Shown here piece by piece: positions 1-64,000 of a stretch of DNA of 64,000 nt (the first letter of the stretch is position 1; the number at the start of each line of letters is the position of its first letter). Source of the DNA: a bacterium (GTDB lineage: Bacteria > UBA8248); contig CBDATS010000004.1 of the NCBI GenBank assembly GCA_965200245.1, forward strand, positions 1,056,001 to 1,120,000. Direction: 5' to 3'. The notes below the pieces were generated by a model. That model saw nothing but the letters and a program-made list of their open reading frames with translations, was not told where the DNA came from and made no database searches. The position numbers and the translations under genes are program-made.

Positions 1-657
1 GTTCAACAAGCAATTGTTGAACAATGGGAAAACGCTGCCAATCGATTGAGCAAAGCTTTCGGGATTTTTTTGGAATCCGTTCCATGCTTCCTGTGTTGGC
101 GGAAGCATTCGTAAACTTATTGCTCTACATTTTGATGCGCCCAGAACTAAAAACAAACAAAAGGTTGAGGGAGAATGCATTTAAACAAAACATCGATGTT
201 CGTGTACAGAGCTTATCTTTTAAATTGTCGTGGATTTAAGCAAGCAGTTGATTTCTCTGATCCAATCTGTCGGCGATTTCATTCAATGATGAATAAGAGA
301 AACGACTTGTTGCATGGCAACATGGCAATCAACGAACTTCAATTCAACGAGACTTATTTTTTGGGCAACGTACCGATATTCAAAGAATATCGGTCAATGT
401 GGAATCGCGCGTTTGAGAATCAGAGAAAATCATTTGGTCTCGACAAAGTCTCAGGAGAAATTGCCACTGTCACAGAATTTATCGAGTACGTGTTGTCATG
501 TTTAGATGATCATATTCGAACCAATGTTGAGCAGGTTATTTCCAGACTTGAACTTGGTCTAAATAAAAAAGAAGATCGGGTGGGCGTTCTTTTCCCGGAG
601 CATTTGGTAGATTTTTGGGCTGGGCCGGATTCTAAGTCCGATAAGACGAAAGGCTAG
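1..657 (+). pseudogene. 3' part of an AT-rich hypothetical gene, split by a frameshift near 215
   Basis: ORFs 24..239 and 175..657 join into one continuous protein (...DVRVQSL/LNCRGFKQ...) across a T run. Confidence 0.5.
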
Positions 658-810
658 GTCCGTGTGGTCATTGAAGGGCATTCCACGAAGTTGGCGCCCT
701 CCAACTCAACTTGTTCTTTTGATGGCATATTGCTTGAAGGGATGTAAACATCCTTGAGCAAGAATTTAGAGGAGTGATTACTTTGTAATTACAGGAGGAA
801 TTAGATGAAT

Positions 811-999
811 TTAACTCAACGGCGAATGAACCCGCCACTTTCTTGCTATCCGTAATACTTCTCTTCTATTGCCAGTTCGTGTTGAGTGTCGAATCATCTT
901 GCGTGGATTGTAGCCACCTGCACAAGAGAGACCAACTGAAATTCGTGCCTGAAAGTAGTAGATACTGCCGCGCTTGCATAGATACGAAGGATTTGCCAT
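811..999 (-). pseudogene. DUF6538-like integrase N-terminal fragment
   Basis: MANPSYLCKRGSIYYFQARI...IRHSTRTGNRREVLRIA resembles the N-terminal domain of tyrosine integrases; next to a tRNA 3' end; no catalytic domain follows. Confidence 0.6.
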
Positions 1000-1104
1000 C
1001 GGTGTACCCCACTTTGTATGCCAAAATGTATGCTACCAATGACTGCAATCTTAGAATTCATTGATTTATAACCTGTTGATTTATAATATTTTAAATCCCT
1101 GACA

Positions 1105-1196
1105 TGGCGGAGAGAGAGGGATTCGAACCCTCGAGGCCGGTTTCCCAGCCTACTCGCTTAGCAGGCGAGCGCCTTCAGCCACTCGGCCATCTCTCC
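1105..1196 (-). tRNA. tRNA-Ser(GCT)
   Basis: Reverse complement GGAGAGATGGCCGAGTGG...CTCGC-CTGCTAA-GCGAG...GGTTCGAATCC...TCTCTCCGCCA; long variable arm; encoded CCA. Confidence 0.97.
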
Positions 1197-2148
1197 GCGA
1201 GGGGCGCCATTCTATATCACAAGAAGGGGCGGTGGCTATCCTCTCCCAGAGACATCAGCGCCCGATTCTGCTCCTGTGATGCCACGCAGGCTTTTCGAGA
1301 ACGCACGCACTGTGAAGGCCCATCGCAATGCCGGACCGGGAGAACACCATGGAAGGCCAATGATTCGGAATGTTCACCGAGATCCCGTGAGGAACGTGAA
1401 TCGAGGTTCGTCAGAAGGGTCATGATTCCGGTTGAAATCCAGGCGTAGCCAACAGTCCGCAAACGACACTCGCGACTCCCGGGCCGTGAGAAAGCCCCCT
1501 CACCCGCCTCGTCCCCGGCGCCGCTGATGAACACTTCCGTAACCGTCTTTCTCGAGTGCATCGGGGGTGACGTATCGATGCAAGTGTCGATGACACCGGT
1601 GGTCACCGTGGATCCGGGGGCCCTGTTTTGATCTTGAGCAGGTTCACGTGGCTATGCTCCTTATCCGCGCAATACACCCCAACCCCATTGATTCTGGAGT
1701 TTGGTATGCACGTCGTACGTTGCGGCAAGCCGCTGCGTTTTGGTATCGAAATCCTCAATGGAAGAGCAAGTTTCGTCGTGAAGAGAAGTGCACTTGACCG
1801 CCGGTGGGTCAGTGCAGTTCGGAGGTTTTCCGATTTGCCCCGGCGGTCAGGACGGAAGTAGTGACAGTTGTTACGGAAGGGTTGCCGGAAACGGCCGGGT
1901 TTCGGGCATCACCGCGACTTGCGGTTGTCTGCTCCCTCCTTCCTCGCCACGACCACGAATTTCCGCCCGACCCCAGCCTACATCTCTCCTGCCAAGCGCA
2001 TTGCCAATGCACCCTTCACCTCGGCGCGGTGGACTGTTCACGACAATATTATTCTGCCGGAATATCCTTACAACGCAATTGGTCGGAGGACTGGCTGAAA
2101 CACTCCGGGGCAGTGCATCCGGGATTCTGGGGTTGCACGCCGGTCTTC

Positions 2149-3240
2149 CTAGGAACTGACCTTGATCGCTTTGATCGCCATGGGGTCGATAGTTACATAG
2201 ACGCTCGCGCCCGATTCGAGCAGGGGCAGGCGGTGGCCGTGCACACGGATTTCGCTGCCCCCGGTGTTCAGCCAAAGTTCCAACACGCCACCCATGTAGA
2301 CTGCCTTATCAACGTGGCATTTCATTACGTTTGGCGTCCCCGCGGACGGTGCCTCGACGCTCGCGACGCAGTCTTCGGGCCGGATCGAGAGCAGTACCTT
2401 CGAGCCTTCCGTCACATCGGCGGTCCTGCACAGCAGTTTCACCTCGCCGACCTTGACCATCGTTTGCGAATCGCCTGAGGCTGCGTTGACGACCTCGCCC
2501 TCGATGAAGTTCGAGATGCCGACGAATCCGGCGACGAACTGATTGGCAGGGTTCTGGTAGATGTCGCTCGGCGAGCCCATCTGTTCGATTCGGCCGTGGT
2601 TCATCACCACGATGATGTCGCTCATCACCATGGCCTCGACCTGATCGTGGGTGACGAAAATGGTGGTGATGCCGGATTGGGTCTGCAGGTCCTTGAGTTC
2701 GAGGCGCATTTCCTCGCGCAGTGCGGCGTCGAGGTTGGAAAGCGGTTCGTCGAGAAGCAGCACGTCGGGCTCGTACACAAGCGCGCGGGCGAAGGCGACT
2801 CGCTGCTGCTGACCACCCGATAGTTGCGAGGGATAACGCTCCCCCAAGCCATCGAGCCGCACCAGACCCAATGAACGTTCCACCGCTTTCTCGATGTCGT
2901 TTTTCGGCGTCTTGCGCATCTGCAAACCAAACGCGACGTTGTCGCGCACCTTGAGATGCGGCCAAAGTCCATAGGACTGGAACACCATGCCGAGGTTTCG
3001 TTTGTGGGCGGGCACCAGCACATTTTCAGAAGCGCTCGAGATGAGTCTGTCACCGACATGGACATCGCCTTCGTCGGGGATTTCAAAACCGGCGATGATG
3101 TTCAGGGTGGTCGTCTTGCCACAACCGCTGGGTCCCAAGAGTGTCAGCAGTTTGCCTTTGGGCACCTCGAAGGAAATCGCGTCGACGGCGACCACATCGC
3201 CGAATCTCTTGACAAGTTTCTCAACCCGCACGCTTTGCAT
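2149..3240 (-). CDS. ABC transporter ATP-binding protein (Fe3+/polyamine PotA/FbpC-like)
   Basis: GPSGCGKT Walker A, LSGGQQQR signature, LLLDEP Walker B, C-terminal TOBE-like region. Confidence 0.93.
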   Translation of the reverse strand: MQSVRVEKLVKRFGDVVAVDAISFEVPKGKLLTLLGPSGCGKTTTLNIIAGFEIPDEGDVHVGDRLISSASENVLVPAHKRNLGMVFQSYGLWPHLKVRDNVAFGLQMRKTPKNDIEKAVERSLGLVRLDGLGERYPSQLSGGQQQRVAFARALVYEPDVLLLDEPLSNLDAALREEMRLELKDLQTQSGITTIFVTHDQVEAMVMSDIIVVMNHGRIEQMGSPSDIYQNPANQFVAGFVGISNFIEGEVVNAASGDSQTMVKVGEVKLLCRTADVTEGSKVLLSIRPEDCVASVEAPSAGTPNVMKCHVDKAVYMGGVLELWLNTGGSEIRVHGHRLPLLESGASVYVTIDPMAIKAIKVSS

Positions 3241-4964
3241 CAGGTGAGTCCCTCCACGTCGTTTTGTTTCGTGAGCCAGCGTACCAGCATCACCGAACCC
3301 AGGGATAAGATGACGATGATGAGCGAGAGAATGCACACGTGCGAGAAGAGCCCCTCGTCATAGAGCTGGATCAGGATGGTGCTGATGACCTCTTTGTTTG
3401 AGCTGAACAACATGATCGAAGCAGACAGTTCGCGCATCATGGACACGAAAAGAATGATCCAGCCGGCGACGATGCCCGGCATGGCCAGCGGCACAAGGAT
3501 TTTCCAGAATACGACTCCCCAGTTCGCACCGCTTACGGAAGCGGCCCGTTCCAACTCTTCATGGATCTGCGTGATGGAATTCGAAACCGAGCGCACGCCG
3601 AACGGCAAAAAGCGCGTGATGTAGGCGATCAGGATGATCCACAGCGTGTGGTACAGGTTGAATGGTTCCCGGATGTAGGCCCAGAGCATCGCAATGGCGA
3701 TAACCGCTCCCGGAATGGCCACCGGAATGAGCGCGAGAAAATCGAGCGTTCCCCTGCCCTTCCATGTGCTGCGGACCACGAAATAGGCGACGACGGCTGA
3801 CAGCGCGATGCCGATAGTGGCACCCATGAAACTCAGCAAGAGGCTGTTCTGGATGGAACGGAGGATGACCGCGCCCCCGTCACCGGTAATGATCTCGACC
3901 AAGTGGCCCAGCGTGAGATATTCCAGGGTCGGCGGACGTCCGCGATTCGAGATGAACGTGCCGTAAACCAGCGTCAGCACAGGAAGGATGGCCGATACCA
4001 GAAGGTAGAAGGAAGCGAAGGCCAGGGCCAGATATTTCCAGGGGCCCAGTTCCACGAGCCGGGGCCGGAAGCTCTTGCCGGCGACCGTGGTGTATCTGGA
4101 ACTTCGTCCCAGTGCCTTTGTCTGTCCCCAAAGCGCCAGCCCGCAGATCAGCAGGACAGGGATCGACATGGCGGCGGCGTGCGAGAAGTTCGGCGGAATG
4201 CCAATCATCATACGCCAGAGCTGGGTGGAGAACACGTATATGCCGCCCGAGACGCCGATGGTCGCCGGTATGGCGAAAACCTCCAGCGACTGGATGAAAG
4301 TCAGAAGCGCGCCCGAGAGAATAGCCGGTGCCGCCATGGGAAGCGTGATGCGGAGCGTCGTTTTCCACTGGCTCGCGCCACTCACATGGGCGGCGTGCTC
4401 GAGTGTGGGGTCCATGTTCTTGAACGCCGTGACCGTGAAGATGAAAACATAGGGTGCGAGGGAGAGGGCCATCACGAAGATGAGCCCGCCCATCGTGAAG
4501 ATGTCGAACAAAGGTTCTTTGGTGCCCACCAGCCACTTCCAGAACAGGTTCACGAATCCCACGCGCGGCGTGCCGAGATAGGCCCAGGCCACCGCCACCA
4601 CGACGGGTGGCATGATGAAGGGCAGAATCGCGATCATGTTGATGTAGTTCTTGAACGGCGTATCGGTTCGCCCGACAATCCAGGCGAGGGGAACGCCGAT
4701 AAGGACGGACAGACTCGTTACCCCGACCGACATGACCGCGGTGTTCCACAACACCTCGCCCATGTACTCCGCCTCGAAAATGGCGAAATAGGCTTCGAGG
4801 GTGAAGTCCGAACTTATCGGATCGGGTCTGAAGCTGCCCAGCACCAGCCAGAACAGCGGGTAGAGTACTACGAAGCCGATGACGAGAAGACATCCCCATT
4901 CGAGTACCCGAACGGTGCTCGGAAGCCTGAACATGGCAAACGAACGGGGACGCATCTCAGTCAA
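3240..4964 (-). CDS. ABC transporter permease (FbpB-like, two fused TM domains)
   Basis: Hydrophobic 574 aa with two EAA loops (LEHAAHVSGA, LERAASVSGA). Confidence 0.92.
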   Translation of the reverse strand: MTEMRPRSFAMFRLPSTVRVLEWGCLLVIGFVVLYPLFWLVLGSFRPDPISSDFTLEAYFAIFEAEYMGEVLWNTAVMSVGVTSLSVLIGVPLAWIVGRTDTPFKNYINMIAILPFIMPPVVVAVAWAYLGTPRVGFVNLFWKWLVGTKEPLFDIFTMGGLIFVMALSLAPYVFIFTVTAFKNMDPTLEHAAHVSGASQWKTTLRITLPMAAPAILSGALLTFIQSLEVFAIPATIGVSGGIYVFSTQLWRMMIGIPPNFSHAAAMSIPVLLICGLALWGQTKALGRSSRYTTVAGKSFRPRLVELGPWKYLALAFASFYLLVSAILPVLTLVYGTFISNRGRPPTLEYLTLGHLVEIITGDGGAVILRSIQNSLLLSFMGATIGIALSAVVAYFVVRSTWKGRGTLDFLALIPVAIPGAVIAIAMLWAYIREPFNLYHTLWIILIAYITRFLPFGVRSVSNSITQIHEELERAASVSGANWGVVFWKILVPLAMPGIVAGWIILFVSMMRELSASIMLFSSNKEVISTILIQLYDEGLFSHVCILSLIIVILSLGSVMLVRWLTKQNDVEGLT

Positions 4965-4978
4965 TCGACCGAAGCCTG

Positions 4979-5989
4979 TTATTTCTTTCTCTTCGCTTCA
5001 CGAATGTGCTTGGTCATGAAGCTGCGGTATTTCTTCTGCTCCTTGAACACCTTCTCCCAGTTCGCATACAACGGTTTGAAGGGATAGGGAATGCCCTTCA
5101 CGTGCGGCACGTCCGAGCGCGCGGAGTTGATCTTCACGTCCTGTGTGATAACCGTCTGGCCTTCCTTGGAGAGAATCCAGCGGTACACTTTTTCCGCGTT
5201 TTTCGGGTTCGGGCCATCCTTTATCATGCCGAACGAAGCAGGGACGACCGGCGTACCTTCCTTCATCTTGGCGATCTTGATTTTGGCGCCCTTGTTGATG
5301 CGCCGGATGGCGATATATTCGAACACCATCGTCACGTCGCGCTCGCCGGTGGCGACACGCTCGGTGGAGGCACCCATGCGCGATTGCACCAGCGCTCCGT
5401 TGTAGAGCAGACCCCTGATATATTTCTCCCCGAAACCATCCGCGCCGTAGAAGAAATCCCAAAGACCCGCGGACTGGAATGGATCCACGAGCACGAGACG
5501 GTTCTTCCATTTGGGTTGCGTCAGTTCGGCGAAACTCTTGGGCGCCTCACCTGGCTTCACGTTGTCGGTGTTGTAGATGACCTGCAGCGTCGGAGCGCGC
5601 AGCCCGACCCACTGCGCTTTTTCGTCCTTGCCCCATGCCGGGAAGTTCTTGGCCTCGGGGAATTGGGTGACGTTCTTCACGTAGCCTCTCTTGGCGAGGT
5701 CGTACCAGCCCGGCGTATAACTGAAGTGCAGCAGGTCGATCTTGCCCTTGCCCACCGAGCGCTCGGCCACGAAACGCTGATAGAGGCTCACGCCGCCCGC
5801 CGTGATGGACTGCACCTTGATATCCGGGAATTTCTTCTCGATGGCTTTCACCAGCGTCGCCTGCGCGGCCGTGGTGAGCGAGGAATAGAAGATGAGATTG
5901 GCTTTTTGCGCCACGGCCGCCTGGGAAGTGAATGCAACGATCCCGGCAATGACCAAACCCACGAGAATTGACTTGATAGAACATTTCAT
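4979..5989 (-). CDS. ABC transporter extracellular solute-binding protein (Fe3+/thiamine-like family)
   Basis: Signal peptide; IYNTDNV...PKSFAELTQPKWK and WILSKEGQ motifs; first gene of the operon. Confidence 0.88.
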   Translation of the reverse strand: MKCSIKSILVGLVIAGIVAFTSQAAVAQKANLIFYSSLTTAAQATLVKAIEKKFPDIKVQSITAGGVSLYQRFVAERSVGKGKIDLLHFSYTPGWYDLAKRGYVKNVTQFPEAKNFPAWGKDEKAQWVGLRAPTLQVIYNTDNVKPGEAPKSFAELTQPKWKNRLVLVDPFQSAGLWDFFYGADGFGEKYIRGLLYNGALVQSRMGASTERVATGERDVTMVFEYIAIRRINKGAKIKIAKMKEGTPVVPASFGMIKDGPNPKNAEKVYRWILSKEGQTVITQDVKINSARSDVPHVKGIPYPFKPLYANWEKVFKEQKKYRSFMTKHIREAKRKK

Positions 5990-6200
5990 GTTGTCTCTCC
6001 CTGATGGTGGTATGGATCTCCTGAAAAACACGTCTGCCAAGAACCCGTTCGCTACGAGTCTTTCCGGTGCGGTTACGCCACTCCCCCGTTTTTACGATTG
6101 AATTCATTAGAACAGGTTCAGGGAACCGGGTCAAACCAACACCGGGATAACCGAATGAGGCCGCACCGTTCCATATATCGGGTTTCTCCCGCATCTCGGC

Positions 6201-7029
6201 CTAAAGTGGCGGAACGGCTGCCTTGATGGAAACCGGAACGTTCTGAAAGGTTTTTACGAACTTCGCCGTGTTCGCCGAGATGGCCTCGAAAATTTTCTCT
6301 CCCTTCTCCGCCGATGCGAGGGTGGCCGCTCCGCCGACTCCCATCGCTTCTCGGTTCCGTCCATATTCCTCCATCGTTGGCGGAAAGGAGAGTTTGGGAT
6401 TCTCGACACGGTTGACTGCGTGATCCACAGACACGAAGCGGTGCTCAAAATCGCCCACCTCGGGAATGGCGTCCAAGGCACGTTCCATCTTCACCTGATC
6501 GCCGTACTTGTAAAGCATGAAGGAGGTCTCGGATTCGCATCCATGGCCTACCCCTCCCGGAGGGCTCTCGCATACGTCGCGGATTTCCTTTCCGGCGATA
6601 AGCGCCAAGTCCACGATGGCGACAGCCGCGCCCGTCAGGTTCCTGACCCGCACGACCGCAATCTCAAGCGGCGGGAGGTTCGCGACCCGGTGCCCGTTCA
6701 GGATCACGATATGCCTGAATCCGTGAACGACGAGACTGTTGCACACGTCCTCGACAACGCGCGTGAGTGTCTCGGCGGCGAGCGATATCGTCCCCGGAAA
6801 CGCGAGGTGATGAGGCGACCACCCGAACCACAGACAGGGGAGCGGAAATCAGGGCATCCGCCCGTTCGGCCACTTCTTCCGCAGTCGCGATGGCTTCTGC
6901 CGCATCCGTTCCGAGCGGGCAATGCGGCCCGTGTTGTTCCGTGGCACCGACGGGCACGAGCGCCGTATCCCCGCGCTTGAGATATTCTTCCACGTCCGGC
7001 CAAGTCAGTTCCTGTATCCAGCGGCACAT
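6201..7029 (-). pseudogene. Creatininase / amidohydrolase family protein, frameshifted
   Basis: PVGATEQHGPHCPLGTD, ILNGH and GHGCESETS motifs; a 4-bp tandem duplication at 6830-6837 breaks the frame. Confidence 0.85.
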
Positions 7030-7068
7030 GAATTCTCTCTCCTCTTTTTCGAGCTACGCTCTCCCTGA

Positions 7069-7536
7069 CTAATGCCTCGGCTCCACCCACCCCGACCAAC
7101 TGCGTCTCAGGGCCTCGCATTCGGCCACCCGAACGCCCGTGACGAGTTCGATGGTTTGATTCCCCATGTCCAGAAGTTTTTCGACGGAATAGTCTCCATA
7201 GTCGGTTCGCCTCATTTCCGCATGGCGAGCACCCAGAACGAGCGTTTCAACCTTCGCCAGGACGATCGCCCAGCAGCACATCGGGCAGGGTCCCATCGCC
7301 GTATAGAGTGTCGATCCGGGCAGATCAAGAGTACCCAACTCCCGGCAAGCGTTTCGAATGGCGTCGGTCTCGCCGTGGCAGGTGGGATCGTTGTGAGAGT
7401 TGGCGCGGTTCTGCCCCCTGCCGATCACCTCTCCGTTTCTTACGATGATGGACCCGACGGGAGGGTTCCCCGCCTCGAGCGCAAGACGCGACTCCTCAAG
7501 CGCCAAACCCATGAAATGGTAATGATCTTCGGCCAT
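7069..7536 (-). CDS. Nucleoside/nucleobase deaminase (cytidine/TadA/guanine deaminase fold)
   Basis: HGE and PCPMC zinc motifs; GNPPVGSIIV. Confidence 0.88.
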   Translation of the reverse strand: MAEDHYHFMGLALEESRLALEAGNPPVGSIIVRNGEVIGRGQNRANSHNDPTCHGETDAIRNACRELGTLDLPGSTLYTAMGPCPMCCWAIVLAKVETLVLGARHAEMRRTDYGDYSVEKLLDMGNQTIELVTGVRVAECEALRRSWSGWVEPRH

Positions 7537-7776
7537 GGAAGTTCCTCCTCATCTGCGGCGGGACGAAAAACGCAAAACTCCTGCTGCACGAACTCGCGCC
7601 CGGGAAAATACCCAAGCGGACACCTGTGCGCGCGAGGGTTGTTCCCCGCTTCGCGGCAACGGACGCATACCCCCCGGCATGACAAAAGGATGTGTCATAT
7701 CATCACCGGCAAGCGGTGAAGAAGAGATAACGACTACAAGAAATCCGGGCACTTCATCGTTCATGCCCGAAAGATA

Positions 7777-7800
7777 TGACGGAGGGAGAAGGATTCGAAC
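7777..7800 (-). repeat. Duplicated tRNA-Ser(TGA) 3' end (att-like direct repeat)
   Basis: TGACGGAGGGAGAAGGATTCGAAC matches 13045-13068 (TGGCGGAGGGAGAGGGATTCGAAC) at 22/24 in the same orientation. Confidence 0.8.
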
Positions 7801-8345
7801 ATGAATCATAAATTGTATTTATAAAATACGATAATGAAGCCCCTGTCCGGAATGTCCCTTCCCCTTTTCGCAAGCCACCCACTGGATGCCATGGAGGAGA
7901 AGATGCTGGTTTGCCTGCCAGATTGTTCAGATGCCCCACAAATGGAATCCTACCATAGACCGGAAGAAACGGACACGCTCGAAAGATGCCGGCAGGCTGC
8001 GAATTCACCGACATGGTGTTGCAACCTGCTTCAAAATGACGTTTTCCGAAAGGGGGGATGCGGCACCCGCCCCAAATTCATGGGGAGACCGTTCTGGCTC
8101 GAACACTTTGCCCCTGAGTGGCAAAGCCAGGGGGCGGAGGGGGACATCGGCGCCCGGCATCGAATACCCAACGCAACCGAAATTTTTACAATCTCTACGC
8201 ATCCCTCCGTGACCCGGTCGGGCAAAGGAGACCGAACCTCTTACCTCATGACTCCCATCTTAAGCAGAATGCAACCCAGTTCCGGATTACCGAACCAACA
8301 CATAGCGCAGGCAGGGCCGGTTCCTGTGCAGAGGGCAGAGGAAGG

Positions 8346-8373
8346 TTGACTTAGAATGGTCAAATGCTAGGAT
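8346..8373 (+). promoter_or_regulatory. Putative sigma70 promoter with overlapping TTGAC-N8-GTCAA palindrome
   Basis: TTGACT-16 nt-TAGGAT upstream of the sugar ABC operon; inverted repeat at 8346-8363. Confidence 0.45.
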
Positions 8374-8536
8374 AGTTCCATTCAAGTTGCCAAATAGAAT
8401 AATCGGGTTCCCTGGAATGGTACGACATGCTCCCGTAGTACCCATTCGATTCCGGCAAACTTCATTCTGGGAGTGCGCCCGGAATCCTTAATTGGACCGC
8501 TGGCAAAAACAGGTGGAACGGAAAGGAGACACAGCC

Positions 8537-9823
8537 ATGCGAAGGTTTCTCATGACTCAGCTTCTGGTCGGTTTGGCAACAGCACTTCTCTGCTATCCAG
8601 CATTCGCCCAGCAGACAAGAATCACATGGTGGGAACATAGCAATCCTCCGCACAACAACTACTCGAAGCAGCTAGTGGCGGAGTGGAACAAAAAGAACCC
8701 CAAGACTCCTGTGCAGTATGATTTTTTCGCGATGACCCCTTACTTCCAGAAACTCACGGCCGCGCTTTCCACGCGCTCGGCGGCTGACATGTTCACGCTC
8801 ATCGACTTCCTGCTGCCCGGCTTCACTACAAAGAACGTCCTCGCGCCCATTCGTCCCGAGTGGCTGGGCTACAAGGACCTTGAGGACATGAAGAAGGCCT
8901 ACCTGCCGGGGGCGCTGGACGGCTACATCCACAAGGGGAAGCTCTACGCCGTCCCTCCCATCGCTTCGGGTTTCAGCCTCTTCATCAACAAGAAGCACTT
9001 CCGGGAGGCGGGCCTTGACCCGGACAAGGATTATCCGCGTACCTGGGAAGATGTTGGCCGCATCGGGAAAAAACTGGCGAAAATGAGGGGAAGCAGGATG
9101 ATACGCGAGGGCTTCGATTTCGCCATGCACTCCTCCACCTGGACGATGTGGTACTTCAACACGACGATTCGGCAATATGGGGGAGAAGTCCTCGACGCCT
9201 CCGGGAAAAAATGCACGGCCAACAGCGAGGCGGGCATCAAGGCCATGAACGTCCGGGCCAGGATTGCACACCACTACAAGGCTTCGGACCCCACCGTAAG
9301 CCTGGGCACAAACGCCCTCCCGGCGGACGATTTGCCCAAAGGGCGCGTCTCCATGTTCATCACCCACGCAGGGAGTGTGGCGCAATTCGGCCCCAAGGTA
9401 ATGAAAGACATGAAGGTGGTACCCTTCCCGCAGGTAGACCCCAAGAAACCCGTGACGCCCATTTACGGTTTCGCCCTCGCGGTGAATCCCCATATTTCCG
9501 AGGCGAAGCAGAAGACAGTGCACAGTGTGCTGAAGCACATCGTCAAGGATCCCAAGACGTGGTATGAGAAGACATCCTATCCCCATCCTGACAAGAATTT
9601 TCTTAACCTCCCGGGGATGGAAGATGCGCGCAAGACGCGCTACCTGGGCGTTTTCGTCAAGGACATCTCGAACGGGCGCTTCCTCCAGCGGTCCGCCAAG
9701 ATCCTTGAACTCAACCAGGCCATTCACCGGGCAATGGAACGCGTGGTCCTGAGGGGAGACGACCCCAGGAAGTCACTTGACAAGGCGTGCAAGGAGATCG
9801 ACGCGGCACTGGCCAAACAGTAG
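8537..9823 (+). CDS. Sugar ABC transporter substrate-binding protein (CUT1 family)
   Basis: AAGGAG RBS, signal peptide, GKLYAVP...LFINKKHFREAGLDPD..PRTWED. Confidence 0.9.
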   Translation: MRRFLMTQLLVGLATALLCYPAFAQQTRITWWEHSNPPHNNYSKQLVAEWNKKNPKTPVQYDFFAMTPYFQKLTAALSTRSAADMFTLIDFLLPGFTTKNVLAPIRPEWLGYKDLEDMKKAYLPGALDGYIHKGKLYAVPPIASGFSLFINKKHFREAGLDPDKDYPRTWEDVGRIGKKLAKMRGSRMIREGFDFAMHSSTWTMWYFNTTIRQYGGEVLDASGKKCTANSEAGIKAMNVRARIAHHYKASDPTVSLGTNALPADDLPKGRVSMFITHAGSVAQFGPKVMKDMKVVPFPQVDPKKPVTPIYGFALAVNPHISEAKQKTVHSVLKHIVKDPKTWYEKTSYPHPDKNFLNLPGMEDARKTRYLGVFVKDISNGRFLQRSAKILELNQAIHRAMERVVLRGDDPRKSLDKACKEIDAALAKQ

Positions 9824-9834
9824 GCGGAGAACCG

Positions 9835-10763
9835 ATGACTCGCAAGATCGGCGTCGGTCGGGCCTTGCCTTTGATAAGCAGGAACTCCGCTTCCCTGCTA
9901 CGGCGGTTGGGGGCGTGGAGGAAGAAACCCTCCCTCCACAGCCACCTCCGCTGGGCGGGGTTCTTTTTCGTTCTTCCAGCACTCATCCATCTTGTAATCT
10001 TCAAGTTCTACCCCATGTTCCAGGCCTTGCGGCTGAGTTTCTACCGCTACGACCTCATGAGCCCGCCCGTTTTCACCGGGTTGAACAACTACAACCTCCT
10101 TTGGGAGAACCCGCTCTTTCATCAGTCCTTCTGGGTATCGGTCAAATACATGTTCGGAGTCTCCATCCCGGAGTGGTTCTTTGCGCTGGGTCTGGCCCTC
10201 CTCCTGAACCGGCGGATGCCGGGGCGGGGGTTTATCCGCCTGGCGTACTTCTTCCCAATCGCGATGTCCCAGATCGTGGTGGCCATGGCATGGAAGTTCA
10301 TGTACCACCCCTACGGCCTGGTAAACACGATTCTGGAGACCTTCGGAATCGGCCGCATCAACTGGCTCTCCATGGAGGAGTCGGCCCTGCCCGCCCTCAT
10401 CGCCATCGGCATCTGGCGGGCCTCCAGGCCATCCCGAAAGAATACCATGAGGCGGCCATCATCGACGGTGCGGGAGTGTTCCAGCGCTTTATTTACGTGA
10501 CGATTCCCCTGCTCCTGCCCACGATACTTTTCGTCATGGTGCTGTCTCTCCTCTCGGCCGTAAAGGTGTTCCTCAACCCCCTAGTCATGACCGAGGGCGG
10601 CCCAAACGGGACAACCCGGGTGCTTCCCTACTTCATCTATGAAACGGGGTTCGCTTTCTTCCGCATGGGTGAGGCCGCCGCAGCGTCGATGGTACTGTTC
10701 GTCTTTCTTTTCGGCCTGACCCTGATTCAGTTGCGGCTCCTGCGACGGGGAGGTGTCGAATGA
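9835..10763 (+). pseudogene. Sugar ABC permease 1 with internal deletion and frameshift at ~10413-10420
   Basis: N-terminal half in frame of ORF 9787; LAGLQAIPKEYHEAAIIDGA half in another frame; the usual linker between IWR and LAG is missing. Confidence 0.8.
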
Positions 10764-32287: not shown

Positions 32288-32556
32288 GGTGTAGAACCTT
32301 CGAGAACTCGAAACGTCCCTGCCATTGCTCCAGTGAGGCAGCTCATGCTTTCGGGACTCTTGTCGTCGAACAGTGTTAGTCGGTTGTTCTTACAGAAACC
32401 CTCCCAGAAAAAGGCAAACCTGTGTTTCGGGTATATCTGCTCTCGCGTGGTTGTGGGCTCCGTCCAGTAGAATCTTGGGTTGCACAGCCAGTTGCAGACG
32501 ACATCCATCACCTGCAACTGAAAATCAAGATTGGACTCGAAACGAGGCTTCATCAT
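32284..32556 (-). pseudogene. Degenerate N-terminal fragment of type III Res
   Basis: MKPRFESNLDFQLQ...NNRLTLFDD resembles the MKLHFEPNLDYQ...GNRLTLLDD start of Res proteins. Confidence 0.65.
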
Positions 32557-32587
32557 GGCTGGGGCGGGTTCCTTTGGGAGAGTTCTG

Positions 32588-32800
32588 TCAAGCGAACATC
32601 AGGCGTTCACCCTTGGGTTCAGGCACGGGATCGCCGAATTCCCGTGTGGTATCAATCCAGAGTTGCATCGCGTCGTTGATGTTCCGTAACGCAGACTCTT
32701 GATCGTCGCCGTGCCCCATGCACCCAGGCAACTCGGGCACCTCGGCAATGAACACCCGATCTTCGTTGCTCCAGTAAATGATGATCTCGTACTTGAGCAT
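32588..32800 (-). CDS. hicB: HicB-family antitoxin
   Basis: YEIIIYWSNED..FIAEVPELPGCMGHG. Confidence 0.9.
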   Translation of the reverse strand: MLKYEIIIYWSNEDRVFIAEVPELPGCMGHGDDQESALRNINDAMQLWIDTTREFGDPVPEPKGERLMFA

Positions 32801-33061
32801 CAGTCGTTTTCTCCCAGTTGGTATCTCAGGATCAACTGTCGAACCTGTCTCACCTGATAAGGTTTGGCCTGTCCGCCACTGCTCTGCAGTCTGCAGGTTG
32901 AGTTTTTCGACCACACCAGCTTTCCGATAGACGTGGTGGCTTCCGCGAACGCGCTCCGCGAATCCCAGATACTGCAACAGGGCACGCAAGTCGGCAAAGC
33001 GGATGTTCGCATCCGACCGTCCGTGGAGAATGGTCTGCAGCAGCCACTCATGCCGGTTCAT
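32800..33061 (-). pseudogene. hicA: HicA-family toxin, frameshifted by a 7-bp tandem duplication
   Basis: RVRGSHH catalytic motif; AKPYQVRQV in a different frame; TCTGCAG repeated at 32883-32896. Confidence 0.85.
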
Positions 33062-33085
33062 GGACTCTTCTTCCCCCCGTCGGTA

Positions 33086-35486
33086 TCACAGGCTTCGGAC
33101 GTTCCCGAGGCCACGCTGTTCAAGAATGGCCGCGAGGTTTGTCTTGGCGACATCGTCGGCAAAGGCGCTGTCGCGAAACACGATAGTGGTTTCGCTGGCT
33201 GGCGCGAGCGTGTCATGCCAGTCAGCGATCCCGGACGCCAGCGCCTCCACATCATCGCGGGAGATCGCTTTGCCGAGACAAGCGAGGAGCGTACCGGCAC
33301 CGACAGAGTGCACAGATTTGCCGGCAACAGTCCGGGTCTCAATGGGAATGCAAAGATCGAGACCAAGTTTCAACAACAACCCATAGAGGATGTCCTGCTC
33401 CGTGCGGTCGTGTTCGATGTGGTCGAGGCTGGAAAGAAAAGCACTCTCTAGATTGTCCGGCCTGGGATTCCATGGTCGTATGTTGGAAGTATCCAACTTG
33501 AAGACACGAAAACCCAAATCGCCATCGTAATCGGGGGTTTCGGTTTTGATCTTAATGCTGGCGCGGCGGAGCCGTTCCTTGGTAATTTCGGCGATATTGC
33601 ATGGCTTACGAAGCTTCTTGCAATATTCGGCAGCAGTTTTCTGATCTTTATTCTCTGCGCGGAGAGGTTCCGGTATTCTCTGCGCGGAGAGGTTCCGGAA
33701 ACTGAATGAGAAAATAGCGACGTTTTCCACCGTCTACCGAGTTCTGAATCAAGGTAGCACACCCCGTCGTTCCCGAACCTGCGAAAAAATCTAATACAAT
33801 ATCTTCTTGGTTAGAACCTTGCTCGATAACCTGGCGAATTAATTGTACTGGCTTAGGAAAATCGAAGACTCTTTCGTCAAACAACAAAGCAATATCCGAG
33901 GTTCCATCCCTCGCAAACACTTTTTCACCAATCACGGCAGAAAACCCAGTGTATTCCGAACCCAACTCTGTCAGGAACATTTTTCGTCTTGGACGTCCCG
34001 AGGAATCTGGAGGCCATAGTATTCGATCCTCCTTAATCAACGAATCCATTGTCCTTTTATCGTACCGCCAACCCATGTGTGGACACGCATAGAGTATTCC
34101 TGTATTCGGATTCAGCAAATCGTAGTGAAGGTTTGGTCGCCTATCCGCCGTGGCGATGCCTACCATATTCGCGCTTGCCCAATCACCGCGAGGGTCATTA
34201 TCAGGGTTGGAGTATTGGCTTTTATCTCGTTCATCTCCCCTTATTCTATTGCCATAGCAGATCATGTACTCATGATCGACTGACGCTCCGTTTACGCTTC
34301 GATTGTCTTTGTTTTGTCTACTCTTCCATATGAAGCACGCAAGAAAATTTTCTTCACCAAAAACTTCATCACAAATAAGTCGGAGAGCGGAAATTTTCCC
34401 GTCATCAATGCTCACAAATATTATGCCATCATGGAGGAGCAAGTTCTTCGCCGCTTTCAACCGAGGATACATCATGTTCAACCAGTCCGTATGAAACCGC
34501 CCCGATGTTTCGGTGTTCGATGTCAACTTACGGCTTTCACTGTCGACCTGCCCCGTCAACTCCAAGTAGTTTTGTATATTGTCGTGAAAATCGTCCGGAT
34601 AAACAAAATCTTTGCCGGAATTGTAAGGGGGGTCGATGTAAATGAGCTTCACCCTGCCAGCATAACTCTTCTGCAAGAGTTTCAGGACTTCCAGGTTATC
34701 ACCCTCGATCATCAGGTTCTGGGTCGTGTCCCAGTCGACGCTTTCCTCAGGACATGGCCGCAGTGTGCCGGTCGAAGGCGTGAGCGCAAGTTGCCGCGCC
34801 CGACGCTTGCCATGCCAGTTGAGGCCGTACTTCTCCTCACCCTCGTCCACGGTGTCGCCGAGAAGCTGACGGAGCACCTCTTCCCGGCTCGCTGCTTCCT
34901 CTGCCGTAACGGAACGGTGGAAGTCGCCTGTGATCGCGGCTGTCTGAAACGCCCGCACCGTGTCAACCCAGCCCCGGTAGAGGGTGTAGAGCGTATCCCG
35001 AGGCTGGCGGGCCAGGGCAAGAGCGTCGCGAAATGCTACGAGTTTTTCGTCGGCAGGGTCGCCACAGAACTGTGTGGCGACGATCTCACCGTCGATGACG
35101 ACTTTCCCCGCCTCCCCGAGCGACCGGCGTTTGTGAGCCAGCGAAATCTCCGGCTTCTCGTCCCACCAAACGATCAACAGCACCGGGTAGGGCACGGCAC
35201 GGTGGACCAGTTCGACCAAGCGGCTGGCACGCGCGGCAAGTCGTAGTTCTAGCTTCAGGACAACAATCTCAAGATATTCCCGCTCGGCATCGCGATATTC
35301 GGCAATTCCGATCGTCGCCGGCTTGAGTGTTGCGACCCATCTCAATTCCTCGATCCCTTCCCGGATGCGCCGCCGGTCGCCAACCGTGAACGCGCTGTTT
35401 TCAAGCAATAACGTCTTGGGCACACAGTGCTTGACGAACGCCTCAGGAGGGAGTGCAAGGGCTGCGAAGGGATCGAACGGCGTCAT
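33086..35486 (-). pseudogene. mod: DUF4391 fragment fused to type III methyltransferase Mod; frameshift from a 25-bp duplication
   Basis: LVHRAVPYP (DUF4391); EKYGLNW, IEGDNLEVLK, YIDPPYN, DFFAGSGTT; C-terminus GFRVFKLD in another frame. Confidence 0.88.
33649..33698. repeat. Perfect 25-bp tandem duplication
   Basis: TATTCTCTGCGCGGAGAGGTTCCGG x2. Confidence 0.95.
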
Positions 35487-38400
35487 GCCGAATCCTCCGG
35501 CAACACGGCGAGAAACGCCACCACCTCAAAATCGTCCATCCCGGCAAACTCACCGGGCATGACATGCGTGCCTCCCGGTACGAACAAACTCGCGATGGCG
35601 CGCTCCTCACCTATTCCAATGATAGAGGACACGGCGGCGGCGAGCAATCGCTGCGCAGCCCGCATGTCTTCGCCCCGACGGGTGGCAGCGTCGAAGCGGT
35701 TGCAGGCAAGGGCGTCCGGCATGTCCTTGCCGAGACAAAGTCGCTTTAGACGGTCGAGAACTGCTTTGGCTTGGGTGAACGGCAGGGGCACCAATCCGTC
35801 CTCACCGACATGAACGAGATAATGCGGCACCAAGGGATAGTCTGGCTGGAATCGGGTTTCGGCTCCGTTTCCCTCGGCGCGCAGACAAAAGATGATGCCG
35901 GGTGGAATGTCATCGGCCGTGACAGTGATTGCATGCACTCCGAGCGGAACCGATTCCAAGGCCTCCGGGTTGACCCTGCGATAGTCCGCCAGATCAATCC
36001 GGAAATCGGTTAGTGTCAGATCAGCGATCGAGACCCCTGAGGACAGGTCTTCGAGATCGATCACCGCATCCTAGAGCTTCAAAAGCTGTTTACGACGGTA
36101 AGCCAGATCGTTCATCGGATCGCCCGATTGCTGCTCGATCAGGTTTTCCTCGCCAGTGGCCGAGACGTCGAGCAACACCATCCTCCCACTCACCCGCTGC
36201 TCCAGACGGTGGTATTCCTCCAGTTCCATGTTAGGCCAAAAATTGACGAGTTGAATGCGTTCGTTGGGCGAGCCGATGCGGTCGATGCGGCCGAAACGCT
36301 GGATGATGCGAACGGGGTTCCAATGGATGTCATAGTTTATGAGCCAGTCGCAGTCCTGGAGGTTCTGGCCTTCGGAGATGCAGTCAGTCGCGATCAGAAG
36401 ATCAATTTCACCCTCACCTGCAAGATCATCTGGCCGTTCCTTGGTCCGGGGTGCGAAGGCGGTAAGGATGGAGACGAGGTTGTGCCGCAGGTCCGGCAGG
36501 GTCGTCCGGTTTTGCCCCGCACCGGTAACCAGTGCGGACTGTACTCCCAAGGAATCCCGCGCCCAAGGTGCCAACACGTCATAAAGATAACGTGCGGTGT
36601 CAGCAAATGCCGTGAAGACGATGACTTTACGGTTGCCAGTATTGATCGGAGCACTGCATTTCCGATCGATCATCTCGCGCAGTTCAGCAAGCTTGGCGTC
36701 GCGGTCGGTGGTCACCTGCCGGGCCGCGGCATGGAGCGTTGCTAGTCGGTTGCGGTCTTCGATCAAATCCTGTCGCCAGCGGACCGGGTCGACATCCTGG
36801 AGCAGAACCTTGACCTTGCGGCCGACCAGAAGGCTTTCGAAGGCCGGGTCCTCAATGTCGATGTCTCCGATATCGAGTTCCTCAAGTTCGTCGTTTTGTT
36901 CCTCTATGCGCGCCAGGAGCACCTCGACATCGGCCAACTGACGCTGAACGGTCAGGGCGAACGCGACGACCGAACTTTCCATGCGCTTCAGTACATTCAC
37001 GCGAAGAAGCTGGATAAGGCTCTCTTCGCGATCCTTTTGCCGGAAAGTCCCGTCTCCACTGCGAAGTCGGGTACTGTATTTTGTGTCATATGCCTCTTGC
37101 CTGTGCGGCAGGACATAGCGAAGCGGCGCATAGGCGGCAAGGTTCAGGCGGCGGATCTCCGCATTGATTTCGTGGATCGAAGGGAATTTTCCTGCGAGAT
37201 CGACATCCGGTTTGACATTAACCGGCCTGAGACGCTCCGGAAAACGGCCTGTTTCACGGTCTCCATAGTACTTTTCGAGGTGCCGGCGAGAGCGGGCAAT
37301 CGTGAGACGGTCCAATAACGTAAAATAATCGAACCCCAACATGTCCACGAGCCGAGATGGTGTGCGTTCGCTTTCGCCAAGTTCGAGCCAGCGGTTGAAC
37401 TGCTTCTGCGCACGTTGCGTCGTGCCGTCGATACTGGACACACCGTGATCCGACAGCGCCTTGTCGTCACCCTCGGTGGCGAAGGCGATCTGGTTGCGGA
37501 GATCGACCAAACGATTGTCCACAGGCGTGGCAGAAAACATGAGGACCCGGGTTTTCACACCTTCCCGGACGATCCGGCGCATGAGCCGGTCGTACCGCGT
37601 CTCACTGCCCTGACGTGGCGAACGCTTGTTGCGGAAATTGTGTGACTCGTCGATGACGACGAGATCGTAGTTGCCCCAATTCACATGGGCGAGATCAATA
37701 TCGCCCGATCTGCCACCGTCGCGAGATAGGTCGGTGTGATTGAGAATGTCGTAGTTAAAACGATCGCGCGCGAGGATGTTGCGACAGTCATTGGCACAGT
37801 AGAGGGTCCAGTTGTCGCGTAGCCGCTTCGGGCAGAGTACAAGGACGCGATCATTGCGAAGTTCGTGGTATTTGATGATAGCCAGCGCCTCGAAGGTTTT
37901 GCCAAGCCCGACGCTGTCGGCAATGATGCAACCGCCGAACCGTTCGAGTTTGTCGATGGCGCCAATGACCCCGTCACGCTGGAACTTGAACAGTCTCTTC
38001 CAGACTTCCGTGTTGCGAATCCCAGTCTCCGACTTGACGACCCGCTCTTCGTCAAGTTCGCCATCCTCGGTTCGAAACAGGTGGTGCAAGATCAGCGCGT
38101 AGATGCTGGACGGAGCCTGGTGCACAGCAAGTCGGCGCAAAGCAGCCACCAAGTCCTGCTTACCGGCGCTATTTTCCGTGAGCCCGGACCATTGCGCATC
38201 GAACCATGCGCCCAGCCGTTCGCATTCTTCGGGCGTCTCGGAAGCCTGAATCAGATTGAGAGGATTGCCTGGTGCAAGGCCCAATCCGTCGGTGCTGAAC
38301 GAAAATGAACCGAGCAGAGCTTGCTCTGAGCGACCGTCGCCATTGCGCAACACGATAGCCCCCTGTGGGACCGACCCGTTCGCTCTGCGCGCATCGGCTA

Positions 38401-38677
38401 CTTTTTCGATCCAGGCCGCACAATGGCCGGCGAGCCAGCGGCCTTGCGGACGATTGCGTACCGTTCGGTCCACAGCAGACCCCAGCAGGTCGAGGTCGGC
38501 ATCATCAGGTGGCAAAACGATCCGCGCGCTAGTCATCCGCGCCAGATTTCCGGCAAGTTCTCCAAAGGCGAAGAGCGATAGCGTTAGGGAAGCAAGGTCG
38601 ACCCGATTGCCGGCGCTTAGCCAAGGCCGGATAATATCGACCACGCGATCGGAACCGGTGTTGGGAACGAGTCTCAT
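35483..38677 (-). pseudogene. SNF2-family helicase associated with type III R-M, in-frame TAG at 36071-36073
   Basis: ADSVGLGKT, DESHNFRN, SATP, SEGQNLQ, QRFGRIDR; the 193-aa downstream ORF is in the same frame. Confidence 0.88.
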
Positions 38678-39362
38678 CGTGGGTTGGCAATCCAGTGACT
38701 GACGGTCTTGATACCAGTGTTGCAGAATTCACACATGTTCCGCGCTACCACAGCAAGGCCCCGACTTGTTGTCTCTGCCACAAGAGAGGCGTTCGGAACA
38801 TGATCGTAGAGCAACTCTCCATACCGGCTCTTTTCTCTCACGATCTGCGCGCCCGGGCGTCGGCTATAGTCCAGTCGACGATTCGGTCTTCGAACCACGC
38901 GTCAATTAAGATCATGGAACCACTCGGCGAACCCATCCGGGTGATAGCCAAGGGCCTGACGACCGATAACGTTGAGAATCTCCGAGACAATGATGGAAGC
39001 GAAGTCAAGGTCTTTCTCGGTGATTGAATCGAGAATGCGGCAATTCGTGGCTCGGGCTGAGGTGCATCATTTCAGATACGACGTCTGTGTCGATCAACCA
39101 CGCAAGCAAGACAATCACAGCCCCTCCTCACGGAAGAAAACAGCGGCCTGTAGCCGCATCGTACCAGAGACGACAGATCGATCCCGTGGTCCTCCTCAAA
39201 ATGCCGCGCGAAAGCATCGGACAGCCTTGGCCAGTGCTCGGCCTTCTTACGCTTCTCCCGGCTCAGGCGACGCACGAACTTTCCTATAGATATTCCGAAC
39301 TCCCGGTCTCGCACTTGAGTCACGCTCGACCCTGAGCTCGATGCCACGGACATGGTACTCAT
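38674..39362 (-). pseudogene. Degenerate VapBC/FitAB-like toxin-antitoxin remnant
   Basis: LIDTDVVSEMM (~39100) and RGLAVVARNMCEFCNTGIKTVSHW resemble PIN-domain ends; upstream ARHFEEDHGIDL is FitA-like. Confidence 0.55.
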
Positions 39363-39552
39363 TTCAGCGTCTCTTCGACCCGGTTTGCAACACGTGGGAA
39401 ATCACTCGAGAACAACCTTGTGTTGCTTACAAATCACAATTTTCTACTTGACGAACTAAACCACCAAATACAGGGTCATCATATTTGGGAATTTTGATAT
39501 CTATTGAGTCAAGGGTACAATTTCGTCTCCAATTGACTCAGATTGCGATGAA

Positions 39553-40356
39553 TCAATCAAAGAGTGTCTCCATTTCGAGTATTTTCTCCGCACGGATCAC
39601 TATCCCAATATTTATTGGGATATTTGTTCTTGTCACAGCTGTCACAGAAGTTGGTATGTTTGCCACGACAATTTCACCATCTACAGTCTGTTCGTAGCCA
39701 GCAAACAATACACCCAACAACTCCACGTGTGCACCTCCTCCCTGAATAGAGATATTCTGTCCCGCTTTTATGGGCAATTCAGGCGTGTACCTGAAGACTG
39801 GCGACCCGCTGGAGCCCGGGTAGACGGCGCAATCAATGAGAAACTCCTGTTTACCTTCAAAATCTACCCCAGGATGTGTGGCTGTAATTCCTCTTCTCAC
39901 GAGCGGAAAGTTATTTTGGCTATCCCACAAGCCTATAGGATATCCGACCATAACAGTTTCTTCTATCAGTTTCAGAGAGCCTATCTGGTCGCATTTTGGA
40001 ATCAGTCTTTTGTCTACGGAAGACACAAAAGGCTGAAGGCTTTTTATCTGCTGAGTCGGCTTGCCAATAGGATGCATTTTGATTTGATTTATCGGAATCG
40101 CGGCTAGATCAACTGATGTGTCAGGGTGGCCAATCCAGGTATTTTCCAGTGCGGGTACCAAGATAGGAATAAGCTTTCCAGGGACAGGTTCGCCGTCTGC
40201 AGATTCAGCAAATGAAAATTGGAGACCAATCATGTTTTCTATAACATGTTTATTGGTAATAATGACGCGCCCCACACTGCCTCCAAAATCAAACACGAAA
40301 CCTGTTCCCCAAGAAGTCTTGTTATTGGCGTCCCTGCATTCAAGCCGCAAAGTCAC
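39553..40356 (-). CDS. Trypsin-like serine protease (cytoplasmic, no signal peptide)
   Basis: Triad motifs TNKHV, VDLA, PGSSGSPV. Confidence 0.88.
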   Translation of the reverse strand: MTLRLECRDANNKTSWGTGFVFDFGGSVGRVIITNKHVIENMIGLQFSFAESADGEPVPGKLIPILVPALENTWIGHPDTSVDLAAIPINQIKMHPIGKPTQQIKSLQPFVSSVDKRLIPKCDQIGSLKLIEETVMVGYPIGLWDSQNNFPLVRRGITATHPGVDFEGKQEFLIDCAVYPGSSGSPVFRYTPELPIKAGQNISIQGGGAHVELLGVLFAGYEQTVDGEIVVANIPTSVTAVTRTNIPINIGIVIRAEKILEMETLFD

Positions 40357-40424
40357 GAAGACAAGATATTCGGAATCGTTAAATAATCGATTTTCATGGG
40401 ATATATGCCTTTGATCGTTTCATA

Positions 40425-41030
40425 GAATGAATTGCCGAACCGGCCGTATCAACTTCACACTGGCGCACGAGTTTGAACACTACCTCTTCCATCGGCAAGA
40501 GTACCCAATGATATCCGGTGCATCCAGCAAGACATGTATTCCTAGAATGGCCCTTACCGATAGACCGAACGGGAAGCAAATGAATTTGTCGCAACACTGC
40601 TGACGCTACTCGGCGACTTCCGCCGCCAGTTCTCTTCACAGATAAGCCCCTACTGGATAAAATCGGTGAGTGTGCCGAGTGCTATGGCGTGTTGCTTGTT
40701 GCCGCCAAGTACGCTGGCTTGATTACACAAAGCGCCGTTCAGCCCTCATGGTATCAAGAGATGGTTTCATATTCTGGTCGCGGTCGAGTTCCGAGGCGCT
40801 CGAGACGGGGGTTTTCTTTTGCACGGCCAATCAAGAACCCGTTATCATCCCCGGGGCTTCACCAGTAATGTAGCCTGCCAGTCTGGGCAACGCCAATGAT
40901 GTGTAGAGCAGAGCCCGGGTATTTGGTGCCCTGAGGCCTGCGAGGAAATCATGCTGGTTTCCGATCGATACACTTTCATTATTTTGCTGCCCCATCTAGA
41001 TGATTACCCTGCTCACAATGAGTTCCCTGA
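40425..41030 (+). pseudogene. ImmA/IrrE-family metallopeptidase remnant
   Basis: GRINFTLAHEFEHYLFH and VSRDGFIFWSRSS...GVFF in broken frames. Confidence 0.7.
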
Positions 41031-41339
41031 GGAGTTGGAAACCGGAGACTCCTGTGGCCACATAACCAACCGCAATCCGGGCACCTCTTGATTAGGGCAG
41101 GTATCAACAAAAGAAAATTAAGAGATAGGGTGGACGAGCTCTGAATCGAGCAGAAATTTCCTGGCAATTTGGAAAAAAGGCTCATCATGGTACAGCGAAA
41201 ACATAAGTGGAATTTCCTAGTATAAGGCCTTGGCAATCTTTCCCGTTCGGTGTGTGAGGAAGGGTACAAGCTTCCTCTCGACGGTGTAACCTGACATATC
41301 GATATTCCGGAGAAAAAGGGACGCGAAGAAAAGGAACCA

Positions 41340-41815
41340 GAACTTGTGATGGCAACGACCATGCGGCTGATCTCGCTAATCAGGCCCACGCCTTACTTGT
41401 CGATATTCGTTCAGATGCCGAACTCTACGTGCGTGTAAAACTGACTGGCGAGATTTTGCGTAATCAGATTGAGCGTTCTCGCCAAGAAAACCAGGGGCCT
41501 CGGGTCAAGCGTGCCAGTGGACATTTTTTCGCGACTGACACTCCAATCCTTCGAAGGACTCATGACCGACTTTAGGGAAAGGGATGAGTCTGTCCCTAAT
41601 CGGCATCCGCCGGGGGGGGGGGGGGGGGGGGGGGGATAAGTTTATGCAGGAGGCATGAACTCAGGGACACGGGACAGCTCTACTTGGCGTTATGCCTAGC
41701 TTCTCTTATAAAATATATGGAATGTGTAGAATGCCATGCCTTTCGTTGTTAATGACGTACCGGTGCACTTTGATGATGCGCGTTCACAGGCACCATAGAA
41801 TGCCTTAGAGCGTGT
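41340..41815 (+). pseudogene. YhaN/AAA_27 SMC-like ATPase C-terminal remnant
   Basis: AELYVRVKL..EILRNQIER.RQENQGP, MNSGTRD.LYLAL, PFVVNDV.VHFDD.R; interrupted by a G24 run. Confidence 0.65.
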
Positions 41816-41964
41816 TCGTGATTTTCAATCTCAATGTTCCAAAACATCATCTTCAACCGGTTGTCGTGCCACCAGAAATAAAGAAACAATCGCCTCGTAG
41901 TCGCTAGCCATATCCTCGTCCAATCCTCGTTCCTCTTGGCACCGTGTCCACGCTGCGTCGCGTG

Positions 41965-42120
41965 CTCCAGTATAACCTTGTGCCTTCAAGACTACTTCGC
42001 CCAGACGAATCATATCGTGACCCTTGAACTTTCCGCTGACGAATTCGACGATTTGGTCATCGGCCTGTTATTGAACATCAACTGCCGACACGACCGATGT
42101 TGACACTGTAGCGCTAATAT
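41965..42120 (-). pseudogene. Mrr-family restriction endonuclease remnant
   Basis: DQIVEFVSGKFKGHDMIRLGEVVLKAQGYT. Confidence 0.55.
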
Positions 42121-42317
42121 TCAGGTGAATGAGCGGACGGGGTATCCGAGGGTATCGTATTCTCGACTATGCGGTCGACGAAGGCGGCGGAACTAGCATC
42201 TGAGGCTCAGGCCCTTTGTTTGGACCCGCGTCCGGCACCGAGATGTAATCCAACTGCCGCCCGCATTCGAACCGCACTCTTTCTATTAGCGTTTTCCGCG
42301 AACGCGGTGTCTCGTGG

Positions 42318-42611
42318 TCAGACGGCAGCGAACCTTCGGATCTGGACCGGCTTCCGGTTATGCTGTGTGTGCCAGAGGTCGTACTGCATCTGCTGCGTCA
42401 GCCAACTCTCGGGGCTGCCGCCGAATGCTTCAGACAGCCGGGTCGCCATCTCGGGCGATATGCCGATGCGGCCGCAGAGCAGCATCGACAGCGTGCTGCG
42501 CGACACCGCAAGCCCCTTCGCGGCCTCGGTAATCGTCAACCCGAGAGGTTTGAGGCACCGGCGCCGGATTAATGCGCCGGGATGGGGTGGGTCGTGCATA
42601 AGCATGGACAT
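42318..42611 (-). CDS. higA: HigA-family antitoxin
   Basis: MHDPPHPG...[12 protein letters not shown]...ISPEMATRL...WLTQQ..YDL. Confidence 0.92.
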
Positions 42612-42618
42612 TACCTCC

Positions 42619-42898
42619 CTAGTGATAGTCCAGATAACCTATATCGGCGACGTGCCCGTCCTCGAACCGAAAGGTGATGCGCCAGTTGGCGCGGACCGTC
42701 ACCGCCCAGAATCCGTCATAGCCGCCCCTGAGGCGGTGCAGCCGGAAGCCAGGCAACTCCATGTCATTCGGGGTTGCCGACGCATTGAGGCGCGCCAAGA
42801 AGTCGCGCAAGGTCTCGTCATGTTCCGGATGGATGTGACGGTCATCGCCACGTTCCATGAAGCGTCTGAGTACCCGGCTCCTGAAGTTCCATTATCAT
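42619..42898 (-). pseudogene. higB: HigB/RelE-family toxin, +1 frameshift after the third codon
   Basis: LPGFRLHRLRG...WAVTVRANWRITFRF...DYH; the N-terminal NFRSRVLRRF is out of frame with ATG 42898. Confidence 0.82.
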
Positions 42899-43212
42899 GA
42901 CCGACCGTAATACGCACTATGGCACATATCAACGCACCTAGAACCTCACCGCCGCCGAACCAGGCACCTAACTACTCTCCCACATACCATAGAACTCGTG
43001 ATATCGGCACCTGATACCCAGAGAACAACATCGCGCCAGATCGAAAGCTTCCCTTCACACCAAGGGGTTGCAACGGAGCAGATCGGGACTTCGATCAGAT
43101 GTCGGTTTCAGTGGTTGTCTGCTCCCGAAACCGAAATAAACCATTGAATGAGAGTTCCAAGCAGAAACCAGATCGCGTCCCCAATTCCGGACACCAACAT
43201 CGGTCATGCCCG

Positions 43213-43962
43213 CTAATTTGGGAATCCCTCTCCACCCGCCTCGGCCTCGACGGCTTCGGCCATCTCCGCCATCGAAAAGAATATGAAATCGGTGGTCGGG
43301 ATCGTATCGACCTTCCCCGTCGACCCCCAGCTTCCTCCCTCGGAGAGCCTCTGGCGGTCGATCCAGGCATTGGCAAGACCGAATCGGTTCGCGGGCGCAT
43401 GGTCGTGACGCAGGCTTTGTGCGGTGTGCAGGATGTCCGTACGCTCGAGCCCGAAATCGGATTTCAGGTGCGAGAGGAGGTATTCGAAGTTTGCGTCGGC
43501 GGGCTTGTAGGAACCGATGTCCTCGGCGGTGTAGATCGCGTCGAACCCGACGCCGAGTTTCCGGTTCGAGGCGGCGAAACCATCCCGGTGGACGTTCGAG
43601 AGGATGACGAGCATATAACGCTGCTTCAAGACGCGCAGCGCGTCCGCTGTGTCGGGGAACGCGGGCCAAAATGGTACCGATGCACCGAATGCCTCATCGA
43701 GCGCATCGCCTGTTTCAAGCCCCAGGCTCTCCGCCATGCTCCGGTGCACTCGGGCCAGGAGATCGGGATAGCGAAGTTCGGGGGACGCGTGTTCGTGGTG
43801 GGCTTCCCATTTCGCGAAGGAAAGGAGTGCGGCGTCGCGCGTCACCTCGCCGTCACCGGTCATGATAAGAGGTTGCAAGGCGTCCCAGATTCCGCTCTCC
43901 CAGTCAATGAGCGTGCCGTAGCAATCGAACGTCAGTACCTTGTAATCGGTCAGGCGGGCCAT
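43213..43962 (-). CDS. Haloacid dehalogenase type II-like HAD hydrolase
   Basis: LTFDCYGTLIDWE, ILSNV, GSYKP, LHTAQSLRHD. Confidence 0.9.
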   Translation of the reverse strand: MARLTDYKVLTFDCYGTLIDWESGIWDALQPLIMTGDGEVTRDAALLSFAKWEAHHEHASPELRYPDLLARVHRSMAESLGLETGDALDEAFGASVPFWPAFPDTADALRVLKQRYMLVILSNVHRDGFAASNRKLGVGFDAIYTAEDIGSYKPADANFEYLLSHLKSDFGLERTDILHTAQSLRHDHAPANRFGLANAWIDRQRLSEGGSWGSTGKVDTIPTTDFIFFSMAEMAEAVEAEAGGEGFPN

Positions 43963-44314
43963 GGGTTCGGGCATCCTCGGGAAAGGGGTTCGAATACCTG
44001 GCACTGGCAAGTCCAGGTTATGTTCGGGCAAGGTATCTACGACCGCGTGCAGGGGATGTCAAGGGCTGCCTGGGAGGTGCGATACAACAGGGTCGCCCGG
44101 CGGTTGGATCTGTCTGTGTCAGATACCCGTCATTCATCAACCCGTTTGCATGGCAGAGCGGAATGTTTGTATAGTATGTGTGTTATCTTGGCTTGCCTGA
44201 TTGCATACAGTATACTTTTTGGGTGGTCCCGTCCCGCAGACGCAGGTTGGCGGAACCGGCCGATAATGAAAGTGTTTTTGCAGTTCTCTCATTACATTGC
44301 CTTTGGAGACGCCC

Positions 44315-45484
44315 ATGGCCGAAGAAAAACCCCGCCAATTCGTAGGAAGTGTGGAATTCAAGAAAGGTCTCGAAGGGGCCATAACGAACGAGAGTTCCAT
44401 CAGCTACGTGGATGGAGCGAACGGCAAGCTAATCTATCGCGGATACAGCATCGACGATCTCTGCGCCGGCGGCGGGGGATACGAGGAAACGGCCTATCTG
44501 CTTCTTTACGGAACACTCCCCACCCGGCTCGAACTCGATGCCTTCAATGCGGATCTGGCTTCCCGCCGGGCGATTCCCCCGCGGGTGAAGGGCCTGATCG
44601 TGCAGGTCGCCGATATCTGCCATCCCATGAGCACGCTGCGCACTGCCGTCTCCATGCTCGGGTGCCTGAATCCCAGGGAGTTCGAGGTGACGGTGGAGAA
44701 CAATTTCGACATCGCCCTCACGCTCACGGCGCAGTTCCCCACCCTCGTGGCGGCCATCCAGCGGGCGAGGCGGGGCGATTTCATGCTGGAACCCGACCCC
44801 TCGAAGGGGCTCTCCGAGGATTTCCTGCGCATGATGACGGGTGAGACGCCCGACGCCCGCACCGTGGAGGTGATGGACATGGCCCTCATCATCCACGCCG
44901 AGCACGGCATGAACGCCTCCACCTTCTCCTCGATGGTCACGAACAGTTCGCTCACGGATTTCTACAGTTCCATTGTCGCGGGCATCGGCTCGCTGAAGGG
45001 CCCCCTTCACGGCGGCGCGAACGAGGCCACCCTGCGCACGTTCCAGGAGATTGGAGACCCGGCCACGACGGAGGAATGGTTTGCGGCGGCGAAGCAAAAG
45101 AAAGTCAAGGTAATGGGCTTCGGCCACCGCGTGTACAAGGCATACGACCCGAGGGCACGCCTGTTCGACCCCATCGCCAGGGAATTCTCGGAACGCGCCG
45201 GCACGGGTCACCTCTACGAGATCGCGAAAAAGCTCGAAGCTCTCGTGGTAGCGGATCTGGGCGGCAGGGGCATTTTCCCCAACGTCGATTTTTTCTCGGG
45301 AATAATCTATGACGCCATGGGCATCGACACGGACATGTTCACGCCCATCTTTGCCGTGCCGCGCATCGCCGGGTGGTCGGCGCGCATTCTGGAGTATCTG
45401 CCCGAGAACCGGCTTTTCAGGCCTCGCGCGGTCTACATCGGCGACCTGGAGTCACAGTACACGCCGATTGCCGAGCGTGGCTAG
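44315..45484 (+). CDS. gltA: Citrate / 2-methylcitrate synthase
   Basis: AEHGMNAST, LKGPLHGGAN, MGFGHRVYK, PNVDF. Confidence 0.93.
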   Translation: MAEEKPRQFVGSVEFKKGLEGAITNESSISYVDGANGKLIYRGYSIDDLCAGGGGYEETAYLLLYGTLPTRLELDAFNADLASRRAIPPRVKGLIVQVADICHPMSTLRTAVSMLGCLNPREFEVTVENNFDIALTLTAQFPTLVAAIQRARRGDFMLEPDPSKGLSEDFLRMMTGETPDARTVEVMDMALIIHAEHGMNASTFSSMVTNSSLTDFYSSIVAGIGSLKGPLHGGANEATLRTFQEIGDPATTEEWFAAAKQKKVKVMGFGHRVYKAYDPRARLFDPIAREFSERAGTGHLYEIAKKLEALVVADLGGRGIFPNVDFFSGIIYDAMGIDTDMFTPIFAVPRIAGWSARILEYLPENRLFRPRAVYIGDLESQYTPIAERG

Positions 45485-45505
45485 ACAAAAACGCGAAAAC
45501 TCAAG

Positions 45506-45535
45506 GGCGGCTCCCGGGAGGGAGTCGCCTTTTTT
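45506..45535 (+). terminator. Rho-independent terminator
   Basis: GGCGGCTCCC-GGGA-GGGAGTCGCC followed by T6. Confidence 0.8.
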
Positions 45536-45576
45536 CGTCCGTTTCCTGTGTAACCCGAAACCGTGAAGGGGTCTCC

Positions 45577-45999
45577 GTGGCGTTCGAAGAGGGCTTTCTG
45601 GTCGAGACGAAAGGATGGACGGACGTTCTGAACGTCACGCCTCAGGTGGAACGCATTGTTTCGGCAAGCGGGGTGCAAAGCGGAATCGTCCTCGCCTTCA
45701 CGCCCGGATCGACGGCAGGCCTCACGACGATAGAGTATGAGCCGGGCGCGGTTTCGGATTTGAAGGACGCCGTCGCCCGCCTCGCGCCCGAGGGTATCGC
45801 CTATGCGCACGATGCGCGCTGGGGGGACGGGAACGGTTTCTCCCACGTGCGCGCCGCCCTGCTGGGGCCTAGCCTAGCACTTCCCGTCCGGGGAGGGACG
45901 CTCCTCACCGGAACGTGGCAGCAGATTGTCCTGATCGATTTCGACAATCGCCCGAGGAGCAGGCGTGTGGAGGTGCAGGTTCTGGGCGATGCGTCCTGA
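45577..45999 (+). CDS. yjbQ: YjbQ/UPF0047 family protein
   Basis: GSTAGLTTIEYE, GNGFSHVRAALLG, GTWQQIVLIDFD. Confidence 0.92.
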   Translation: MAFEEGFLVETKGWTDVLNVTPQVERIVSASGVQSGIVLAFTPGSTAGLTTIEYEPGAVSDLKDAVARLAPEGIAYAHDARWGDGNGFSHVRAALLGPSLALPVRGGTLLTGTWQQIVLIDFDNRPRSRRVEVQVLGDAS

Positions 46000-46080
46000 T
46001 CAATCCGCGCCGGTCTCGCACACGCCGGCACGTTGATCGGAAATCGTGACACCCGAATTCCGGCAGGGAAGCATGAACGG

Positions 46081-46515
46081 CTAGTCGTCGCCTTCTGCGA
46101 ATTCCTCGAAGGTGTAGAACAACCCATCCAGCACCCGCGCCGCCTGTTCGTCCACGCCCGGCTTGTCGAGGGGCAGGTCGATGGCGTAGCGGAACACGCC
46201 GTCGTGGTAGTGTTCCACCTTGTGCTCTTCTTCCTCGCCGGCTTCCTCCATGCCATCATAGATGAAATCGTCAATCGGGTCCTTGCTGTCGAGGATGGCG
46301 TGTTCGATGTCCTCGTTCATGTAGCGATCAGCGGTGGCGAAGCTGATCCGGAGCTTGCCCTCGGCTTCGTTCTTCTCGAACTCGAACCAGCAGACATCGT
46401 TCACGACAAGCCGGATGGATCGGCCCGCCGGATCGGGTTCGGGCGTGAAGCGGTCGTCTGCGGCGTAGCGTTTGATCATGCCTGTAATGATGTCAGCCAA
46501 AACGGAAGCCTCCAT
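46081..46515 (-). CDS. Acidic hypothetical protein
   Basis: 144-aa ORF with host-like codon usage; no recognised motif. Confidence 0.6.
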   Translation of the reverse strand: MEASVLADIITGMIKRYAADDRFTPEPDPAGRSIRLVVNDVCWFEFEKNEAEGKLRISFATADRYMNEDIEHAILDSKDPIDDFIYDGMEEAGEEEEHKVEHYHDGVFRYAIDLPLDKPGVDEQAARVLDGLFYTFEEFAEGDD

Positions 46516-46746
46516 GCACTCGGGTTTTTGGGAATGTGAAAAGCGTTCCTGCCTCGTTCGGGGGGAAATATAACTTGGAGTCCTCGTTTCGCCAAGCGGC
46601 GCCTTGGCCCGAAAACCCGGGGTTGCCCTGTCACGGCGGCCGTTCGTTGCAGGAGAGGTCCGGCAGCGTTCCCGAAACGCGAAGGGGGTGAACGGCGCGC
46701 CATTCGGGCAACTCCGCTCACCCCCAGTGCAGCCTGGGTTTTCAGC

Positions 46747-47727
46747 CTATTTCTTCATCGTCATGTCTTTGATGAGTTGCGTATAGGCGTCGTAATTCGG
46801 TTTTCTGGTCTTCTCGTAGTCGCCACCGCTCATGAACTGCACGCCTTCGCCGATACTGCGCATGAAGCGCTTGAAGGACTTGTTCTTCGTGAGCTTCACG
46901 AAGGCCTCCCGCAGGGTTTTCAGCCTGTCGGCGGGCGTCTTGGAAGGCGCAAAGAAGACGCGATCCATCTTGAAGCCCACTCCCTTGTAGCCGAGTTCCT
47001 CCGTGGTGGGGACATCCTTGAAATCCTTGTCCTTCGATAGGCGCTTGTTGCCTGTGAGCGCGAGCACGGTGACCTTCCCGGCCTTTTTGTGGGGGCGAAG
47101 CTGGGTCGGGAAGGCGATGCCCACATCGTCCTGGCCCGAGAGGACGGCGCGCAGCGCCGGACCGCCACCTTTGTGCGGGATGAAATTCACCTTGATGCCC
47201 GCAGCGCGCACGAACTGCATGGAGGGCACGTGACCGGCACCCCAGACACCGCTGTGGCCCCAGTTGACCTTGCCGGGGTTTTTCTTGGCGTGCGCGACGA
47301 ATTCCTTCATGGATTTCCACGGCCTGTCTGCCAGGGAGAAGAACACCGGCTGCGCGTGGTTGATCTTGGCGACGGCCGAAAGGTCGCGCATCGTGTTGAA
47401 GGGCACCTTGCGCGTTTGCGGCACGAGTTGGTCGAAGCCGTTGTGGCTGAATAACAGGGTGTAGCCGTCCGCCTTGGCCTTGGCGACGAAACCGGTGCCC
47501 TTCATGCCCGCGCCGCCTGGCACGAGTTTCACGACCATGGGCTGGCCAAGGATGTCGGCGATGATGCTGGTGATGCCACGCGCGTGGAGGTCGTGGCTGC
47601 CGCCCGCACTCACCGGCAGGACAAGCGTGATGGGCCGATCCGGGTAGGCCGCCGTGCTCGCGGCAGGCGCGCCCAGCGAGACGACGAGGCCCAGGATGGC
47701 CAGGATGACGAAGAAGCGTCTTTTCAT
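46747..47727 (-). CDS. tctC: Tripartite tricarboxylate transporter substrate-binding protein (Bug/TctC)
   Basis: Signal peptide; YPDRPITLVLP...GG..D, KADGYTLL, IPHKGGG, DVPT..ELG. Confidence 0.92.
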   Translation of the reverse strand: MKRRFFVILAILGLVVSLGAPAASTAAYPDRPITLVLPVSAGGSHDLHARGITSIIADILGQPMVVKLVPGGAGMKGTGFVAKAKADGYTLLFSHNGFDQLVPQTRKVPFNTMRDLSAVAKINHAQPVFFSLADRPWKSMKEFVAHAKKNPGKVNWGHSGVWGAGHVPSMQFVRAAGIKVNFIPHKGGGPALRAVLSGQDDVGIAFPTQLRPHKKAGKVTVLALTGNKRLSKDKDFKDVPTTEELGYKGVGFKMDRVFFAPSKTPADRLKTLREAFVKLTKNKSFKRFMRSIGEGVQFMSGGDYEKTRKPNYDAYTQLIKDMTMKK

Positions 47728-47753
47728 GATGGTCTCCTTTGATGAACGTGCCC

Positions 47754-49259
47754 TCATGAGACGGCGTGCCCCCTGGCCCGCCGCCACATCGGGCGAAAAA
47801 TGAGGTAAACGATCCATGCCAGCGCCGCTACCAGGAAAGCGGACGCTATCGGCCTTTCGAAAAACAGGTACGACAACGGGGCGCCCTTCGCGTACAGCAT
47901 CGACTGGCTCAGGCGGTATTCTATCGGCTCGGCCAGCACGAAGGCGATGATGAGAGGCGCCAGATCGAACTTGAACTTCCTTAGAATATAGGCGCATACG
48001 CCGATGATGACCATCAGTATCACGTCGGTGTTCGCTCCCGTAGAGAGCGTGCCCACGAAAGCGAGCGCCACGATGACGGGGATGAGATACGCCTTTTTGA
48101 ACTGAATGGCTCGGGCGAAAGGCTTGAGCAGGACGTAGCCCAGGAAGAAGAACAGCACGTTCGCCAGCACCATCGTGAGAATGAGCGCGTACATGAGCGC
48201 GCCCTGTTCCTGGAATATCTGGGGTCCGGGCCGCATGCCGTGGGCCACGAACGCGCCGAGCAGGATGGCCGTCACGTTGTCTCCCGGAATGCCGAGCGTC
48301 AGCAAGGGAACCAGCGTGGGACCGTTCACGGCGTTGTTGGCGGCCTCGGGTGCTGCGATGCCGTCGAGTTCGCCCTTGCCGAAGTTCTCGGGCGTCTTCG
48401 AGGCACGCTTCGCCGCACTGTAGCCGATGAAGGCGGCCACCACCTGTCCCACCCCCGGCACCATACCGATGCCCGTTCCAATGGCGGTCGAGCGCAAGAT
48501 GGAACGGATCGACGCCTTGAACTCGCGCCAGCGCAGACGTTCTCCCGTCCTGGAGAGGTCCACGTGTTCGCCGATGAAGCGCACCGTGCGCGATTCGACC
48601 GCCTCGAGTATTTCCGGCATCGCGAAGATGCCGATGGCCAGCGGGATGAGAGGAATGCCCCCGCTCAGGGCTTCCAGGCCGAACGTCATGCGTGTGGCGC
48701 CGGTGGTGGCGTCGGTGCCGATGAAGCCCAACCCCATGCCGATGCAGGCGGCGATGGCTCCCTTGAGCCCTGAATCGCTCGAGACGCTCGCAATGAGCAC
48801 GAGCGAAAAGATGATGACGGCGAACACCTCGGGCGGACCGATGAGCAGCGTGATGATGGCGATGGGGCCGATCAGCGCCAAGGTGAAGACGTCGGACACC
48901 GTATCGGCGATGGTGGAAGAGAACAGCGCCATCTCGAGCGCCTTTCGCCCCTCGCCCTTGCGGGTGAGCGCGGGACCGTCGAAGGTCGTGGCAATGGATG
49001 CGCCCGTTCCCGGAATACCGACCAGAATCGCCGGGATGCTGCCCCCGTAGATGCCGCCCTTGTAGATGCCAATCAGAAACGGGATGCCGAGCATGGGTTC
49101 GAGCTTGAAGGAAATCGGCAGGAGGACCGACATGGCGAGAATGGTGGTGAGACCCGGCATCGCGCCCACGAACATGCCGATGGTCAATCCTGCGCAAATG
49201 TAGAGATAGGTGTCCACGCGCATCAAGAGAGCGAAGGCCTGAAGGAAAGCGTCGAGCAA
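47754..49259 (-). CDS. tctA: Tripartite tricarboxylate transporter large permease
   Basis: GAMPGL, GGSIPAIL.GIPG, PEAANNA, LTLGIPG. Confidence 0.95.
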   Translation of the reverse strand: MLDAFLQAFALLMRVDTYLYICAGLTIGMFVGAMPGLTTILAMSVLLPISFKLEPMLGIPFLIGIYKGGIYGGSIPAILVGIPGTGASIATTFDGPALTRKGEGRKALEMALFSSTIADTVSDVFTLALIGPIAIITLLIGPPEVFAVIIFSLVLIASVSSDSGLKGAIAACIGMGLGFIGTDATTGATRMTFGLEALSGGIPLIPLAIGIFAMPEILEAVESRTVRFIGEHVDLSRTGERLRWREFKASIRSILRSTAIGTGIGMVPGVGQVVAAFIGYSAAKRASKTPENFGKGELDGIAAPEAANNAVNGPTLVPLLTLGIPGDNVTAILLGAFVAHGMRPGPQIFQEQGALMYALILTMVLANVLFFFLGYVLLKPFARAIQFKKAYLIPVIVALAFVGTLSTGANTDVILMVIIGVCAYILRKFKFDLAPLIIAFVLAEPIEYRLSQSMLYAKGAPLSYLFFERPIASAFLVAALAWIVYLIFRPMWRRARGHAVS

Positions 49260-49271
49260 GACAGGGCCTCC

Positions 49272-49850
49272 CTATTTTCCCAGGAATATGCCGGACAGAA
49301 ACTTCATGATCACATCCTCGACCACGGCGATGGCCTCGTAATCGCTCCTCGGCAGCGAGATGAGCAACATCCTCTCGAAGACGAAGCGCACGACGATGGG
49401 CATCAGGATGGAGACGGGGGCGACGATCCATATTTGCCGTATACCCAGATACCAGATGACCACGCCTGCCATCAAAAGCGTCGACAGACCGTAGCCAAGT
49501 GCAGAGACCAGAAGGGAATAGGCGGTGATGACGGCGATCATCAGCACCCCGCGCCGGAAGCGTTCCGCTTCGCCCGGATCCTCGGCGGACTGGACGTGGC
49601 GTGCCCTTTGCCAGGCACCGATCAGGTAGAACCCGCACAGGACGGCGAGCACGGCGAAGGCGAGTCTCGGGAAGAAAACGGGCGTGAGGCGCAGGAAATC
49701 CTGCGCAGAGGATATGCCACCCGACGCGATGAAGTAGGGCATGAAGATCGCGAACCCCGCCGCGAGGAGCGTCATCGCCGCGGCCAGGCAAATCTCCATT
49801 CGCAGCATCGCGGGGCTTGGCGTGTCCGCCGATTCGTTGTCCGAAGACAT
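49272..49850 (-). CDS. tctB: Tripartite tricarboxylate transporter small permease
   Basis: P..FPR motif, 4-5 TM helices, F...L...LP; upstream of tctA. Confidence 0.85.
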   Translation of the reverse strand: MSSDNESADTPSPAMLRMEICLAAAMTLLAAGFAIFMPYFIASGGISSAQDFLRLTPVFFPRLAFAVLAVLCGFYLIGAWQRARHVQSAEDPGEAERFRRGVLMIAVITAYSLLVSALGYGLSTLLMAGVVIWYLGIRQIWIVAPVSILMPIVVRFVFERMLLISLPRSDYEAIAVVEDVIMKFLSGIFLGK

Positions 49851-50040
49851 GGACCGTCCTATCGTATGAGGTCGTATTGTTCCCGCCGACCCGGGAGCGT
49901 TCCCCATCGTCTGATGAAGTGGTTTCGTTCCAGGGATTCTCGTATTATTCACCAAATGGATTGCAGGGGCAAACTTTCATCCCATTCGTTCACGAGCGCG
50001 CACCGCGTGCGCAAACCGAAGTTTCCAGGAGAGACATTTC

Positions 50041-50424
50041 ATGAAAATCATCAATTCCATGAGTGTGGACAAGGACAACGTCTACGAGCCTCCCTATTCC
50101 ATCATGTGGGGAGTGAACGACGAGACGACAGACACGAAGGTCATGACCATGCAGCGCACCATCATCCCCCCCGGCGGGAAGAACAAGATGCACACCCACA
50201 CGTGCGATGCGGTATTTTATGTGAACAAGGGGCCGATATACGTTTATTGTGGAGATCCGGCGAATCCCGAGAAGCATCTGGTCGAGGCAGGGCATTTCTG
50301 CTACGCGCCCGCCGGCGAACCGCACGGACAGGAGAACCCGAGCCAAACGGAACCCGCCGAACTCATCGCCACCTACGGGAACTGCTCCCACCAGGACAAG
50401 GCGGGCACGACCTTCGTGGAGTAG
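50041..50424 (+). CDS. Cupin-domain protein
   Basis: PPGGKNKMHTH...FYVNKG...G...YAPAGEPH; GGAG RBS. Confidence 0.85.
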   Translation: MKIINSMSVDKDNVYEPPYSIMWGVNDETTDTKVMTMQRTIIPPGGKNKMHTHTCDAVFYVNKGPIYVYCGDPANPEKHLVEAGHFCYAPAGEPHGQENPSQTEPAELIATYGNCSHQDKAGTTFVE

Positions 50425-50459
50425 CTTTCCGATCAATCCCATAACTATGGAGTCACGAG

Positions 50460-51200
50460 ATGGATCGAGGAATATGGGCGTCCTGGTACGATCTGCCCGA
50501 AGACAGAAGAGACGACTACTGCGCCTGGCTGCACGGGTGTCACCTGCCCGCCATACGGCAGCGGGCGGGCTTTCTCTGGGCGGCGCACTATGAAGTCACA
50601 GGCGGCGGGGCGCAGATGGACGAGGTGAAGAACACAGCCCTCACCTATGCGACGCCCGATACGCTTCCCGGCGGCACGCAGTACGTGCTGCTGTTCGGGG
50701 CGGTCTCGCCACACGTCTTTTTCGACCCCACGCTGGCGGATCTCGCGAAAGGACACGATGAAGAGACGAGGGCCATGCTGGGCCTTCGCGAGGGGTATCG
50801 CGAGTGCATATTCAGCGAGGAAACGCGCGTGGACGGTCCCTCCGTGAACTCAAGAGGTCCCGGCATCACGCCCGGACCTGCAATCCAGATGGGGCAGTTT
50901 CTCGCGCAGGATGCGGAGGCGGAACACGACCTCGGCGCCTGGTACGCGCAGTATCGCCTGAAATTCATGGAACAGATGCCCGGCTGTATCGGCACCCGGA
51001 AGCTGCTCTCCGCCGCAGGCTGGGCCAAGCACTCGATTCTGTATGAGTTCACCTCGATCGAGGCGAGGGAGGAAGGTTTCCAGAAGCACGAGAGTCTTTC
51101 GCTCGATGAGAGCGGCTGGTCGGGCCGGGTGGTGAGAACGCTTGTCCACGCACCCGGCAGCCCCAGTGTGGCCCGTCGCCTCTGGCCGCCCGTGAACTGA
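50460..51200 (+). CDS. Hypothetical protein with tandem dimeric alpha/beta-barrel (EthD/DUF4286-like) domains
   Basis: WLHGCHLP...AGF and WYAQYRL..MEQMPGC...LYE repeats; similar architecture to 14846..15550. Confidence 0.65.
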   Translation: MDRGIWASWYDLPEDRRDDYCAWLHGCHLPAIRQRAGFLWAAHYEVTGGGAQMDEVKNTALTYATPDTLPGGTQYVLLFGAVSPHVFFDPTLADLAKGHDEETRAMLGLREGYRECIFSEETRVDGPSVNSRGPGITPGPAIQMGQFLAQDAEAEHDLGAWYAQYRLKFMEQMPGCIGTRKLLSAAGWAKHSILYEFTSIEAREEGFQKHESLSLDESGWSGRVVRTLVHAPGSPSVARRLWPPVN

Positions 51201-51231
51201 ACCTTGAAACCCGGATCAGGAGGAAATCCCG

Positions 51232-51933
51232 ATGGCGCAACTACCGATTCTGAGTGATGAGGAGGCCGGCCCCGAGGCCGCCGTGGTGTTCGACGCGAGC
51301 CGCAAGATGTTCGGACGCGTGGCGAACGCCATCCGCGTGAGTTCGGCCAGCCCGAGAATGCTTCAGCCGCTTTTCGGTTTTCTGATCTCGCTGTGCCGGG
51401 CGGAAATCACCGATGTGCTGGACGCAAGGACAAAGGCGCTGCTCATTCTCAAGACCTCGATGGAAAACGGGTGCAAGTACTGAACGGCGCACAACGTCAC
51501 GTTCGGTCGAGCGTGCGGGCTGTCGGATGCGCAAATCGACGCCCTGAGGGACGACGCCTATCAGGAATCGGACCTGTTCACGGACCCGGAGAAGGCGGTC
51601 ATCGCCTGGGCCTATCACCTGACGAAATACACTTTCGCCAGGCACCCCGAAGCTCTCGAGAATATGAAGAAGCATTTCGATCACGCCCAGATCGTCGAGG
51701 CGACGCTGGTGTCTGGCTATTTCAACATGTGGAACCGTTTCACCGACGCGCTCGAGACCGATCTCGAGGGCGATGACCAGATGACCCTGTTTACCAAATC
51801 CGCCGTGATCGACAGGGATGTCTTCGCGGAGTTCATGAACGAGTGCTGGTGGGCGCAAGAGGACACAGCCAGGGAGGAGAAAAAACACTCTCCGCTTCCG
51901 CCGGTTCAGGAGCGTGATTTGCCAAGTTCCTGA
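51232..51933 (+). CDS. AhpD/carboxymuconolactone-decarboxylase family selenoprotein (CKYU), 233 aa
   Basis: ORFs 51232..51483 and 51664..51933 share a frame separated only by TGA 51481; NGCKY*TAH matches the family CxYC..H motif; downstream QIVEAT..SGYFNMWNRF. Confidence 0.85.
51498..51515 (+). promoter_or_regulatory. Putative bacterial SECIS hairpin
   Basis: CACGTTC-GGTC-GAGCGTG stem-loop; loop 22-25 nt after the UGA. Confidence 0.7.
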
Positions 51934-51960
51934 GAAGCGCCTTGCGGATTCGCCCGGCGG

Positions 51961-52686
51961 TCAGACGCCCAGGAAGCGGGACTTGATCTCCTCGTTATCG
52001 GCGAGTTCTCCCGGGGTGGACGAGTGGACCACGCGCCCCCGGTTCAGCACGTGCACGTAATCGCACGAACCGAGCGCGAACTTCATGTTCTGCTCGACCA
52101 GCAGGATGGCGAGCCTGCTCTCCTTGAGTTTCGACAGGGTCTCCCCCATCGCGCGTACCAGAAGTGGTGCTAGCCCTTCGGTCGGTTCATCCAGAAGGAG
52201 CATCCTGGGGTTCGTCATCAGCGAACGGGCGAAGGCCAGCATCTGCTGCTCCCCACCGCTTAGCTGGTTGCCCATGTTGCGTAGGCGTTCCTTGAGGCGC
52301 GGGAACAGAGCAAGCACTCGATCCATATCCCAGGGTTCATCACTGCTCCCGGCGGTGCCTTGCTTCTCGCCGAGCAGGAGGTTCTCCATCACGGTGAGCG
52401 AAGGGAAAATCCGCCGTCCCTGAGGCACGAGCGCCACACCGAGGTTCACAATCTCGTGCGGCTGCAGCGTCGTGATGTCCGTGCCGTCGAACGTCACTTT
52501 TCCCTTGCGTGGTTTCATGAACCCGATGATCGAACGTATGAGCGTGGTCTTGCCCATGCCGTTTCGGCCCAGAACAGCCATCACCTGCCCCTCTGCGATC
52601 TCGAGGGAAAGCCCCTGCAGGACATAGCTGTCCCCGTAATAAGTGTGGATGTCGTCCACTTTGAGCATCGGGTCGTTATCAGTCAT
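51961..52686 (-). CDS. livF: Branched-chain amino acid-type ABC ATPase
   Basis: GRNGMGKT, VPQGRRIF, LSGGEQQML, VEQN. Confidence 0.9.
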   Translation of the reverse strand: MTDNDPMLKVDDIHTYYGDSYVLQGLSLEIAEGQVMAVLGRNGMGKTTLIRSIIGFMKPRKGKVTFDGTDITTLQPHEIVNLGVALVPQGRRIFPSLTVMENLLLGEKQGTAGSSDEPWDMDRVLALFPRLKERLRNMGNQLSGGEQQMLAFARSLMTNPRMLLLDEPTEGLAPLLVRAMGETLSKLKESRLAILLVEQNMKFALGSCDYVHVLNRGRVVHSSTPGELADNEEIKSRFLGV

Positions 52687-53455
52687 GGCCTAGATATATC
52701 TCCTGAACGGTCTGGTTCGCCCGTACCTCTTCCTTGGGGCCATCGGCGATGACTTCCCCCTCGTGCATGACCATCAGCTTGTCCACCAATTCGAAGGCGA
52801 CATCCATGTCGTGCTCTATGATGAGCATCGTCATCTCCGGGTCGAGTTCCTTGAGCAGGGAGACCACATCGGCGGATTCGGCGGGCGAGAGCCCGGCCGT
52901 GGGCTCGTCCAGAAGCAGCAGTTTCGGGTTCTCGACCAGGGCAAGGGCGATCTCGATTTGCCGCTGGTCGCCGTGGGAGAGGTTTTTCACGAGGTCGTCC
53001 TGCAAGTCCCACAGGTTGAGCCTCTTCATCATTGTCTCGGCCTTCTGATGAATGTGCCGGTAGCTCTTGATGGTGCGGAGCATCGAAAATTTCGATTTTT
53101 CCAAGGCCTGCGCCGCCAGCAGGACGTTGTCCATGACAGAGAGGTTGGGAAACAGGTTGGTGATCTGGAAGGTCCGTGCCATGCCGAGATGGGTGCGCTG
53201 GTGGGTCGGCAGCCGCGTGATGTCCTTTCCGTAGAGATAAACCCTTCCGTGAGTCGGGGCGAGTTCGCCCGCGATCATGTTGAAAAACGTCGTTTTTCCC
53301 GCGCCGTTGGGGCCGATGACTCCCCGGCGTTCGCCGTTTTCCACGGCGAGGTCGACGTTCCTGACCGCGACGAGGCCGCCAAAGTGCCTGGCGAGCCCCT
53401 CTACCTTCAGACACGCGGCGGATCCGTTCGAACCCTGGAGGGCTTCCTGAGCCAA
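52679..53455 (-). CDS. livG: Branched-chain amino acid-type ABC ATPase
   Basis: GPNGAGKT, ARTFQ, DEPTAG, IEHDM. Confidence 0.9.
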   Translation of the reverse strand: MAQEALQGSNGSAACLKVEGLARHFGGLVAVRNVDLAVENGERRGVIGPNGAGKTTFFNMIAGELAPTHGRVYLYGKDITRLPTHQRTHLGMARTFQITNLFPNLSVMDNVLLAAQALEKSKFSMLRTIKSYRHIHQKAETMMKRLNLWDLQDDLVKNLSHGDQRQIEIALALVENPKLLLLDEPTAGLSPAESADVVSLLKELDPEMTMLIIEHDMDVAFELVDKLMVMHEGEVIADGPKEEVRANQTVQEIYLGHD

Positions 53456-53575
53456 GTCAATCTCCTCCCCCGCGTTCAGCCTGCTTTCTCGCGGGGATAC
53501 AGGGAGCGCCGCGCGCGGGTGAGAGAAAATTTCCCTTCCGCGCGCGACGGTCCCTGATCAGTTACGCAATCGGCC

Positions 53576-54832
53576 CTAGTTCCCGCAATTCCTGCACGGG
53601 GGGTAATCCCTGGTGTAGGGCGGCTTTTTCATGAATTCATCCGGCTTGTAATTCCAGAACTGGCTCACGTTCGGAATGATCGCCAGCACCTTGTTTCTCT
53701 TCTTGCCGGTTTCGTCCTTCATGACCATGCGGACGTATACGTTCATCTTGAACGTCCCGTGGCCGTCGGACGCCCTCGGTCCAGCCGGCAGACCGGTGGC
53801 CACCTTCAGGTTCTTCAGCGCACTGAAGAATTTATCCTTGTCCTCCACGTTACCGTTCACGGACTCGATCGCCTTGTAGATGAGCCGCAGTCCGCCGTAA
53901 TACCCCTCGGCATAGTAGCCTGGGTCCTTCTTGGCGTGTTTAACGAAAGACTTGACGAAGTCCTGGTTGTCCTTTGTCTGGATGTCGGCGCTGTAGATCA
54001 GGGCAGATATCCAGCCGAGAACCTCATCCCCCTGCGCGTCGAGGACGAATTCGTCCGTGTTCGTTCCGTTGCCGAGGATCACGTACTTGTTCCCCAGGCC
54101 GGCTTCCCTGAGCTGTTTGGGCAGTCGCAGTGCCTGTGCCCCCGCAAGCGTGATGAACAAGGCGTCGGCGTCTTTTTTCAGCTTGCCGATGTAGGGGCCG
54201 TAGTCCACGGTGTTGATGGGCATGTACATCTTCTGGATCACCTTGCCGCCCATGTCCTCGAACACCTGCTGGAAACCGCCCGTCGACTCGTAGCCGAACG
54301 CGTAGTCGGGGCCGATCGTGATCACCTTCTTGATGTTCGGCATCGAAGTCCGCACCCAGTGGGCGAACGCGTGCATGGGCTGACTGCAGGAGAAATACGT
54401 GACGGCATACTTCTTGCGCTTCCGCTTGGAGATGTCGTCGGGGCACGACCAGATGAGAATCGGGGTCTTGTAGCGGTCGGCCAGCGGAGCGATCGCGTAG
54501 CCGGTCGATCCGAAAAGACCGCCCATCACGATATGGACCTTGTCCCGTGTGAGGAGCTTGCGCACACGGGTCACGGCCAGGGCCACCTTGCTCTCGTTGT
54601 CTTCAACGAAGAATTTCACATCGCGGCCAGCCACCTTGTCCCCGAACTTCTCGCGGAAAACCTTGAGAGCGTTCATTTGGTCCGAGCCGTGCTTGGCGAG
54701 AACCCCCTTCTTGGAGGTGAGAAGCCCGATTTTGATGGGGCCCTTCGCTGCGAGCGCCGGTCCGGCGGCGAGGAGCGCAGCGAGCGAAAAAACGAGGGGA
54801 ACGACGAGAAAAACGGTGAGTTTTCGAATCAC
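53576..54832 (-). CDS. ABC substrate-binding protein (LivJ/K-like)
   Basis: Signal peptide, PIKIGLL, DYAFGYE; within the liv-type operon. Confidence 0.88.
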   Translation of the reverse strand: MIRKLTVFLVVPLVFSLAALLAAGPALAAKGPIKIGLLTSKKGVLAKHGSDQMNALKVFREKFGDKVAGRDVKFFVEDNESKVALAVTRVRKLLTRDKVHIVMGGLFGSTGYAIAPLADRYKTPILIWSCPDDISKRKRKKYAVTYFSCSQPMHAFAHWVRTSMPNIKKVITIGPDYAFGYESTGGFQQVFEDMGGKVIQKMYMPINTVDYGPYIGKLKKDADALFITLAGAQALRLPKQLREAGLGNKYVILGNGTNTDEFVLDAQGDEVLGWISALIYSADIQTKDNQDFVKSFVKHAKKDPGYYAEGYYGGLRLIYKAIESVNGNVEDKDKFFSALKNLKVATGLPAGPRASDGHGTFKMNVYVRMVMKDETGKKRNKVLAIIPNVSQFWNYKPDEFMKKPPYTRDYPPCRNCGN

Positions 54833-54881
54833 GGGATTTCCTCCTCTTCGTAAGGACGATGGCGACCCCTGGACGGGCCGT

Positions 54882-55835
54882 TCATTCGTTGTCCGTTTCC
54901 CGGGCCCGCATCCGAAGCTGCTTGATGAAGCCCATGATGCCCTCGGGAGCAAAAAGAACCACCACGATGTAGATACAGCCCACGACCGTCAGCGAGCGTT
55001 CGGTAAACATGTTCACGGTATTGTCGAGAATGACGAATATGGTCGAACCCAGAAGCGGGCCTGCCAGCGTTCCCGCTCCGCCGAGCGAAACCATCAGCAG
55101 GGCGTTGAACGAGGTCACCAGTTCGACGTCGGTCGGAGCGACGTAACTATTGTAGTAGACCCACAGGAAACCGGCCAGGCCACTGAATATGCCCGAGATC
55201 ATGTAGATGATGAACTTGTGGAGCCACACGTTGTAGCCCAGCGCGCGCATGCGCGATTCACTCTCGCGAATTCCCACCAGCGTCTTCCCGAAACACGAAT
55301 GGACCAGAATGGAGAAGAACAGGAAAACGACCGCAGCAACGATGAGGGTGAAATAGTAATAGGCGACCGTGCCTTCCATGAAAAGCGGACGGTCGATGCC
55401 CGCGATGCCGTTTTCCCCGCCGGTCATCGAGTCCCACCGGTAGGCGAGCCCCCAGACGAGCATGGCAAGGGCGAAGGTGATCATCAGGAAATACACGTCC
55501 GACGCCCGCAGCGCGACGACAGCGCAGATGGCCGTTATCACCGCCGCGGCGATAAGCGCGACGACGAACGCTTCACCGAAAGAGGCGCCGTAGGTCGCCG
55601 ACATGATCGCCGTCGCATAGGCTCCTGTACCAAAATAGGCCGCGTGGCCCAATGATGCCATGCCCGTGTAGCCCAGCATCAGGTCGAGACTCAGGGCGAA
55701 AATTCCCCAGATCAGACACTGGTTCAGGACGAGTACGCTGAATTCATCCACGAAAAGTGGCGATATGCCCGCGAAAACCAGTATGACGGCGATCGCGATC
55801 ACCCTGCCCCGGGAAATGAGAAGTTCGCCTATCAC
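54882..55835 (-). CDS. livM: Branched-chain amino acid ABC permease
   Basis: GYTGMASLGHAAYFG, GGENG, GIRESESRMRALGY. Confidence 0.9.
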   Translation of the reverse strand: MIGELLISRGRVIAIAVILVFAGISPLFVDEFSVLVLNQCLIWGIFALSLDLMLGYTGMASLGHAAYFGTGAYATAIMSATYGASFGEAFVVALIAAAVITAICAVVALRASDVYFLMITFALAMLVWGLAYRWDSMTGGENGIAGIDRPLFMEGTVAYYYFTLIVAAVVFLFFSILVHSCFGKTLVGIRESESRMRALGYNVWLHKFIIYMISGIFSGLAGFLWVYYNSYVAPTDVELVTSFNALLMVSLGGAGTLAGPLLGSTIFVILDNTVNMFTERSLTVVGCIYIVVVLFAPEGIMGFIKQLRMRARETDNE

Positions 55836-56710
55836 ATCGGTCTCCCGAACAGTCCGGCGGGCCGAATGGCGAGAATGACGGCCATCGGCAGGAACAGGGT
55901 GAAATACGCGAATTCGGGAAAGAAGGTCTTGCCCAGATTGTCGATGATACCCACGAGCAGGCTTGCGAGGATCGCGCCCTTCAGGCTGCCCATCCCGCCG
56001 ACGATGATGGCCACGAAGGCGAAGGGGAGAATCTCGAAATCAAGCCCCGCCTGGATGCCGAGCCAGGGAGCCGCCAGAACGCCGCTCATGCCGGCCAGGA
56101 ACGATCCGAGTCCAAATACCAAGCTGAACACGACGGGCACGTTCACCCCCATCCCTCCCGCCATCTCCACGTCGTCGACAGCGGCCCGCACGGATGATCC
56201 GATTTTTGTCCTGCTCTCGAAGAACCAGAGCCCCAGCGCCGTGACGGCGGCGATCACGATGAGGAACAACCTGTACATCGGGAAGGAGAATTTACCGATC
56301 CGGCCCGTGCTAGCCAGAAGCTTGGGCGCATCCATGCTAACCGGGTCGGGTCCCCAAATGACGAGGATCGCGTCCTGAAGCACGAGAACAAATCCCATGG
56401 TGATGAGCACCTGGCCCAGGTCGTTTCCCTGAAGGCGTCGCAGGAAAACACGCTCAATGATGACGCCCATGATAGTGATGGCGACTCCGCCGACCAGAAT
56501 GGCGAGGACAAAGCTACCCGTCATCTTCAGGGTCGTGAGACCAAAATACGCACCCACGAGGAAGTAGGTTCCGTGCGTGACGTTGATGACCTTCATGACG
56601 CCGAATATCAGGGAGAGGCCCATCGCCAACAGGAAGACGATGGCGCCATAGGAGACACCATTGAATATCTGGGTGAGCCAGAAGGTCATGCGCTCGCTAC
56701 CTGCGGGCAT
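55832..56710 (-). CDS. livH: Branched-chain amino acid ABC permease
   Basis: GLSLIFGVMKVINVTHG, VGGMGS, RPAGLFG. Confidence 0.9.
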   Translation of the reverse strand: MPAGSERMTFWLTQIFNGVSYGAIVFLLAMGLSLIFGVMKVINVTHGTYFLVGAYFGLTTLKMTGSFVLAILVGGVAITIMGVIIERVFLRRLQGNDLGQVLITMGFVLVLQDAILVIWGPDPVSMDAPKLLASTGRIGKFSFPMYRLFLIVIAAVTALGLWFFESRTKIGSSVRAAVDDVEMAGGMGVNVPVVFSLVFGLGSFLAGMSGVLAAPWLGIQAGLDFEILPFAFVAIIVGGMGSLKGAILASLLVGIIDNLGKTFFPEFAYFTLFLPMAVILAIRPAGLFGRPM

Positions 56711-56955
56711 GACGAGGTACGATGAGAGGAAACAATGACAGTGCAGTCACACATGTACATCTCTCCTTCTGGGAGAGGGATACAGCATGCAACTATAAAG
56801 TGTGTCATGCACTATAGCACAAGCATGTTCAATTTGAAAGGTATGATTTTCAGTACTATTATGCGGTGTTTCCGAAACTGCACGTTCCCGTTTGGTGAAT
56901 ATGTACCTGCAACCAGAGTCGACAGGCGAAGTGCGATTTTGAGGAGGGGAATACC

Positions 56956-58383
56956 ATGAATGGAGAAGACATTTGCCGGCTCGGGCTTCATGAACTTTCA
57001 GAGCGTATCGGGGAAGGGGAACTTTCTCCCGTGGACGTGGTCGAATCGCTTTTGGAACGCATCGATTCCGTCAACCCGCGCATTCTGGGTTTTATGGAAG
57101 TGACGGGAGAGTCTGCGCTCGAAGAGGCGAAACGGGCGCAAGAGGAGATCGCCGCAGGCCGCACGCGAGGTCCGCTTCACGGCATCCCCTACGGGGTCAA
57201 GGACATCATCGACACGGCGGGCGTGCGGACGACGCGGGGGTCGAGCTTTTTTCGCGATCACGTTCCGGGTGCAGACGCCGAATGCGTCGCCCGTCTCAGG
57301 CGCGCGGGTGCGATTCTCCTCGGAAAGTGCCATACGCAGGAGTTCGCCTCCGGACCGTTGAGCAAAAACGCGCACTTCGGCACGGCGCGCAATCCGTGGG
57401 ATCTCTCCCGCGCCACGGGAGGTTCCAGCACGGGTTCGGCCGCATCGGTCGCGGCGGACATTTGCCCGGCGGCCATCGGGACGGACACGGGAAGTTCGAT
57501 CCGCGGACCTTCGGCACTTTGCGGCCTCGTGGGGCTCAAGCCCACGCACGGGCGGGTCAGCCTGCGCGGCGTATGTCCCAACTGCCTAAGCTACGACCAC
57601 GTGGGGCCGATTACCCGCTCGGCGCGTGACGCCGCCCTTTTCCTCCAGGGGATGGCGGGTTTCGACCCCGAGGACCCCTACAGCCGAAACGAACCGGTTC
57701 CCGACTTCTCCTCCAGGCTCGATAAGGGTATGGATGGCCTGCGGGTGGGTCTTTGCCCCGGCCTGTCGGGCGGCTTCGAGGCGGACGCGGAGGTCGTACA
57801 GGCGTTCGAGCGGGCAGTCGGTGTGTTCCGGGAGTCAGGGGCGCGTGTCGTGACGCTGCCCTTCACGGATGCGGACCGCCTCGCGCATGTAAACCGCGTC
57901 ATCATCCAGTGCGAGTTCGCCGAGTTCCACAGGCCGCTCTATGAGCAGAATCCCGACGGCTACGGCGCCTCGACGCGCGAGAGGGTGGAGGCGAGCCTCG
58001 CGGGAGCCAACCTGGACGAGTACATCCGTGCGGGACGCGAACGGGAGATACTGCGGCGCAAGGTGCTTGCCCTGTTCGATCATGTGGACGTCATCCTCAC
58101 GCTCGCCCTGCCGTGTATCGCCCCGCGCATCGAAGGCTTCAGGGCCGAGATCAACGGAGAGGAGGTGGATTACTCCCTGGCCCTCACCATGCCCTTCCTC
58201 ACCCACCAAAACCTGACGGGATTTCCGGCGGCGGTGGTTCCCACCGGATTTTCGGAAAAAGAGGGAATGCCCCTGTCGCTTCAGGTAATAGGCCGCCCCT
58301 GGGAGGAGGCAGAGGTGCTCGGCGCAGTCCACGCCTATGAGAAAGCGACGCCTGAGCTGCGCAATCGGCGTCCCGCGCTGTAA
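56956..58383 (+). CDS. Amidase signature family protein
   Basis: GPLHGIPYGVKD, GGSSTGS, GTDTGSSIR. Confidence 0.92.
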   Translation: MNGEDICRLGLHELSERIGEGELSPVDVVESLLERIDSVNPRILGFMEVTGESALEEAKRAQEEIAAGRTRGPLHGIPYGVKDIIDTAGVRTTRGSSFFRDHVPGADAECVARLRRAGAILLGKCHTQEFASGPLSKNAHFGTARNPWDLSRATGGSSTGSAASVAADICPAAIGTDTGSSIRGPSALCGLVGLKPTHGRVSLRGVCPNCLSYDHVGPITRSARDAALFLQGMAGFDPEDPYSRNEPVPDFSSRLDKGMDGLRVGLCPGLSGGFEADAEVVQAFERAVGVFRESGARVVTLPFTDADRLAHVNRVIIQCEFAEFHRPLYEQNPDGYGASTRERVEASLAGANLDEYIRAGREREILRRKVLALFDHVDVILTLALPCIAPRIEGFRAEINGEEVDYSLALTMPFLTHQNLTGFPAAVVPTGFSEKEGMPLSLQVIGRPWEEAEVLGAVHAYEKATPELRNRRPAL

Positions 58384-59239
58384 GGACCTGTTTTTTGTCT
58401 TCGCCTTTTTCCGCACGGGGCCGCCTGTATGGCTCTCTGAATCGGTCGACTTGGTACTGTCAAAAGAAGGATGGCGGACAATGATGAGCAACGACATTCG
58501 GGCGAAACCCGAATGACACGCAAGGAAAGCCCCCTCTCACTCCACTGAGCGATACTCGACAAGAATCGCCTGCCCAGTGATATAGACGATGCGCGCCGGC
58601 ACTTCCTTTCCTTCGGTGTTGGCCAAGTGCAACCCCTCTCCGAAATCGAAGAGAACCGGCGGGATTTCTCCGTCGTCAACTGCGATGTTGTCTTCGAAAA
58701 TATGGGGATTTTTCTGTCTGCCCCGTATGGGACTTAAACATTCCTGCAAGCGGGAATTCCCTCCGCTCCGTTTGGAAAAATTACAGCACCCCCTTTGGCG
58801 AGCCGGCGCAATTCAAGGTGGAGTGCCCATTTGGCGAGTACCCACTCCCACTCTACATGCGCCGAAAACCCCTTGACGGCCACAAATATACGCATCGGAA
58901 GGTGAGCGGAAAGGAGATCAAGGCACGCTGCTCGTCGGATGCGTATATTCGCACCTGCCGTCATACCAATATTTCAGGCCACATCGTCGATCCTGAATTC
59001 TTTGAGATTTACTGCAATTATAATATTGAAATATCTCCGAACAGCCAGCACGGTCCCAATGTGAATGAGAAATTTTTCTGTCGCCTAGAGTTGGACATCA
59101 ACACGGGCAGGAGTTTGAGGGGAAATTTGAAAAGGAAAATAAGCTGGATGTTCTTGGAGAACTTATAGACCTCGGCAATGAGATTGCGACCAAGGGAGAT
59201 GTGACGTGAATCAGAGCATCAAAAATTCAGCGGTACGAC

Positions 59240-59420
59240 CATATAGACGCTGATCTCTCCGGCATCGCAGGCCGCGTCCATGAGCTCATAAAGGATAGGT
59301 CACCCTGCCGTCGGTCTGTTGTGCCAACGGGATCGCAACCTGACTGTCATGCACGGACGCTGCGGTCAGCAGACAACTGACCGGGATGTCGCCATCGGCA
59401 GCATCAATGCGGATGCTTGC
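59240..59420 (-). mobile_element. DDE transposase internal fragment
   Basis: IDAADGDIPVSCLLTAASVHDSQVAIPLA...YELMDAA. Confidence 0.7.
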
Positions 59421-59954
59421 GGCGTGTTTGCCGTCGCGGGTGAAGCAATGCCATACGCGCGTTCCTGTCGCCGGTTGCACTTGCCTGTCGATTTCTCGCC
59501 CCGGCCCACGGCTAATTCCTGTCGCGTACCATTCAAGACTGTCCTGCAAGTATTGCGGCTGGCCAAGATGAGGAGAAGACCGCTTGTATTCCCAGCACTC
59601 CCGCTTCCGCGCTTCGGCGAACATGTCCGCGAGGTTGGCCGGGGCTTCGGTCCAGTCCTGAACCTCGATCTTGTCCTGTCTGTCCATAGTCATCAGATGC
59701 AATCTGAAAACAACACCGAATGTCGTGCTCACTCTCGGAGCCTGCGGCGCGGAGCGAGCGATACCGGACCGAGCCTGTGTCCGTTCGGTTCGGGCGATGT
59801 GCTTGCGGCCGGCCACATCTGCGGGTTCCTCGACGGCCGCAGCTGGTGGTCCGTACGCCTGATCGGCACCATCAAGTTGCCGCCTGACCGGAACACCGTG
59901 CAGCAGCTTGAACCGGGGGCATTCGACGACATCGCAGTTGATGGCGACGTGGGA

Positions 59955-61442
59955 TCAACCAACGGTGAACTGTCCCATCATGCCGCGATCCTCATGCTCC
60001 AGAATATGGCAGTGATACATATACGGATAGTGCTCGGTTGCCGGATGGTCGAAACGCACGACGATCTCCGACCAGTCGTCGTCATCCGCTACCACCATAT
60101 CTTTCCAGCCTTGCTGATCCGGCGATGCCGCGGACCCTTCCATCTGCTCAATCAGGAACGAGCAGCCATGCACATGGAACGGATGTGCGCCTTGGTCGGA
60201 ACGGATCCGCCAACGTTCCCAGACGCCGAGTGGAACCCGTTCATTGATTACGTTCATATCCATCGCCGCACCGTTAATGGTCATGTCCATGGCGGCATGG
60301 CCATCGTTGTTTTCAATCCCCCCACCTTTTCTCATGGTGAGAATGAAGTCACGGGATCGCACTATTTCCTCGGGTTGCGGGCGGACGATGGTGGCCATGT
60401 GCTCAGGTAGAGGCGCGGTATGTGCTGGCAGGGTCCTGTCGACGATCAGGGTCAGCGCCGGGGACGGAAGTTTTCTCTCGGATTGGCCAAACAGGGCAAA
60501 CAAGCTTCCGACAAGACTTTCCTCGTCGTCGAATTCATCTTCGAACAGGGTCAACAGTCCGGCGGGTTTGCCATCGGCCATATCAACGACAATTTCGCAG
60601 CGCTCGCCCGGTGACATCTCCATACTTATCAATGGCACTGGTGCTTCCAGCAAGCCGCCATCACTGGCAATCTTGTAAAACGTGCGGCTGTCGGCAAAAC
60701 CGACGATGTAAAATCGTGCATTGGCACCGTTCAGAAGTCTCAACCGAACTTTGCCAGCAGGCACGTTGGCAATCGGAGTTATTGCGCCGTTGACGATCAC
60801 GGTGTCACCCAGCCAACCATCCTCGTCTGCGTCGTGTAGTGAATAAACCAAACGGCCTTGTGCGTCGAAAGTTCGATCCTGGATGACAATGGGCAAATCA
60901 TCGACGCCGTATTGGTGCGGCAGAGGCAGTGAGTCCGCCTGTTCGTCATCGATGATGATCAGACCGGCAAGTCCACGATACGTTTGCTCGCCGGTTTTTC
61001 CGTGGGTGTGGGAGTGATACCAACAGGTCGCTGCCGGCTGCACGATGGATAAGCTGGGTTGCCAGGCCGCACCCGGATCGATTGCCAGTTGCGGACCACC
61101 GTCGACCTCACCAGGCACATGCAAGCCGTGACCGTGTACCGCCACGCTCTCGGCCAAGGTGTTTTGGTAATGCAAATTGAGTTCGCTATATTGCCTGGTT
61201 CGAATCGTTGGCCCCAGGTAATCCTGGCTGAACCCCAGGGTTGGTGTCCTGACGCCGGATCTGAAGGACCGGGTGCCATTTCGAATGTTCAGTTTAACCG
61301 GCTTTCCCTCGCGACCATCCACCAGAGGCGGTATCGGTAACCGGGGTGATGGCGTCTTGCTCCAGCCAAGGGGGAGGTAATTTGCACCCATGAAAGCGGC
61401 ACTGCCGACAATTAATTGCCGCCGCGAAATTGCCCGTAGCAT
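59955..61442 (-). CDS. Multicopper oxidase (CueO/laccase-like), Tat-exported
   Basis: SRRQLI Tat motif; HGHG, WYHSH, HPFHVHG, HCHILEHED...M copper motifs. Confidence 0.93.
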   Translation of the reverse strand: MLRAISRRQLIVGSAAFMGANYLPLGWSKTPSPRLPIPPLVDGREGKPVKLNIRNGTRSFRSGVRTPTLGFSQDYLGPTIRTRQYSELNLHYQNTLAESVAVHGHGLHVPGEVDGGPQLAIDPGAAWQPSLSIVQPAATCWYHSHTHGKTGEQTYRGLAGLIIIDDEQADSLPLPHQYGVDDLPIVIQDRTFDAQGRLVYSLHDADEDGWLGDTVIVNGAITPIANVPAGKVRLRLLNGANARFYIVGFADSRTFYKIASDGGLLEAPVPLISMEMSPGERCEIVVDMADGKPAGLLTLFEDEFDDEESLVGSLFALFGQSERKLPSPALTLIVDRTLPAHTAPLPEHMATIVRPQPEEIVRSRDFILTMRKGGGIENNDGHAAMDMTINGAAMDMNVINERVPLGVWERWRIRSDQGAHPFHVHGCSFLIEQMEGSAASPDQQGWKDMVVADDDDWSEIVVRFDHPATEHYPYMYHCHILEHEDRGMMGQFTVG

Positions 61443-61506
61443 CGTTGATGGCCCTTTATCCGAATTGATCTGTACCGCGGAAATGTAAACAAGGTAGCAG
61501 AAGAAG

Positions 61507-61995
61507 GAGCCTCTTGCAAAATTTGAGTGATCCTGGCGACTTTTCCCTCATATTCGCAGTACGTCGCGAGTCGGCACCGATCACGGGTTGCGATTCCGCA
61601 TATGAATGGAGCGGTCACGGAAGAATTCTGGAAGGACGAGCAATAGTTCGTTAAATGTTCTTGTCCTTGCCAGGATCAGGGCACGGCGGTTCGCGCCTCA
61701 TCTGCGAACAGGGCGACGATACCGCGGTCAGATCGGGGTCTATACTGTCAGGTGAAACAAGCGGCCGACTGTCAGGGCCAGGATGCCGAACATCAGGTGG
61801 CAAAACACTTTGCCTGCGCCCCGGAAGTGGACAGTCCGGCCACCGAAGCAGTCCTTGAGCAAGGCATTCACCCGCTCGACGCTCGACCGCTGCCGATACC
61901 GTATGCGGCGGTGGTCGACATGTCCGACACGGCGTTGCGCACGTGCCTCGGTCGCTATGGCTTCCTTCAAGGCCGTGTCCCGGCGCGGAAGACCA
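61507..61995 (-). mobile_element. IS right end: transposase C-terminal fragment and terminal repeat
   Basis: RYRQRSSVERVNALLKDCFGG...CHLMFGILAL; GAGCCTCTTGCAAAAT end-like sequence at 61507. Confidence 0.7.
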
Positions 61996-61999
61996 TTTT

Positions 62000-62599
62000 A
62001 TAAAGAACGAGTGGGGGCTGACATCTGAGACTTCCCCGGATCGATCAGTAAACTTTAAGTCTATTACTTTTGTAGACACTTCGATTTCCGATATCTTGCC
62101 TGGTGTGCCGGGAATGGCCGATGCAGGGCCACTTGAATCGCGTTCTGCAAATAAGGGCACAAGGGGTTTTCACGTTCCGCCCCAATTGGAGGAGCAAATA
62201 GAGGCCTTATGCCTGACTGCTCGTGAGGAACAATTCGAGGCGGGTATCGAAAGCTGATTTTCTGATAGCCTCAATAAACTGTTCAGGTATGACCCTTTTT
62301 CAGTCTTGGATTGTCTGACAAGGAAATTTCGGGATAAAGACGCAGATGTCGAGATGTTGGCCGAGGTGTTGCAGTGGGCTTCGCGTCAGAAGTCATCGAT
62401 CATACGTACTAACGTATTAGAGTTGTTATCAACAGGGCTTTACCGCAAGTCACCGTTGGTGCGTGACGCGGCGGCGTTGGGATTGGTTTCTTGGGACGAG
62501 GGTGTTGCCATCCCTTACCTGCACCGGGCTATTGACAGGGAGAAAGTGCCTGAACTTCAGGAAGATTTTTAGGAACTCTTGAAATCTTTGAATACTTAG
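62000..62599 (+). pseudogene. HEAT-repeat-like hypothetical gene with two nonsense codons
   Basis: EEQFEAGIES*FS...SPLVRDAAALGL...AIPYLHRA...EDF*; N-terminus cut by the IS. Confidence 0.55.
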
Positions 62600-62604
62600 C
62601 GGAT

Positions 62605-63111
62605 ATGTCAGCGGTTTTTCGAAAGCTCAACAAGAAACGACACTGGGATAGTAAACCATGGCTCGAATCAAGGGACGTTCAAGCCGATGTGGCTAAGTGC
62701 CTGACAACGACTGAAAATAAATTATTCATTTTCTTGCTTGAGAAGCCCAATGAGCAAGTTGAGAGAGTCGTTGCTGCATTGGCCCTCACGCGGGATAATC
62801 TGGCCTGTTTCGATTTGGCCATTGTTTCCGAAGATATTCTCTCCCAATGTAATATCCAACTCAACAAAATTAAAGCAAAAACTTTAGACGCTGAGGTTAA
62901 TGAATGGCACTATGATCTCGTGGAACTGACAATTGGGAAGGTCTCACAATTGGCCTCTTCGATAAAATGTAGAGGAGAGATACAACGCTACCAGGAAAAA
63001 CAGGTGAGGTTAGCAATCAAAAAATCATTGGATGCCCATCACATTGAAGTTGACCGGATAAGCCCGAAAATGCAGGAATCCCCAAGAAAACGTCAAGTTA
63101 TTTCGTTGTAG
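62605..63111 (+). CDS. Hypothetical protein (possible ART-like fold)
   Basis: Intact AT-rich 168-aa ORF with FRK...ADV...TTENKL...HYDL pattern. Confidence 0.65.
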   Translation: MSAVFRKLNKKRHWDSKPWLESRDVQADVAKCLTTTENKLFIFLLEKPNEQVERVVAALALTRDNLACFDLAIVSEDILSQCNIQLNKIKAKTLDAEVNEWHYDLVELTIGKVSQLASSIKCRGEIQRYQEKQVRLAIKKSLDAHHIEVDRISPKMQESPRKRQVISL

Positions 63112-63165
63112 GTCAAACAGGAAGCATTATCCCAATCCATGGAAACCCAAAGAAAGGGGTCACAC

Positions 63166-64000
63166 ATGCAAATGAAGGCAGCGGTTTATCACGGACCGCG
63201 GGACATTCGCATGGAACAGGTGGAGCGGCCGGCCATCAGCCAAAACGACGTATTGGTGCGGGTGCGGGCGTGCGGCATCTGTGGTTCCGATCTGCACATG
63301 TACCGCCTCGGCATGTTCGAGGTGCTGGGGCGCCCGATTGACGACAGGCGCCGCATTCCGGGTCACGAGATGAGCGGTGAGGTTGTCGAGGTGGGAGAGA
63401 AAGTCGCCGGCTTTCGGGTCGGTGATCGCATCACCGGGTTGGGATACGGCGGCTTCGCGGAATACGCGCCGGTCCGTGTTACCGGAAGCAGCCCGCACAT
63501 CCTGCCGGAGTCCATCAGCTTCGAGGATGGTGCGACACTCGAGCCACTGGCCACATCCCTGCACGGCGTATCATTGGGAAAGCCAACTGCCGGCGAGACG
63601 GTGGTCGTACTGGGTGCAGGCATTATCGGCCTCGGCTGCATCCAGGCCATTGAGGCGACCGTCGACTGCCACATCATTGCCGTGGACTCTTCCGAACGTC
63701 GTTTGCACATGGCCAGGCGTCTCGGCGCTGACGATATCGTCAACCTGACCGAAACCGACCCTGTGGAAGCCGTGATTGAACTTACCGGCGGCGCCAGGCC
63801 TGTGCAGCGTTTCGGCGTTCGTGGCGGAAACGCCGACCTGGTGATCGACTGCGCCGGCGCAGCTTCTTCTCCAGATCAGGGCCTGCGCATGCTGAAGCAG
63901 CAATACGGCCGTTTGGTGTTCATCGCCCTGTTCGAGCACGCCGCGGATATCGATTTCAACCAGGTGGTGCGCAAACACGTCGTCATCCATGGATCCTGGA
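63166..64000 (+). CDS. Zinc-binding alcohol dehydrogenase (MDR family), runs off the window end
   Basis: MKAAVYHGPRDIR, CGICGSDLH, GHE, EPLA, GAGIIG. Confidence 0.92.
   Translation, partial: MQMKAAVYHGPRDIRMEQVERPAISQNDVLVRVRACGICGSDLHMYRLGMFEVLGRPIDDRRRIPGHEMSGEVVEVGEKVAGFRVGDRITGLGYGGFAEYAPVRVTGSSPHILPESISFEDGATLEPLATSLHGVSLGKPTAGETVVVLGAGIIGLGCIQAIEATVDCHIIAVDSSERRLHMARRLGADDIVNLTETDPVEAVIELTGGARPVQRFGVRGGNADLVIDCAGAASSPDQGLRMLKQQYGRLVFIALFEHAADIDFNQVVRKHVVIHGSW

Follow-up and report, generated by a model that had tools for sequence, protein, structure and literature searches.

The window analysed here, a stretch of bacterial DNA of 64,000 nucleotides, most probably carries (probability about 0.88) a functional gene for a 233-residue oxidoreductase of the AhpD/carboxymuconolactone decarboxylase (CMD) fold, with a UGA decoded as selenocysteine (Sec) and the motif Cys81-Lys-Tyr-Sec84-x-x-His87. 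Computation shows a conserved UGA, a Sec/Cys pair among homologues, RNA-level selection on a hairpin past the UGA, Sec machinery in the genome and an AhpD-type fold. The gene and its elements are as follows.

51232 to 51933, + strand: coding sequence of the predicted AhpD/CMD-like selenoprotein, 233 aa, with ATG at 51232 and terminal stop TGA at 51931-51933
51219 to 51224, + strand: Shine-Dalgarno-like GGAGGA, 7 nt ahead of the ATG, from direct reading of the sequence
51472 to 51474, + strand: Cys81 codon TGC, first residue of the CxxU motif, in a column at least 90% conserved in a 62-sequence alignment
51481 to 51483, + strand: in-frame UGA, codon 84, the predicted Sec at the second position of the CxxC-type motif
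51490 to 51492, + strand: His87 codon CAC of the CxxUxxH motif, from the translation

The only internal stop is the TGA at 51481-51483, in the context SMENGCKY-U-TAHNVTFGRACGL when the frame is translated with TGA as U, or GCKY-U-TAHN in abbreviated form. The first-pass annotation of this DNA had described one frame from 51232 to 51933, broken solely at 51481 and split by the open reading frame track, and that description was exact. The table 11 list cuts the gene into ORFs of 83 aa (51232-51483) and 89 aa (51664-51933), 51664 being where the first in-frame ORF past the UGA with an ATG, GTG or TTG start begins.

A locus search of 41 genomes around the window's own, including 22 other genomes of the genus, found the gene in the window's genome and in 19 of the 22 others, at 82-90% protein identity and with one in-frame TGA each. 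The remaining three genus genomes (79-94% complete) gave paralogue-level matches only, with no orthologue. Codon 84 is TGA in all 20 genus loci, none of which contains a frameshift or further stop before its terminal stop (TGA in 19, TAG in one). The TGA is also kept in locus L067 (71% identity, from a record titled Candidatus Tectomicrobia MAG), in L068 (67% identity, from a record titled uncultured Nitrospinaceae MAG) and in L070 (55% identity, from another genus of the same family).

Searched exhaustively with HMMER, 1.84 billion representatives yielded 1590 proteins at E ≤ 0.001, and the best 150 of these were inspected. Column 84 is covered by 122 of these best 150 of 1590 and is Cys in 102 of the 122, which, with the TGA of the genus loci, bears out the earlier placing of the UGA at the second Cys of the motif; the others have Ser (8), Glu (4), Thr (2), Leu, Gly, Asp, Trp or Met (one each) or a gap (1). 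Among the matches listed, the Cys forms mostly read N-x-C-x-Y-C-x-x-H, and the CxYCxxH motif recurs. A further eight of the best 150 are fragments with their C-terminus at or just before residue 83 (seven exactly at 83), while 17 begin past residue 84 and three could not be classified; a word-index protein search with the read-through protein gave three matches only, all fragments of 134-177 aa. Database proteins that end at residue 83 or begin after 84 indicate that gene callers split such Sec genes, as had been predicted of standard pipelines. Position 84 is the sole invariant column of the 62-sequence alignment, which comprises 52 representatives picked for near-full-length cover, the window's protein and nine paralogues. 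One paralogue from the same genome is a Cys form, GCHFC.

The first-pass annotation had proposed a search of the genome for selA, selB, selD and tRNA-Sec, and all are present above curated cut-offs. SelA scores 572.7 bits (cut-off 267.9), SelB 391.9 bits (242.25) and SelD 338.6 bits (125), the last having an in-frame TGA of its own in GG-U-GSK; tRNA-Sec scores 75.9 bits (47) and has the anticodon tca (ARAGORN). The genes for SelA and SelB lie on the window's own 1.54-Mb contig (C4), which matters because the estimated contamination of this metagenome-assembled genome is 8.11%; those for SelD and tRNA-Sec are on contig C8. An ARAGORN call of 'tRNA-Pyl(cta)' on C8 is probably false, the best PylS match reaching 22.2 bits against a cut-off of 178.

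The genome is also rich in genes of similar arrangement. A tblastn search within it found ten TGA-containing paralogues, 31-36% identical (one 19%), besides the Cys form. Pfam CMD matches number 24 (ten with one TGA, one with a TAG and 13 free of stops), and this search added two further CxxU CMD-type genes.

C4, 91071 to 91307: further CxxU CMD-type gene, NACEY-U-IDSH, from the Pfam CMD search
C4, 815883 to 816062: further CxxU CMD-type gene, NCQP-U, from the Pfam CMD search

There are thus at least 12 CxxU CMD-type genes in the genome, ten by tblastn and two by Pfam CMD. In-frame TGA codons also occur in seven of its 13 AhpC-TSA (Prx-type) matches.

Immediately downstream of the UGA lies a candidate selenocysteine insertion element.

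51498 to 51515, + strand: predicted SECIS hairpin, with 5' arm CACGTTC (51498-51504), loop GGTC (51505-51508) and 3' arm GAGCGTG (51509-51515)

The hairpin is formed by seven pairs, including one U-G wobble, and its GGUC loop is 22-25 nt past the A of the UGA, exactly as first described. In the parts of a 2026 review that define the bSECIS model, the apical loop is 3-9 nt and the stem 4-16 bp (Fig. 2 legend), with G in the first two loop positions, usually then G or U, a UGA-to-loop distance of 16-37 nt and a minimum free energy (MFE) of -7.5 kcal/mol or lower (PMC13188914). The window's hairpin falls within all four constraints, with a GGUC loop, 7 bp, a spacing of 21 nt and -8.6 kcal/mol as a lone hairpin. 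By itself the site is only suggestive, because 247 of 5999 randomly sampled genomic TGA triplets (4.1%) pass the same test, a strict no-bulge implementation of the published constraints. The unconstrained MFE fold of 51475-51545 favours another pairing that includes the UGA itself (z = -0.08 against shuffles), and enforcing the hairpin gives -18.3 against -19.1 for the free fold, 0.8 kcal/mol worse. The hairpin becomes the MFE structure once the first 12 nt are omitted from the fold, on the assumption that the ribosome covers them. Scanned against Rfam with E values up to 10 allowed, 51300-51700 gave no SECIS family and two chance-level matches only, a result that is uninformative because no bacterial SECIS match was seen for any model.

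Comparative tests carry the weight. In eight of the ten paralogues a GGUC loop stands at exactly the same distance from the UGA; one has GGCC, and in the most divergent paralogue the loop is GGC, displaced by roughly one base. Across the ten-paralogue alignment 80% of the cells of the 7-bp helix are paired, against 63.1% in column shuffles, and the covariation score is 0.527 against 0.270, neither value being reached by any of 500 shuffles; slid controls are 28.6-47.1% paired. Double-sided changes occur in five of the seven pairs. The loop-closing pair is C-G in five paralogues, U-A in four and unpaired in one, and the synonymous third base of a Leu/Phe/Val codon tracks the choice of Arg (CGR) or Gln (CAA) two codons on.

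Since the hairpin sits in conserved codons, a recoding control was run in which each peptide was recoded synonymously 1000 times with the genome's codon usage. For the window's gene, P was 0.049 for energy and 0.029 for its seven pairs. Summed over the ten paralogues, the natural sequences form 55 pairs against 35.4 ± 3.2 when recoded (reached by none of 1000), with a summed energy of -63.3 against -33.7 ± 9.1 (P = 0.003). Taken singly by no-bulge energy, five of the ten, which have bulged stems, are not better than their recodings; bulges or mismatches in the stem also make five of the ten paralogue sites fail the bSECIS test in its strict no-bulge form.

The orthologues are near-invariant from the UGA to about +38. 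Their sole stem change is CGA to CGG, found in five of the 20 genus loci and in L067 and L068, which turns a U-A pair into U-G and so keeps it. Synonymous diversity is lowest in the 13-codon segment that starts at codon 83 (0.158, where the rest of the gene averages 0.495), although the segment at codon 18 comes close (0.173). At the same place, L071, a locus from a different family within the same class, reads GGAGCUC/GGUC/GGGCUCU, and 17 nt past the UGA of the genome's own Sec-type selD there is a hairpin with a GG loop. Together these results are strong evidence for selection on the hairpin at the RNA level.

The rival that survives best, though we consider it very unlikely, is that the UGA is read without selenium, by near-cognate Trp or Cys insertion or as a lineage-wide sense codon, and that the hairpin is a by-product of a conserved L-G-R/Q-A peptide. 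The apical loop is indeed written in a conserved Gly codon and the stem in conserved residues, and the identity of the inserted residue is a prediction from sequence. Against this, the recoded peptides form far fewer pairs than the natural ones, and the homologous residue is Cys, the usual counterpart of Sec. TGA also terminates this gene, and 19 of the 20 genus loci end in it; of the genome's 49 tRNAs, tRNA-Sec alone has the anticodon tca, and the complete selA/selB/selD set accompanies it. As tRNA-Sec alone reads UGA while TGA is the gene's terminal stop, a reassigned code is unlikely.

Little probability attaches to translation ending at the UGA, with an 83-aa product and a downstream part that is a separate gene or untranslated. 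This is how the standard ORF track reads the gene, but it leaves 60 conserved codons without a start ahead of 51664. It also divides an AhpD fold that requires both halves and was modelled as a single domain, and full-length Cys homologues align across the site. Relative to the window's copy, codons 1-83 have a mean dN/dS of 0.054 and codons 85-205 one of 0.131; the latter value indicates that the codons past the UGA are under purifying selection and hence translated, which excludes an untranslated tail.

The same selection tells against a pseudogene, in which a one-time CxxC AhpD-like gene would have acquired the TGA as a nonsense mutation and be decaying past it. The table 11 split into 83-aa and 89-aa ORFs, and the occurrence of such fragments in databases, are what that history would leave, but the TGA is kept throughout the genus loci and in three more distant relatives, the downstream part is intact, and eleven other CxxU genes of the genome have the same arrangement; we regard a pseudogene as highly improbable.

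An assembly or sequencing error hiding a TGC or TGT codon, for which no supporting evidence was found, has a negligible chance, the TGA being present in nineteen other assemblies of the genus and in contigs of three public runs: X2 and X4, which come from two different studies, are of guessed or unknown kind and show no variant at 51481, and X6, an RNA library whose 429-nt contig spans 51188-51616. X4 belongs to the same study as X1, the run flagged as the possible source of this DNA. Contigs from the RNA libraries (X6 and X7) are no proof of transcription, and the parts of the stretch they leave uncovered are uninformative either way.

The assignment of the protein to the AhpD/CMD family held up in searches of both sequence and structure. 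The only Pfam family whose cut-off the protein clears is CMD (PF02627), at 31.8 bits (cut-off 23). No NCBIfam subfamily or equivalog cut-off was reached: TIGR01926 scores 40 bits (cut-off 81.8; paralogues 30-75 bits), NF053654 50.2 bits (310) and NF041238 AhpD_rel_CFYUT 24.4 bits (175), and none of ten paralogues tested reaches an equivalog cut-off either, some passing the short ahpD_dom domain model only. The AF2 model (pLDDT 94.6) is an all-alpha single domain in which a helix at residues 82-94 starts at the CxxU motif. Its best Foldseek matches are 6k40, 6ohi, 2gmy, 2oyo, 2prr and 7xw1 (TM (target) 0.79-0.87), 2oyo and 2prr being peroxidase-related proteins, and the PDB sequence search agrees with the fold, aligning NGCxYC to NGCKYU. 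The protein ends in a C-terminal extension of about 50 residues that is only partly common to the paralogues. The Pfam, NCBIfam, word-index, genus-locus, related-locus, representative and first PDB searches used a query with one spurious last residue (the terminal TGA read through); the 62-sequence alignment, the AF2 model and the second PDB sequence search used the exact 233-aa protein.

Selenium incorporation, chemistry and substrate are predicted here from the sequence. SelB, with Sec-tRNA(Sec), would bind the GGUC-loop hairpin that starts 14 nt past the UGA and deliver Sec to the ribosome, competing there with release factor 2. If the enzyme works as its Cys-type AhpD-like counterparts do, nucleophilic attack would come from the selenolate of Sec84, at the N-terminus of the helix, and would be directed at a peroxide, an oxidised partner protein (sulfenic acid or disulfide) or some other electrophile. 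Cys81 would then resolve the intermediate as a selenenylsulfide, to be reduced by a cellular thiol reductant. AhpD of Mycobacterium tuberculosis attacks with the second Cys of its motif and resolves with the first; a Sec at the second position fits this.

The gene is the last of a conserved three-gene cluster, whose first two members lie directly upstream.

50041 to 50424, + strand: cupin-domain gene, first of the cluster (Pfam Cupin_2, 45.2 bits)
50460 to 51200, + strand: gene for a 246-aa protein, directly upstream of the Sec gene and co-directional

The gaps between the three genes are 35 and 31 nt, and they are probably co-transcribed; downstream of the Sec gene are convergent ABC-transporter genes. 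The 246-aa protein has no Pfam or NCBIfam match and in the Atlas falls among hypothetical clusters only, with EthD/DUF4286 as leads at a score of 0.90. Its AF2 model is unusable (pLDDT 40.6, from a nine-sequence alignment). Both upstream genes are present in 16 of 16 related loci, two of them distant; these loci are not independent, because many come from the same genomes as in the genus search.

The conserved trio suggests a dedicated function. One might imagine the orthologue group as the Sec-dependent reductive step of a dedicated small-molecule pathway with the cupin and the 246-aa protein, and not as a general peroxide scavenger, but we think this specific proposal improbable. As one example, the enzyme could, in the manner of Bmp8, reductively dehalogenate halogenated aromatics in a bacterium associated with a sponge, and would then be the AhpD-fold counterpart, in bacteria, of the Sec-dependent deiodinases. 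A literature search on selenoproteins of sponge symbionts gave nothing relevant among the matches listed. It may also be that, with the SECIS apex in a Gly codon that Cys homologues also conserve, the family is 'SECIS-ready', which, if true, could explain its radiation to 12 CxxU genes per genome.

Taken together, the observation made in the first-pass annotation is confirmed and its interpretation supported. The proposed 233-aa Sec enzyme stands on conservation, the SECIS hairpin and the machinery; its novelty was overstated, CxxU AhpD-like and CMD families having long been known. A reading of raw sequence can thus bring to light a genuine selenoprotein gene that ordinary gene callers split. 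The result adds an orthologue group that lies below all the NCBIfam (seleno)protein equivalog cut-offs tested, and documents a genome that combines at least 12 CxxU AhpD/CMD-type genes with a Sec-form SelD and seven Prx-type matches containing an in-frame TGA. Annotators of this lineage should regard redox genes split by a TGA as selenoproteins and not as pseudogenes; knowledge of Sec decoding and of the AhpD family is left unchanged.

Among proteins of known structure, the closest in sequence (E about 3e-15) are the Cys-type AhpD-like proteins PA0269/AhpD of Pseudomonas aeruginosa (2o4d, 2ijc and 7xw1), the Deinococcus radiodurans alkyl hydroperoxide reductase 6k40 and Atu0492 (2gmy). They match the fold at TM (target) 0.84-0.87, but have Cys in place of Sec; the PA0269 type is 145-165 aa long and shows CxxCxxxH spacing in the alignment. 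The tetrabromopyrrole debrominase Bmp8 (6ohi/6ohj) shares similarity over residues 13-180 (E = 4.7e-6) and the same C-x-Y-C-x-x-H motif, and is the second-best Foldseek match, but its identity is 17-18% and it too has Cys instead of Sec. AhpD of the M. tuberculosis type (1knc, 1gu9) matches only at E 0.5-0.6 and TM 0.43-0.63. The window has no AhpC-type gene next to the Sec gene; the 13 AhpC-TSA matches lie elsewhere in the genome.

The SECIS element of Escherichia coli fdhF has GGUC in its loop. Like the window's predicted hairpin, it follows the UGA immediately and is capped by a small loop that includes GGU. Its stem sequence is unlike that of the window's hairpin, in which no bulged U was identified.

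As a selenoprotein, the gene is of a kind known since 2005, and relatives with the same NCBI labels are among the most selenoprotein-rich bacteria in BSepDB. Excerpts of the 2005 Sargasso Sea survey give 27 sequences of CxxU AhpD-like proteins (COG2128) and four CMD-domain selenoproteins (PMC1088965), and excerpts of the 2008 GOS survey place AhpD-like 1 (299) and CMD or 'AhpD-like 2' (70) among the most abundant families (PMC2398784). A section of the 2026 review lists CxxU AhpD-like (TIGR01926), CMD-like (PF02627) and AhpD-related (NF041238) selenoproteins (PMC13188914). The BSepDB paper, the only literature found to contain both 'UBA8248' and 'selenoprotein', refers to an AhpD-like family page, and its Table 2 places three MAGs of the GTDB phylum UBA8248 in the top ten bacteria by selenoprotein genes (54, 50 and 48), with NCBI labels of Nitrospinota, Nitrospinaceae or Nitrospinae (PMC13326102). 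The window's relatives carry the same kind of labels, a comparison of labels and not of phylum membership.

The best NCBIfam matches, NF053654 (GroundWater_YciW, 'YciW-related (seleno)protein') and NF041238, are both (seleno)protein models of the same superfamily, with scores far below their cut-offs. The CMD selenoprotein ('AhpD-like 2'), as sketched in these sources, shares CxxU and the Pfam CMD domain with the window's gene, a likeness at the level of Pfam and motif. The AhpD-like family (COG2128/TIGR01926) differs in that the window's protein falls short of its model and carries the C-terminal extension, but as outlined in the same sources it has, like the window's gene, CxxU with Sec second, a bSECIS directly past the UGA and widespread Cys homologues.

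Outside the window, the genome (assembly GCA_965200245.1) holds 11 more AhpD/CMD-type genes with a Cys-x-x-Sec (CxxU) motif, each with an in-frame TGA, and one paralogue in the Cys form. They are placed as follows, C numbers denoting contigs of this genome and C4 being the contig of the window.

CxxU genes, position of TGA:
C4:461532
C8:206107
C8:277206
C5:510536
C5:686864
C5:15369
C5:563219
C2:111036
C15:128667
CxxU genes with in-frame TGA, extent:
C4:91071-91307
C4:815883-816062
Cys-form paralogue:
C2:330869-331417

Across the genus, the read-through protein of the selenoprotein gene found 7-13 matches per genome, and among the matches listed (136 more lie beyond these) all contained at least one in-frame TGA. 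A further CMD-domain match in the genome (C5:429978-430208, (-) strand) carries one in-frame TAG, located upstream of the domain; the part containing it is most likely sequence preceding the true start.

In-frame TGA also occurs in 7 of the 13 peroxiredoxin-type (AhpC-TSA, PF00578) matches in the genome, one of which has two such codons, and two TGA-containing genes of this type adjoin each other (C8:307696-308064 and C8:308351-308734). The selD gene (C8:72779-73741, (-) strand) encodes a selenoprotein in its own right (GG-U-GSK), with a hairpin bearing a GG loop 17 nt past the UGA.

ARAGORN called a 91-nt 'tRNA-Pyl' with anticodon cta (C8:91646-91736, (+) strand). Its acceptor stem is rich in G-U, and the best match to PylS in the genome scored 22.2 bits versus a cut-off of 178; the call is probably false. 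The tRNA-Sec model also picked up two tRNA-Ser genes in the window, with anticodons gct and tga (1105-1196 and 13045-13130, both (-) strand), but their scores of 39.8-39.9 bits fall short of its gathering score.

The following lie upstream of the selenoprotein gene in the window.

46747-49955, (-): tripartite tricarboxylate transporter genes, on the opposite strand to the selenoprotein gene cluster
49272-49955, (-): TctB
50041-51200, (+): cupin gene and gene for a 246-aa protein

In the transporter region, an over-long ORF of 1014 aa on the (-) strand ends in a TctC domain, which takes up its final 274 residues. The 246-aa protein matches no Pfam or NCBIfam family and has no usable AF2 model, and an Atlas search gave only EthD/DUF4286 as leads. 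Both the cupin gene and the gene for this protein are kept upstream of the selenoprotein gene in all 16 related loci.
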